Origin: Arenicellales bacterium
GTDB taxonomy: Bacteria; Pseudomonadota; Gammaproteobacteria; Arenicellales; JAHEKD01
Direction of reading: 5' to 3'
Length of the DNA stretch: 64,000 bases
NCBI GenBank assembly: GCA_028284225.1
Contig: JANQSD010000004.1
Span: 14,869-78,868, forward strand
In this document: positions 1 to 64,000 of the stretch, in pieces
Numbering within the stretch: the first letter of the stretch is position 1
Layout: each line of letters opens with the position of its first letter
Notes under the pieces: generated by a model
The model's database searches: none
Seen by the model: the letters and a program-made list of their open reading frames with translations, nothing else
What the model was told of the DNA's origin: nothing
Made by a program: the position numbers and the translations under genes

Positions 1-2
1 GG

Positions 3-176
3 GTGCTATGTAAAGATAGTATTAGTACAGGAGAACTAACGGTACCCCTTGATCTGAAAGTACCCACGAGTAGCACCTATTGGTCTATCTTACACCGTCC
101 TGATTTACCCGCTGCGAGGGCCTTTCACGAATGGCTGGTTGCACTTGCCTCAGACGAATTTAGTTATAACGACTAA
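3..176 (+). CDS. C-terminal fragment of a LysR-family (GcvA-like) regulator, 5' end outside the window
   Basis: Own translation of frame 3 gives VLCKDSISTGELTVPLDLKVPTSSTYWSILHRPDLPAARAFHEWL..*, resembling the end of a LysR substrate-binding domain (G-x-L-x-x-P..Y..F-x-x-W-L). Confidence 0.6.
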   Translation: MLCKDSISTGELTVPLDLKVPTSSTYWSILHRPDLPAARAFHEWLVALASDEFSYND

Positions 177-207
177 CTAATACCAGCAATTTCTACGTTA
201 AATAAGA

Positions 208-227
208 GCCAGTATCAACATACTGGC
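208..227. terminator. Hairpin between convergent genes, likely terminator
   Basis: GCCAGTAT-caac-ATACTGGC perfect 8-bp stem; T-rich tail on the minus strand. Confidence 0.5.
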
Positions 228-247
228 CCTTGAAGGCATATAGATTG

Positions 248-1864
248 TTAAGAATTAAACCACCAACGTTCCATTTGGCGTTCACCATCAAAATCGTAAT
301 TCGATGCAAAGGTTGCCTCATGACCGATTTTATCGGAAGTGGCGAATACATAAGAGGCAAACATGGGAACGACTGTACCACCTTCTTCATTGAGGATTTT
401 TTGCATTTCAAAATACATCTCAGTGCGCTTTGCTGCATCCAGTTCTGCTCTGGCAGTTACCAGTAATTCGTTAAAACGCTCGTGCTCAAAGGCCGTGTCA
501 TTCCAGGGTACACCTGCTGCATAAGCGGTCGCAAACATCCAGTCAGCGGTTGGTCGACCATTCCAGTAGCACGCGCAAAATGGTTTCTTTAACCAGACAT
601 TTGACCAATAGCCATCATTCGGTTCTCGAACAACATTGATCGTGATACCTGCCGGTTTTGCATGTTCCGCATACAGTACACCGGCATCGACAGCACCTCC
701 GAAGGCAGCGTCGGCCACATGCAGATCAACGGTTAATGAGTCCATGCCGGCTTTCTTTAAATGTTCTTTAGCACGCTCTGGATCGTAAGGCGTTTGCTCA
801 AGTGTTTGTGCGTAAAAAGGTTGCGCTGGACTGATTGGGTGATCATTACCGATAGAGCCGTAACCCTGGAGAATCTTGCTGAGCACTTCTTCGCGATTTA
901 TTGCATACTTTAAAGCGCGTCGTACGTCCACATTATCAAAAGGCGCAATATCGGTTCTCATCGGAAATGTGAAGTGCTGACTCCCAGTGACTTGATGAAC
1001 ATTTAACCCAGAGTGGCGCTGTAATAGCGCAACGGTTTTGAGGTCTACCCGGTCAATGGCATCCACCTCTCCGGAGACCAATGCATTGGTTCTTGCTACC
1101 GGATCGATAATGGCAATCATTTCGATGCTGTCAAAGTGACCGCGATTAGCCTTCCAATAATTTGGGTTTTTTTCAAGGTCTAGCCGTACACCTGGTTCAA
1201 AATGCTTTTGCATATAGGCCCCGGTTCCATTTACGGATTGCCAATCCAGTGTGCCATCATCTTTGGCAGGCATTATGGCCAGATGATAATCAGAAACGAT
1301 AAAAGGAAAATCCGCATTTCCGGCCTCCAGCCTAAACACAACCGTATTTTTTCCATCCGCCTTAATATCTGTAATCGGCTGCACAATAGGCTTGGCCGCC
1401 GACTGTGAGTCTTCACCGCGATGATGGTTAATCGATGCTACGACATCTTCAGCCGTTAACGCTCTACCATCATGGAAGGTCACTCCTTTTCGTAATTTAA
1501 ATGTCCAGGTCGCAGCGTCAGACGATGCCTCCCAGCTTTCAGCCAATTCCGGTACCACCGAAGTATCACTACTGATTTCAGTCAGGTAGTTATATAAACC
1601 GTGACCACGTCCAGCTGCAAATCCATTTTCCCAAGTGCCCGGATCTAGCGAGTCTGTGGTCTGTCCGTGGCCCTTACCAATTCTGAATTTGCCACCTGGT
1701 TTTGGGGTTTGAGCTTCAACACCTGTTGACCATAGTGAAGAAGCCGCAGCCATTGTTGTTCCCATCGCAATGGCCGTTTGCATAAATTCGCGCCGGGATA
1801 TTCTTTTGTTTCGACCTTGCCCTGATAATCCCGAAAGAAGTTTTTGTGTCTCTCTATCATTCAT
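248..1864 (-). CDS. Peptide/nickel (family 5) ABC transporter substrate-binding protein with Tat signal
   Basis: SRREFM twin-arginine leader; PELAESWE..WTFKLRKGVTFHDG and GTGAY motifs. Confidence 0.9.
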   Translation of the reverse strand: MNDRETQKLLSGLSGQGRNKRISRREFMQTAIAMGTTMAAASSLWSTGVEAQTPKPGGKFRIGKGHGQTTDSLDPGTWENGFAAGRGHGLYNYLTEISSDTSVVPELAESWEASSDAATWTFKLRKGVTFHDGRALTAEDVVASINHHRGEDSQSAAKPIVQPITDIKADGKNTVVFRLEAGNADFPFIVSDYHLAIMPAKDDGTLDWQSVNGTGAYMQKHFEPGVRLDLEKNPNYWKANRGHFDSIEMIAIIDPVARTNALVSGEVDAIDRVDLKTVALLQRHSGLNVHQVTGSQHFTFPMRTDIAPFDNVDVRRALKYAINREEVLSKILQGYGSIGNDHPISPAQPFYAQTLEQTPYDPERAKEHLKKAGMDSLTVDLHVADAAFGGAVDAGVLYAEHAKPAGITINVVREPNDGYWSNVWLKKPFCACYWNGRPTADWMFATAYAAGVPWNDTAFEHERFNELLVTARAELDAAKRTEMYFEMQKILNEEGGTVVPMFASYVFATSDKIGHEATFASNYDFDGERQMERWWFNS

Positions 1865-2280
1865 CGCCTAATTCCCAGTAAATTTCATCATTTGAAAAAT
1901 CTGTATTCATTATATTGCGCATACATTAAAACCTATGTGTTTGCGCAACCTATCCTGAGTTGATTGCTTGAATCGAACGATTCGATTCACCGCACTCTAC
2001 GACTTCACACTCTAAGCATTGTTGCTGGTATGATCTCTCTGAATTGAGCGTCCCAGATCAACATGACTAAAATTGATCCAATCGATTCACTTACTTATCA
2101 ACAATTTGATGCCACAATGATCTATTGCCATGTAATAAATCTCATTGACCTGTTTTTATTCGCATCACTGATAACATTCAGTAATGGCGTCTTGAGCATA
2201 GCCAAAATATTCAACATCAGTTGAAAAGGAGTATGCCGCTCAAGTATCAGACTGACAATTAACAAATTTATCCCCATAGA

Positions 2281-2297
2281 CATAAGTTAAACTTATG
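2281..2297. promoter_or_regulatory. Palindromic LysR-type operator (T-N11-A)
   Basis: CATAAGT-taa-ACTTATG dyad in a long intergenic region. Confidence 0.4.
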
Positions 2298-2845
2298 CTT
2301 TAGCTGCACTTCCCAACTTAAATGAAGTTGAATTTTACGCTGACAGCACGTCTGATCTAGCCCCCGAAAGATAATCCATTAGATGAGTTAGGATTTAGTT
2401 TAATATTTAGATAAAGGAACCCAATCGCTGGGAGATAATTGGTTAATGTCGATGGAGACATTAACTTTATCGGTACCCTCGATGATTGTTATTAAATCCT
2501 CAAGATCCTTTAATGGAGCATGTAACAGTCGCGTCAAAGCGGGATTTCAAATTCGACGATTATTTATTGACTAGAGGATAATCGGCAATAACACCCGGCA
2601 ATATTTCTCTGATTTTCTTTTAGCGTACTGTATTTTCAGTTTCATGAAATACCCCCCATTTACGGCGTCAGTTTCAATTCGCGATACTCTCTTAAGAACA
2701 CTTGTTCAGACTCTTCTTTAATTGACGGATGGTAATTTTATTTCTATAAAGTCGTTTAAAAAAAAAGAGTTACAATACATTCTTTAATTAAATTATGAGC
2801 TGAATATTTTAATTGAAAAATGAACTGAAGACGCAGATTATTCAA

Positions 2846-3322
2846 CTACTGGACTTTACATTCACTAAATCTATAGTTGTTAATATAATCATCTGTAGTG
2901 TATGTCTTTCCACTATTTTCAGTGTGTTCCTTAAAACTTGACGCGACCATCAAGTAATCAACGCAACCGTTATCGAGAAACTCATACTTATATACAAAGC
3001 CTTCTGGATTACCATTTTCATCAACAGTGAAAATTGAGTAAAAAAAGTTTTCATCTGCATTCCAAGCAGCCTCTTCTTCCCATTCTTTGCAATTTTTATT
3101 ATCCACATCGCATACTTTAAATTCATAATAAGCCGAATAGTCTCGCTTTTTGACAATCGTCCAATACCTGTGTTCATTATTAAAAACAACATCACCTTTC
3201 CACGTGCCTAATAATTTCTGAACTTGCGGTGAAATAACCTCTATTGAATCAGGGCTACTTGGAGCGGAATATGCTGTTGTAATTAATATTGAAGTAAGTC
3301 CAGCGATAAGAATTTTTATCAT
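2846..3322 (-). CDS. Hypothetical secreted protein
   Basis: 158 aa ORF with signal peptide (MIKILIAGLTSILITTAYS); LLGTWKG suggests a lipocalin-like beta-barrel. Confidence 0.65.
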   Translation of the reverse strand: MIKILIAGLTSILITTAYSAPSSPDSIEVISPQVQKLLGTWKGDVVFNNEHRYWTIVKKRDYSAYYEFKVCDVDNKNCKEWEEEAAWNADENFFYSIFTVDENGNPEGFVYKYEFLDNGCVDYLMVASSFKEHTENSGKTYTTDDYINNYRFSECKVQ

Positions 3323-3407
3323 CGTGATTTCCCCTAATAATTTTGTTCTAAAAGGCCTATATGTTTGATTCCAAAATCAAGTGTAGGCGGATTCAAACAA
3401 AAACACA

Positions 3408-3842
3408 TCAGTTGTCAATGCTTATATTAAACCCTATTGAGTCTATAAAATTTTCATCAATATAGAATTTAGCTATGTAATCACCCTCTTTGAAAGTTAT
3501 TGCATATGTAGGTATCCACGCATACCAAATGCTATTTTTAATATCAAATGCATGCTCTTTTTCATAAACCAATTCATCTTGTTTGTAGTAAGAGACACGA
3601 GCTGTATGGTGATTCGTTCGACCTTTAATCACTTTATCGGACTTGAATGAGAAAATTGCATATATCGATCCGTCCAGGTTAAATTCAGTTGTGACTCCTT
3701 CTGGCCCTTTTTCCTTCGAATAATTTTTAGCCAAGACCACATTCGCAACATCTTCGCTTGTGAATGGTTCTGATTGTTGAATGGTTGTACAACTAGAAAC
3801 TAAAACAATTATCGGAATTATAAAAAATTTAAATAACTTCAA
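3408..3842 (-). CDS. Hypothetical lipoprotein
   Basis: Lipobox LVSS-C after a hydrophobic segment; GGAGA RBS upstream. Confidence 0.65.
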   Translation of the reverse strand: MKLFKFFIIPIIVLVSSCTTIQQSEPFTSEDVANVVLAKNYSKEKGPEGVTTEFNLDGSIYAIFSFKSDKVIKGRTNHHTARVSYYKQDELVYEKEHAFDIKNSIWYAWIPTYAITFKEGDYIAKFYIDENFIDSIGFNISIDN

Positions 3843-4028
3843 CTGTTTCTCCTGCGATTGGATTTGTCTTTAAATTATAATTTATAGTCAAGCTAATAAG
3901 TAGGTCCACAATCAATTATAAGAGTGAACTATCTAATTAGCAGCTATTGAGCGACGCAATAAAAAATAACGTACCGCAAGAAATTGAAAAAACCTAGAGC
4001 AGCCAATGTTTGTTTTCTTAATCGATGC

Positions 4029-4475
4029 TTATGGCTGAATCTCAGGATCATAGATCTTATCTGCAAACAGTTCGTTTATTTCGGTGATGACCTGTTCGAC
4101 TTGTTCCTCAGATAGCCCCCTGCGTTGTTCGCGGGGATCGAGTATTTGTACTGCTTTTATGCGCCCATCGATAAAATCGCCCTCTTCGCCGCAGTTGGCA
4201 AGATCAACCATCAACGGTCCGCCGTTGAACATGGATTCATATAAGCCGTCAGATTTGCCGACAAAATCCAAGCACAGCCCCTTTTTTTTCTTATTCAAAC
4301 TATAAACCTCCAGCTTTTTTAGTATGTATTTTTTGAAACGGTCTTGATGGGCTTTAGCGCGTACAGCGGCAATTTCTTCAAGGTTGAGTGAGCTTTCTTG
4401 TGCAAATGCTGAACAAATACACGCAGATGTTATCAATATCACTAGGCATGTTTTGTGTAATCGGTCAAAAATCAT
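4029..4475 (-). CDS. Hypothetical secreted protein
   Basis: 148 aa ORF with signal peptide ending SAFA-Q. Confidence 0.55.
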   Translation of the reverse strand: MIFDRLHKTCLVILITSACICSAFAQESSLNLEEIAAVRAKAHQDRFKKYILKKLEVYSLNKKKKGLCLDFVGKSDGLYESMFNGGPLMVDLANCGEEGDFIDGRIKAVQILDPREQRRGLSEEQVEQVITEINELFADKIYDPEIQP

Positions 4476-4478
4476 AAT

Positions 4479-4940
4479 CTAGGTAGTGGTGTTAGGTATT
4501 GGTGTATGGTTAAAGACAAAGGAATTTTTGCAGGCCTCCAAACCGCCTAATTCTTCTATACGTTTTTGCTGATCTGAAAAGCAGTCCCGGTTCGCTTGCT
4601 CAGGATCACAGATGGTTCTTAAGCGTTTTTCCGCTTCAGCCAAAATATCTTTATAACTTTGATCACTGGATAAATCATTTAACTCATGAGGATCATTATC
4701 TAAGTCAAACAACTGTGACACCTGATCGACATAATAGACAAATTTCCATTTATCCCAACGAATCATAAATGCGCCTGTTGTTGAGCCAGCATCATGATAC
4801 TCACTTAATACTGTTCGATCAGGATTATCTTGTTGATTTGCCAATTTATCCAGATTAGGTGTCTTAACTAATTTATGTCCGACACAACCCATCGCATCCT
4901 TGCGGTGCTCATCTGACATGATTACTAAAAAATTCATCAC
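4479..4940 (-). pseudogene. Internally deleted choline-sulfatase-like sulfatase
   Basis: Sulfatase N-terminus (NFLVIMSDEH..VKTPNLDKLA) fused directly to the C-terminus (SEYH..GAFMIRWDKWKFVYY..QLFDLDNDPHE); no CxPxR catalytic motif. Confidence 0.8.
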
Positions 4941-5167
4941 TGACTTTAGATATATGTAAGACTTAAGATTGTTGCCAAAACGCTAAAATGTCAATTATAA
5001 ATCATCCCCTTTACAGGTCTATTGTCGAGAAATCAGAGATTTCAAAATTTTTAATTGACCATTGTTGGTGAGTAGATTATTCTCTATGGTTATCAAGTAG
5101 TTTGAGGTCCAAGGTTATAATAATAAAAACAATAAGTTAAGTGATTTAATTAAAGGTAATTGTTAGT

Positions 5168-5716
5168 ATGTTTAAGAAACACGAAAATTCTGAAAATTCG
5201 ACACCAACATCATTGCGCCCAGGAGGTGCAAATAGCCCTTCTCTTGAGCAACCTTCTGCTGCACCCAGCAGCGGCGGCTCTTCACGTCCAGCTCAAATGG
5301 CATCAATCGGCCCCAGCATTCGTATTAACGGCGACATTGCCGGTAATGAAGATCTGGTTATCCATGGTCAAGTAGCGGGCAGTGTCTCCTTACCCAATAA
5401 TACGCTGACGGTGGGCAATCAGGGTGGTGTTGATGCAGATGTTAGTGCCAAATCGGTTGAGATCGAAGGCAAAGTTTCCGGCACAGTACAGGCCGCCGAT
5501 ATCGTTAGAGTAAAACCCTCCGGCCAGGTTAAAGGTGACATTGCAGCACCTAGAGTAGTGCTTGAGGACGGATGCCAATTCCGCGGCGGCATTGACATGC
5601 AGGAACAGAAACTTGCAGGCGCGAAGGCCCCTGCCGACACAAAACCCAAAACTAACGGCACTGCACCAGTCACTGACAAAAATCAGTCCAGTATAGAAAG
5701 TGCTGCCAAAGCTTAG
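5168..5716 (+). CDS. Bactofilin (polymer-forming cytoskeletal protein)
   Basis: SIGPSIRINGDIAGNEDLVIHGQVAG..VEIEGKVSG..GDIAAPRVVLEDGCQFRGGIDM beta-helix signature. Confidence 0.9.
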   Translation: MFKKHENSENSTPTSLRPGGANSPSLEQPSAAPSSGGSSRPAQMASIGPSIRINGDIAGNEDLVIHGQVAGSVSLPNNTLTVGNQGGVDADVSAKSVEIEGKVSGTVQAADIVRVKPSGQVKGDIAAPRVVLEDGCQFRGGIDMQEQKLAGAKAPADTKPKTNGTAPVTDKNQSSIESAAKA

Positions 5717-5797
5717 TTACCGACGTCAAAAGTATAACCAAGAATTTTCCTGGGCATGTAAAATGTCCAGGAGATGTATTATTGAAGATAGTGATAG

Positions 5798-6544
5798 TTG
5801 TTGAGCCGTCGTCCGAAATCTGAATCTTTGATCAAAACTCAACCCGGCCTTGTCGGCTCGGCTACCCAACCTACGAGCACTTCAAATCGTTACACACTGG
5901 GTTCCGGAGAACAACGAGGAGTTAACCCGGGTCATTGGCAAAATAAATCATTATGCCTGCCGATCATTCAAAATATTTTCGACAGGCTTAATCTTACAAA
6001 ATACTATATTCTTGACCTCAGTACGCCGCGCAGTAAAACCATGCAGTTCTTTCAGCAATGGCCCTGCAACTATCGTTTGTTTGACCTGTTCAGCGAGGTA
6101 ATCCAACCGTATAAAGACGACTACTTGGATTTGCAGAGTTATCAAGAAATTTTCCAATTTGCTCACCCTTATGACTATCAACTTGACCTTGTAATACTCT
6201 GGGATCAGCTCAGTTATATGAACCGAGACAATATCGTTCACCTAATGGATTTTATTTCCAATTACTCACACGAAGACACGTTGTTATATTTCATTAATTC
6301 CAGCAGCCAATTTATCAGCAAGACCCCTGCTCAATATACTTTTTCAACAGACAATGTTGTGGCCTGCACTAATTTCAGCAATGACCGTTCACACCCGTCC
6401 CCGCGTTATTCAACACGCACACTGGCTAATTTAATGCCCTGCTTTAATATGTATAAAATATCAATGCTGCAAAAGGACATCACTGAACATTTATGCATTT
6501 TTGAAGAATATCGAGAACCGGCCAAAGTCGGCCTGCTAAGTTAA
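5798..6544 (+). CDS. Hypothetical protein, degenerate class I SAM-methyltransferase-like fold
   Basis: ILDLS and DLVILWDQLSYM motifs; lies downstream of the bactofilin. Confidence 0.55.
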   Translation: MLSRRPKSESLIKTQPGLVGSATQPTSTSNRYTLGSGEQRGVNPGHWQNKSLCLPIIQNIFDRLNLTKYYILDLSTPRSKTMQFFQQWPCNYRLFDLFSEVIQPYKDDYLDLQSYQEIFQFAHPYDYQLDLVILWDQLSYMNRDNIVHLMDFISNYSHEDTLLYFINSSSQFISKTPAQYTFSTDNVVACTNFSNDRSHPSPRYSTRTLANLMPCFNMYKISMLQKDITEHLCIFEEYREPAKVGLLS

Positions 6545-6560
6545 ACCCGGATTAAAGGTA

Positions 6561-7724
6561 CTACCAGCGATTAACTCGCGACCACTGATCAATAACATTA
6601 TTTTGATTGTTATGAACATGATAATGTTCATACGCTGCAACAGTCATACATGCATGTATCGGTAAAATTCTTAGTTTAGTTCCAACGGGATATCGATCAA
6701 AATTCAAAACTGGACCGTCGGAACTGGCTATCAAACCATGTTCTTGATGTACACTTTCTACATATAGGCCATCGATAACTTTACCTGATAAATCTGCTAC
6801 CCAACCATAACCCGTATGGTTAGAAAACTCAGTTGCACTAATGTCTTTCGAAAGCGCTAACCCACCGGCATCAATCAATACTCTGTTAGCATTTTTGTTA
6901 TGCCCAATAACAGTAGTTAATACCGTAATGGCTATATCCTCCAGCTGACAGCTGCCGATGAAATATTGATCGATGTCACCAAACATATAAACACCCGGAC
7001 GTGCATCAGTCAAACCACTAAATGATTCTGCATAAGTGGCTGTTGGTGTAGAACCTGTGCTAATGATCTGGCTGGTCAAACCCAGTTCACTCTGTAGTCG
7101 GTGGGCCGCATCAACTACGCATACACGTTCCTGTTCTGCGATGCTGACAATCTTATCGGTCGACCGGCAATGATATGAATGGCCTGCATGGGTCATAACA
7201 CCTGAAAATTCTATGTTTGATGCCTGCTGAATAGCACGGCCGAGTGCTATTAAATCTTCAGAATCTGCCAGCACTCCACCCCTGCATCCGCCTGAGTCTA
7301 TTTCTATCAACATTTTTAATTCAAGGTCTAACTCCCTGGCAGATTTGTTTAAAGCACTGATAACAGATTCATTATCTGTAATCAGGGTTAAATCGGCACC
7401 TTTAGATATAATCTCAGCGACTTGCCTAAGCTTATCCGGCACGATTCCAACTGCATAAAGAATATCTGTGACACCATTGGTTACAAAATAATCTGCCTCA
7501 GTAAGTGTCGAAACCGTAATACCCCCAAAGCCAGTCTTGGTCGCAATCCTATATATATCGATAGACTTGGCCGTTTTCATATGCGGCCTGAGCAAAATCC
7601 CAAACGATGAAATACGTTGCTGCATCGCCTGGCAATTTCTTTCTAGAATATTTTTGTTGAGCAATAATGCAGGTGTTTGTAGATTATTGATATATTCTTG
7701 TGGCATAGATTTAACAACAAACAA
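6561..7724 (-). CDS. PLP-dependent alanine-racemase-fold enzyme (DSD1 / D-threonine aldolase family)
   Basis: TPALLL, LRPHMKTAKS (PLP Lys), HAGHSY, RPGVYMF, QEHG and PIHAC motifs. Confidence 0.85.
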   Translation of the reverse strand: MFVVKSMPQEYINNLQTPALLLNKNILERNCQAMQQRISSFGILLRPHMKTAKSIDIYRIATKTGFGGITVSTLTEADYFVTNGVTDILYAVGIVPDKLRQVAEIISKGADLTLITDNESVISALNKSARELDLELKMLIEIDSGGCRGGVLADSEDLIALGRAIQQASNIEFSGVMTHAGHSYHCRSTDKIVSIAEQERVCVVDAAHRLQSELGLTSQIISTGSTPTATYAESFSGLTDARPGVYMFGDIDQYFIGSCQLEDIAITVLTTVIGHNKNANRVLIDAGGLALSKDISATEFSNHTGYGWVADLSGKVIDGLYVESVHQEHGLIASSDGPVLNFDRYPVGTKLRILPIHACMTVAAYEHYHVHNNQNNVIDQWSRVNRW

Positions 7725-7776
7725 ATTTGATTAAGGATTATAGTATTAGTCTTTAACTGAATGTTGATGTTCGAGT

Positions 7777-8937
7777 ATGAAAACCCAACTGGATAATACA
7801 AAAGAAATTCTAAAAGAGCTGGTTTCCTTTGCGGTAATGTCCGGGGAAACTAACCTGCCGATGGTCAATTACATGGTTGATTATCTTGAACATCATGGAA
7901 TCCAAGCTGAGCTGGTTTTCTCTGAAGACCAAAACAGAGCAAATTTATTTGCCACTATTGGCCCTAAAAATGGTGATGGCGTGATGTTGAGCGGACACAC
8001 AGACGTGGTGCATGTCACCGGACAACAATGGTCGACAGATCCGTTTGAATTAACTGAAGTAAACAACCGACTCTACGGTCGCGGCTCAGTTGATATGAAA
8101 GGTTTCCTGGCTTGCTGCCTAGCGTCAGTTCCGGTTTGGCAAGCACAAGGTTTAAAGCGCCCGATTCAGCTCGGTTTTACTTATGATGAAGAAACCGGTG
8201 GTTACGGTGCCAACCGTTTATCGCAATGGCTTAAAGATAATCCTCAAAAACCCAGCTGTGCAATTATTGGCGAACCGACCAGCATGAAAATTATAGCTGG
8301 TCATAAAGGCGGCAATGAAATCACAACCAGGATCACCGGCTTTGAAGCACATTCGAGCAGACCTGATATGGGCGTAAGTGCGGTTCATTATGCTGTCAAA
8401 ATGATTAATTTCATTCTAGAAAAAGCAGAACAACAAAAACAAAAAGCAGATTTGGATTCAATGTTTGACCCGCCCTATTGTTCATTTAACATCGGCACAA
8501 TTAAAGGCGGATCGTCTCGAAATACTATCGCCGGGTTTTGTGAATTCGATTGGGAGACACGTCCTGTTCCAGGTGACGATGAAACCGAGATTCTCAACGA
8601 GATTGAACAGTATTGTCAGAGTGTATTACTACCTGAAATGAAAAAGCACTGTCCACAAGCTAACATCGTGACCGATGTGAAATCCTTGGTTCCCGGTTTG
8701 GCCATTGACAAAGACTCATCAACCATTCAAATGATCGAATCAATCTCAGAAGAACAGGGTTACGATGTTGTATCGTTTGGCACTGATGCCGGTTATTTTC
8801 AAAGCATAGGTATCGATAGTGTTGTATTCGGACCCGGAAATATTTCTCAGGCGCACAAACCCGATGAATTTATTGAAATTTCCGAACTTGAAAACTGTTT
8901 ATCCTTTTTAGACCGACTCGGGCAACATCTATCGTAA
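7777..8937 (+). CDS. argE: Acetylornithine deacetylase (M20 family)
   Basis: LSGHTDVV, GRGSVDMKGF, YDEE, IGEPT and QAHKPDEF motifs. Confidence 0.85.
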   Translation: MKTQLDNTKEILKELVSFAVMSGETNLPMVNYMVDYLEHHGIQAELVFSEDQNRANLFATIGPKNGDGVMLSGHTDVVHVTGQQWSTDPFELTEVNNRLYGRGSVDMKGFLACCLASVPVWQAQGLKRPIQLGFTYDEETGGYGANRLSQWLKDNPQKPSCAIIGEPTSMKIIAGHKGGNEITTRITGFEAHSSRPDMGVSAVHYAVKMINFILEKAEQQKQKADLDSMFDPPYCSFNIGTIKGGSSRNTIAGFCEFDWETRPVPGDDETEILNEIEQYCQSVLLPEMKKHCPQANIVTDVKSLVPGLAIDKDSSTIQMIESISEEQGYDVVSFGTDAGYFQSIGIDSVVFGPGNISQAHKPDEFIEISELENCLSFLDRLGQHLS

Positions 8938-8939
8938 CT

Positions 8940-9695
8940 ATGTCTTTCACTATTACATCCTGCACGCATGAGCTAGATTTCGACGATGCTAATTTTGATC
9001 ACAAAATCGGTTTAATTTCATTATCAACCGATCTGACTGTAGAGCAGGATTTTTATCTCATGCGCCCGAGTCCGCGCATCGGTATTTTCGTCAACCGGGT
9101 TGAATTTATTAATCCGACAACCCGAGAAAATCTTTATGCAATGCAACCCAAGCTGACCCAGGCCGCGAGTTTAATTTTGCCCAATATCAACCTGGATACA
9201 ATTGTTTATGCCTGCACCTCAGCATCCGCCGTGATCGGAGACGATAAAGTCAAACAATCAGTCAGCAAGGGTAAACCAGGCACACCCGTAGTTACACCTA
9301 CGACTGCTGCAGTTGCAGGCTTCAAAATGCTTAATATTAATAACATTACCTTGTTAGCGCCCTATATCAAAACAGTGAGTGAATCACTGGCACATTATTT
9401 TTCAGATCAAGGCTTGAATATTAACAGCCTGTATTACCTTGGCATTGAAGATGATAGAGATATAGGCAGACTCAGTCATCAATCGATAATTGATACAGCC
9501 AAATCAGCTGTAACTGCTACTACCGAGGGCATCTTTCTGGCCTGCACCGCCCTGCCGGTGGTGCCCATCATTGATCAATTGGAAAAAGAGCTGGGCATAC
9601 CCGTTATCACCAGCAATCAGGCCATGTTCTGGCAAGCCTTGCGTCAAGCGGGTTCTACTGCATCTGTAAGTGGTTTCGGCCAATTGTTAGGTTAG
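8940..9695 (+). CDS. Asp/Glu racemase / maleate isomerase family protein, EutA-like
   Basis: YACTSAS, FLACTAL and VITSNQA motifs (two catalytic Cys). Confidence 0.8.
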   Translation: MSFTITSCTHELDFDDANFDHKIGLISLSTDLTVEQDFYLMRPSPRIGIFVNRVEFINPTTRENLYAMQPKLTQAASLILPNINLDTIVYACTSASAVIGDDKVKQSVSKGKPGTPVVTPTTAAVAGFKMLNINNITLLAPYIKTVSESLAHYFSDQGLNINSLYYLGIEDDRDIGRLSHQSIIDTAKSAVTATTEGIFLACTALPVVPIIDQLEKELGIPVITSNQAMFWQALRQAGSTASVSGFGQLLG

Positions 9696-9726
9696 AATAG
9701 GCGCTTACTAAAACTAACTTATCATC

Positions 9727-10821
9727 GTGAGCGACGAGCATAAAAAATTCAATTTTCGGATTCAGCACTGGTTGCTGATTGCAGCTGTGGTTATTGCATT
9801 TTTTGGGGTGTTTTTGTTAATCAAACCCTATGCCAACCCAATCGTTATGGCTTTTATTATGTCATTGCTGTGCTTACCCTTTCATCACAAAATAGAGCAG
9901 CGCCTTGGCAACAAGCCCAATACAGCCGCGGTTCTCTCCTGTATCTTACTGACAGTAATTATTCTCATTCCACTTTCATTCATGGTCAGTGCAATTGTTG
10001 AGCAAGCTGCGGTACTGTCAAAAACGACTTACGAATGGATAAATCAAGGTAAAGCCGAAGCTCTGCTGGAGCACCCTTATGTGCAAAAAGTCATCACCGC
10101 CGTTAATCAGGTTTATCCTTTTGAAGAAATAAATACCCAGATGATTTTGAAACAGGCCGGCGGTGCAATTTCTAAGTTAGGTAGCGGTGTACTTAATATC
10201 AGCGCCGCATTAGTCGGCAACGTCACCCAGGTAATCACCAGCTTTATGCTGATGTTGTTTGTATTGTTCTTTTTACTTCGTGACCACGATTACCTGGTGG
10301 AAAAATTGCGTCATGTTATTCCATTGTCTCGCAGCCAGGAAGACCGGTTGCTGGTGGAAATCGAAAGTGTCGCCAAATCAGCAATGCTTGGCTCTTTTAT
10401 TACTGCTTTGGTGCAAGGGATCGCGGGTGGATTTGCTATGTGGCTGGTCGGTTTTCCAGGGTTGTTCTGGGGCATGATGATGGGTTTTAGCTCATTTATT
10501 CCGATGATTGGTACTGCTTTAATATGGCTGCCGGCTGCCATATATCTATTGCTAACCAATGAATGGCAATGGGGGCTTTTCTTGATTGGCTGGGGTGTTC
10601 TTGTAATCGGTTCGATTGATAATTTCGTCAGGCCACTGGTGATGCAGGGTAATTCCGGCATGAATACCTTGTTGATTTTCTTTTCCCTAATTGGCGGCTT
10701 GCAGGTCTTCGGTCTATTAGGCTTGATCTATGGGCCGCTTATTTTTGGCTTGGCCCTGGCACTGTTCGGGCTTTATGAAACTGAATTTGAAGATTTCTTA
10801 AAGCGGCAGGATGATCGCTAG
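9727..10821 (+). CDS. AI-2E family transporter
   Basis: Multi-TM protein with FIPMIG, IDNFVRP and GLLGLIYGP motifs. Confidence 0.85.
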   Translation: MSDEHKKFNFRIQHWLLIAAVVIAFFGVFLLIKPYANPIVMAFIMSLLCLPFHHKIEQRLGNKPNTAAVLSCILLTVIILIPLSFMVSAIVEQAAVLSKTTYEWINQGKAEALLEHPYVQKVITAVNQVYPFEEINTQMILKQAGGAISKLGSGVLNISAALVGNVTQVITSFMLMLFVLFFLLRDHDYLVEKLRHVIPLSRSQEDRLLVEIESVAKSAMLGSFITALVQGIAGGFAMWLVGFPGLFWGMMMGFSSFIPMIGTALIWLPAAIYLLLTNEWQWGLFLIGWGVLVIGSIDNFVRPLVMQGNSGMNTLLIFFSLIGGLQVFGLLGLIYGPLIFGLALALFGLYETEFEDFLKRQDDR

Positions 10822-10832
10822 GGTCTGTTGCC

Positions 10833-11825
10833 ATGCCAGACAGCATTGAAATTCAAGATATAATTTCTGCACAGCAACGACTACCCGGTTATATAAGAAA
10901 AACAGCTGTCAATCAATCCAGTGAATTATCAAGGCTTGCTAACATTCCAGTCTACTTGAAGCTTGAACATCAGCAAATCACCAATAGCTTCAAAATTCGC
11001 GGTGCAAGTAATGCCATGTTACAACTTACAGATGAACAAAAGTCAGCCGGCATTGTCTGTGTATCGTCGGGTAATCATGGTCGAGGAGTAGCGTTTGCAG
11101 CCAATCAACTGGGCATTGCCGCCAAAGTTTTCATGTCCCCTTTTGTGCCTGAGAATAAAGTCAACGGGATACGGGATTTAGGCGCAGAAGTTGTTATTAC
11201 TGGAAACAATGCTGACGAAGCTGAGCTGGCAGCTTTGAATTACATTGATCAAACTCAGGCAACCTATCTTCCACCATTTGATCATAAGCAGATCATCTGC
11301 GGACAAGGTACACTGGGTCTTGAAATAATTGAACAAATACCTGATCTTGAAAATGTGGTTGTGCCCTTATCAGGCGGCGGCTTAATTTCAGGAATTGCGA
11401 TTGCGATTAAATCACTGAAGCCAAAAATTAAACTATACGGCATCAGTATGGAAAAAGGTCCGGCCATGATAGACAGTATAAAGGCCGGTGCAATTGTGGA
11501 AGTCAATGAAGAACCAACATTTGCTGATTCGCTGGCCGGCGGTATCCATCCTGATAATCACTACACATTTAATATCGTCAGAAAGTTAGTCGATCAAACA
11601 GCCGTGGTCAGTGAAGCTGAGATCGCTGCTGCAATCAGGCATGCCTATTTACATGAGCGCCAAATTATTGAAGGTGGCGCCTCTGTAGGCATAGCAGCAA
11701 TACTGGCGGACAAACTGGCTCTTACAGGACCCACGGTAGTCGTTCTAAGCGGCGGCAATATCAATATGGATATTCATCAAGCTATTTTGAACGGTGCTGA
11801 TAATTTAAGCGAAATCAAGAGTTAA
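10833..11825 (+). CDS. eutB: Threonine dehydratase family, EutB-like (hydroxyectoine utilisation dehydratase)
   Basis: LKLEHQQITNSFKIRGA, SSGNHG, PLSGGGL, DSLAGGI and SGGN motifs; position between eutA-like and OCD genes. Confidence 0.7.
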   Translation: MPDSIEIQDIISAQQRLPGYIRKTAVNQSSELSRLANIPVYLKLEHQQITNSFKIRGASNAMLQLTDEQKSAGIVCVSSGNHGRGVAFAANQLGIAAKVFMSPFVPENKVNGIRDLGAEVVITGNNADEAELAALNYIDQTQATYLPPFDHKQIICGQGTLGLEIIEQIPDLENVVVPLSGGGLISGIAIAIKSLKPKIKLYGISMEKGPAMIDSIKAGAIVEVNEEPTFADSLAGGIHPDNHYTFNIVRKLVDQTAVVSEAEIAAAIRHAYLHERQIIEGGASVGIAAILADKLALTGPTVVVLSGGNINMDIHQAILNGADNLSEIKS

Positions 11826-11827
11826 CC

Positions 11828-12793
11828 ATGCATTATATAGATGCCGACAGCGCACATAGTCTCTTTACCTATCCTGAATTGGTTGAACAACTGTTAAAGG
11901 CACATCAAACACCCACTGAGGTGATAGAAGATTTACTTATTGAATCTGAGTACCAGGATTTAAAAAATCATTTCTTTTTGCGCACGGCCTGGCAAAAGGG
12001 TCATTACCTTGGATCTAAAAATATTACTATTTTTCCGCAAAACCGCGACCCGGATGGTCCGCCGGCGATACAGGCACTATACACGTTGTTTGATGGAAAC
12101 AGCGGTTCTGCGTTATGTTGTTTAGACGGTACCGCACTGACTTTTATTAAGACAGCCACTGACTCAGCTCTGGCCACTCACTTGCTGGCTAAAAAAGACA
12201 TCAAAACGATGTTAATGATAGGCGCCGGTGGCATGGCACCGCATTTAATTGAAGCCCATTGCGCACTTAGACCTTCTATTGAAAACATATATATTTTTAA
12301 TCGGACTCAAGATCGCTGTATACAAGTTGTTGATAAACTCGCAAAAAAAGCAATAACCGTAACACCCATAAGTGAACTTGATGAGGCTATACCAGAAGCT
12401 GACCTGATTTGTAGCGCTGTGACTACGGCGCAACCTTATGTAAAAGGTAAATTATTAAAACCCGGGGTACATATTGATTTGATTGGCGCCTTCACTGAAG
12501 AACTTAGAGAAGCTGACAATGAAACAATCCGGCGAGGTACAGTCTTTGTTGATTCCCGGCGTATGACATTAGGTATAGTCGGAGAAATAGTGCAACCGAT
12601 TAAACAAGGCGTTATGACGGCCGATGATATTAAGGCCGATTTTTACGATGCGGTTAACAACGATTTATTTTGCAGGTCCTATGACGACGAGATTACGGTA
12701 TTTAAAAACGGCGGTGGTGGCCATTTAGACTTAATGATGGCCCATATTTTATATAACAGATTTATCCAGCAGCAATCTAATGAACAAATCTAA
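11828..12793 (+). CDS. Ornithine cyclodeaminase / mu-crystallin family protein
   Basis: GAGGMA, LKPGVHIDLIGAF and ITVFKNGGG motifs. Confidence 0.85.
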   Translation: MHYIDADSAHSLFTYPELVEQLLKAHQTPTEVIEDLLIESEYQDLKNHFFLRTAWQKGHYLGSKNITIFPQNRDPDGPPAIQALYTLFDGNSGSALCCLDGTALTFIKTATDSALATHLLAKKDIKTMLMIGAGGMAPHLIEAHCALRPSIENIYIFNRTQDRCIQVVDKLAKKAITVTPISELDEAIPEADLICSAVTTAQPYVKGKLLKPGVHIDLIGAFTEELREADNETIRRGTVFVDSRRMTLGIVGEIVQPIKQGVMTADDIKADFYDAVNNDLFCRSYDDEITVFKNGGGGHLDLMMAHILYNRFIQQQSNEQI

Positions 12794-13988
12794 TGCTAAC
12801 AAATGGGGGGAACGAACCAAGGCTATTCATGCCGGCGAATTTATTGATCCGGCCAGCCGAGCCTCTTCTCCCAATTTAGTGATGTCATCGACATTTTGTC
12901 CGGATCAAGTAGCTGGGTTTTCAGCTCACAATAGATCAGACTACCAAGGCCATATTTATGCTCGGGTGTCTAATCCAACTATTAAACAACTTGGCACAAA
13001 ACTGGCCGCTATGGAAGGCGCTGAAGCCGCTCAGTGCTACGCCAGCGGCATGGCAGCATCACACGCTTTACTGGCGGGCCGTCTAAATGCCGGCGATCAC
13101 TTAATTATCTCAGACACTAACTATGTCGGCACTGCAGAGCTGGTTAGAGACAGCTTGCCGCGCTGGGGCATTAAGGTCACACCTGTTGATACGTCTGATC
13201 TAGATCTGGTTGCATCTGTCATCGAACCCAGTACTAAGATGATCTGGCTGGAGACACCGGCTAATCCGATCATGCGCCTGAGCGATATTGAAGCCATAGT
13301 AAAACTTGCACGTGATAAAAATGTTCGTGATGTTGTCGTCGACTCAACCTTCGCTACCCCAGCCGCTACCAAGCCACTAACCTTAGGGGCCGATTTTGTA
13401 GTGCATTCTTTAACGAAATACATTGGTGGTCATGGCGATGCAATGGGCGGCGCAGTGATTGGGCGAAAGCAGGATCTGGATGCTCTAAACCTTGAAGCAA
13501 CCGTTCATTACGGTGGTGTGCTATCACCGTTTAACGCCTGGTTAATTATGCGTGGTGCTGCTACTTTTCCTTTGCGCATGCAAGCTCATGAAGCCACAGC
13601 AATGCGGGTCGCGAAGTTTCTGGAGCAACACAAGAAAATTAAATCTGTTTATTACCCAGGCCTGGTCAGCCATCCACAACATGACTTGGCTAAAAGGCAA
13701 ATGAAAAACTTTTCCGGCATGTTGAGTTTTCGGACCTGCGAGACCGGTGAGTCAGTTGCTTCACGCATGATTCAAAAATTCCAACTTATTCACTATGCTG
13801 TATCTCTCGGTCATCATCGTTCATTAATTTACTGGATACCTACACAGATGTTAATGAACTCTACTTATCGCTTAAGCCATGATGCAGAACAACGTTATCG
13901 CCGATTTGCCGGCGATGGATTGTTTCGTTTTTCGGTGGGTATTGAGAACCCGGAAGATCTATGTGCGGAATTAGACGCAGTATTATAA
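12780..13988 (+). CDS. Cys/Met metabolism PLP enzyme (cystathionine gamma-synthase / methionine gamma-lyase family)
   Basis: YARVSNPT, ASGMAA, ETPANP and HSLTKYIGGHGD motifs. Confidence 0.88.
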   Translation: MNKSNANKWGERTKAIHAGEFIDPASRASSPNLVMSSTFCPDQVAGFSAHNRSDYQGHIYARVSNPTIKQLGTKLAAMEGAEAAQCYASGMAASHALLAGRLNAGDHLIISDTNYVGTAELVRDSLPRWGIKVTPVDTSDLDLVASVIEPSTKMIWLETPANPIMRLSDIEAIVKLARDKNVRDVVVDSTFATPAATKPLTLGADFVVHSLTKYIGGHGDAMGGAVIGRKQDLDALNLEATVHYGGVLSPFNAWLIMRGAATFPLRMQAHEATAMRVAKFLEQHKKIKSVYYPGLVSHPQHDLAKRQMKNFSGMLSFRTCETGESVASRMIQKFQLIHYAVSLGHHRSLIYWIPTQMLMNSTYRLSHDAEQRYRRFAGDGLFRFSVGIENPEDLCAELDAVL

Positions 13989-14185
13989 TGTTTATAGAGT
14001 TAATGTATTTTCTCACCTGACTTCATAAAAAGCATATATTCATTTGAATTTAAAAGTTTTTTTAAAATTCTGAACAAACATGTATAATGAGCAAGCGATA
14101 ACTAAAAGCTGGTTAAGAGAGTTAAACAAATCAGCATTAGATTTAGTAAAGCAACTAAATCAAGTCATTTTATAGATGGGTAAGT

Positions 14186-14533
14186 ATGTATACAAAGTCT
14201 CTCAGTAAATTCGTCTCCGGAATTTTTCTGATCATTGTCACGATGCTATTGACAGGGTACATGCTCTTTAGTAACAAACAGTTAGCGACATAATTTAAAG
14301 GAATGTGTGTGAATATTAGTGAAGGTGAACGTGGCTTAATTATTACCTTACCGACTGTTCATTTTGACTTTGATAGCAGTAATTTAAAGGCTTCATCAAG
14401 AGATAAAATTGCTGTTAAAGAGTTAGCATTTACTAACATCGATAAGACGCGCATATCGCCAGTTACCGACAACAGCACATCACCGGGGCGGCAGACAAAT
14501 CGACCAGTAGAAATTGTAGTGTTAAACCCTTAA
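14186..14533 (+). pseudogene. Eroded OmpA-family lipoprotein
   Basis: ATG 14186 signal peptide ..MLLTGY (lipobox Cys replaced by Tyr); in-frame TAA at 14291-14293; same frame continues ERGLIITLPTVHFDFDSSNL..GRQTNRPVEIVV; central GHTD..LS..RA segment missing. Confidence 0.75.
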
Positions 14534-14553
14534 GCCGGTTTGATTCAAATCCA

Positions 14554-16143
14554 ATGTTTATCAAAATCAAAGCACAGTCAAGCGATCTAGAAAAAGAATA
14601 TATTCGTGAACGGGATATATTTAAGAAAAAACGCAAGGGTCCAAAACTCTTTTTAGCCGGATTCCTGATCACTGTTATCAGCGGATATTTCTATTATTTA
14701 AATCAAGGGGATTCCCTGCAAACATTTCAAAAGGCAATAACTATGTCAGAACCTGCGGCTCCTGAGCAGTCGAACACAACGCCTACTTCGCACGAGCCAC
14801 AGCTGATTACTGGTGCAATCGCTAGTGATGAACCTATAACAACACAAACTCCGGACATCCCGATCACAGATTCAAGTCCTGCAAATAATGGACATGCAGT
14901 TAACCAACCAGCGGACATCATCACAGAAGAGAAACTGGAAAATACACCCCAGCCAGAGATAGATACAAGCGAATCACTGACAATGACTGATCCGAACAAA
15001 GTTGACTCGAACTTTGCAGTTGAAATCTTAGAAGTAGGCCTGGCTAATAATAGTGACCAAGAATCAATCGAACAACAGTTAAACACAGAAATCGCTGTAG
15101 ATTCTGACACGCCAAATTATCAAGGTAGTTCCGTTGAAGAAATTTCCGAACTAAACTACCAATCAATTAACATTGAATCGCCAGATGTTAATGAAATCAG
15201 TGCTGTTGATACCGACAAAAATGATGCGTTAGAAACAACCAAGTTGTTAGAACAGACAACCGACCAAGCCCCAGTTCCCGATAACATTGATAATGTTGTA
15301 GCCGACAATACGCCACAAGCGAACGATTTTAATCCGGAACAACCTGAAGCGGCCGAGGTTACAAAGGTAGAACCTGTTAGTACAGCTACTGGAGAAGACC
15401 ATCAAGCTGACGAAAGTGAAGTGGAACAAACTCAAGTAGCCGAAGCAAAATCTGCAACGCAAAAGCAAACTACTATTAATGTAGAACAAACAAAAATAGA
15501 CCCAAATAAAAGTTTAGCCCTGGTTGAACATTCTTCTATAGACGCCAAGCTAAACCCGGTTGAAGAGCTGGTTATCAATAACGACAATGACATTGAACAA
15601 ACTTCAACAATCCAAAATACTGAACAAACCTCCACTACCCGGCAATCATCTCAGAGCATACAATCACCGATCGACAATAGAGGAAACACTGCGCTGATGG
15701 TTGCGGCACTTAATGCCGACAATCAAACTGCAAGGGAACTGATTCAACAAGGCGCCAGAGTCAATGCCCGCAATAATTGGGGATGGACAGCGTTGTTAAA
15801 TGCAACAATCAAAGGCAATCGACCTCTGGTTGAGTATTTGCTTGGCCATGGTGCCAGCCCTCACTTGGCTGACAATGATGGCCGTTCACCGTTAATGGCA
15901 GCGGTTTTGAATGATCACCCAGAAATAGTTAAGATTTTGTTGAGCTATAACGCGGATGTAAACAAGGCAAACCAGGATGGATGGACAGCACTAAGCTTCG
16001 CCGCCTGGAAAGGAAGCACTACTTCAGTTAAATATTTACTTGAAGCAAATGCTTTCAAACACCATCAAACACCCGAAGGTTTGACGCCATTGCAACTGGC
16101 CCGACAAGGCAACCATTCTGAAGTGATTAATTTGCTAGATTAA
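14554..16143 (+). CDS. Membrane-anchored ankyrin-repeat protein with long acidic linker
   Basis: Basic patch plus TM helix, D/E/T/Q-rich linker, five ankyrin repeats (GNTALM, GWTALL, GRSPLM, GWTALS, GLTPLQ). Confidence 0.85.
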   Translation: MFIKIKAQSSDLEKEYIRERDIFKKKRKGPKLFLAGFLITVISGYFYYLNQGDSLQTFQKAITMSEPAAPEQSNTTPTSHEPQLITGAIASDEPITTQTPDIPITDSSPANNGHAVNQPADIITEEKLENTPQPEIDTSESLTMTDPNKVDSNFAVEILEVGLANNSDQESIEQQLNTEIAVDSDTPNYQGSSVEEISELNYQSINIESPDVNEISAVDTDKNDALETTKLLEQTTDQAPVPDNIDNVVADNTPQANDFNPEQPEAAEVTKVEPVSTATGEDHQADESEVEQTQVAEAKSATQKQTTINVEQTKIDPNKSLALVEHSSIDAKLNPVEELVINNDNDIEQTSTIQNTEQTSTTRQSSQSIQSPIDNRGNTALMVAALNADNQTARELIQQGARVNARNNWGWTALLNATIKGNRPLVEYLLGHGASPHLADNDGRSPLMAAVLNDHPEIVKILLSYNADVNKANQDGWTALSFAAWKGSTTSVKYLLEANAFKHHQTPEGLTPLQLARQGNHSEVINLLD

Positions 16144-16179
16144 GCAAGCGCTATTCACAGTACACTCATTGTGAGTAAT

Positions 16180-16267
16180 GTCATTGTGAGCACCTATTCG
16201 GGGATAAACTTGTGCGGCAACCCAGACATTATGGATAACTGCGTCGCCTTCGACGACTCGCAATGAC
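16180..16267. repeat. Palindromic intergenic element (GTCATT..AATGAC type)
   Basis: GTCATTGTGAG ... CTCGCAATGAC terminal inverted repeat with inner GTCG/CGAC hairpin. Confidence 0.65.
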
Positions 16268-16375
16268 TCCCAGTTGTGCAAATTGGGCTGATTTAGACCA
16301 TAATCATGGTCTTTGTAAAAACTTATTTAATTAAAAGTTAACCCATCCTGTTTTGTTATTATTTGCAGCGAAATA

Positions 16376-18514
16376 ATGAAACGTCAACGTAAACTCATCC
16401 ATATTCAAGGCGAGACAAATTGGTGCCTAAACTGCACTCATGAATTACTTGCCGATTTACCAAGCCATGTCGGTAATATAGTTTGCTATGGCCTGGAAAA
16501 AGGATTAAGTGGTAACCTAAAAACTAAATATATAGAAAAATCTAAAAAACGATCAGAAATTGAAAATCACTTGGGCAGTGAAAATTCAGTTCTCATCTAC
16601 AATTGCTTTGATGGGTTTAATCCTGATATTTTCTGCGCGCTAGCCGGCCTGATAAAATCTCCCGGCTTGATTATTTTCCTGACCCCAACAGTTTGTGACT
16701 GGCCCAATTATCCGGATCCTGATTACAGCAGATTTTGTTCATACCCATATCGACCAACAGATATCAAGGGTCGATTTATTTGTTACTTAATTGAACAGCT
16801 AAGTAAAACCGAAACTAACCACGTTTGTAACTTACAGCAAAACATCGATTCAAAAAAAGAAATTAATTCAATAAAAACAATAATATATAAACTTTTCCAA
16901 GAATTAACTATAAGTCATAACAACCAACCTTCCTCAGTCCAAAAATTAATTATCGACTCTGTGGGAAATCTGGTCAGATTACAAACACACGGTGTAATAG
17001 TAATCCATGGAAATAGAGGTAGAGGAAAAACAACATCAATTGGGTTAGCCTTGTCGCAATTATTTCAACAAGGTGTTAACAATGTAACTATTTCTGTTAT
17101 TTCACAAAACAAGGCAAATGTTAGCGCCATTTTTGACTGCTTAAATCGGAACCAAACACAACAGAACTTTAACGTCGAGTTTTTTCCTCCAGATGAATAT
17201 TTGAATAGCAAGCCCGATTCGAATCTGGTTGTTATTGATGAAGCCGCAGCAATCCCGATAGCTGTCCTTAAAAAATTAGTGGTGTCATCGGACAAACTCA
17301 TCATCGCTACAACTGTTGATGGTTATGAAGGTAGCGGAATGGGATTTTTAACTAAGTTTCAAGATCACTTGATCAAGCATAACTTTTCTGTCAAAACGAT
17401 TGAGCTACAGACCCCTTTCCGATGGGAAGCGAATGATCCTATTGAGCAATTTATATTTGCAACTTTTTTTCCACAGAAGTTTTTAGCTTCTAATAAGCTG
17501 ATACAAATACCCGAAATTTCTAAGCTATCCGTTAAAAAGTTGAATAGAGATGACCTGATCATTAATACTCTAAAAACCCAACAGTTATTTAGCTTACTAG
17601 CCCAGGCTCACTATCGAACCACACCCGATGATTTACGCTATCTGCTCGATGCGCCAGACGTTGAAATCTGGGTCGCTGAGCATCATGATACTATTCATGC
17701 GGCCTTGCTTGTCGTGGATGAAGGACCACTCGATAATGAATTTACAGATGCCATCTGGTTAGGAAAACGCAGATTAAACGGACACCTGATTCCTCAAACT
17801 CTTTCTGCCCAAAACGGATTTAAGCAGGCAATCAAGTTTACTTACAAACGTATTATTAGAATAGCTACTTTAGAGCCAAGTAGAAATCGGGGCATTGCCA
17901 GCAAACTCCTCTCACAGTTTCAAGCTGAATCCATCAAATTGTCAAAGTTAGATTTTATCGGTGTTAGCTATGGCTACGAGATATGGCTGTCTAAATTTTG
18001 GCAAAAGCATGATTTTATGACTGTCAGGTTTGGTCATCGTGAAAATGCCAGAAGCGGTTTACGATCAGTCTTGATGCTAAGGCCATTATCGGATGCGGCC
18101 CTGGAGTTTTGTGGCAAGCTACAAAACCGTTACAGATATAACCTGCAGTTTGAGATGAACCATTTGGATAAAGACCTGCTCTCTTTCGTTCATCTAAATG
18201 AAAACCATCGATATCTTACCGACAACAGGGAACAAAACCGGTTTGATGTTTACAGCTTTGCTTACGGACACCGCCAATATTTAAACTGTCAAGGAGCATT
18301 AAACGTAGTCGCCATTCATTGCTTGAATGTTGACCGAATACGCCAACAGTTAAGTCAACATCAGCTCAAAGCTGTGACATTAAAAGTGTTGTTGGGTAAA
18401 AGCTGGAAAGAAACCGTCAGAACCGCTGGATTTAACGGAAAAACTGAATTATTACGTGAACTCAGAACCGTTTATGCAATCTTCTATACTGCTGTCTGGG
18501 GAAATAAATCATAA
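16376..18514 (+). CDS. tmcA: tRNA(Met) cytidine acetyltransferase
   Basis: GNRGRGKT, VIDEAAAIP, TTVDGYEGSG, AHYRTTPDDL and GNAT domain RIIRIA. Confidence 0.9.
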   Translation: MKRQRKLIHIQGETNWCLNCTHELLADLPSHVGNIVCYGLEKGLSGNLKTKYIEKSKKRSEIENHLGSENSVLIYNCFDGFNPDIFCALAGLIKSPGLIIFLTPTVCDWPNYPDPDYSRFCSYPYRPTDIKGRFICYLIEQLSKTETNHVCNLQQNIDSKKEINSIKTIIYKLFQELTISHNNQPSSVQKLIIDSVGNLVRLQTHGVIVIHGNRGRGKTTSIGLALSQLFQQGVNNVTISVISQNKANVSAIFDCLNRNQTQQNFNVEFFPPDEYLNSKPDSNLVVIDEAAAIPIAVLKKLVVSSDKLIIATTVDGYEGSGMGFLTKFQDHLIKHNFSVKTIELQTPFRWEANDPIEQFIFATFFPQKFLASNKLIQIPEISKLSVKKLNRDDLIINTLKTQQLFSLLAQAHYRTTPDDLRYLLDAPDVEIWVAEHHDTIHAALLVVDEGPLDNEFTDAIWLGKRRLNGHLIPQTLSAQNGFKQAIKFTYKRIIRIATLEPSRNRGIASKLLSQFQAESIKLSKLDFIGVSYGYEIWLSKFWQKHDFMTVRFGHRENARSGLRSVLMLRPLSDAALEFCGKLQNRYRYNLQFEMNHLDKDLLSFVHLNENHRYLTDNREQNRFDVYSFAYGHRQYLNCQGALNVVAIHCLNVDRIRQQLSQHQLKAVTLKVLLGKSWKETVRTAGFNGKTELLRELRTVYAIFYTAVWGNKS

Positions 18515-19266
18515 AAATTCCGTGTTGTTGCACAGGTGATTTCGCTTAAGTTTTGCTGTCTTAGTTCTGACAGTTTCTCGGCTACATGTACAACATATGC
18601 CGGTTGATTGGCTTTGCCACGATAAGGCACAGGGGCTAAGTAAGGTGAGTCCGTTTCAACCAGAATGCTATCCAGCGGAACCTTGGCAGCAACCTGCTGC
18701 AATACCCTGGCACTATTAAACGTAACAATTCCGGAAAACGAAATTTTAAAATCCATTTTTAACGCACGTTTGGCCTGTTGCCAATCACCGGTAAAACAAT
18801 GCATGATGCCCCGACATTTTTTTGCACCCTGGCTTTCAAGCAAGTCAAGGGTGTCATCCATACTGTCACGGGTGTGAATAATTAGCGGTTTATCTAATTC
18901 AATAGCAGTATTTATGTGGTTAATAAACCGTTGTTTTTGCCAGTCAGTGTCTTCCTTGATATGGAAATAATCCAGTCCTGTTTCTCCTACTGCAATCAAA
19001 TTTTTATCGCTGCAATAATCCAGCAGATAATCGATAGTCTGGACCTGCCCCGGATTATGGGTAGGATGAATCGCTGCAGCAGCCAGAATAGACTCTTCAT
19101 CCTGTGACAATTTAATCACTTCATCCTTGTCTGTCTCATCGATTGAAATGCATAACATCTGCCTGACATTATTCGTTATTGCCGTTTCAATTCGCTCTTT
19201 TAGTGCTGCCTTGTCCTGCCCGAAATGGACATGACAATGTGAATCGATCAAATGAGTATTCAGCAT
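18484..19266 (-). CDS. TatD-family DNase
   Basis: DSHCH, GETGLDY, HTR, HCF and ETDSPY motifs; position after holB. Confidence 0.92.
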   Translation of the reverse strand: MLNTHLIDSHCHVHFGQDKAALKERIETAITNNVRQMLCISIDETDKDEVIKLSQDEESILAAAAIHPTHNPGQVQTIDYLLDYCSDKNLIAVGETGLDYFHIKEDTDWQKQRFINHINTAIELDKPLIIHTRDSMDDTLDLLESQGAKKCRGIMHCFTGDWQQAKRALKMDFKISFSGIVTFNSARVLQQVAAKVPLDSILVETDSPYLAPVPYRGKANQPAYVVHVAEKLSELRQQNLSEITCATTRNFYDLFPQTAV

Positions 19267-19267
19267 A

Positions 19268-20311
19268 TTATTCAGATGCCGCAGATAAGGTTAACAACAT
19301 ATCTTCAATCAACAATGCCTCGTCTGAGACGCCGTCGTAACGTTTTGTTATGTCCAGTAAATAATCATAAAAATCAAACAAATTCGAAATCGGTAGTCGC
19401 TCAGCAATAGATGACAGACCGCTTCGATAGTGAATATTGTTATGTTCTGCATAGCCGGACTTAAATCTAATTAGATCACTGAAAAAACAGCAGAGCCAAT
19501 GCAAGATAAAATCTGTCTGCTTTAATTTCTGCCAATTTCGAGCAATGGTGACGATGCTGGTACTACCCTTGCTGATAACTTCCTCAACGTCTTTGACTAA
19601 ATCATCAACTATCGATTGCTGGTCTTCCAGCATATATTGATGTGCCAGCAAAGGTCGATTTGAAGCTAAATGAAGGGCATCAATAACTTGGTCCTCATTT
19701 TTGTCAGCATGTTGCTGCATTAACCATTCAACTGATGCCAGAGATGTCGGCGGGACAATGTCGATTTTCATGCAACGACTGCGAATAGTAGCCGGCAACC
19801 TGGAAATATCATGACTCACCAATATAATCAGTGTTTGGTCTGTGGGCTCTTCTAAAAATTTTAGTAATGCGTTTGCCGCATTTCGATTCATGCTTTCGGC
19901 CGGACAAATAACTGCGACTTTATTACCTGCCAAAGCTGCCGATTCACTCATGCTCACAACCAATGATCGAATGCTATCCACACTAATCTGCCTGGACAAA
20001 CGTTTTTTCTCAAGCAGCTCTGAATCCAAATAGCGCATCGCTGAATTTTGCAAACACTGATCCAGTTGATGGTACGAATAGGCACTGGTCAGAACATGTA
20101 AATCCGGATGAGTGCCAGCATATACTAAATTATCTGCCTGGGTTGACGAAAGTTGCTTGAGTAACTGCAAACAAACTTTAGTTGTCAGATGACTTTTGCC
20201 TATCGCCGCCGGTCCGGTAAGCAGCACAGCATGTGCGTTATTAAATGCAGTAACAATTTCATCGACTAAAGTTTGAGTTACCCAGGGCAAATTGTTATCA
20301 ACTGTAACCAT
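19268..20311 (-). CDS. holB: DNA polymerase III delta' subunit
   Basis: GTHPD, NAANALLKFLEEP and TIRSRC motifs; tmk-holB synteny. Confidence 0.9.
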   Translation of the reverse strand: MVTVDNNLPWVTQTLVDEIVTAFNNAHAVLLTGPAAIGKSHLTTKVCLQLLKQLSSTQADNLVYAGTHPDLHVLTSAYSYHQLDQCLQNSAMRYLDSELLEKKRLSRQISVDSIRSLVVSMSESAALAGNKVAVICPAESMNRNAANALLKFLEEPTDQTLIILVSHDISRLPATIRSRCMKIDIVPPTSLASVEWLMQQHADKNEDQVIDALHLASNRPLLAHQYMLEDQQSIVDDLVKDVEEVISKGSTSIVTIARNWQKLKQTDFILHWLCCFFSDLIRFKSGYAEHNNIHYRSGLSSIAERLPISNLFDFYDYLLDITKRYDGVSDEALLIEDMLLTLSAASE

Positions 20312-20313
20312 AA

Positions 20314-20946
20314 TTACAAAGCTGCTTCTAGTAACGGTTTGAGGTGACTTGCGATTTGATTTTGAACCAAATCAAGAGGCTGGCTCGCATCAATGCATTT
20401 TACACGATCCGGTTCACTTTTACATAAAGCTAGATAATATTCCCTGACTCGATGTTTAAATTGGTCCCGTTGTTGTTCAAAACGATCGCCATCATCGGTT
20501 GCACCTCTGGATTTAGCGACATCAAGAGGAATATCCAATACCAGTGTTAGAGCGGGTTTAAAGTGCTGTTGCACCAACGTTTCCAAGACCTGGATTTGAT
20601 CAGATGCAATCCCCCTACCTGCCCCTTGATAAGCGTAAGTCGCATCAGTGAATCGATCACTTATCACCCACTCCCCGATCTTAAGTTTGGGCAAAATAAC
20701 CTCTTCAAGATGCTGGGCTCTGGCAGCAAACATAAGTAATAACTCAGTCAAATCACCACAGGCCACATCAGTCTGATAAAGCAAGGTTTGGCGTAAAGTT
20801 TCACCCAGGGTAGTTCCACCAGGCTCACGAGTTGTATGAACGTTAACACCCTGCGACTCAAGATATGACTTTATAAACGCCAGGTTGGTCGATTTACCAG
20901 CGCCATCCTGCCCTTCAATCGTAATAAATCGGCCGCTCGTGTTCAC
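20314..20946 (-). CDS. tmk: Thymidylate kinase
   Basis: FITIEGQDGAGKST, TREPGG and DRF..TYAYQG motifs. Confidence 0.95.
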   Translation of the reverse strand: MNTSGRFITIEGQDGAGKSTNLAFIKSYLESQGVNVHTTREPGGTTLGETLRQTLLYQTDVACGDLTELLLMFAARAQHLEEVILPKLKIGEWVISDRFTDATYAYQGAGRGIASDQIQVLETLVQQHFKPALTLVLDIPLDVAKSRGATDDGDRFEQQRDQFKHRVREYYLALCKSEPDRVKCIDASQPLDLVQNQIASHLKPLLEAAL

Positions 20947-21959
20947 CCTTTGCCTTTACGTTTAATTTGATATTCATTCACCGCCCGCTGATGCTCTTTA
21001 TAGGTTTTGGAAAACTGGTGGCTACCGTCGCCTTTAGCGACAAAATATAAGCTATCCGTTTCAGCCGGGTTGACTGCAGCATAAATCGACGCCAATCCCG
21101 GCATAGCGATGGGTGTTGGAGGTAAACCAGGATGTTGGTAAGTATTGTAACGATTCTGTTTAGAGTTCAAATGTTTACGAGTCAGGTTGCCATCAAACTG
21201 ATCCCCTAATCCATAGATTATTGTTGGATCTGTTTGCAGCAACATGCCCAGATTTAAACGGTTTGTGAAAACACCGCCAATAGTTGGGCGTTCTTCAGCC
21301 TTGCCGGTTTCCTTCTCAATAATTGAAGCCAGTATTAAGGCCTGATACTTATCTGCCAGAGGCGTATTACTATTACGTTCAGACCAAGCCTTGTTGAGAG
21401 CCTCTTGCATGCGTTCATGGGCCTGCTTAAGCACATCGAGATCCGTGTCGCTGGAACGAAAGACATAGGTATCCGGGAAAAACTGCCCTTCCGGATGCAT
21501 CCCTGCAGCGCCGAGTTCTTGCATGATTTTTTCATCACTCCAGTCTGATGTGACTTGAGTAAGGTGATCGGCTGCTGTAAGTTTTTCTCTGAATTGTTTA
21601 AATGTTAAACCTTCAACCAGGCTGACTTTATAAGTGATGACGTCACCTTTGATGAACTTAGCTAACACTTGTCTGGCGTTCATACCATCTGTAAGTTGAT
21701 AATCACCAGGTTTGATCTGGGTTGCCGTACCCTGATAGCGGCCTAATAAAGCAAAACTGTAAGCATCCGAGATAACACCTTGTTGGTGAAAGCGCTGTGA
21801 CACCTTACTTAGCGAGTCTCCCTGCTCAATCGTAAAAACATCCTCGGTAAACTGAAGCGGTTTCTGCCAGGCATCATTAATATACCAATATCCGGCAGCA
21901 GCAACGATCCCCCCCAAGAACATCAGACTGCATAAAAGTTTAAACAAAAACCTAAACAT
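20943..21959 (-). CDS. mltG: Endolytic transglycosylase
   Basis: EGQFFPDTY, ASIIEKET, LQTDPT and YNTY..GLPPTPI motifs. Confidence 0.95.
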   Translation of the reverse strand: MFRFLFKLLCSLMFLGGIVAAAGYWYINDAWQKPLQFTEDVFTIEQGDSLSKVSQRFHQQGVISDAYSFALLGRYQGTATQIKPGDYQLTDGMNARQVLAKFIKGDVITYKVSLVEGLTFKQFREKLTAADHLTQVTSDWSDEKIMQELGAAGMHPEGQFFPDTYVFRSSDTDLDVLKQAHERMQEALNKAWSERNSNTPLADKYQALILASIIEKETGKAEERPTIGGVFTNRLNLGMLLQTDPTIIYGLGDQFDGNLTRKHLNSKQNRYNTYQHPGLPPTPIAMPGLASIYAAVNPAETDSLYFVAKGDGSHQFSKTYKEHQRAVNEYQIKRKGKG

Positions 21960-22029
21960 TAAAAATTAACTATTACCATGGTAACAAATATCAATCGACC
22001 ATATAAAGATTGAAACTATCGTCAGGTTA

Positions 22030-23262
22030 TCAGAATTTACGAAACACTAAGGTGCCGTTGGTGCCGCCAAATCCAAAAGAATTACTCAAGACCACATTTA
22101 AATTTCGTTCTCTGGCTGCATTAGCTACATAATCAAGATCACATTCCGGGTCCTGGTCATTAAGATTAATCGTCGGTGGAACAATACCCTCGACAATGGC
22201 TTTACAGCTATAAATTGCTTCAATTCCGCCTGCCGCACCGAGCAAATGTCCAGTCATTGATTTTGTTGAACTCACCCATAATGCCTCAGCATGATCCGCA
22301 AAGCTTAGTTTTATAGCATTAGTTTCGGCAATATCGCCTTGTGGTGTAGAGGTACCGTGGGCATTGATATAGTCTACTTCAGCAGGATTAATAGCAGCAT
22401 TTTTTAGCGCATTGTTCATGCATCGCGAAGCACCCTCACCTGAAGCCAACGGTGCGGTCATGTGATAGGCATCTGCACTCATGCCAAAGCCGGCTAGTTC
22501 CGCGTATATCCGGGCTCCACGTTTTTTAGCTCGCTCTAATTCTTCCAGGACAACAATACCTGCCCCTTCTCCCATGACAAAACCATCCCTTGCTGTATCC
22601 CAGGGACAAGAAGCGGATGCCGGATCATCGTTACGTCTGGTCAGTGCTCTGGCATTACCAAAACCCGCGATTGCAGTGGGCGTTATACCAGCTTCAGCAC
22701 CGCCAGCAACCATCACATCGGCATCACCATATTCGATCAGGCGGGCAGCATCACCGATTGAATGCGTAGCAGTAGTACATGCCGTAACCATGGATAAATT
22801 TGGCCCTTGCAGGTTATACATGATCGATAAATTTCCGGAGATCATATTGATGATACTCATCGGCACATAAAATGGTGATACCCGTTTGGGGCCTTTTTCG
22901 TGATGTTCCAGAGTGGTCTTTTCTATGGTTTCAACACCACCGATACCAGAACCAATATAAGCACCAATCCGCTGTGGGTTTTCCTGGTCAAAATCCAGCC
23001 CGGAATCAGAAATGGCTTCCATAGCCGCAGCAAGACCAAGTTGAATAAACCGGTCCATGCGTCTGGCATCTTTACTGGAAAGATAGTCCTCCGATACAAA
23101 ATCATCGACTTGACCGGCGACCTGACACGGATAGGCACTGGTATCAAAACGATCAATCAGGGTAATACCGCTAACGCCAGCGGTGATATTCTGCCAGTTC
23201 TTTTTTAGACCTGTGCCAACCGGGGAAATAATTCCTAGTCCTGTAACGACAACTTTTCTCAT
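22030..23262 (-). CDS. fabF: 3-oxoacyl-ACP synthase II
   Basis: TACTT, NAHGTST, KSMTGHLLGAAG and SNSFGFGGTN motifs. Confidence 0.95.
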   Translation of the reverse strand: MRKVVVTGLGIISPVGTGLKKNWQNITAGVSGITLIDRFDTSAYPCQVAGQVDDFVSEDYLSSKDARRMDRFIQLGLAAAMEAISDSGLDFDQENPQRIGAYIGSGIGGVETIEKTTLEHHEKGPKRVSPFYVPMSIINMISGNLSIMYNLQGPNLSMVTACTTATHSIGDAARLIEYGDADVMVAGGAEAGITPTAIAGFGNARALTRRNDDPASASCPWDTARDGFVMGEGAGIVVLEELERAKKRGARIYAELAGFGMSADAYHMTAPLASGEGASRCMNNALKNAAINPAEVDYINAHGTSTPQGDIAETNAIKLSFADHAEALWVSSTKSMTGHLLGAAGGIEAIYSCKAIVEGIVPPTINLNDQDPECDLDYVANAARERNLNVVLSNSFGFGGTNGTLVFRKF

Positions 23263-23296
23263 GGTTACCTGACCACCCTAGAGGGAATTTTATTTT

Positions 23297-23330
23297 AAAA
23301 ATAACATTGCCGGCGCTAGGCCGGCAATGT
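23297..23330 (-). terminator. Intrinsic terminator after acpP
   Basis: 11-bp stem ACATTGCCGGC/GCCGGCAATGT followed by TATTTTT on the minus strand. Confidence 0.75.
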
Positions 23331-23345
23331 CGGAGAAAAACGATG

Positions 23346-23579
23346 TTAGCTGTTCGCGTTAATATAATCGACAGCTTGCTTAACAGTAGTGATTTTTTCT
23401 GCTTCTTCATCAGGAATTTCAGTACCAAATTCCTCTTCCAGAGCCATCACCAGCTCCACTGTATCAAGTGAATCAGCACCCAGATCATCTACAAATGATG
23501 AATCTGAACCGACTTGATCATCACTAACGCCTAATTGTTCAACAACAATTTTTTTGACGCGCTCTTCTACTGTACTCAT
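23346..23579 (-). CDS. acpP: Acyl carrier protein
   Basis: [20 protein letters not shown]. Confidence 0.97.
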
Positions 23580-23800
23580 GATTTCGTTAACCTCTATGGT
23601 TGGTTCTAAAATTCCCGACTTTCAGTCAAACTGAAGGCCCTTAAATCCGTGGAACGGCTACTACATTCCAATTTTGCCCGAATGATACCATTTTATCTAT
23701 CAATTCGGAACCAGAGTCTGTTGACATTCATCACAATTTTCTCATTAGCCAAGAAAAATCATCCAGCCAAGCCTGCCTGAGTAGCAGGTCACAACTCACT

Positions 23801-24544
23801 CTAGTTCATAAACATCCCGCCATTAACATGCAAAGTAGTGCCGGTAATGTAATTTGCATCGGCAGAAGCTAAAAATGCCACGGCCGCCGCAATATCATCA
23901 GGAGCACCTAACTTTTTCATGGGAATGGTCGACATAATCATATCTTTCGCCTTTTCATCCAGTTCACTGGTCATGTCGGTATCAATAAACCCGGGAGCCA
24001 CTGCATTGACGGTTATATTCCGTGATGCAATTTCCTGGGCCAGGGATTTAGTTAAACCGATAATACCGGCCTTGGCAGCAGAATAATTGACCTGCCCCGG
24101 GTTTCCCGTCACCCCAACAACAGACGTTATGTTAATTATCCGGCCCTTTCTGGCTTTAGTCATGGCCCTGATGCAGGCTTTACACATTTTATAGACCGAG
24201 GTCAGATTAGTATCGATAATTTGCTGCCATTGCTCATCTTTCATCAACAGGAACAAATTATCACGGGTAATACCGGCATTATTAACCAGAATACTCACAG
24301 CACCGTGGTCGGCGTTGATTTTATCAATCAGGTTCTTTATGTCTTCATCGCTGTTTACATCGAGTTTGATACCGGCCCCGGCTACGTTATTCTCTTGTAA
24401 ATATTGGGAGATTGAATCCGCACCCTGATCACTGGTAGCCGTACCAATTACGGTTGCTCCGGCACTGCCCAAACGTAATGCAATGGCCTTACCAATACCT
24501 CGGCTGGCACCGGTTACTAATGCTATTTCAGCTTGTAAATTCAT
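23801..24544 (-). CDS. fabG: 3-oxoacyl-ACP reductase
   Basis: TGASRGIG, NNAGITRD and YSAAK motifs. Confidence 0.95.
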   Translation of the reverse strand: MNLQAEIALVTGASRGIGKAIALRLGSAGATVIGTATSDQGADSISQYLQENNVAGAGIKLDVNSDEDIKNLIDKINADHGAVSILVNNAGITRDNLFLLMKDEQWQQIIDTNLTSVYKMCKACIRAMTKARKGRIINITSVVGVTGNPGQVNYSAAKAGIIGLTKSLAQEIASRNITVNAVAPGFIDTDMTSELDEKAKDMIMSTIPMKKLGAPDDIAAAVAFLASADANYITGTTLHVNGGMFMN

Positions 24545-24557
24545 GTTGTGTTCCAGA

Positions 24558-25532
24558 TTAATAATTAATCAAGGTTCCGCCCCAGGCAAAACCACCGCCA
24601 AAACCTTCCAGAATCAATTTCTGCCCTCGCTTAATACGCCCATCACGTATACCCGTATCTAAGGCCAACGGAATTGACGCGGCGGAAGTATTACCATGAG
24701 TATCAACAGTAACAATAACTCGTTCCATGGGTAATTTTAACTTTTTCGCCATGGCGCTAATGATCCTGATATTAGCCTGATGCGGCACCATCCAGTCAAT
24801 ATCATCATAAACCAGCTGATTTTGAACGATGATTTCATCAATGCTTTCGCCCAGCTTTTTGACTGCCACCTTAAACACCTCACTGCCCTGCATTGTGGTA
24901 TAGGCTTCACCCTGAACAACTTTTTGATAGTTGCTGGATACACCCACCGGGACACAGAGCAAATCAGCATAACGCCCATCTGCATGCAAAATAGATGAAA
25001 CAACGCCAGGTTCACTACTGCGTTCCAGAATCACTGCGCCTGCACCATCACCAAATAAAATACAGGTATTGCGATCCTGCCAGTCAATAATTCTGGAGAA
25101 GGTTTCAGCTCCGATGACTAATGCTTTGGTTGCTGTACCGGTTTTAATAAACTTGTCCGCTATATCTATGGCGTAAATAAAACCCGCACAAACTGCCTGC
25201 ACATCAAATGCGGGACAGCCGCGAATGCCCAAGCGCTCCTGAACCAGGCATGCAGTACTTGGAAAAACCAGATCGGGTGTTGTCGTAGCGACAACGATTA
25301 AATCAATATCTTGTGCATCTATATTGGCTGCATCGATTGCATTAAGCGCCGCTTTCAGAGCCAGATCGGACGTCATTTCATTTTCAGCTGCAATTCGGCG
25401 TTCACGTATTCCAGTACGTGCCACAATCCATTCATCACTGGTTTCAACCATTTGCTCCAGCTCTGAATTAGTCATAACTCGTTGCGGTAGATAACTGCCG
25501 CTGCTGGCTATTCTCGAATGATATAGACTCAT
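24558..25532 (-). CDS. fabH: 3-oxoacyl-ACP synthase III
   Basis: [14 protein letters not shown] and GNTSAAS motifs. Confidence 0.95.
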
Positions 25533-26548
25533 TCTTTTTCGCCCAGCCAGTATGTTAATTCCTCACTGATTCTCTGTGGTAAGTCTTTATTGGCCTCTAC
25601 ATAAGCCTCATTAATGGCATGTGCAAATGCTAACCGATCAGCGCCACCGTGACTTTTAACCACTGTTCCATTTAGGCCAATGAATGTTGCACCGTTATAA
25701 CGGCGGTGATCAACACGGCGCTTCATCGCTCTGACTACCGGCCAGGCGACTACTGCAGATAGCTTGCGCAATAAGGTGCGTTGAAACTCCTCACGCATAA
25801 TAGAACTGATTAATTGAGCCAGACCTTCGCTTGTTTTGAGCGCCACATTACCGACAAAACCATCACAAACAATGACGTCCACATCACCTGTATAGATTGA
25901 ATCGCCCTCAACAAACCCTTGATAGTTCAAATTACTCTTTTTCATCAGCTCTGCGGTTTGTTTGATTATTTCATTACCTTTAATGTCTTCAACACCAATA
26001 TTCAATAAGGCGACAGTCGGTGATGGGATATTTTCAACCGTTTTCACCAAGATGGAAGCCATCACAGCAAATTGCAATAACAGCTCCGGCGGGCTATCGA
26101 CATTCGCCCCTAAATCCAGCATGTGAATATGCCCCCGTTTGGAAGGCAGAGCAGTAACAATTGCGGGTCGGTCTATGCCGGGCAATGTTTTCAGTACGAA
26201 CCGCGAGGTCGCCATTAAGGCACCCGTATTACCGGCACTGACACAAGCCTGAGCACGCCCTTCCTTGACAAGATTAATAGCCACCCGCATGGATGAGTCC
26301 TTTTTCTTCTTTAATGCCAAGGCTGGCGACTCGTCCATTGCCACTACTTCAGTAGTATGTTGAACCGTTAATCGCGATTTTAAGTCCGCCGCTACAGAGC
26401 CCAGTTCCTTGCTGATGGTCTGTTCATCGCCCACCAGAATCATCTTTACATCAGAATGACGCGATAAAAAGTGCTTTGACGCAGAAACCGTCACTTGTGG
26501 GCCATGATCCCCACTCATCACATCAATGGCTATTGTGGTACCGCTCAT
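25529..26548 (-). CDS. plsX: Phosphate acyltransferase
   Basis: [24 protein letters not shown] and KSHG motifs. Confidence 0.95.
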
Positions 26549-26616
26549 TTTATTATTTTAGGCCATCGGCCAGCAGTTTTGAATTTTTATGAGTGGTTAT
26601 TTTTTAAAGACGATGA

Positions 26617-26832
26617 CTATTCGTCATCATCGTCATCTAGATCGAAATCCAAGCCTTCATCTTTTGTAACTAATACTTTGCGGCCACGATAATAACCATC
26701 TTCCGTGACATGGTGCCTGCGATGTAATTCACCTGAAACCGGATCAGTCGATAAGGTCGTTGACTTCAATGCGTCATGAGAACGGCGCATATCCCGCTTT
26801 GATGATGATTTTTTGTTTTGCTGTACAGCCAT
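26617..26832 (-). CDS. rpmF: 50S ribosomal protein L32
   Basis: [28 protein letters not shown]. Confidence 0.95.
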
Positions 26833-26982
26833 TTTGGCACAAACCTCAACAATATTTAAATATGGCGGCGGATTTTACCACAAGCTTTATCATCAATGCG
26901 CAGCATATAATTCAATTTTTTACCTCAAAACCCTGATTTTTAATTAAAATTTGACTCTAATTTATCCCAACGGAAGTTTAGT

Positions 26983-27567
26983 TTGAAATTAGTTCTGGCC
27001 TCTTCCTCGCCGTACCGAAAACAGCTAATGCAACGGCTGCAGATTGATTTTATAACGGCCTCACCCGATATTGATGAAAGTCGATTGGATGGCGAATCCA
27101 CCCTGGATTTAGTCAAGCGCTTATCAATTGAAAAAGCCAAGGCTCTGCAAGCCGGTTTTCCTGAAGCACTAATTATTGGCTCTGATCAAATAATCGTGAC
27201 TCAAGATGGAAAAATCCATGGCAAACCACTGACTCATGAAAAGGCGGTCGAACAACTACGGCAAGTCAGTGGAACCGAAGTTGAATTAATCACAGGGCTG
27301 GCACTATTCAACAGCAAAGCAGATAGACTGCAATATGATTGTGTAAACTATAAAATCGGCTATCGATCGCTTTCTGACGCCCAGATCGATAATTATTTGC
27401 GTATTGAGCAACCTTATAATTGCGCCGGATCATTAAAGTCAGAAGGATTAGGCATTAGTTTACTTACTTATCTACGCGGTGATGATCCAACAGCAATCAT
27501 CGGTTTACCGCTGATTAAACTCACCGATATGTTATTAGCTGAAGGGATGGTATTGCCGGATCATTAA
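26983..27567 (+). CDS. Maf-family nucleotide pyrophosphatase (YceF-like)
   Basis: LASSSPYR, IGSDQ, CAGSLKSEGLG and IIGLPL motifs. Confidence 0.9.
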   Translation: MKLVLASSSPYRKQLMQRLQIDFITASPDIDESRLDGESTLDLVKRLSIEKAKALQAGFPEALIIGSDQIIVTQDGKIHGKPLTHEKAVEQLRQVSGTEVELITGLALFNSKADRLQYDCVNYKIGYRSLSDAQIDNYLRIEQPYNCAGSLKSEGLGISLLTYLRGDDPTAIIGLPLIKLTDMLLAEGMVLPDH

Positions 27568-27708
27568 GCTCACCGGGAAATAATACGGGTATTAAAGTGA
27601 GCCTTGTTTAATTGTGCCATTCAACTTCCTGGTGAATACTGTCAAAATAGATCCGACAAGCCTCACTTTGAATCATTGCCCATCCCCTGAGAGGGAAGAA
27701 ACAGGTAG

Positions 27709-28752
27709 TCAACGCAACTCAGGCACCATATCTGCCAGATTTATCTTCAAATGCTTGGCAATCGCCACTCCCAATTCACGACTAAAACGTTCAAATACGT
27801 CAGGTTGTAATGTGTAATCAATAATCGTTTCTTCGCCTATGTCATCTCTGGCCACTGCCCAGGGAGTTTTAAAACCATCTGTCAGGCCCATTTCATAGGC
27901 TTGTTCGCCATTCCAGAATTGCCCGGAAAACATTTCATCATCCTCTTTCAGGCGTGATCCTCTCGATTTACGCACTACATCGATAAATTGCTTGTGCACA
28001 CCATCAATCACTGTTTTTGCATGCTCGAGTTCTTCTTGCTTAATAGGCGAAAACGGGTCCAGCGAGGCTTTATTCTTGCCAGCCGTTAACAACCTTCTTT
28101 CGACACCTGCTTTTTCCATCAATTCAACAAAACCGAAACTATTCATCAACACACCGATTGATCCGACAATACTCGAGGGATTGGCGTAGATTGTGTCGGC
28201 TGCAGTAGCGGCATAATACCCTCCGGAAGCCCCTACATCACTGATCACAGCAACCATGGGTTTATCATATCTGGCTTTAAGTTTCTGAATTTCTTGATAT
28301 AGCATGTCCGCTTGAACCGGGCTGCCGCCAGGGCTGTTGATAGATAAAATAATACCTTTGGCGTTGTCTGCCTGGAATGCGCTTTTTAATCCGGTCAATA
28401 CGTTTTCGGCAGACGCATCATAACCGTCAGCAATAATCCCATCCAGCCTGACCAGAGCTGTATGGTCACCGGTAATTTGTTTATGTTGCCCAGTCAGGAT
28501 AGCGCCCAGCAGGCCGACAATAACTAACCAACCAATCAACTTAAGTGCAAACCCCCAGCGCCGTTTACGCTTGAGTTCCTTAACAAGTTCCTTAAGACTG
28601 GTATCAATCGTGCTGGACGAAACGCTTAACTTTTCTCCAGACATCGAAGATTGATTGGTTTTCTGCCTGACTGAATCATTAGCCAGTTCAGACAGCTCAG
28701 GTTCCTCAACCGACTCAGGTCGATTTAATTCCGGTTCATTTTTCCAAGGCAT
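27709..28752 (-). CDS. S49 family signal peptide peptidase (SppA-like)
   Basis: INSPGGS, GASGGYY and VGSIGV motifs. Confidence 0.9.
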   Translation of the reverse strand: MPWKNEPELNRPESVEEPELSELANDSVRQKTNQSSMSGEKLSVSSSTIDTSLKELVKELKRKRRWGFALKLIGWLVIVGLLGAILTGQHKQITGDHTALVRLDGIIADGYDASAENVLTGLKSAFQADNAKGIILSINSPGGSPVQADMLYQEIQKLKARYDKPMVAVISDVGASGGYYAATAADTIYANPSSIVGSIGVLMNSFGFVELMEKAGVERRLLTAGKNKASLDPFSPIKQEELEHAKTVIDGVHKQFIDVVRKSRGSRLKEDDEMFSGQFWNGEQAYEMGLTDGFKTPWAVARDDIGEETIIDYTLQPDVFERFSRELGVAIAKHLKINLADMVPELR

Positions 28753-28809
28753 AGGATATTCAAAATTTAACTACTAACTATTTGGAGTTTAGCAAACAAA
28801 AATTCAACA

Positions 28810-29454
28810 CTAACTTAACAGCCATTTTATCAGCGCTGAAAAGTTAGAAAACATAGCCACAGGATTGTGCTTTGCCAATTCAGTCGCTGGGTGCATACCA
28901 TAGTCAACTGCAACTGATGCCATACCGGCATTACCGGCCATTTGCAAATCATAGCTGGTATCACCGATCATGACAGCCTTGCCGACATCCTGACCCGTAT
29001 AGTCAAGGATATCGTAGAGCATTTGCGGATGAGGCTTACCAAATGCTTCATCTGCACAGCGAGTAATAATAAACAATTCTTCGAGTTGATAGTCACTTAG
29101 CAATGGTGCTAAACCTCGCCTGCCTTTACCTGTAGCCACGGCTAACATTTTATTTTCTTGATCCAATTGCTGCAGCCCTTCCATTACACCATCGAAAAAA
29201 GGCATTTCATGAGCTTCAGGGTGATAAAAATGGTAGCGATATTGATCAATATACCGGGCTGCCTGCTGGGTGGAAATTTCACCAAATAATTGCTGCAAAC
29301 AATCTTCCATGTTCAAACCGATAATATTTCGGGCTTGTCGGGTTGTTGGTACCGGCAAATCAACATCTTTAGCGGCATGACGTAAGCTCGATACGATTCT
29401 TGCCGAAGAATCCATTAATGTACCGTCCCAGTCAAAGATAATTAATTCGTACAT
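28810..29454 (-). CDS. HAD-IA family hydrolase
   Basis: FDWDGTL, ATGK, KPHP and MIGD motifs. Confidence 0.9.
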   Translation of the reverse strand: MYELIIFDWDGTLMDSSARIVSSLRHAAKDVDLPVPTTRQARNIIGLNMEDCLQQLFGEISTQQAARYIDQYRYHFYHPEAHEMPFFDGVMEGLQQLDQENKMLAVATGKGRRGLAPLLSDYQLEELFIITRCADEAFGKPHPQMLYDILDYTGQDVGKAVMIGDTSYDLQMAGNAGMASVAVDYGMHPATELAKHNPVAMFSNFSALIKWLLS

Positions 29455-30395
29455 TCATCTTCCACTTGAATCAAAACCCGCTTTAGTTCTTCAGGTAATG
29501 GCGAGAAGAAACTTAATTTTTGCCTGGTGACCGGATGTTTAAATGATAACTTTGACGCATGTAAGAATATGCGATTTAGGCCATATTCCTTTCTAAATTC
29601 ACGATTAAACTCAAAATCCCCATACTTTTTATCGCCAATAACTGGATGATTTAAGTGCGCGGCGTGGACTCTAATTTGATGCATGCGCCCGGTACTGATT
29701 TCGACTTTCATCAAACTGCTGTCGGTAAACACCTTAGAAGGCTTAAATTTGCTGCTTGCAGATTTACCTTGATCATCAACCCGGCTACTTTTAAAGTTTT
29801 CACTGTCCTTGCTAACACTAAGATTTACCTGGATGGTTCTAACACCATCCAGCCATTTCCCTTTAAGCAACGCTAAATATGTTTTCTTAATTCCGTTATT
29901 ATGAACACGTAAAATCTGTTGCAAGGTGGTCAGCACTTGTCTCGACTTGGCAATCATGAGACAACCTGAGGTATCCTTATCCAGCCTATGTACTAATTCC
30001 AGAAACGGAGTATGTGGTTTGGCGAACTTAAGTGTTTCTATTACACCAAACTCATTGCCGCTGCCACTGTGAACAGCCCAACCGGCAGGCTTGTTCAAAA
30101 TCAACAAGTGCTCATCTTCAAACAAAATACTCTGCAGCATTAATTCCCGGGCGCCTGTCCCAGGTTCGGCTGTGGTTTTATGGCTAACTCGTATCGGTGG
30201 AATTCGAACCTCATCACCATGTTCAAGCCGCTGCTGCACTTTGCAGCGCTTTTTGTTGATCCTGACTTCACCTTTACGAACAATGCGATAGATATGACTC
30301 TTGGGCACACCTTTTAGTTGTTTAATCAAAAAGTTATCAAGCCTCTGACCGGCGTGATTTAAATCAATCTTGACTATGTTGACTGAATCAGACAC
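29442..30395 (-). CDS. rluC: 23S rRNA pseudouridine synthase
   Basis: S4 domain, HRLDKDTSG and GRMHQIRVH motifs; divergent from rne. Confidence 0.9.
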   Translation of the reverse strand: MSDSVNIVKIDLNHAGQRLDNFLIKQLKGVPKSHIYRIVRKGEVRINKKRCKVQQRLEHGDEVRIPPIRVSHKTTAEPGTGARELMLQSILFEDEHLLILNKPAGWAVHSGSGNEFGVIETLKFAKPHTPFLELVHRLDKDTSGCLMIAKSRQVLTTLQQILRVHNNGIKKTYLALLKGKWLDGVRTIQVNLSVSKDSENFKSSRVDDQGKSASSKFKPSKVFTDSSLMKVEISTGRMHQIRVHAAHLNHPVIGDKKYGDFEFNREFRKEYGLNRIFLHASKLSFKHPVTRQKLSFFSPLPEELKRVLIQVEDECTN

Positions 30396-30913
30396 GAATA
30401 AAAACTAACTAAACCGTGAATTATGAATAAATGATGACATACGTTGAATTGATTGTTATATTCCAAGGTGCATAGGGTGAAGTGTACCTGTTCCTGATAA
30501 AAAGAACACAACACATACGGCATAAACTAATCATTATCGCCACCAAATTAATACCAGCCTATGCAATTGAACGTTTTTTAATTGACTGAAACTTTCAGTT
30601 AAGAACACAACGATGTTGTTGGTCGATTCAAAACACAAAATGAGCAAACCTGACCGGAACATCAAGACCAGAGCAGATTAAACGTTTCTCATCTGCTTAC
30701 ATGGTTAATGCATTAGTAGGAACGTATATATACTACTGCGTCACTGTGGAGTAGCAAATATTAATGGTTGATACCGATTGAACACGGATCAAAATAGAAA
30801 TTTTAAGGCAGTTATGCTACTGCTAATACCTGTAATTGCCATCTGGATTTTCAGCAAACACCTGAAAGTTAGAGGCTTGTTGCTGCTCCCTTGTGCGCTC
30901 AAGGGATTCATTA

Positions 30914-32917
30914 ATGAAACGAATGTTATTCAATGCAACTCACCAGGAAGAGTTGCGAGTCGCCATCGTCGATGGCCAGGAGTTGCTTGATCTTGATATC
31001 GAAGCAACCGTTAATAATCAACGCAAAGGAAATATCTATAAAGGCCGGGTAACCCGGGTTGAACCCAGCTTAGAAGCCGCTTTTGTTGACTATGGTGCCG
31101 ATCGCCAGGGGTTTTTGCCCCTTAAGGAAGTATCACGTGTCCATTTTCGCAATTACGATTCCTCTACGCCCATTTCTTCAGTCCAGATTAAGGATGTTAT
31201 TGAAGTCGGTCAGGAATTAATTGTCCAGGTCGAAAAAGATGAACGCGGTAACAAAGGCGCTGCACTGAGCACTTTTATTTCTTTGGCAGGTCGATTCCTT
31301 GTTTTAATGCCGGATAACCCTAAAGGCGGCGGTATTTCACGCCGAATCAGCGGTGAAGAGCGACAGGAATTACGCAATATGTTATCTAATCTTGAGATTC
31401 CTGATGGTCATGCGTTGATTGCCAGAACAGCTGGTATCGGCCGTTCACAGGAAGAACTGGACTGGGATCTGGATTTTCTTAGAAAAATCTGGCAAGCCAT
31501 TTCCAATGTTGCAGCACAACGCAAAGCACCTTTTTTGATTTACCAGGAAAATAACCTGGTTGTCAGGGCATTGCGTGACTATTTACGTCCGGAAATTGCT
31601 GAAATCATTATCGATGACCAGGAAATTTTCGAACGTGCGCAACATTTTATGCAAATGATCATGCCGCACAATAGCGGCAAGCTGAAGCACTACTCTGATA
31701 CGATTCCTTTATTTTCCCGATATCAAATTGAACATCAAATTGAAACCGCTTATTCACGCCACGTGACTTTAAAATCCGGCGCACAATTAGTGCTGGATCA
31801 CACTGAAGCCGTGGTTACAATTGATGTTAACTCGGCCAAGGCAACCAGCGGCAGTGACATTGAAGAAACCGCATTGCAAACTAATCTTGAAGCAGTTGAT
31901 GAAATAGCCAAGCAACTGCGTATCCGTGACATTGGCGGATTAATTGTGATCGATTTAATCGATATGCTGAAACCCTCGAACCAGCGTACGGTCGAGCGCA
32001 GGCTCATGGAAGCTTTAAGAGCAGACCGTGCCAGGGTTCAAATTGGACGCATTTCGCGCTTTGGGTTGTTAGAAATGTCGCGCCAACGACTACGCTCAGC
32101 ACTGGGTGAAGCCAACTATATCAAATGCCCTCGTTGCGAAGGTAATGGCATGATTCGCAGTGTTCCGTCGTCGGCCTTAAGTATTTTACGCGTAATAGAA
32201 GAAGAAGCCTTAAAAGAAAACACTGATGCGGTACATGCACATCTTCCACTAGAAACCGCGACTTATTTGTTAAACGAAAAGCGCCATGAGGTAAGCTTGA
32301 TTGAAAAGCGTCTTGCCACTCGCATCGTTTTAATTCCCAATACTGCTCTACAATCCCCTAATTATAAAATTCACCGATTACGCGCAGAAGAAATCAGCAA
32401 AAACAAACTCGACAAGCCCAGTTATAAGCTGGAACCGGAGCAAAATGCTGAAGATGCCAATGGTTATGTGGGTTATCAGCAGCATGTTCAACAGATTTCA
32501 CAATCACAAACCAAGCCATCTGTATCGCTCAATGATATTACTCATGCTCCACCACCACCGGCCTCGAAGCCGGTTGCAGCCAAATCAGGCTTGCTGAGTA
32601 AAATCAAATCATTATTCGGCAGTGACGAAAAAGAAGAAAAGCCTGAACCACAAAAACGACCTGCCAAAAAGCGCACGACCAAAACATCCAGTCGGGGCAA
32701 ACCAAATAATAATGCGGCAGGCTCAAAGCGCTCAAATAATACAGGGCGTGGTGGCCAACGCACCGGTGCCAGACGCGGACCTACCGGGCGCAAAAATACT
32801 CGCAGCACTGCGCGCAAGCAAGGCGGCGGGCAACAACGTCGGGGGGGCTCCAGGAAATCCGGCCCACAACAAAAATCAAACAAATCCAGTAATCAGGTTC
32901 AGGTTAACACCGATTAA
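30914..32917 (+). CDS. rne: Ribonuclease E
   Basis: MKRMLFNATHQEELRVA start (ATG 30914), IDVNS, CPRC; amphipathic GLLSKIKSLFG membrane-targeting segment; Arg-rich tail. Confidence 0.95.
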   Translation: MKRMLFNATHQEELRVAIVDGQELLDLDIEATVNNQRKGNIYKGRVTRVEPSLEAAFVDYGADRQGFLPLKEVSRVHFRNYDSSTPISSVQIKDVIEVGQELIVQVEKDERGNKGAALSTFISLAGRFLVLMPDNPKGGGISRRISGEERQELRNMLSNLEIPDGHALIARTAGIGRSQEELDWDLDFLRKIWQAISNVAAQRKAPFLIYQENNLVVRALRDYLRPEIAEIIIDDQEIFERAQHFMQMIMPHNSGKLKHYSDTIPLFSRYQIEHQIETAYSRHVTLKSGAQLVLDHTEAVVTIDVNSAKATSGSDIEETALQTNLEAVDEIAKQLRIRDIGGLIVIDLIDMLKPSNQRTVERRLMEALRADRARVQIGRISRFGLLEMSRQRLRSALGEANYIKCPRCEGNGMIRSVPSSALSILRVIEEEALKENTDAVHAHLPLETATYLLNEKRHEVSLIEKRLATRIVLIPNTALQSPNYKIHRLRAEEISKNKLDKPSYKLEPEQNAEDANGYVGYQQHVQQISQSQTKPSVSLNDITHAPPPPASKPVAAKSGLLSKIKSLFGSDEKEEKPEPQKRPAKKRTTKTSSRGKPNNNAAGSKRSNNTGRGGQRTGARRGPTGRKNTRSTARKQGGGQQRRGGSRKSGPQQKSNKSSNQVQVNTD

Positions 32918-33030
32918 AGCGCAGCACGAAACCTGTAGTGAATGAATGAAGATTTTTGGAACCCATTCAAATGCCTGCACTCGTTGATGCGTTGTTAAAC
33001 GCTCGACTATTTTGAGATAGATTCTGAAAT

Positions 33031-34341
33031 CTATCGCTCAAAAACAGCGATAGATTCAATGTGCGCGGTGTGTGGAAACATATTTATAATGCCGGCGTGC
33101 GTTAATTGATAGCTTGCCAGATTAGTTAAAACATTGGCATCACGAGCTAACGTTGTGGGATTACACGAAACATAGACAATTTTTTCAGGTTTATAATTAA
33201 CGAATTGCTGACAGACTAGGGCGGCGCCCGAACGGGCCGGGTCCAGTAAAACCTTGTTATACTGATCCGACAACCAAGAAAAATCGGCTTGCTGGTCTGA
33301 TAAATCCTGTTGCTGAAAAGTTACATTGTCTAAGTGATTTTTGTCGGCATTAGCAATAGCCTTATCAACTAGCCGTTTGTCGCCTTCAACCCCTAAAACA
33401 TGTTTGCACTTTTGTGCCAGCGGCAAACTAAAATTCCCCAGACCACAATATAAATCCAAAACCCGATCATCTGCTTGCAAGTTTAGAAAATCCAAGGCCA
33501 TATTAATCAATAATTGATTAGCTTTAGAATTGACCTGAATGAAGTCAGTGGGCGCAAAATAAAACCTGAGATCAAAATCATCCAATTTATAATACAACTC
33601 TTCCGGAACTTTTGGATACAAAGGATGAATTGAATCCAATCCCTTTGGCTGTAAAAAAGCCTGAATCTGGTTAACCTTGGCAAAGCTTTCAATTAAATCC
33701 AAGTCTTTCTGACTCAGTGCTTGCAGATGACGAAAAACCAAACTAATCTGGTTATCCCCTTGAGCAACTTCAATTTGCGGTAATTTTTGCCTTATAGTCA
33801 AACTATTAACCAGTTTGGCTAAACCCGGCAATAAATCTGACAGGGGTTTTGTCAGGGTGAAACATTGATTCAACGGCGTAATAAAGCTACTACCTTTTTC
33901 CCGAAAGCCGACCAGCGCACCGCCCTTTTTTTCAACAAAACGAATACCCAGGCGGGCTTTTCTACGATAATGCAACCAATCGGCAGTTGCCGGTTCAATG
34001 ATCTGGTTTGGTGTTACCCTGCCGATTCGTTCAAGCGCATCGAGTAATGCCTGTTGTTTAGCTTCAAGCTGGCGGATTGGCTCATAATGACGAAATGAAC
34101 ACCCGCCGCAAACACCAAAATACTCGCAATCCGGTTCGACACGGCCATTATCCGAGTTAGCTTCAATAATCTGAGTTAGCTTGGCATGGCCATGCTTACG
34201 CCGACTTCGCTTAACTTCAAACTCAACTGTTTCGCCAGGTAAGGCACCATCAACAAAATAGACTTTACCCTCTACGCGCGTTACACCATGCCCTTCGAGC
34301 GTTAAGGACTCAATTTGTCCTTGTAAAACTGCTCTCATCAA
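33031..34341 (-). CDS. rlmD: 23S rRNA (uracil-1939-C5)-methyltransferase
   Basis: TRAM domain, C..CGGC, FIQVN, DLYCGLGN, YVSCNP and MFPHT motifs. Confidence 0.92.
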   Translation of the reverse strand: MMRAVLQGQIESLTLEGHGVTRVEGKVYFVDGALPGETVEFEVKRSRRKHGHAKLTQIIEANSDNGRVEPDCEYFGVCGGCSFRHYEPIRQLEAKQQALLDALERIGRVTPNQIIEPATADWLHYRRKARLGIRFVEKKGGALVGFREKGSSFITPLNQCFTLTKPLSDLLPGLAKLVNSLTIRQKLPQIEVAQGDNQISLVFRHLQALSQKDLDLIESFAKVNQIQAFLQPKGLDSIHPLYPKVPEELYYKLDDFDLRFYFAPTDFIQVNSKANQLLINMALDFLNLQADDRVLDLYCGLGNFSLPLAQKCKHVLGVEGDKRLVDKAIANADKNHLDNVTFQQQDLSDQQADFSWLSDQYNKVLLDPARSGAALVCQQFVNYKPEKIVYVSCNPTTLARDANVLTNLASYQLTHAGIINMFPHTAHIESIAVFER

Positions 34342-35141
34342 TCTTTTGCCGACAACCAGGTATTTAAAAACTCCTGCAAATGTTCTAATCCTGAAGTCTT
34401 GAGGAAATCCTGAACAATTTCACATTCATGCTGATATTGCTCCCAGTCCAGTTTCCCGGAAATCTTTAACCAGCGTAAATACACCAGATAAGTATTAAGC
34501 ACATCAGTCTCACAATAATCACGAATTTCTTTGATCTTGCCCTGCTGAAAAAATTCCCACACACTGGCCCCGCTCATACCCATCTTGCCGGGAAAGCCCA
34601 ATAATGTGGCCATGACATCTAAAGATGTCACTGCCCTGGCTTGATAGGCGGCTAAAACATCCATTAAATCTGTATGCCGGGCATGAAACCGATTTAAGTA
34701 ATTATTCCATTTGAAATCACGATCATCCTCTCCCGTATCCCAATACCGCGGCGCATCCACACTATGCAACAATGACCTGTAATGTAAAACCGGCAAATCA
34801 AAACCACTACCGTTCCAGCTGACCAGAGTTGGAGTAAATTTCTCAATGCCATCAAAAAAGCGGCTGATAATTTCTTTCTCGTCGGCTTCAACACTGCCTA
34901 ACGACCAGACATTAAATTGTTCTTTTGATCTAAGCACCGCTGAGATCGCAACAATACGATGAAACGGCAAACCTAAAAATTCATTACCGGTTTTTTCCCT
35001 GCGTTTGGTAAACATGATTTCTGCCACATCAGGGTCTGAAATTTCAGGGTTGATTTCGTATAAACGCCGACCAAATTGAATATCGGGCACTGTTTCAATG
35101 TCAAAAACTAGGCAATTCATCTGCGCTCTTCCAGGACTCAA
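34338..35141 (-). CDS. PolB-type 3'-5' exonuclease family protein
   Basis: FDIET, WNGSGFDLP and YCETD motifs. Confidence 0.88.
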   Translation of the reverse strand: MSPGRAQMNCLVFDIETVPDIQFGRRLYEINPEISDPDVAEIMFTKRREKTGNEFLGLPFHRIVAISAVLRSKEQFNVWSLGSVEADEKEIISRFFDGIEKFTPTLVSWNGSGFDLPVLHYRSLLHSVDAPRYWDTGEDDRDFKWNNYLNRFHARHTDLMDVLAAYQARAVTSLDVMATLLGFPGKMGMSGASVWEFFQQGKIKEIRDYCETDVLNTYLVYLRWLKISGKLDWEQYQHECEIVQDFLKTSGLEHLQEFLNTWLSAKD

Positions 35142-35160
35142 GTCGCAGATTCTATCATTT

Positions 35161-35336
35161 AACCCGGATTATGCAGTGGAATTCGTCGTGAGAGAAAAAA
35201 ATGCAATAAGGTGAAGTGCTTCTGCAAGGACAGGACGATGCCATAGCAACTCTGTGGTGAGATCAAATTCCTGAGGAAGTGCTTGAGATTGAAGCAGTTT
35301 TTCTTCGTAACAGATTTCTACTGCGTGATTCGGGTT
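35161..35336. repeat. MITE-like element with imperfect 24-bp terminal inverted repeats
   Basis: AACCCGGATTATGCAGTGGAATTC ... GATTTCTACTGCGTGATTCGGGTT (19/24 match). Confidence 0.6.
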
Positions 35337-35372
35337 TAAAACAAACTATACGCTTAGGGTTTAACTTCTAAA

Positions 35373-36047
35373 TTAAAGCCGCGTATGTAGGCCACATTCC
35401 CTGCCTTCAAAAGATTTGGTCGGATCAAAGTAATTTTTTTCTACTGGAAGATTGTGTTGTTGGATGTAATCGTGAATATCTGCAGCCACCCATTTAAATA
35501 AGGGTGCTATTTTTATAATCCCGGATGATGGAGCGGTTGCAATATTAAGTGTTTGGCGAAATGCTGTTTCTTCGGCCCTTATCCCGGTGATCCAAATATC
35601 TGGCTCTAATTCATTCAAAGCACGATTAAAAGGCTCCAGTTTAACCACTTCAGTAAATTCTTGATGTGCGGGCGTTTCAATTTCAGGAATACCGCTGTGC
35701 TTAACATTCAAAAAAGCTGTAGTTGATTTAGGCGTATAGATCTTGATATTCAGATTTAGACGCTCAATTAATGCCAGTGCAAACTTATATGTGGGATTTG
35801 TGTTGTAACCAGAATCGACCCATATAACCGGTATTTGTGGCATTTGTGCCGTTACCATGTGTAATAAAACTGCCGAGTTCGGACCAAAGCTGGTACTGAC
35901 CACAGGATGAGCCGCTTTTTGTAGAGCCCAGGATGTTATTTCAACTGCACTGCAATCTTCTAGCAATCGGTTAACTTGCTCTAATTCGTGATTAACCAAA
36001 CTCATGGGCACCATTGGTTTTTTATAAAGTACAAATTTATAGCGCAT
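35373..36047 (-). CDS. cysH: PAPS/APS reductase without Fe-S cluster ligands
   Basis: STSFG, WITGIR and C-terminal ECGLH; start may be a downstream Met (36005). Confidence 0.85.
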   Translation of the reverse strand: MRYKFVLYKKPMVPMSLVNHELEQVNRLLEDCSAVEITSWALQKAAHPVVSTSFGPNSAVLLHMVTAQMPQIPVIWVDSGYNTNPTYKFALALIERLNLNIKIYTPKSTTAFLNVKHSGIPEIETPAHQEFTEVVKLEPFNRALNELEPDIWITGIRAEETAFRQTLNIATAPSSGIIKIAPLFKWVAADIHDYIQQHNLPVEKNYFDPTKSFEGRECGLHTRL

Positions 36048-36141
36048 AAATTACCACATTTCAACCAAGTTAACTGAATTTGTTCGTTATTAAATCCTTT
36101 TTTTAGTCATATTTTAATTAATATTTAGGCTTTTAAACGAA

Positions 36142-36170
36142 TTGACATTCATATTCGTTCTTTATATAGT
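36142..36170 (+). promoter_or_regulatory. Sigma70-type promoter of the DUF2849-cysI operon
   Basis: TTGACA-17 nt-TATAGT. Confidence 0.65.
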
Positions 36171-36228
36171 ACGAATTACGACAAAATTATTGTCAATATT
36201 GTTTTTTAATTCAAACAGCAGGTGTGAT

Positions 36229-36531
36229 ATGACGACAAAAGTAATCATGGCCAATGACCTATTAAGTGGTGACGTAATATTTTTAAGTCGTGACTCAAGG
36301 AGCTGGACCAAATTTTTAGACCAGGCCTGGGCAAGCGATTCAGAACAGCTGGTCGAACAAATGCTCGCAGCTGCACAAGATTCCCATATGATCATTGGTG
36401 CCGAAGCCATTGAGGTCGAACACGATCATACAGGGCTTGCGCTTACAGTATTTCGTGAACATTTACGCAGCCGGGGACCGAGCGTTCGAACCGATTTAGG
36501 CAAGCAGGCTGAACTTAAGCAGGCAGCCTAA
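36229..36531 (+). CDS. DUF2849-like protein
   Basis: KVIMANDLLSGDVIFL..FREHLRSRGPSVR; ATG 36229 with AGGTG RBS; upstream of cysI. Confidence 0.75.
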   Translation: MTTKVIMANDLLSGDVIFLSRDSRSWTKFLDQAWASDSEQLVEQMLAAAQDSHMIIGAEAIEVEHDHTGLALTVFREHLRSRGPSVRTDLGKQAELKQAA

Positions 36532-36559
36532 AGCAGCATTTCTTAAAAGTAAAACACTT

Positions 36560-38215
36560 ATGTACCGTTATGATGAATTTGACGCGGAGTTCGTAAAACA
36601 ACGCGTCGACCAATTTCGTGATCAAGTGCAGCGGCGCGTTGCCGGCGAACTGACTGAAGACGAGTTCAAGCCATTGCGACTAATGAACGGCCTGTATTTG
36701 CAACTACATGCGTACATGCTACGCGTCGCAATTCCTTACGGTACCCTTTCAGCTACGCAAATGTATAAACTTGCGGATATAGCTGACAAATATGATAAAG
36801 GCTACGGTCACTTTACTACTCGGCAAAATATTCAATTTAACTGGCCAAAATTAAACGACGTTCCTGATATTTTGGAAGAACTAGCCAGCGTGGAAATGCA
36901 TGCCATACAAACCAGTGGCAACTGTATTCGCAATGTTACAACCGACCAATGGGCCGGTGTTGCCGCAGATGAGATTGAAGACCCCCGCCCTGTGTGCGAA
37001 CTTATTCGCCAATGGTCAACCTTAAATCCCGAATTCGCCTATTTGCCGCGCAAATTTAAAATTGCTGTCACTGGTAGCTCAAACGACAGAGCGGCCGTTA
37101 AGGCCCACGATATTGGCATTATTACCCATAAAAATGAAAACGGGGATATTGGCTATGAAATTTTAATTGGTGGTGGTTTGGGCCGCACTCCTTTCATTGG
37201 TAAAACAGTTAAAAAATTCGTCGGCAAAGACCGGCTACTGGCCTATATTGAAGCTGTTATGAGAGTCTACAACTTGCAAGGCCGTCGTGATAATAAATAC
37301 AAAGCCCGCATCAAGATTTTGACCCATGAAACCGGCATTGAAAAACTAAGTGAGATGATTGAACGTGAATTTGAGCGAATCGACAAAGCCCAGGGCGAGC
37401 TTGAATTAGCAGAATTGAACCGTATTGAAAGTTATTTCGAGCCCCCACAATATTCCAGCGAACAAGACGATTCAACAGCATTACAACAGTCACTGGAAGC
37501 CAATGAGCAGTTTAATTATTGGTACAACACTAATGTTGCCAAACATCAACAGCCTGGTTATGCAATAGTCAATATCTCCTTAAAGCCAATTGAAGGGATA
37601 CCCGGTGATGCTACATCGGCACAAATGCGCCTTGTTGCACAACTTGCTGAACAATTCAGTTTGAGTGAAATCCGTGTCACTCATGAACAGAATTTGGTTC
37701 TGCCTTACGTTAAACAAGCTGATCTGTTTACATTATGGCAACAGCTTGAGCAACATGATCTGGGCAACTCAAACTTGGGATTAATTACTGATATTATCGC
37801 TTGCCCCGGCCTTGACTATTGTGCCCTGGCTACCGCAAGGTCAATTCCTATTGCACAAAAAATAAGCAAAGTATTTGCTGACCGTCGTAAACAGCAAGAT
37901 ATTGGCAAATTGCAAATAAATATCTCCGGTTGTATCAATGCCTGCGGTCATCATCACGTTGGCAACATCGGCATTCTTGGGCTCGACAAAAAGGGTGAAG
38001 AATATTATCAGATCACCTTGGGCGGCAACGCTGATGAAAATGCGGCCATAGGCAAAATTACCGGCCCGGGTTTTTCCAAAGATGAAATTGCCGGGGCTGT
38101 TGAAACGGTGGTTAACACTTATATAGAAAATCGCCAAACAGACGAAAACTTTATTCAGACGCATAGTCGGATTGGCGACGTACCGTTTAAGGAAGCGCTT
38201 TATGGCCCTAATTAA
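36560..38215 (+). CDS. cysI: Sulfite reductase hemoprotein
   Basis: TTRQNIQ, LPRKFK, ACPGLDYC and SGCINACG siroheme/Fe-S motifs. Confidence 0.92.
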   Translation: MYRYDEFDAEFVKQRVDQFRDQVQRRVAGELTEDEFKPLRLMNGLYLQLHAYMLRVAIPYGTLSATQMYKLADIADKYDKGYGHFTTRQNIQFNWPKLNDVPDILEELASVEMHAIQTSGNCIRNVTTDQWAGVAADEIEDPRPVCELIRQWSTLNPEFAYLPRKFKIAVTGSSNDRAAVKAHDIGIITHKNENGDIGYEILIGGGLGRTPFIGKTVKKFVGKDRLLAYIEAVMRVYNLQGRRDNKYKARIKILTHETGIEKLSEMIEREFERIDKAQGELELAELNRIESYFEPPQYSSEQDDSTALQQSLEANEQFNYWYNTNVAKHQQPGYAIVNISLKPIEGIPGDATSAQMRLVAQLAEQFSLSEIRVTHEQNLVLPYVKQADLFTLWQQLEQHDLGNSNLGLITDIIACPGLDYCALATARSIPIAQKISKVFADRRKQQDIGKLQINISGCINACGHHHVGNIGILGLDKKGEEYYQITLGGNADENAAIGKITGPGFSKDEIAGAVETVVNTYIENRQTDENFIQTHSRIGDVPFKEALYGPN

Positions 38216-38699
38216 GGATCATCAGTTTATCGAGGATCGCTGGGTTTATTACGAACCGGATTTAGAACCTAATGACCAAATCCAGGGGGTTATTTTTAAC
38301 CTGCAGAATTTTACTGCTTGCTCTCATAATATTCCCCAGAGCCTGCAACTCGGCATTAAGCTTGCCAATCATGACCCGGCAGCTGCAATCCAGCAATACA
38401 TTAATCAGCTAAAACTTGTAATTCTTCAGTTCCCTGCTTTCGCTGATGGTCGAGCTTACTCGCAAGCACAAAGCCTGCGTCAATTTGGTTTTGACGGCGA
38501 GATCAGAGCAACCGGCAACGTATTGGTTGATCAATACGCTTTTATGTTGCAATGTGGATTTACAAGTTTTGAGATCCCTAATAACACTGATCTTGAGGAG
38601 TGGAAAAACGCAGCCAGAATCATCCCCACTACTTACAGTAGAACCCAGGCAAAGAATTATTCACATATTTGGAATTTGCGTAAAGTGCTGTCGTCTTAG
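38202..38699 (+). CDS. DUF934 family protein
   Basis: FPAFADGRAYSQA..GEIRATGNVLVDQ..CGF; ATG 38202 overlaps the cysI end. Confidence 0.85.
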   Translation: MALIKDHQFIEDRWVYYEPDLEPNDQIQGVIFNLQNFTACSHNIPQSLQLGIKLANHDPAAAIQQYINQLKLVILQFPAFADGRAYSQAQSLRQFGFDGEIRATGNVLVDQYAFMLQCGFTSFEIPNNTDLEEWKNAARIIPTTYSRTQAKNYSHIWNLRKVLSS

Positions 38700-38746
38700 C
38701 TAGCCTGATGAGTTCACAGATAGGACAATAAAAACACTATTCTACC

Positions 38747-38849
38747 GTCGTTGATGAGTATAACGAGGAAGGAACTATTTCAGATAACATGATCATCTAA
38801 GCGTGTAGCAGATTTGAAGGAGATTCTTCGGCTATCGCCTCAGAAAGAC
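38747..38849. repeat. Degenerate palindromic element related to 41630-41775
   Basis: Right arm AGATTCTTCGGC..CCTCAGAAAGAC resembles AGATCCTCACGGC..CCTCAGGATGAC; left arm decayed. Confidence 0.45.
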
Positions 38850-38895
38850 AAACCATGTGATAACGCGTGTACCATTTTTCTCCAAACTTATCAGA

Positions 38896-39888
38896 TTAGC
38901 TTCGCACTCTAAATACCGACAATTTTTTCCTGACTTGATTTATAAAGCTCTGTTTAGCGAATAAAGGGGTGATATTTTTTTGCGATGTTTTGGATAAAAT
39001 ATGTGCAGCCATACCAAAAGATGAGTTTTGCTGATAGATAAGAAAATCCGATTTCGCCAGCAAAAACATTTCAACAGCCGCATCGATTAAGGCTGTTTCC
39101 TGGTCAGGGCAATCGTCATTAAAATGGATTCGTTCGCCAGGTTGTGCAAACCATTTCTTCCGAGTTTTGACTGACCCAGGGAATTGTTGACTAATGACAC
39201 TTTCAACTGAACTATTATCGGTGGCAAGAAAAATCTTATCTGCTGACTGTTTTATGTGTCGCTTAATCGCCTTAGTATATTGATCAATTTGAACGCTGCT
39301 CTTGTGTTGGTCAAACTCTTTTGTTGCCCGTATATGAACGGCAATTACTTTTTCATCAGTTAAAAAATTTTGATCATAAAACTCATTAACTTTGTGCTCG
39401 ATAAATGGGCTCGCTGCAATGTGCTCAGCAGCCAATTGACAGGCAAAACCCAGTGAAGACGGTTGCTTTGAAAGCGTGGTCAACTCGGAAAATTGATCAA
39501 AATCCCACATCACCAACACTTGATTAGGATAATCCAAACGTGACTGATTGAAAGAGAATCGCTTTAAAGCGGCCGCACGATCCCAGCCGTCAGGGTCAAA
39601 TTCTGTATAAAGCGTATGTAACGATTCATTCAATCTGCCTTTCCAGACTAACGGAAAAACATCATCCGATTCAGGGCAATCTTGAACAAATTGAATATTT
39701 TTTAGTTCAAATAATTCGTTAAACACATTTCTGTGTTCTTGCACCAACTTGCCATCAGACCAGTCGATATAAAGTATCCGTCCGGTTAGCTTTGCGTAAG
39801 CTATGCCGCTAAGTACGCATCTGAGTCGATCACCAAGGCCGCCGCCACCAGCGCCTTTGACGATTAAATATTTTTCAGTGCAAGTCAT
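38896..39888 (-). CDS. NodZ / GT23-like fucosyltransferase
   Basis: GLGDRL, AVHIR, IFLATDN and EMFLLA..SSFG fucosyltransferase motifs. Confidence 0.75.
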   Translation of the reverse strand: MTCTEKYLIVKGAGGGGLGDRLRCVLSGIAYAKLTGRILYIDWSDGKLVQEHRNVFNELFELKNIQFVQDCPESDDVFPLVWKGRLNESLHTLYTEFDPDGWDRAAALKRFSFNQSRLDYPNQVLVMWDFDQFSELTTLSKQPSSLGFACQLAAEHIAASPFIEHKVNEFYDQNFLTDEKVIAVHIRATKEFDQHKSSVQIDQYTKAIKRHIKQSADKIFLATDNSSVESVISQQFPGSVKTRKKWFAQPGERIHFNDDCPDQETALIDAAVEMFLLAKSDFLIYQQNSSFGMAAHILSKTSQKNITPLFAKQSFINQVRKKLSVFRVRS

Positions 39889-40004
39889 CTTTAGTATTTT
39901 GTTAGCTCAAACTTAAGGATTACGATACAATGCCGAACCTTACACAAGCGCTTGAATTCAGGCAAATAAATCTTACATAAAAGTAAACTAACTCAGGATT
40001 AAAC

Positions 40005-40400
40005 ATGTCAACTACTGATAACGAAATCACGATGGACGCCAACAACCTTTATCGTGACGAAACAATAACTGATCAACGTGTCGGCACAATTAGAATTCTT
40101 ACACCCATTACAGAACATGGCGAAATCGACAGTAACAGGCAAACCCAATATATCGGTTCTGCACAAATCATGACGCCTGCAGGAGCATTGCCGATTTCAT
40201 TTGATTTAAATGCGGACAACCTCAAAGACGCTGTCCACAATTTTGCTGACGCCTCCAAACAAGCACTTGAGGAAACTGCCAAAGAACTGCGCGAACTGCA
40301 AAGACAAGCAGCCTCATCAATAGTAACACCCGGATCTGACCCAACAGGCATGATTAGCGGTCTGGCAAACAGTGGTGGCGGCAAAATTCAAATGCCTTGA
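40005..40400 (+). CDS. Conserved hypothetical protein
   Basis: 131 aa ORF with AGGA RBS; LYRDETITD..GTIRILTP..TPAGALP. Confidence 0.7.
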   Translation: MSTTDNEITMDANNLYRDETITDQRVGTIRILTPITEHGEIDSNRQTQYIGSAQIMTPAGALPISFDLNADNLKDAVHNFADASKQALEETAKELRELQRQAASSIVTPGSDPTGMISGLANSGGGKIQMP

Positions 40401-41047
40401 GTCTCGACTAAATTTAGTTCATCAACTTTTGGGTACGGCCTATTCTGAGCCGTCAATACTTTGGCGAGCCTTGGATAAGCCCATTCAAATAAAGTTCGAT
40501 CATAGTCAGTCTTATTAATGCGGCATTTTTCATACATGCCGGCCTGCTCACGTTGTGTTTTAGCTGCAAATAAAATCAACGCCGTCGCCACTGACACATT
40601 GAGTGACTCGACCATACCTGACATAGGTATACGTACAGTTTGGTCAGCCAGGTTAATCGCCGATGTACTCAAGCCTTCCAATTCCTCCCCCATCAGCAGT
40701 GCCGTAGGCCTGGTATAGTCTAATTCACGGAAATCGAGGGCCTTATCATCGACATGTACGGCAACAATCTGGTGACCGCTGGTTTTAAGCCCATTTACTG
40801 CCTGGCATAAACTTGAATGTAAATTTAATTTGACCCACTTGCTGCTACCGCTGGCAGCATTATGTTGCAGCCGAATACGTTCATGCCGACTGATTGCATG
40901 CGCTTCTAATACGCCAACAGCGTCACAAGATCGTATAATCGCCGCCAGATTATGGGCTTTATTGACATTATCCATAATGACAGTCAGGTCTGGTTGGCGC
41001 TTGTCCAATACAGAGATTAGACGATTGTATCGTTGCAATAACATCAA
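40388..41047 (-). CDS. trmH: tRNA (guanosine-18-2'-O)-methyltransferase
   Basis: RQPDLTV..HNLAAIIRSCDA and IPMSGMVESLNVSVA SPOUT motifs. Confidence 0.92.
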   Translation of the reverse strand: MMLLQRYNRLISVLDKRQPDLTVIMDNVNKAHNLAAIIRSCDAVGVLEAHAISRHERIRLQHNAASGSSKWVKLNLHSSLCQAVNGLKTSGHQIVAVHVDDKALDFRELDYTRPTALLMGEELEGLSTSAINLADQTVRIPMSGMVESLNVSVATALILFAAKTQREQAGMYEKCRINKTDYDRTLFEWAYPRLAKVLTAQNRPYPKVDELNLVETQGI

Positions 41048-41067
41048 GGCATGTTAACAGTTATCAA

Positions 41068-41568
41068 ATGATTAACGAATTAAAAAACTGGATAGTGAAT
41101 CAACCACCCGTTATTTGGTTGCTAGCTGGATTGACTATCTTGCTTATATTTATTCTGCTTATTCGTTTTAAACATCGGTATCACTATAGTAAGAAAAACC
41201 ACTTGGCAAGCCGCAGTGAACAAAAATTATACAAAAACCTTTTGCTGCTATTACCAACTGATTACATGCTTCATTGCCAAGTCTCACTAATATCTTTACT
41301 AAAACCTGCCGATCTTAAATCAGCACGTATGGTTTGGGCCAAACGCATGGATTATGTGATCACAGATAAGAACACTAAGATTATACTTGTTATCGAACTT
41401 GATGATAAATCTCATCAACGAAAGGACAGAATTAAGCGCGATAAATTTGTTAATAAGGCCTTGGCCGGGAAACATACATTACTGAGATTAACTCCTGAGC
41501 AGGCTCAGGACATAAATCTGCTCAGGCAAAAACTACAATCTGCTATTAACAATAGCCTGGCGGATTAG
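41068..41568 (+). CDS. DUF2726 family membrane protein
   Basis: N-terminal TM; DYVITD..IELDDKSH..RD motif. Confidence 0.8.
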   Translation: MINELKNWIVNQPPVIWLLAGLTILLIFILLIRFKHRYHYSKKNHLASRSEQKLYKNLLLLLPTDYMLHCQVSLISLLKPADLKSARMVWAKRMDYVITDKNTKIILVIELDDKSHQRKDRIKRDKFVNKALAGKHTLLRLTPEQAQDINLLRQKLQSAINNSLAD

Positions 41569-41629
41569 CTTTCATCTGCCAAAATGCATTTTCCCAGTAA
41601 TTGATTCAAACAACCAACCTGCATATAAG

Positions 41630-43806
<2,177 letters not shown>

Positions 43807-44991
43807 TCAAGCAAAGAGTTTCTGTGCCAGCTCACTACCGGTTACCACACCGGCAGCATTCAGTTTATCCTTATGCGCTGTTATGTCACTACAGATTGCA
43901 ATATAGTTATCTTCGTCAAGCAATTCACGCCGATTAGTCGTTAGAACACCATTAAGTTGATCTGCAATGTATTTGCAACTTGTACACATTTCGCGAAAAC
44001 CTGAAACGGGGTCTTTCAGTAAAGCCGGCACCATGAAAGCACATAATCCAGTGGTAGAAAATTTATCCAGCAGTTCCAAACTAAAACTACCCGGCTTATA
44101 CATGTTAGCCAGACTATAAACTTTGTCACCCTGGTTTGTTTCCGTGCTTGAAACCAAATGGAAAAAATCAAACTCACCAAGTTCCAATCCAGCGGCTGTG
44201 GCTGCTGCTTTTAATGCTTCACCAGAAAAAGCATCATCAGGCTGGGCCAAAATGTACAGGATTGTAATTTGATCGTGATCCTTAATAAACTCGCTCAACT
44301 TAACACAAACATCAGCTACCTGTTTTGCATCATCTAAAGCAAATTTGTATTCACAAGCAAATTGGTTAGCCAGCTTTTCAACAAATTGCTGGTATTGTTC
44401 AAGCTGCTTTTCATCGACAACACCTTTGTTATCTTTTAGTTGCAAAACCGTCTTAAGATGACGGACTTTGGTTTTATCTTTCAAAGAAAAAATCGGAACA
44501 AATTCCTGTCGATTTTTTACAGCAGCAAATACTTCAATTTCTCTATCGGAATCACGCATCAGATGCAATGTAACTTTATTAATCTGTTTTACTGTATTGT
44601 TAACATTAGGTATAACCGCAACATGCTCAGTAATAAAATCATTGTCGTCATACTCAGGCAGCATTTGCTCTGCCAGTTGTTGAGCGATTCGTTTGTTATC
44701 CATTAACTCCTGCAACGACGTTGTCAGGGTCGGCGACTGCGATTCTTCCTGCGGTTGATCTTCTGCCGGCTGCAAAACTGCTGAAGATTCGGCCGGGATA
44801 TCAGAAACAATGTTCTCGGTAAAAAAAGGAGTATTTACTTGCTGCTCAAGCTCTGAACTGTCATCCATTTCTGCGACCAAATCATTCGGGCGCTTTTTAA
44901 TACCGCTACGTCTATACTTTTGGTGGCATATCAGACCAATTAAGCCAAGAATAATCAGGCTTACTAATAGTAATGCCAGTCTTAGGGTCAT
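43807..44991 (-). CDS. zipA: Cell division protein ZipA-like
   Basis: N-terminal TM anchor, C-terminal FtsZ-binding-type domain (FFH..YSLANM..PGSF); smc-zipA-ligA synteny. Confidence 0.8.
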   Translation of the reverse strand: MTLRLALLLVSLIILGLIGLICHQKYRRSGIKKRPNDLVAEMDDSSELEQQVNTPFFTENIVSDIPAESSAVLQPAEDQPQEESQSPTLTTSLQELMDNKRIAQQLAEQMLPEYDDNDFITEHVAVIPNVNNTVKQINKVTLHLMRDSDREIEVFAAVKNRQEFVPIFSLKDKTKVRHLKTVLQLKDNKGVVDEKQLEQYQQFVEKLANQFACEYKFALDDAKQVADVCVKLSEFIKDHDQITILYILAQPDDAFSGEALKAAATAAGLELGEFDFFHLVSSTETNQGDKVYSLANMYKPGSFSLELLDKFSTTGLCAFMVPALLKDPVSGFREMCTSCKYIADQLNGVLTTNRRELLDEDNYIAICSDITAHKDKLNAAGVVTGSELAQKLFA

Positions 44992-47900
44992 CCCTGTTCT
45001 GCTAACTCCAGCGCTTTTTCGACATCCACTGCAACCAGACGCGACACTCCTGGCTCCTGCATGGTAACGCCGATTAACAGATCAGCAAATTCCATGGTAA
45101 TTTTATTATGTGTAATAAACATTAACTGCGTATGTTCGGCCATTTGTACCAATGTTCTGCAATATCGTTCTACATTAGCATCATCCAGCGGTGCGTCAAC
45201 CTCATCGAGGATACAAAAAGGCGATGGATTGAGTTGAAACAACGAAAATAATAGGGAAACAGCGGTCAACGCTTTTTCACCACCAGAAAGCAAATGAATG
45301 GTGCTATTACGCTTACCTGGAGGACGCGCCATGACCGCTACGCCTGTTGATAACAGATCATCATCAGTTAATTCCAGTGAAGCTGAGCCGCCGCCAAACA
45401 GTTTTGGGAAATATTCTTTAAAGCCTGCATTCAGACTATCGAAAGTCTGTCTGAAACGTTGTTTAGTTTCGCGGTCAATTTTATTCATGACCGTCTCTAG
45501 GGTTTGCAGAGCCTTAGTCAAATCATCATGCTGCTTATCAAGATAAACTTTGCGCTCCTGCTGTTCTTCATATTCTTCAATCGCTAATAGATTTACTGTT
45601 CCCAGGCGATTGATTTTTGCTTCTAGTTGTTCGAGGTTTTGTTGATAAATTTCAAAACTGGCCTGCTCTGGAATTTTTCTGATAATAGTTTCAATCTCAA
45701 CTTCGAGCTCTTCAAGTTGCTCCTTTACACCGCTTTGTTTGATCACGATTTCTTGTTTATCCAATCTGGAAGATTCCAGTTGGTTGCGCATCTGCATAGC
45801 CGCTTGTTCATTTGATTGCCGATATCTGTCCTGTTCACTGATTTTGCTATCAAACTCCGCAACATGGTTACGGGCTTGTTGCAATTGCTGCTCTAGGGCT
45901 TGCTGAGACTCAAGCAATGTTTGCAGTTTTTGCTGGCTCTGGGCTTGTTGCTCTTGGGGCTGATTGAATCGCTGCGATAATTCAACCTGTCGTTGCACCA
46001 GTAGATCCAGCTGTTGCTGGGTCCGGGAAAGCGTCTCCTGAATTGACTCAAGTGCTGTCGACATTTTTTCCAGGCGGATGTTATCGTTGTCCAGCAAATC
46101 CCTGACTTGTTCAACTTCAGCCCTGGTCTTGTCGAACTCTTTTCTAAGTTGATCACGCTTTTGCTCGAAATCTTCCTTACTTTGCTCATTTGAAACAACG
46201 CTATGCTCAGTCAATTGTAACGATGCCACATTGCTATCCAGAGATTCAGCAACATTTTTCAAATCATCGCTAACTTGTATTGCTTCCTGCTGCAATTGTA
46301 TTTTTTTATTTTCAAGTTCGCGCAGTTTTTCCTCTTGTTGGCCTAATTGTTTATGCAAGGCTGTGCGTTCAGTATTGGACTTTGTAAGTTGTTGTGCATA
46401 ATCCGCTCTTGAATTCTCAAGCTGATTAAGTTCGGACCTGATTGCGGTACGCTGCTGCTCTTGCGTAGCAATTGCAGTGCGCAATGCACTCATCTTTTCA
46501 CTCAGCTTGCTAACCTCAACTTCACGCTCAATCAGACCTGATTCAACATCCTGTTGCCTGGCAATAGTCATCCAGTTAGGTCCGATTCGAGTACCATCCT
46601 GAGTAATGAAATATTGACTCTCGGTCAAACTTGATCGCTGTTGCATAGCCTCGGAGACCGAATCCGCGACCAACACATTACCAAGCAAGCTCGTTAAATC
46701 AATATCACTTTGCAACTTGTCTAATAAACCAGTTACAGCTGCTGTGGATGTGTTGACGGATGAGCTTGAGTTTTCAACAAAACTCAACTCCACATGTTGC
46801 ATCGGTTCAACATCATTGATCAAAGGCGCCAGTGTTGATACACAAACTGAAGCAGACTGTTTGCTTAAGGCGACATCAACTGCTTTCTCCCAACCCGATT
46901 CGACTGTTAGCATACTGGATAGTCTTGGCCTATCGGCCAGCTGATTAGAAACTAACCAGTTATTAAATTGTTCATCATTTTGACCTAATGCTGCCTTTTG
47001 CAGTTCTTTCAAGGACTCAAGCTTGCCGCCTATTTCCAAAGACTGGTTAGTAGCCGACTTAAGATTATCATCAATAACTTTAATTTTATCTCTTAATTCA
47101 TTGATATCATTCGTTGTTTTATCAATTTTCAATTCTATCTGCTGACATTGCTGATCTTGTTCAGCTGCCGCTTGACGCAATCCTGTCGGTGATGCCTGAT
47201 TAATTTCAGCTTCGACTATCTGGGTTTGTTTATCAATATGCTCTTGTCTATTCACTAATTCCTGCTGCCGGGAACTCAAGTGGTCAATATTAGCTTTTAA
47301 AACCTCACGATCTTGAACAGATTGATTGGATTGAGATTGAAATTGCTCCCAATCTTGTTGCCATTGCTGTAAAGCTGATTCTTTTTGATTTAATTCTTGC
47401 TGTAGTCGATTTTGATCATTACGCAACCGCTCAACCTGGGGAGATAGTCTGTCATGTCCCTCAAGCAACTGGTTTTGTTGGTGTTGATCCTGTGTTAAAC
47501 GTTGCTTAGCCTGAGTGATTTCATCTTCGATCCGTTCTAATTCCAGCTGTTGATTTTGCCGTGTTTCTTTATCATGTTGGATTTTTTGCTCAATCGCAGT
47601 AATATCAGCGCCAACACTATAGAACTCGCCCTGAGTTTGATTGAGAGATTCTTGTGCTTGTGCTAAATCGCTACGCAGAGACTCAATTTTACGCTCAGCT
47701 TCGCGCTGCTGCGCCACATGAGATTCCAGCTCTTTTTCCTTACGACTGACTTCTACATCAAAATTTGCCAGCCTATCATGATATTGTTGCCATTTTAGTG
47801 CCAATGTCTGGGCTTTTAGCTCACGCTGCTCATTTTTAAGCTCTTTATACTTTTGAGCCTGCTTCGATTGTCGGTCAAGCCTTCTCAACTGGGTTTCTAA

Positions 47901-48500
47901 CTCTCTTGAAATATCTTCCACCCGGTCAAGATTTTCACGCGTACGGCGAATTCGGTTCTCAGTTTCGCGGCGCTTTTCTTTATACTTCGAAATGCCTGCG
48001 GCCTCTTCTACAAAAGCCCGCAAATCCTCCGGCCTGGCCTCAACTATGCGGCTAACCATACCCTGTTCGATAATAGAGTAAGAACGTGGTCCTAAACCTG
48101 TACCAAGAAAAATTTCTGTAATATCCTTGCGTCGGCAGCGCACATTGTTTAAGAAATACTCAGACTGGCCATCCCGGCTTAACGAGCGCTTTACTGAAAT
48201 TTCAGCATATTGACTGTAGGCACCTGGTGCCTTGCCGGCCGAGTTATCAAAAATAAGTTCTACTGTTGCCTTGCCTACCGGTTGCCGTGTACTGGAGCCA
48301 TTAAAAATAACATCAGCCATATTGTCCCCTCTTAAGGTCTTGGCCGATGATTCCCCCATAACCCAACGCACAGCATCAATAACATTCGATTTACCACACC
48401 CATTAGGACCGACAATACCAATAATATTGGCCGGCAGTTTAAAGATTGTTGGGTCTACGAATGACTTGAAGCCGGAAAAGTGGATTGATTTTAGCTGCAT
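44988..48500 (-). CDS. smc: Chromosome segregation ATPase SMC
   Basis: GPNGCGKSN, coiled coils, LSGGE and LDEVDAPLD motifs. Confidence 0.97.
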   Translation of the reverse strand: MQLKSIHFSGFKSFVDPTIFKLPANIIGIVGPNGCGKSNVIDAVRWVMGESSAKTLRGDNMADVIFNGSSTRQPVGKATVELIFDNSAGKAPGAYSQYAEISVKRSLSRDGQSEYFLNNVRCRRKDITEIFLGTGLGPRSYSIIEQGMVSRIVEARPEDLRAFVEEAAGISKYKEKRRETENRIRRTRENLDRVEDISRELETQLRRLDRQSKQAQKYKELKNEQRELKAQTLALKWQQYHDRLANFDVEVSRKEKELESHVAQQREAERKIESLRSDLAQAQESLNQTQGEFYSVGADITAIEQKIQHDKETRQNQQLELERIEDEITQAKQRLTQDQHQQNQLLEGHDRLSPQVERLRNDQNRLQQELNQKESALQQWQQDWEQFQSQSNQSVQDREVLKANIDHLSSRQQELVNRQEHIDKQTQIVEAEINQASPTGLRQAAAEQDQQCQQIELKIDKTTNDINELRDKIKVIDDNLKSATNQSLEIGGKLESLKELQKAALGQNDEQFNNWLVSNQLADRPRLSSMLTVESGWEKAVDVALSKQSASVCVSTLAPLINDVEPMQHVELSFVENSSSSVNTSTAAVTGLLDKLQSDIDLTSLLGNVLVADSVSEAMQQRSSLTESQYFITQDGTRIGPNWMTIARQQDVESGLIEREVEVSKLSEKMSALRTAIATQEQQRTAIRSELNQLENSRADYAQQLTKSNTERTALHKQLGQQEEKLRELENKKIQLQQEAIQVSDDLKNVAESLDSNVASLQLTEHSVVSNEQSKEDFEQKRDQLRKEFDKTRAEVEQVRDLLDNDNIRLEKMSTALESIQETLSRTQQQLDLLVQRQVELSQRFNQPQEQQAQSQQKLQTLLESQQALEQQLQQARNHVAEFDSKISEQDRYRQSNEQAAMQMRNQLESSRLDKQEIVIKQSGVKEQLEELEVEIETIIRKIPEQASFEIYQQNLEQLEAKINRLGTVNLLAIEEYEEQQERKVYLDKQHDDLTKALQTLETVMNKIDRETKQRFRQTFDSLNAGFKEYFPKLFGGGSASLELTDDDLLSTGVAVMARPPGKRNSTIHLLSGGEKALTAVSLLFSLFQLNPSPFCILDEVDAPLDDANVERYCRTLVQMAEHTQLMFITHNKITMEFADLLIGVTMQEPGVSRLVAVDVEKALELAEQG

Positions 48501-48764
48501 CCGTTTTGTGCTATAGGACAGTCATTTTGATTTAGTTATCCGGATTATAAATGATTAACCGTGCTGGTCTAGCTGTTTTCACTATTTCAGGAATATTAAC
48601 CACAGTGCTGCTGGCCGGTTCTGACAGAATAAAAAGTTGTTTAATGGAATTATTTGATTGCGAAATGCACAGTAATTTGATATACAGTCGCGTTCGGTAA
48701 AGTTTAGCCGGTCTGATGGAGTCCAAAAACCGGCAACACCACCGCTTCAACCGTGGAGTTAATT

Positions 48765-49211
48765 ATGGCAACAAAGAGTAAAGCTAAAAAGGCAGATGAC
48801 TTGATCTTCGGCATCAAGCCGTACAAAGCGACCAAAAGAGAAAAATACATGAATCCGAAGCAGGTTGAACATTTTCGTTCAATTCTGAATGCCTGGCGTG
48901 ATAGCTTGATCAATGAATTAAATCGTACCGTTCACCATATTCAGGATGAAACTGAAAATCATGCCGACCCAAATGACAGGGCCTCACAAGAGACTGATTT
49001 TACTTTAGAATTGCGAAGTCGAGATCGTGAGCGTAAACTCTTGAAGAAAATTGATGGCTCTTTGGCTTTATTGGATAAAAATGAATACGGATATTGTGAA
49101 TCTTGTGGTGAAGAGATCGGCTTACAACGACTTGAAGCTCGCCCGACTGCAGATTTATGTATCGACTGTAAATCCTTGGCTGAAATCAGAGAGAAAAAGA
49201 TTCAAACGTAA
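48765..49211 (+). CDS. dksA: RNA polymerase-binding transcription factor DksA
   Basis: DPNDRA..E and CESC..CIDC zinc finger; ATG 48765 after GGAG. Confidence 0.95.
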   Translation: MATKSKAKKADDLIFGIKPYKATKREKYMNPKQVEHFRSILNAWRDSLINELNRTVHHIQDETENHADPNDRASQETDFTLELRSRDRERKLLKKIDGSLALLDKNEYGYCESCGEEIGLQRLEARPTADLCIDCKSLAEIREKKIQT

Positions 49212-49229
49212 TAACAGATAGTCATACCT

Positions 49230-50561
49230 ATGTATTCGCTCAAGATCATCAACGCCCGAATAGCTCAAGCCGACGGCACTATTCAGGAGGGTGATCTGGC
49301 GATAGACAATCTTGGCACAATCGAAAGGATCGATACCAAAATTGATGGGCCAGCAAGACAAACACTGGATGCAAACGGTTTATTACTGCTACCCGGGGTT
49401 ATTGATCCTCAGGTTCATTTTCGCGACCCGGGTGCGACCCATAAAGAAGATTTAGCATCAGGCTCGAAATCTGCAGTATGCGGTGGTGTAACCAGTTTTC
49501 TGGAGATGCCGAATACTAACCCTACAACGACTACACATAAGGCATTAGAGGATAAGCTTGCAGTTGCAGCTAAAAAGTGTGTAGCTAATTACGGTTTTTT
49601 TATTGGCGCCACTGATGACAACTTAGACGTCATCAACACTGCTGAACCCGTTTGCGGCATTAAAATTTTTATGGGCTCAAGCACCGGTAATCTGCTGGTC
49701 AATAAACCTGAAGTACTCGATAAAATTTTTGCCAATGGACGGCGTTTAATTGCTGTGCATGCAGAAGATGAAGCTCGCATTAAAGAGCGATTTGAACACT
49801 ATTCCAGCCAATACCCGGATGGACTACCGGTAGAGATGCATTCTGTAATCCGCGACGACGAGTGCGCGTTAATTGCCACTGAAATGGCACTGGAACTGGC
49901 CGAAAAATATCAACGACGGTTCCATATATTGCACTTATCCACTGCTAAAGAAGTACAGCGGTTACGGCATGACAAACCTGATTGTGTCACAGCCGAAGCA
50001 ATTCCAAACCATTTATTCCTGAATACCAGTCAATACAAGACCTGGGGCACACGAGTGCAGATGAACCCACCTATCCGCAACCAGGAAAACTGTGATGCAG
50101 TCTGGCAAGGGCTTAAAGATGGAATAATTGATTTTATTGCGACTGATCATGCACCGCATTTGCTGCAAGAAAAAATGCAAGATTATCCCAGCTCACCATC
50201 CGGCATTCCGGGAGTGGCGACATCGCTGCCGCTAATGCTGACTCAGATGAAAGCGGGTCGATGTGATTTAGCAGAAATTCAAAAGTGGATGAGTTTTGGC
50301 GTTGCCAAAGCTTATGGCATCCCGCGAAAAGGTAAAGTAGAGGAGGGCTGGGATGCAGATTTAGTATTAGTCGATATAGATAATGCTAAATCTGTAGACC
50401 CAGACATTCTCTATTCAAAAACCGGCTGGACGCCGTATGAGGGTCAACAGTTGTATGGCTGGCCACAATATACAATCGTTAATGGCAATATAGTTTTTGA
50501 AAAAGGAGTAATCAAGGAAGGCGTGTTCGGCAAGCCTTTGTCATTTAATCATCCAGAATAA
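49230..50561 (+). CDS. pyrC: Dihydroorotase (amidohydrolase family)
   Basis: VHFRDPG, EMPNT, MNPPIR and ATDHAPH motifs. Confidence 0.8.
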   Translation: MYSLKIINARIAQADGTIQEGDLAIDNLGTIERIDTKIDGPARQTLDANGLLLLPGVIDPQVHFRDPGATHKEDLASGSKSAVCGGVTSFLEMPNTNPTTTTHKALEDKLAVAAKKCVANYGFFIGATDDNLDVINTAEPVCGIKIFMGSSTGNLLVNKPEVLDKIFANGRRLIAVHAEDEARIKERFEHYSSQYPDGLPVEMHSVIRDDECALIATEMALELAEKYQRRFHILHLSTAKEVQRLRHDKPDCVTAEAIPNHLFLNTSQYKTWGTRVQMNPPIRNQENCDAVWQGLKDGIIDFIATDHAPHLLQEKMQDYPSSPSGIPGVATSLPLMLTQMKAGRCDLAEIQKWMSFGVAKAYGIPRKGKVEEGWDADLVLVDIDNAKSVDPDILYSKTGWTPYEGQQLYGWPQYTIVNGNIVFEKGVIKEGVFGKPLSFNHPE

Positions 50562-50574
50562 TTCTAATGGGTAA

Positions 50575-50691
50575 TAGCCTGGAAAAACGCCCTGAACTGC
50601 GTTCTACCGTCAAGCGGCATCGAGACTCGTCGTTCATTTGGAATGACCAAACCACACTCCTCGTGCCTTGTCAGGCCATTTTTCCAGACTA
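50575..50691. repeat. MITE-like element with 13-bp terminal inverted repeats
   Basis: TAGCCTGGAAAAA ... TTTTTCCAGACTA (12/13 match), TA at both ends. Confidence 0.6.
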
Positions 50692-50709
50692 ACGAGACGG
50701 TTTTAGAAA

Positions 50710-51684
50710 TTGGCAACAGACCCTAAGCCATTCAAACCGGCTTTTTGGCTGAAAAACCCCCACTTGCAAACATTTTGGCCTTATCTATTTCGATTTAGAC
50801 CCAAACCAAACTATCAGCGTGAGCGTGTTGTATTACCAGATAACGATTTTATAGACCTGGACTGGTTAAAACAGCCCAGCTCCGTTAAGCCAAAAGCCAT
50901 TGTTTTACTCATACATGGGTTACAGGGATGTTCACAGTCTCACTACATACGTGGATTCGCTTGTAGACTGTACCAAGCTGATTACCATGTCGTCGCTGTT
51001 AACTTACGCGGGCGCAGCGGCGAAATGAATCGCCAACCCATTTTTTATCATGCCGGATATAGCCCGGACCTGGACTTTTTAATTAGAAAAATCAACACCG
51101 ATTTTCCATGCTTAAACTTAAATGCTATAGCGGTTTCACTTGGCGGTAGCATGTTATTAAATTGGTTAGCAGACACCAATGATGCAACACAATTAATCAA
51201 CAGTGCAGCAGTAATTTCAGTCCCCTATTTACTCGCCAGCTGCGCTAAAAGAATGGAAACCGGCATATCCAGAATATATCAATTTCATTTAGTTTCCAGC
51301 TTGAAAAAAGCAACCAGAGAAAAATTAACTCAAATGGAGCTGCCGAATATTTTACCCTCCTGGCCGCAAAGCAAAACCTTTTTCGAATTTGATGATGCTG
51401 TAACATCGCGATTACATGGCTTTGACAACGTGAGTGATTATTATCAAAAAGCCAGTATCAAACATAGGCTGACCAATATATCTAATCCACTGCTACTTAT
51501 TCAAGCCAAGGATGACCCCTTTATGTCAGATAACGTGATTCCCAATCCAAACCATCTTAACAGCAATACTCTGCTCGAAGTCTATGAACATGGTGGACAT
51601 GTTGGTTTTGTCAGCGCTAATGGATTAAAACCCTATTACTGGCTTGATCAGCGTTTAATCAATTTTTTCGAGCGGACCGATTGA
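50710..51684 (+). CDS. YheT-like alpha/beta hydrolase
   Basis: NPHLQT, HGLQG, SLGG, DDPF and GGHVGF motifs. Confidence 0.88.
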   Translation: MATDPKPFKPAFWLKNPHLQTFWPYLFRFRPKPNYQRERVVLPDNDFIDLDWLKQPSSVKPKAIVLLIHGLQGCSQSHYIRGFACRLYQADYHVVAVNLRGRSGEMNRQPIFYHAGYSPDLDFLIRKINTDFPCLNLNAIAVSLGGSMLLNWLADTNDATQLINSAAVISVPYLLASCAKRMETGISRIYQFHLVSSLKKATREKLTQMELPNILPSWPQSKTFFEFDDAVTSRLHGFDNVSDYYQKASIKHRLTNISNPLLLIQAKDDPFMSDNVIPNPNHLNSNTLLEVYEHGGHVGFVSANGLKPYYWLDQRLINFFERTD

Positions 51685-51685
51685 A

Positions 51686-52627
51686 ATGGAAATCCTGAAT
51701 TTATCCTTGCCTTTATTTATATTAATTTTTATCGGTTTTATCTGCGCCAAAATTAAGCCCTTAAATGAGTCTGCTCTTGGCTGGATGAACTTTTTTATTA
51801 TCTATGTGGCATTGCCTGCTCTATTTTTTCAGCTCATACGCAAAACACCTATTCAAGAGCTGGTCAATTATAAATTTATTCTGGCAACCACCGGTGCGAC
51901 TGTTAGTATTTTTATCGCCTGCTACCTGATTGGCAAGTTAATGTTTAAACGACCTGCATCCGTGGCAACGATTCAAGCGGTTGCAGCAAGCTATGCCAAT
52001 ATCGGTTATATAGGTCCGGCTATTACTTTGTCGGCATTAGGACAGGCTGCATTGATCCCTACAGCTATCATTTTTTGTTTTGACAATGCATTCTTATTCA
52101 CTGTGGTGCCGCTACTCATGGCGATGTCGTCCAGGCAAAGCGGTTCATTACTAAAAGTATTTTTATCAGCACTCAAGCAAGTCATTACTCACCCTTTTAT
52201 TATGGCAACAATCGCTGGTGTTTGTGCCGCTGTGGTTGAACTAAAAGTACCAGAGACAATTGAAAATATACTCATCATGCTTAGTAATGCAGCCGCACCT
52301 GCCGCCTTATTTGCCATGGGTGTGGCGATTGCAAACCGTAAAGCGGCAATTGAAAGCATGGAAATCCCCATATTAGTCATGATCAAGTTAATCATACATC
52401 CTCTGTGTGCATATGCTTTGCTGATAATGCTGGGGCCATTCGAACAATCCTGGGTTTACACAGCTATTTTGATGGCATGCCTGCCACCGGCACTAAACGT
52501 TTATGTAATGGCAACTGATTACAATGTCTATACTCGCGAAGCTTCCTCGATAGTGCTATTGGGCACAATATTGGCGGTTGCAACAGTTACTTATGTTTTG
52601 TATTTAATTAAGGAACAAATAATTTAG
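51686..52627 (+). CDS. AEC family transporter
   Basis: Multi-TM protein with YVALPALFF, NIGYIG and KLIIHP motifs. Confidence 0.88.
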   Translation: MEILNLSLPLFILIFIGFICAKIKPLNESALGWMNFFIIYVALPALFFQLIRKTPIQELVNYKFILATTGATVSIFIACYLIGKLMFKRPASVATIQAVAASYANIGYIGPAITLSALGQAALIPTAIIFCFDNAFLFTVVPLLMAMSSRQSGSLLKVFLSALKQVITHPFIMATIAGVCAAVVELKVPETIENILIMLSNAAAPAALFAMGVAIANRKAAIESMEIPILVMIKLIIHPLCAYALLIMLGPFEQSWVYTAILMACLPPALNVYVMATDYNVYTREASSIVLLGTILAVATVTYVLYLIKEQII

Positions 52628-52718
52628 TGGGATCTCAGTCTAACTCACACTTGAAAATACATCGCCTTGCCGCTCATTGTTGCTGCGTGCTTTCTGCCTT
52701 GATAACGTTATATTGGTG

Positions 52719-53840
52719 TTAGCGAATCGTTTGCAACCTGTCGTGATTATCCAGTTTGGTTAGCAACAACTGCCAAACTTGCATTCGACCGGTTCTAAAG
52801 CCTGCGGCACTTACAAGTAAATAATATTCCCACATTCGATAAAAAACATCATCGTACTTATACTTAATCTGCTGCCAATTATTAACAAAATTATGGTACC
52901 AGGCCATTAAAGTTTTATCATAATCAGGGCCAAAACTATGGAGATCCTTGATCGATAAAATTTTCTCACTGGCACAAGTTAATTGAGCCAAAGATGGCAA
53001 CATTGAGTTAGGAAAGATGTACTTGTCTATCCAGGGATCGGTATGCTGTTCAGAAAAATTGTTACCAATTGTGTGCAATAAGAACAAACCGCCTGGTTTG
53101 AGACAACGTTCTACTACACGCATGAATTTTTGATAGTTCTTGTAACCCACATGCTCAACCATACCTACCGACGCTATTGCATCAAATTGGTCAACAGTCA
53201 ACTCACGATAGTCTTGTAGATTGATCTCAACAGGCAAATGCTGGCAACGCTGGCGGGCTAATATGGCCTGTTGCTCGGAGATGGTTATTCCTACGGCACT
53301 GACAGAATATTTCTCTGCGGCATATTTCACTAAACCACCCCAGCCACAGCCTATGTCAAGCAACTTCATACCTGCTTTAAGCCTGAGTTTTCGGCAAATA
53401 AGGTCAAGCTTTTTTTCCTGAGCCTGTTCCAATGTTTGCGCCTGATGCCAGTAACCGCAGCTATAGACCATTTTCGAATCAAGCATTAATTGATACAGCT
53501 CATTATCGATATCATAATGCTTTTGACCCACTGCAAATGCTCGGTTACGATTTTGTCGATTAAACAACCAGGATTTAACAGCAAGTAATTTTAGCGCCCA
53601 GGATGAGCTGATTTTTTCTTCAACATTTGACTTAAACAAACGTTCAAAAAATTCATCAAGCTTGTTGACTGTCCAGAGTTTTTGCATGTAGGTTTCACCT
53701 AGTGCCAGGCTCCCACCTGAAACAACCCTTGAATAAAAACCTTTATCCAATACCTGGATATCCCAGGGCCTAGAACCGTTAATGGTAATCCCTGCTTGTT
53801 GCGCCAAGTTTTTTACAAAAGATTCAGCAGTATTATTCAT
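52719..53840 (-). CDS. cfa: Cyclopropane fatty acyl phospholipid synthase
   Basis: HYDIDN, YSCGYW, LDIGCGWG, WIDKYIFP and RMWEYYL motifs. Confidence 0.92.
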   Translation of the reverse strand: MNNTAESFVKNLAQQAGITINGSRPWDIQVLDKGFYSRVVSGGSLALGETYMQKLWTVNKLDEFFERLFKSNVEEKISSSWALKLLAVKSWLFNRQNRNRAFAVGQKHYDIDNELYQLMLDSKMVYSCGYWHQAQTLEQAQEKKLDLICRKLRLKAGMKLLDIGCGWGGLVKYAAEKYSVSAVGITISEQQAILARQRCQHLPVEINLQDYRELTVDQFDAIASVGMVEHVGYKNYQKFMRVVERCLKPGGLFLLHTIGNNFSEQHTDPWIDKYIFPNSMLPSLAQLTCASEKILSIKDLHSFGPDYDKTLMAWYHNFVNNWQQIKYKYDDVFYRMWEYYLLVSAAGFRTGRMQVWQLLLTKLDNHDRLQTIR

Positions 53841-53930
53841 CTATTTAAACAAGCTAAACTAATCTTATTTAAATATCAATGACTTAAGTCAAGTATACAT
53901 TATAGCAATAGCACCTATCTAAATGACTCT

Positions 53931-55787
53931 CTAAATAAGCAAGTTTTTTCTTTTACGCTGCCAAAGTTCATAGCACAAGCATTTCCATAACAGAATCAAG
54001 TCATAATCTTCAACAAATGGAGACTTTAACAGTGTTTCAATATAAGAAGTTTGTACGTATTCTGGCCACTTACAGGCCGGATCGAATAAGATATCGTATA
54101 CCAACTGACGATGTGTCTCGGTAAGTGATTTTCGAAATATCGAGTTGTATACTGTTGCCGTAGTCCGCTCGATCACTACCTCAGGAAGTAATGATTTCAT
54201 AGCATACCGCAATATAAATTTATGCTGATTTGTGTGTGGGTTATAAAATAAGAATGCCGGCAAATTTAAAGTAAATTCAACTAGAGCTCTATCTCTGAAA
54301 GGCATTAATGGTTTTAAATCATACCATCTCGCTTCTTCACTAATCCTCAAACTTAATGCCTGACTGTTAGAGTTAAAAACATGCTCATAACGGTCTCGCT
54401 CGAAACGATTAGAATCATCATGAAATAATTGATTGCTGTATTGTTTTAAATAATCAACAGCTTCAGTCGTCAAACATAAGTCAGGCTTTTGATGCCGCCA
54501 GCGAGATGTGATTCCGTTAAAGGGCAACAGACGACGAAGAACTGGATTTTTATAAAAGGGAACTGTCGAACGCTTTGACTCAATCGAGCAAGTGTTAACA
54601 AAACTACTTAATGATTGCCCAGAACGCATTAGATCACGAAGCCAATACCGATAGGCTCCAAATAAGTGATCTCCAAATTCACCGGTTAAAAAACATCGTC
54701 CGGCCTGCTGCCGAATAATCGGATAAGATTTACGTCGCTGATTAATCATTGGTGATAACCAGATATGATTAAGCGTACGATGCAAATGCTCCGGATCACC
54801 ACTCAGCGGCAAACATTCATCCGCATTCACATGTATATATTTAATAGAAAATTTTTTATATAGAGCACTAAGGTAGGACCGCTCATCACATTCCTTGAAT
54901 CGATCAAACACATGCGAAACAGCGATTAACTTTGAGCCGCTTTGATGAGCAACGGCTACAATACTGGTTGAGTCCAGGCCTCCACTCAATAGTATCGGCA
55001 CCTGGATATAAGGATCTGTTAATCGTTTAACTGCCCGTCCCAGTTTGACAGTAAATTCAGATGCAATCGTATCAATATCCGATTTATTCCGCGGCTTTAA
55101 TGGAAACGAGAAAAATCGTTTTAGTTTCGATCCTTTAGGAGTCAATTCCAGTACATGAGTGGACGGCAATCGACGAATTCCGTTAAATAATGTCCGTGTA
55201 ATATCAGCAGGTTGATCGTTAAAATATGCTGCAACTTGTGGCTTATTTTCCTCAAAAGCAGCAGAATTTTCATTATTGTCATTAAAACAAGCCTTGATAA
55301 TTGCTGTTTCGTCAGTTGTAATGATTGTGCTATCTGAGGTCTGGTGATAACAAAATGCCTGCTCACCCATCGGGTCAGAACATAGAACCAGACGACGATG
55401 CGGTATTTCATAAATTAAGCATAAGTAGCGACCATAGATTTTCTCAAACCAATTTGCCCCGTATTTTAGATACCCTTGTATAACCGCCTGCAATCCATTT
55501 TGATTCTGCTCGCGCATACTACTTGAAAAAGCAATATTATTAAGCTCATCGGGATTATCAATTTCCCCCTTAAACACCATCCATGCTTGCCTGTCATAGC
55601 TGCGCACAGGACAGAGATCATGCTTCTCATGCATCGCACTATATTTGACCCCGATACCGACTTGATCAAAGACAGCTGTACAGATGCCGGCTTGCGGTGC
55701 TCCATACAAGCAAGATGTTAAGCTTTCAAGCCGATGTTTATCTATAGAACGGCCATCTTGATGGTAAATTGCTGCCAACTTATACAT
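53931..55787 (-). CDS. Lasso cyclase-like asparagine synthetase homolog (no N-terminal Cys)
   Basis: LLSGGLDSTSI PP-loop, LTGEFGDHLF and PFRDRALVEF; N-terminus MYKLAAI lacks the Cys of MCGI; 43 nt downstream of a lasso-type precursor. Confidence 0.8.
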   Translation of the reverse strand: MYKLAAIYHQDGRSIDKHRLESLTSCLYGAPQAGICTAVFDQVGIGVKYSAMHEKHDLCPVRSYDRQAWMVFKGEIDNPDELNNIAFSSSMREQNQNGLQAVIQGYLKYGANWFEKIYGRYLCLIYEIPHRRLVLCSDPMGEQAFCYHQTSDSTIITTDETAIIKACFNDNNENSAAFEENKPQVAAYFNDQPADITRTLFNGIRRLPSTHVLELTPKGSKLKRFFSFPLKPRNKSDIDTIASEFTVKLGRAVKRLTDPYIQVPILLSGGLDSTSIVAVAHQSGSKLIAVSHVFDRFKECDERSYLSALYKKFSIKYIHVNADECLPLSGDPEHLHRTLNHIWLSPMINQRRKSYPIIRQQAGRCFLTGEFGDHLFGAYRYWLRDLMRSGQSLSSFVNTCSIESKRSTVPFYKNPVLRRLLPFNGITSRWRHQKPDLCLTTEAVDYLKQYSNQLFHDDSNRFERDRYEHVFNSNSQALSLRISEEARWYDLKPLMPFRDRALVEFTLNLPAFLFYNPHTNQHKFILRYAMKSLLPEVVIERTTATVYNSIFRKSLTETHRQLVYDILFDPACKWPEYVQTSYIETLLKSPFVEDYDLILLWKCLCYELWQRKRKNLLI

Positions 55788-55830
55788 AAACCCAATAGTA
55801 TAGTAATGGCAGCTTTATCGCTCATAATAT

Positions 55831-56004
55831 CTAAGTCAAACGTCGACTAACTGAATCCACGCCCAAACCCGACTGACCCAGTATCAATGTATGTAAATCA
55901 CCAATCTTGTTTAATCTCGGTGCCGTATACGGTTTTAATCGGTGCTTAGCTCGATTTATCGAGCCTGCTTTTGGTGCTTGTGCACCCATCAATGTCATAG
56001 ACAT
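55831..56004 (-). CDS. Lasso peptide-type precursor
   Basis: Leader motif YTAPRLNKIG (YxxPxLxxxG), then core GQSGLGVDSVSRRLT with Gly1 and Asp8; GGAGG 8 nt before ATG 56004 (TTG 56019 is an alternative start). Confidence 0.8.
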   Translation of the reverse strand: MSMTLMGAQAPKAGSINRAKHRLKPYTAPRLNKIGDLHTLILGQSGLGVDSVSRRLT

Positions 56005-56024
56005 CACCCTGTCCTCCAATTGTG

Positions 56025-59000
56025 TTACCCTCCTGTCTCTATTATTAATGCCGGATCTCCAATCAAGTTCCAGCCCAAAATTACATCCAGCTCATCACTA
56101 TGCGACTGTGCATGGGCTTGTTTGGCCTGAAGAATCGCCTCACCAATCGATTTTCCTGAAGTAAACATTCGCGGATACACTTGCTTGGCTAGTTCACGTT
56201 CATGGTCCGCTTCGGTCAAGGTACTGGCCCCCAACACCGCCGCCGCACCATTTAAATCATTCAACATGAACTGATGTGTCAAGGTGTCTTCGCTGGGATG
56301 CACATAATACGTATTCCAGCACCCCCATTGGGTGATCACCGTCGGTGATCCAGCATTCGTTAAGGCCGCTGCATCACCCGACTTGAATAACCCCGCAAAG
56401 GTCCAGTCCTGCGGTCCTGAATGCCCAAACATCCCCGCCACCGCCTGGCCTTGATTCAACGCCTCCAGCAAGGCACTACGGGCCGCACCTACTCCCAGCT
56501 CATCCATATATGCCCGCGTGATATTTTGTTGCCAGGTCCCGGGCAGTTCCGCTATGGTCATATCTGCATCCGTGCTGAACGAATAATTAGCCGCCTGATC
56601 TAATTCATCCACCGCCATCACCAACGATCTTGGATTCGGGTGAGATGCATACTGCAAGGTCTTGGTCACACTGTTGGCCCACTCCTGCGTGGTGCGCGGA
56701 ATCATTCGACCAATCGACATGTCCGGCACATCATCATCGTCTACGTCCGCATACTTACTGTCCGACGGCGCATGATAGATCCGATCACTGGTCTGCACAT
56801 ACAATGACGGCATAAAACTCATTGACCCGGTATTTAAATGATCATGATAATCATAGGTATCCGCCCCCACCAATAACACCATCTCGGTACCCAGATTCGC
56901 ATGCGCCCAATGGATATAACGCTGGATCGCATCAGCTCCAAAATGCCCATGACCAAAGGCACTGTACACCGCCTCAACATCCGCCACCTTGGTGCTATAG
57001 CCTTGACCCTGACGGGCTGCGATCAAGGCCTCCATATGCTCATCGATAAAATCAGGATGACTGATCACCAAATACTGTGCATTGCCGGTGAGTAAATCTT
57101 GCTGTTCCACCGGATCCACAAATTCGACCTGTTTTAATCCACTTACTAAACTCACGTAATAAGTGGATTCTTCCACCACATCACCGGCAAACCGTAATCG
57201 ATATTTCCCGTCTGCATACAACGGCATCCACACCTTAGTTAAGGATTCAAACTCACCGTTGGGCCGTTTACGGTACACTCGCCGGTTTAACACCCCTGGT
57301 TGAAAGGCCTCATAGCCCTGTACCTGTAAGCGTGCATCCTGGGAACTGAAGATCAATTGCTCGGTATCACTGTCCACGATTAACCTGCGCGGATAACTCA
57401 CCGACCAGGTATCCGTATGTACAATCGAGGCCACCTGATCTTCAGGCAAAGGATTCGTTACTGTCACTTTGACATGATTCAATCCCTCAACTAACGCTGC
57501 TGTCGTGGTCTGCCCGCTGATGGTCTGCGCTGTAAACCCATTAAAGTCCGATGTCCCGACCGCATAATCATTCAACTGCACATCCACATGATGATCACCG
57601 GCAAATCCACCCCACACGCCCGCATTCACACTCACCGGTCCCGACAGGATATGATCGACCTGAATCGGGAACAATGTACTCACCGGGTTATCCGTCGACA
57701 CAATCCGCCGCGCATACCACGGATCAGCCACCGAGGCGGCCGGGGAATAAAACACATCATAATCCATCTCAACCGTGGCGGTATAGCGTGTGGTCACCGG
57801 AGCGGCAATACTGTTCGGGTTAGTCTCGTCATACACCATGGATTTACGTTTATAAAAATCTTCGTATAAGACATAAATAGAATCTTGGCTATACAGTGTA
57901 TCTGCTTCATCGGCGACAAATTCAATCCAGCCGCCCGGCCCGAAGTACCAGCGCTGTTCACGGATTGTAGAGGTTTGGCCTTTACTGCGCACATCCACCG
58001 ACTCGCCGTTGTGCATTAAGGCCAAGCGCCAGTGTTTGACTCCCGTCAAGTCAATCCCCTGGGCCAGCAGTTGTTCGTACGTTACTCGGTAAATCCCCGG
58101 CTCAGATGTCTTGAAGTAAATCAACCCCGGGTCGGTTACCGGCTCAACACTAGCCTGGGCACTGGGCACCAGTGCCAACAGCATTGCACCAATCAGGCGT
58201 GAATGCCAGCTTGAGGCTGGAGGAGATTGGTTCGAGGACTGCGAGGTGCCGTTCCGCTTCAGAGCCTTCTGCTCCAGGCGCTGCTTTCGTTTAAGGGTGC
58301 GTCGCATCTGTTGTTCACCTTGGTCTAAGCGTTGTTCCATCTGTTTCATCCGCTGGGCCCGGCGCGCTTCACGTTTGGCCTTGCGGACCGCTTTTTTTGC
58401 ATTACTTTGCTGGTGGATTGTCGACCAGTCGATTGGATTACGATCCGTTCGGTCAACGCCGTGCTGTTGTCCCAGCTTAAACGGTCCACGGATGGTCTCT
58501 TGACCGAAGATATCCACATCACCAATCGCAAAAAGGCTTACTACTGGCCCGACGGATACATACTCATATTTTTGCAGTTCAACCGAATCACCCACTGGCG
58601 AAACAATCAACGCACTGTTGAGTCGCTGCCAGTCTTCACTTTTAGCTTTACCGTACAAGTTAAAGCCCGCATTGCCCGATTCGATCACCGTCTGCCAACG
58701 AATCGTAATCTCACCCACATTGACACCGCGTTCGGCATGAAAATAACCCAAGGTGATAGGATTCGTCACTGCCGGTGGATCCTGAAATCCAAAATTAGCC
58801 TGTGGTGTATCACCCAGATTCTGCGCCGGAAAGGAAACAGAACCGGTCGGGTTCTCTGTGCCCGTGTGGCCGTCAACTATGGTACCGCTGGGATCCACTG
58901 TCGCTATTAATGGCATACCAGTGGGTATCGAAATACTATAGGTTCCATCAGGGGCTGTAGTCGTTGTCAGAGTAACTGTCGTGCTGCTGGGCAGAGTATA

Positions 59001-62000
59001 AGTCATAGCAATGGTTGCGCCGGGAACACCGACATCGGCACCATCAAACGTACTATTACTGGATGTTGCATCACCTTCATCGTATACCATTCCCGTCAAG
59101 GTCAAAGCACCTCTAACCGCAAAGTCCACTGTATAGTTCGGCGAGGTCGTAATTACTTTCCAATATAGACTTGGATCGATCACTGAGCCATCTGTCGGCA
59201 ACTGGGTAGCCAACATCGTTTCGACAGACATCGCATTACTGTTATCAGGATCATTTGCTGTACCATCACGTGGAGTTTGCGGAATGGTTGCATCAATAAA
59301 ATCAGAGAGCACACCTTTTTCGTCAGTGATGCGTACAAAATACGTACCTGTCGGCACCCCTTCACAATAGTACTCCCCATTTTCATTGGTTTGTACTTCA
59401 CGAATCAGGTTGTCTACACTATCAACTCGAAATACACCATCATTATCAGTATCGTACCAACACTGGACAGTAACACCGGCCAGACCTACATCACCTTGTT
59501 CAGGATTAAATAGCCCATCATTGGTTGCCGCATCGTCTAACCATATCAAGTTACCTATTGATCCAAGATTCTGTTCTGGTGAATAACCAAAATCAATATC
59601 TGTTGTGGTATTGCCCGCCGTAACAGTCGCAAAGGTCAATCCACCCATCATTTCTGTTTCATTTAAACCAATAGTGGCATTATTTGTATCACTGACTTCA
59701 ACAATATAATCACCTGGAAGGACACCAGTGAAACTGTAGTCACCGTTTTCATCTGTAGTTACAGTAGCAATTACACTCTCATCGCCATCAGAACATGTAC
59801 CCGTTCCACAAGACACAAGATTTAATGTCACCAGCTCTATTCCCGGCTCAGTGTCATCATTACTATTGGCATTCAAATCCAGATACACAGTTCCTTCGAT
59901 TGCTCCCGGGCCAGCTGCGGAAGAATCCGGACCAAAACCAAAATCTAGATCAGTAACAATGTCTCCTGGAGTAACACTTAAATCCGGGCCACCGCTGGAT
60001 GTCATATCCGCTAATACATATTGTTGATCATTTGCACCATCACCATCTATATCACCGGTGTTGGTCGGCTCAGTTGCATCCAACACCGATGGTATATCAC
60101 CAGTGTTGTATGAGACATAATAATCACTGCCCGCGGGATCCGGTGTTACACTTACATTCCAGGTCCCATCAGGGTTGGTTGTGGTATTGGCTACAATTGT
60201 GCTCGTTGCATCGCGAACGATCACTATCACATTACCTAATCCGATTTCACTAGTATCTTGAATTCCACTGGAATTGGCATCACTCCATATCGTCCCACTT
60301 AACAATGTCATTGTAGAAGCAGAGACAAAACCAAATTCCTCATGCTTTTGTTGACCTTCACTCAGGCTGATCACCGCACTTGGGTTGACACCGGCAGGAT
60401 AAATCGTTTCAACAATACCCGCCGGGAAGTCAGGATCACTCTCGTCCGGATCCAGTTGATAATTGCCTGCCGGCAAATCAGGAAAAATTACATTGCCAAC
60501 TGCGTCTGTACTGGTCGTTTGTGTTGGACCATCATCTGCGTTACCACAATTTCCATCATTACCACAATCCAGCAATTGAATATCAACAGCTGTTATGGGT
60601 TGCTCACCAGGATCTTTAATTCCATCCTGATTAGTATCTATCCATAAAGCACTGGTAATCGCTGCCGTCTGCTCGTTATCTACATAACCGAAATCTACGT
60701 CCGTTACATCACCTGCATTCAAATCAGCCTGAGCAACCGGCAGTTGATCAAGACCGCTGGTGAGCGTATAACCGTCTAATACGTTATTTGTATCTGTTAT
60801 GGCGACGGTGTAATCAGCGGGTACTACATTGGGGAATATATAATCACCATTACTATCTGTAACAGTAGTAGCCACTACATTGCCTATACTATCTAGCAGA
60901 GCAACGCTAACGTCGGTTAAACCTGTCTCATCATCACTATTACCTGCTAAACCATCGTTGCCAGCCGGCTCATGAGTACCATCGGTATCAACATCATAAA
61001 ATACTGTTCCTGAGATATTGGGCAAAGACGTATTTTGATAACCAAAGTCTTGATTCAGGTTACTGTTACCGGGTGCTAAAGGCAGACTTGACTGATTATC
61101 ACTTGCTCCTGCACCATCGTCTGCATCATATGTCTGTATATAACCTTCTAAGGCACCACCACTGGAAAAGTTATTCGCATCGACAGTAACCGTATAATTC
61201 AAACCATCTGCTACATTCATAAATAGATAATTACCGCTTGCATCGGTAGTTGCTACCAGATTAACTGGGTTACCAGAGCTATCATTACCGGTTAGTGTCA
61301 AGGTAACGCCTGATATACCGCTTTCTCCCGGGTCTTGCACACCATCAGCATTCGCATCATTCCAAACCCTGTCACCGATCATACCGGGTTGGTTAAACCC
61401 AAAGCTTGGATGCCCATTACCAGAACCATTGGTAATCGGCGCTGATTGTGCTGGATCCTGATTAGTGATGTCCCCAGTTAATGCAGTTATCGACTGCTGT
61501 AATAGTGAAGCCGGCACCGTAGTATCAAAGTAGCCTGTCAGTTCGCTGTTATCATCAGTAATCGATATGGTGTAGCCACCATTTGATAAACCAGTAAAAG
61601 CAAAATCACCATTCGAATCTGTCACCACACTGGCAATAATCAGCCCTCCACTATCCAACAGATCAACCGTGACATTTCCGATACCGGGCTCACTCACATC
61701 CTGCACACCATCACCATCTGCGTCGTACCATAATCGGTCTGATAATGTCGAACCGGGTTGCAAGGCAAATCCAAAATCGGCGTCTACATAAATGTCACCG
61801 GATAATATCGTGATCGGGTCACTGATCAATGAACCCGGACTTTGTGGGCCGCTGGTTACATTCGTGGCCGCATCTGTAATAACACCGCCAGTATCCGTCA
61901 CGACAACGCTGTAATCCCCCGGTAATACGTTCGTGAACAGGTAATTCCCGGCAGCATCTGTAGTTGTCGTATCAATCACTGCCCCAGAGGAATTTAATAA

Positions 62001-64000
62001 GTTCAAGCTTACACCTGCTATACCAACCTCACCGGGATCTTGACTTCCATCGGCATCCACATCTGACCAAACTGTATCACCAATTACAGCTGTACCCACT
62101 ACAGGAACATAACCAAAATCTGCGTCCAGAAAGTTCTCACCAGCTGATAACACCACGTTTTCCGTACCGGTATTACCTGGTGATTGAGTTAAGTTAGCTA
62201 ACTCACTGTTCGTATCTGTTACTGTAACTGTGTAGTTACCCGGTGCTAAATTATCAAACAGATAATCTCCGTTAGCATCTGTTATGGTGTTCAAGTTAAC
62301 TGGATTACCGCCAGCATCCGTTCCGGTCAAATTCACTGTTACACCTGCGATACCCTGTTCGCCAACATCGTCCACACCATCGCTATCAGTATCCAACCAG
62401 ATATGATCACCAATAGACCCGCCAGCCACCATGCCTGCATCAACATCTGTATTTATCTCTCCAATAGCCAATGTGATTGTGGACGTGCGGCCATTGGTTA
62501 CTGATACGTCGCTGTCCAGATCATCAGAGGTCTGATCTTGAGGGGAGAATACATATCCCACAGGAGTAAAAAACTCAAGCTGATAATCACCGGAATCTAA
62601 ACTCACAAATTCATAATAACCTGCCTCACCTGTAGTTGGGTTTGGACCCGTAGTAGTTGTTGAAATCACTGCTCCACCACTATCCAGCAGATTCACTGTC
62701 ACTCCATTTATACCCACTTCCCCACTGTCTTGAATGCCGTTACCATTGCCGTCATTCCAGACAAAATCGCCTATACCTGCAAATGCCTGATAGCCAAAGT
62801 CCTGCACCAGGTTATCTTCACCGGCTCCGAGTACCACCACACTCTGTGATTCAGTACCCCCATCCGGGTCCACCGTGTTATTGCCTTGCAATACTAACGG
62901 CAAGTCCGTTTCATCCACCGCCACCGTATAGCCGGTTGCATTGCTTTGCGGCACATCCATAAATAAATACTGCCCGTCACCGGCCGTGGTCACGGTCACG
63001 TTAATTGGATTGCCGTTAACGTCCGTGCCGGTTAAAGTGACATCGACCCCAGCAAGCCCTTCACCGGTGTCAAAGACACCGTCACCGTCCAGATCGTTGA
63101 AAATGGTGTCACCGATTGAGCCTAAGGCTTGATAACCGAAATCCTGAGCCAAGTTATCCTCACCCGCACCGAGTACCACCGTACTGGTCGAGTCATTCCC
63201 CCCATCCGGGTCTACCGTGTTATTACCCTGTAGCACTAACGGTAAATCGGTTTCATCCACCGTCACTGTATAGCCCGACGCATCACTTTGCGGTAGATTT
63301 GGAAATAAATACTGCCCGTCACCGGCTGTCGTTACGGTCACGTTAATCGGATTGCCGTTGATGTCCGTACCGGTTAAGGTCACGTCCACGCCGGCAAGCC
63401 CTTCACCGGTGTCAAAGACACCGTCACCGTCCAGGTCATTGAAAATGGTATCCCCGATTGAACCCAAGGCTTGATAACCAAAGTCCTGCACCAGGTTATC
63501 TTCACCGGTTCCTAAGACCACCACACTCTGTGATTCGGTGCCGCCATCCGGGTCCACCGTGTTATTACCTTGCAATACTAACGGCAAGTCCGTTTCATCC
63601 ACCGTCACCGTATAGCCGGTTGCATTGCTTTGCGGTAAATTTGAGAATAAATACTGCCCGTCACCGGCCGTGGTCACGGCCACGTTAATCGGATTGCCGT
63701 TAACGTCCGTGCCGGTTAAAGTGACATCGACCCCAGCAAGCCCTTCACCGGCATCAAAGGTACCGTCTCCATCCAAATCATTGAAAATGGTATCGCCGAT
63801 TGAACCCAAAGCTTGATAACCAAAGTCCTGAGCCAGATTATCTTCACCGGCGCCGAGCACCACCACGCTCTGTGATTCGATACTCCCATCCGGGTCCACC
63901 GTGTTATTGCCTTGCAATACTAACGGCAAGTCCGTTTCATCTACGGTCACCGTGTAGCCGGTTGCATTGCTTTGCGGTAAATTTGAGAATAGATACTGGC
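56025..64000 (-). CDS. Giant SdrD-B-like repeat surface protein with C-terminal C25 cysteine peptidase (5' end outside the window)
   Basis: Frame stays open to the window edge; repeated (S)IGD.(V/I)W.D.D.DG..D.GE.G...DFGY domains; C25 features YLVISH, LLVGAD, IGRM, FGHS (His), WGCWN (Cys), NLIGDP. Confidence 0.88.
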   Translation of the reverse strand, partial: QYLFSNLPQSNATGYTVTVDETDLPLVLQGNNTVDPDGSIESQSVVVLGAGEDNLAQDFGYQALGSIGDTIFNDLDGDGTFDAGEGLAGVDVTLTGTDVNGNPINVAVTTAGDGQYLFSNLPQSNATGYTVTVDETDLPLVLQGNNTVDPDGGTESQSVVVLGTGEDNLVQDFGYQALGSIGDTIFNDLDGDGVFDTGEGLAGVDVTLTGTDINGNPINVTVTTAGDGQYLFPNLPQSDASGYTVTVDETDLPLVLQGNNTVDPDGGNDSTSTVVLGAGEDNLAQDFGYQALGSIGDTIFNDLDGDGVFDTGEGLAGVDVTLTGTDVNGNPINVTVTTAGDGQYLFMDVPQSNATGYTVAVDETDLPLVLQGNNTVDPDGGTESQSVVVLGAGEDNLVQDFGYQAFAGIGDFVWNDGNGNGIQDSGEVGINGVTVNLLDSGGAVISTTTTGPNPTTGEAGYYEFVSLDSGDYQLEFFTPVGYVFSPQDQTSDDLDSDVSVTNGRTSTITLAIGEINTDVDAGMVAGGSIGDHIWLDTDSDGVDDVGEQGIAGVTVNLTGTDAGGNPVNLNTITDANGDYLFDNLAPGNYTVTVTDTNSELANLTQSPGNTGTENVVLSAGENFLDADFGYVPVVGTAVIGDTVWSDVDADGSQDPGEVGIAGVSLNLLNSSGAVIDTTTTDAAGNYLFTNVLPGDYSVVVTDTGGVITDAATNVTSGPQSPGSLISDPITILSGDIYVDADFGFALQPGSTLSDRLWYDADGDGVQDVSEPGIGNVTVDLLDSGGLIIASVVTDSNGDFAFTGLSNGGYTISITDDNSELTGYFDTTVPASLLQQSITALTGDITNQDPAQSAPITNGSGNGHPSFGFNQPGMIGDRVWNDANADGVQDPGESGISGVTLTLTGNDSSGNPVNLVATTDASGNYLFMNVADGLNYTVTVDANNFSSGGALEGYIQTYDADDGAGASDNQSSLPLAPGNSNLNQDFGYQNTSLPNISGTVFYDVDTDGTHEPAGNDGLAGNSDDETGLTDVSVALLDSIGNVVATTVTDSNGDYIFPNVVPADYTVAITDTNNVLDGYTLTSGLDQLPVAQADLNAGDVTDVDFGYVDNEQTAAITSALWIDTNQDGIKDPGEQPITAVDIQLLDCGNDGNCGNADDGPTQTTSTDAVGNVIFPDLPAGNYQLDPDESDPDFPAGIVETIYPAGVNPSAVISLSEGQQKHEEFGFVSASTMTLLSGTIWSDANSSGIQDTSEIGLGNVIVIVRDATSTIVANTTTNPDGTWNVSVTPDPAGSDYYVSYNTGDIPSVLDATEPTNTGDIDGDGANDQQYVLADMTSSGGPDLSVTPGDIVTDLDFGFGPDSSAAGPGAIEGTVYLDLNANSNDDTEPGIELVTLNLVSCGTGTCSDGDESVIATVTTDENGDYSFTGVLPGDYIVEVSDTNNATIGLNETEMMGGLTFATVTAGNTTTDIDFGYSPEQNLGSIGNLIWLDDAATNDGLFNPEQGDVGLAGVTVQCWYDTDNDGVFRVDSVDNLIREVQTNENGEYYCEGVPTGTYFVRITDEKGVLSDFIDATIPQTPRDGTANDPDNSNAMSVETMLATQLPTDGSVIDPSLYWKVITTSPNYTVDFAVRGALTLTGMVYDEGDATSSNSTFDGADVGVPGATIAMTYTLPSSTTVTLTTTTAPDGTYSISIPTGMPLIATVDPSGTIVDGHTGTENPTGSVSFPAQNLGDTPQANFGFQDPPAVTNPITLGYFHAERGVNVGEITIRWQTVIESGNAGFNLYGKAKSEDWQRLNSALIVSPVGDSVELQKYEYVSVGPVVSLFAIGDVDIFGQETIRGPFKLGQQHGVDRTDRNPIDWSTIHQQSNAKKAVRKAKREARRAQRMKQMEQRLDQGEQQMRRTLKRKQRLEQKALKRNGTSQSSNQSPPASSWHSRLIGAMLLALVPSAQASVEPVTDPGLIYFKTSEPGIYRVTYEQLLAQGIDLTGVKHWRLALMHNGESVDVRSKGQTSTIREQRWYFGPGGWIEFVADEADTLYSQDSIYVLYEDFYKRKSMVYDETNPNSIAAPVTTRYTATVEMDYDVFYSPAASVADPWYARRIVSTDNPVSTLFPIQVDHILSGPVSVNAGVWGGFAGDHHVDVQLNDYAVGTSDFNGFTAQTISGQTTTAALVEGLNHVKVTVTNPLPEDQVASIVHTDTWSVSYPRRLIVDSDTEQLIFSSQDARLQVQGYEAFQPGVLNRRVYRKRPNGEFESLTKVWMPLYADGKYRLRFAGDVVEESTYYVSLVSGLKQVEFVDPVEQQDLLTGNAQYLVISHPDFIDEHMEALIAARQGQGYSTKVADVEAVYSAFGHGHFGADAIQRYIHWAHANLGTEMVLLVGADTYDYHDHLNTGSMSFMPSLYVQTSDRIYHAPSDSKYADVDDDDVPDMSIGRMIPRTTQEWANSVTKTLQYASHPNPRSLVMAVDELDQAANYSFSTDADMTIAELPGTWQQNITRAYMDELGVGAARSALLEALNQGQAVAGMFGHSGPQDWTFAGLFKSGDAAALTNAGSPTVITQWGCWNTYYVHPSEDTLTHQFMLNDLNGAAAVLGASTLTEADHERELAKQVYPRMFTSGKSIGEAILQAKQAHAQSHSDELDVILGWNLIGDPALIIETGG
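62787..64000 (-). repeat. 342-bp (114-aa) near-identical tandem repeats, at least 3.5 copies
   Basis: ALGSIGDTIFNDLDGDG...QDFGYQ recurs every 114 aa; opposite-strand shadow ORFs recur at 342 and 684 nt offsets. Confidence 0.95.

Follow-up and report, generated by a model that had tools for sequence, protein, structure and literature searches.

A lasso-type precursor and cyclase gene recurrently placed beside genes for giant surface-type proteins with a PorU-like C25 protease

In a 64,000-nucleotide stretch of the genome of an Arenicellales bacterium (hereafter the window), three consecutive, co-oriented minus-strand genes encode a giant secreted repeat protein that terminates in a C25 peptidase, a lasso-type precursor peptide and an AsnB homolog devoid of the glutaminase cysteine. 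Genes of lasso peptide biosynthesis are likewise found directly downstream of related C25 genes in several phyla. We tentatively propose, with a probability of about 0.4, that the three genes constitute a conserved unit in which a phosphorylated lasso peptide, matured in trans, acts as a bound partner and governs how the giant protein is processed or displayed.

The giant gene (56025..64000, minus strand) is open at the window edge but is whole in the genome, where it comprises 3305 codons and begins at window-equivalent position 65942, outside the window (window-equivalent 56025-65942; C12:70893-80810 of the source genome, G000). Upstream of it are ∼640 nt without a long ORF and then a divergent ORF of 330 aa. 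Downstream, the precursor gene has two candidate starts, located 5 nt (TTG, 62 aa) and 20 nt (ATG, 57 aa) after the giant-gene stop codon, of which the latter (55831..56004, minus strand) is favoured because a GGAGG sequence stands 8 nt ahead of the ATG. The gene for the AsnB homolog (53931..55787, minus strand; 618 aa) starts 43 nt beyond the precursor stop and is followed by a cfa-like gene (52719..53840, minus strand), assigned by Pfam to the CMAS family of methyltransferases, which forms the downstream boundary and lies outside the module. The tight spacing of the three genes and the nature of the gene that follows them are as the first-pass annotation of the window had described. Terminator-like sites on the minus strand were absent from both gene junctions in a site scan, which placed one inside the cyclase gene; a promoter scan of the locus remained at the level of shuffled sequence (12 versus 10). 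Further along contig C12, beyond the window (∼90040-92033), are two adjacent ORFs that we take to resemble ATP-grasp RiPP ligases.

The giant protein has a hydrophobic, signal-like N-terminus followed by DUF11 and about 14-15 SdrD-B-type repeats, with 13 SdrD_B stretches recognized by Pfam in the part within the window, and ends in a module that joins a domain we call PVTL to the protease. PVTL is a 120-residue beta-sandwich (58416..58781, minus strand) without a Pfam or NCBIfam match, which opens with T-N-P-I-T-L and represents a candidate self-cleavage or sorting domain; the Pro and Thr of its P-[VI]-T opening are present in 57 of 58 aligned homologs, and the domain is found mostly in cis with C25. 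Next come a long basic helix and a hydrophobic relic resembling a signal peptide (58152..58415, minus strand), beta domains similar in sequence and fold to the N-terminal domains of PorU (57081..58142, minus strand), and the C25 catalytic domain (56028..57080, minus strand), which matches Pfam Peptidase_C25 with 189 bits (cut-off 23) and whose catalytic His (56421-56423) and Cys (56319-56321) are invariant in 58/58 aligned sequences. In several relatives the passenger stops after the basic helix, and its stop codon is overlapped by an independent C25 gene with a signal of its own; since these relatives keep the pair split, the giant gene of the window looks like a fusion of a passenger gene with a C25 gene. 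PVTL and C25 are predicted as a single confident model (pLDDT 90.6, pTM 0.90). The nearest named look-alikes of PVTL carry a type IX C-terminal domain (score 0.87), which we treat as a lead only. The idea that PVTL marks proteins throughout the genome for sorting by a housekeeping sortase found no support: of 11 matches in five genomes, eight lie inside C25 fusions and three in proteins that are small or have a membrane tail. The source genome has a further family of PVTL-C25 genes, present in multiple copies and broken at the ends of contigs C9, C10, C13, C14, C18, and C24 and at the starts of C6, C23, and C25; behind its three C25 ends lies a common non-coding element that contains an inverted repeat, and not a precursor. 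In another genome (G361; loci L235-L237), small PVTL-like proteins have PqqD and kinase genes as neighbours, and the gene directly after a C25 gene encodes a signal peptidase I-like domain joined to PVTL and to a membrane tail.

PorU (PDB 6ZA2; PMC4560394) is the best match to the protease both in sequence (E 4e-28) and in fold (E 2e-26), and the two share the N-terminal domains and the C25 His and Cys. They differ in that the protease described here is fused or adjacent to its own passenger and in that Arg722 of PorU aligns to a Thr. The NCBIfam PorU model NF033707 gives the window protein a score of 127 against a cut-off of 420, and the protease is, as judged from its sequence, PorU-like in build rather than classed as PorU. 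The gingipains RgpB and Kgp, also of the C25 family, share the catalytic fold and dyad and the Thr at the PorU Arg722 position, but here the match spans the catalytic part only and the protease is C-terminal, behind adhesin repeats. The Asp of the gingipain Arg pocket does not appear conserved in the window C25. No match to PorV was obtained in the source genome, which is 96% complete, while a control search matched in Bacteroides; a search for type IX C-terminal domains matched nowhere and is hence uninformative.

The 57-aa precursor consists of a leader (55879-56004), which carries the YxxPxL motif and has Ile, not Thr, at position -2, and a 15-aa core (55834-55878) with Gly1, Ser3, Asp8, and Ser9. 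The core fits the lasso rule in starting with Gly1 and in having an Asp at 8, within positions 7-9, and Ser3 together with Ile(-2) agrees with the Ser/Thr3 plus Ile/Val(-2) pattern of the bsf type described below; there is no Lys, and the seven-residue tail offers only Arg and Leu as possible plugs. No NCBIfam model matches the window precursor, and 28 of 34 aligned relatives match NF033521. When the genome was searched with a profile built from 30 of these 34 precursors, its own genus excluded, the window precursor ranked second among 87,301 segments (E 2e-5); the other two of the top three are located behind a second giant C25 gene and beside a second cyclase gene, respectively. Across 96 candidate precursors, a set that includes a few false regex matches, the ring is Gly-rich, with Gly1 in 86, Ser/Thr3 in 89, Asp/Glu8 in 82, and Ser9 in 75. 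Up to seven precursors occur in the genome of a congener (G003:C1; L215, L216, L259, L260, and L282), several of them among IS-like genes, and identical precursor pairs in this genome suggest recent mobilisation. In L181 (3805-5916) a cyclase and a precursor motif share one 703-codon frame, which is either a natural fusion or an assembly error.

The AsnB-fold protein is a lasso cyclase homolog in which the SGGLDS motif is intact. The Cys at the glutaminase position is absent both from it and from 47/47 relatives, with SGG-DS kept, and is retained by the two true AsnB proteins of the same genome. Its best NCBIfam match is NF033535, at 153 bits against a cut-off of 525, and a PDB search returned only a weak match of AsnB fold. 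As had been noticed from the window, no B1 or B2 gene lies beside these genes, and genome-wide searches of the kind then recommended placed both on other contigs. The genome has one canonical B2 (C1:143186), with Cys and His intact and an NF033537 score of 73.8 bits (cut-off 33), and three PqqD genes, among which C1:9176 is the copy closest to the lasso-type B1 of intact clusters (46% identical to one of them, though below the NCBIfam lasso cut-offs). It also encodes three HPr-like kinases, four nucleotidyltransferases and the second cyclase; the off-locus kinase C6:55799 has the motifs of BsfK and is the closest of the three to the cluster kinases. With B1, B2, and kinase genes elsewhere in the same genome, the lasso pathway is complete though dispersed, and would act in trans. 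Other RiPP-like arrangements were encountered in these genomes. At C1:534-10580 of the source genome, the lasso-type PqqD gene and a convergent nucleotidyltransferase gene come after the gene for an SdrD-B-type giant of 2849 aa that lacks C25, and the frameshifted ortholog of this giant in G002 has a divergent precursor, a PqqD fusion, a kinase, and a cyclase. A separate cassette (C1:184299-187485) comprises a nucleotidyltransferase, PqqD, and a kinase fused to GT2; no adjoining precursor was found. A gene resembling arginine methyltransferases (PRMT-like) recurs in the cassettes of L117, L119, L149, L205, and L207, and a gene for type II secretion protein C, possibly a dedicated export adaptor, lies within two cassettes (L223:9587-10315; G035:C12:1662-2063).

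By its motifs and by the published description, the cassette resembles the bsf type of Bradymonas sediminis (BsfA/K/B1/B2/C/D/N; PMC10368454), in which BsfK phosphorylates Ser3 and BsfB1/B2 accept Ile(-2). Common to both are the YxxPxL leader, Ile(-2), Gly1, Asp8, Ser3, the split B1/B2, an HPr-like kinase with His, GxxGxGKS, and DD motifs, and a nucleotidyltransferase in the genome, whereas in the source genome the genes are scattered and the precursor is associated with a giant C25 gene, and no ABC exporter turned up among the neighbouring ORFs scanned. In that report, the mature bsf lasso is stated never to have been detected, and an FG-GAP repeat gene adjoining the cluster is presumed by the authors to be unrelated. 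The kinase-type clusters of pseudomycoidin and paeninodin (PMC6993621) share the kinase, the split B protein, and an NTP transferase, but as described there the modified residue is a C-terminal Ser and the clusters include an ABC transporter, whereas the cores considered here conserve Ser3 and Ser9. The same source reports that the nucleotidyltransferase PsmN is needed for hexose addition to phospho-Ser, and that neither peptide showed antibacterial activity. A match to the WgkC model was set aside, the accessible description being that of an unrelated radical-SAM RiPP.

Linkage of C25 and lasso genes was examined in loci fetched for the best 80 of 167 metagenome matches, in 79 from the best 80 of 426 GTDB matches, and in 30 from relatives. 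After the source genome had been removed and loci collapsed at 90% identity, 124 of 150 were of the same clade, with 700 nt or more of downstream sequence. A lasso gene is located within 600 nt downstream of C25 in 81 of these 124 non-redundant loci, this gene being a cyclase in 53, a precursor in 19, and another lasso gene in 9, and is absent from that interval in 43, all from the same best-match samples and relatives. By source, linkage was found in 37 of 54 metagenome loci (best 80 of 167, the query being the window sequence alone), 46 of 66 GTDB loci (best 80 of 426, with a query alignment enriched for linked loci), and 6 of 17 loci from relatives. By our own arithmetic (16 such genes in 4.09 Mb), the chance of a lasso gene is ∼0.2% per 600 nt. 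By their labels, the linked loci come from Pseudomonadota, Acidobacteriota, Chloroflexota, Myxococcota, and Planctomycetota; they differ in gene order, the commonest order being giant, cyclase, precursor, kinase, B1, B2. In the GTDB sample (from the best 80 of 426 matches), a cyclase is present in 42 of 56 loci with at least 6 kb downstream, and these 42 include a kinase in 34, a precursor in 34, B1 in 21, and B2 in 21, as labelled with our own profiles, which undercount GC-rich loci. The co-occurrence of C25 plus SdrD-B proteins with lasso genes, which the first-pass annotation had put forward as a check, thus holds strongly and across phyla in these best-match samples. Since it does, the accompanying suggestion that this is a surface-protein system rather than an antibiotic cluster, and hence that the lasso peptide has a surface-protein-linked role, is a reasonable one.

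Over 33 loci, conservation is higher for C25 (53%) than for the cyclase or the kinase (36%). In a quick tree of C25 domains, from which L116 was excluded for its short domain, sequences cluster by phylum and linked loci are spread across the tree, with seven of 13 unlinked rows falling in one clade. The best hint that the peptide, and not only the cassette, is tied to the protease gene comes from orphan precursors that follow C25 genes. A paralogous giant on contig C10 of the source genome has a different passenger and a module 79% identical to that of the window, and is accompanied by its own precursor and no cyclase; in the congener G003, an orphan precursor stands at the stop of each of two giants that belong to a more distant C25 clade. 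Three distant-clade C25 genes in the source genome have no precursor behind them, and the closest cyclase in G003, together with its precursor, is situated among IS-like genes with no giant there. No fusion of C25 with a lasso gene was found among 62 long homologs.

Counts at the level of whole genomes, with Fisher values that overstate the association because related genomes are not independent and both genes are more often present in larger genomes, gave C25 with B2 in 21 of 60 relatives, C25 only in 3, B2 only in 4 (one of which was later found by Pfam to have C25), and neither in 32; in an even sample of the class, with one genome unscored, B2 was present in 6 of 8 C25-positive and 13 of 291 C25-negative genomes, and the precursor family in five genomes, four of them with C25. 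A B2 gene was found elsewhere in 10/10 tested genomes with an unlinked C25 locus (10 of 12 such genomes; one match weak), and in six of the ten it belongs to a precursor-kinase-B2 cassette with the same ring motif. Exceptions occur in both directions, three genomes (G021, G035, and G043) having peptide genes and no C25 match and two (G030 and G053) having C25 and no B2 or precursor match.

From the gene anatomy, the intact catalytic motifs, the full lasso gene set of the genome and the linkage across phyla, we infer a mechanism in which the PorU-like C25 of the giant adhesin-like protein probably processes its own passenger. By analogy with bsf, an HPr-like kinase would mark Ser3 of the precursor together with B1, B1/B2 would remove the leader by cutting after Ile-Leu, and the cyclase would join Gly1 to Asp8. 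C25, by analogy with PorU, would cut near T-N-P-I-T-L. The mature peptide may then leave the cytoplasm by some route and bind the PVTL-C25 module, and, once bound, may gate self-cleavage or display of the passenger. Several points speak against this reading. The peptide would be made in the cytoplasm and the protease exported, yet no exporter, including the ABC type, was found in a scan of 54 neighbouring ORFs, taken out of 71 candidates in 30 loci; the exceptions listed above indicate that coupling is not obligatory; and conservation of the ring could reflect the needs of kinase and cyclase alone. A broader formulation, which we regard as possible but speculative, is a display system independent of type IX secretion and present in multiple phyla, in which an adhesin-borne PorU-like protease cuts at PVTL and a phospho-(glyco)-lasso serves as the anchor or the switch.

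The main alternative, distinctly possible if not likely, is that an ordinary bsf-type lasso peptide with a function in signalling or defence is retained near genes of surface colonisation because they are expressed or transferred together, and makes no contact with the protease. The variability of partners is consistent with such chemical independence, the cassettes also flanking giants without C25 (G035, G059, G002, and G117) and TonB receptors and occurring in IS neighbourhoods, as are the exceptions in both directions and the presence of canonical B1/B2; shared ancestry of one operon could, moreover, yield the genome-level pattern, and the C25 tree clusters by phylum. Independence accounts less readily for orphan precursors copied along with C25 genes in two C25 clades, for the same ring motif being retained where the loci are apart and for an adjacency that survives several gene orders.

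It is improbable, in our estimation, that C25 acts as a sortase, cleaving at the boundary of PVTL and attaching the passenger covalently either to the peptide or to a peptide-phosphate-glycan, which would substitute for the A-LPS anchor used by type IX systems. PorU, the N-terminal domains of which are covered by the match, is the best relative of the protease in sequence and fold, and PorU-type transpeptidation is described as transfer onto amines, often Gly, with Gly-initiated peptides accepted (PMC4560394). A glycan-bearing acceptor would be in keeping with the hexose that PsmN adds to phospho-Ser (PMC6993621), with the NTP_transf_5 gene adjoining the best-matching kinase gene, and with sugar transferase and Wzc-like neighbours in three clusters, and one precursor per C25 gene fits stoichiometric use. 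The earlier proposal that the Gly-initiated core is the transpeptidation acceptor is nevertheless weak, because closure of the Gly1-Asp8 ring would consume the only amine of a core without Lys and because Arg722 of PorU aligns to Thr; the low NF033707 score and the occurrence of a nucleotidyltransferase in only 8 of 56 GTDB loci (from the best 80 of 426 matches) also count against an anchor.

Rather improbable, too, is that the cassette assists quite generally in exporting or modifying giant secreted repeat proteins, on which C25 is merely the commonest tail. Such a function would explain the cassettes that flank SdrD-B giants without C25, the PqqD and nucleotidyltransferase genes that follow the C25-less giant of the source genome, and the type II secretion protein C gene in cassettes of G020 and G035, but the cores beside C25-less giants are often divergent, the C25 proteins linked to lasso genes bear very different passengers and no mechanism is known. 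The idea that C25 replaces B2 as leader peptidase, raised earlier on the absence of B1/B2 beside the window genes, is very improbable and was rejected, because the genome encodes an intact B2, a B1, and a matching kinase at other sites and B2 lies within 21 of the 42 cyclase-bearing loci (best 80 of 426 GTDB matches), the giant protein having in addition a signal-like start and Ile(-2) being processed by BsfB1/B2 (PMC10368454).

Both halves of the unit proposed here, in which the lasso peptide is a bound partner of the protease, have known relatives, the bsf-type lasso peptides and the PorU-like C25 proteins, and it is their pairing that appears to be new; no description of it was found in the literature searched, the coverage of which leaves most subscription journals outside. 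We know of no native job for kinase-type lasso peptides, and a conserved genetic partner gives a concrete target for testing their native role. The pairing would, in addition, assign a role to PorU-like C25 proteins outside Bacteroidota and define an unnamed C-terminal module (PVTL, helix, C25) common to very different surface proteins of little-studied phyla. If the display system outlined above is real, the lasso peptide would be the first RiPP to serve as a functional component of the cell envelope.
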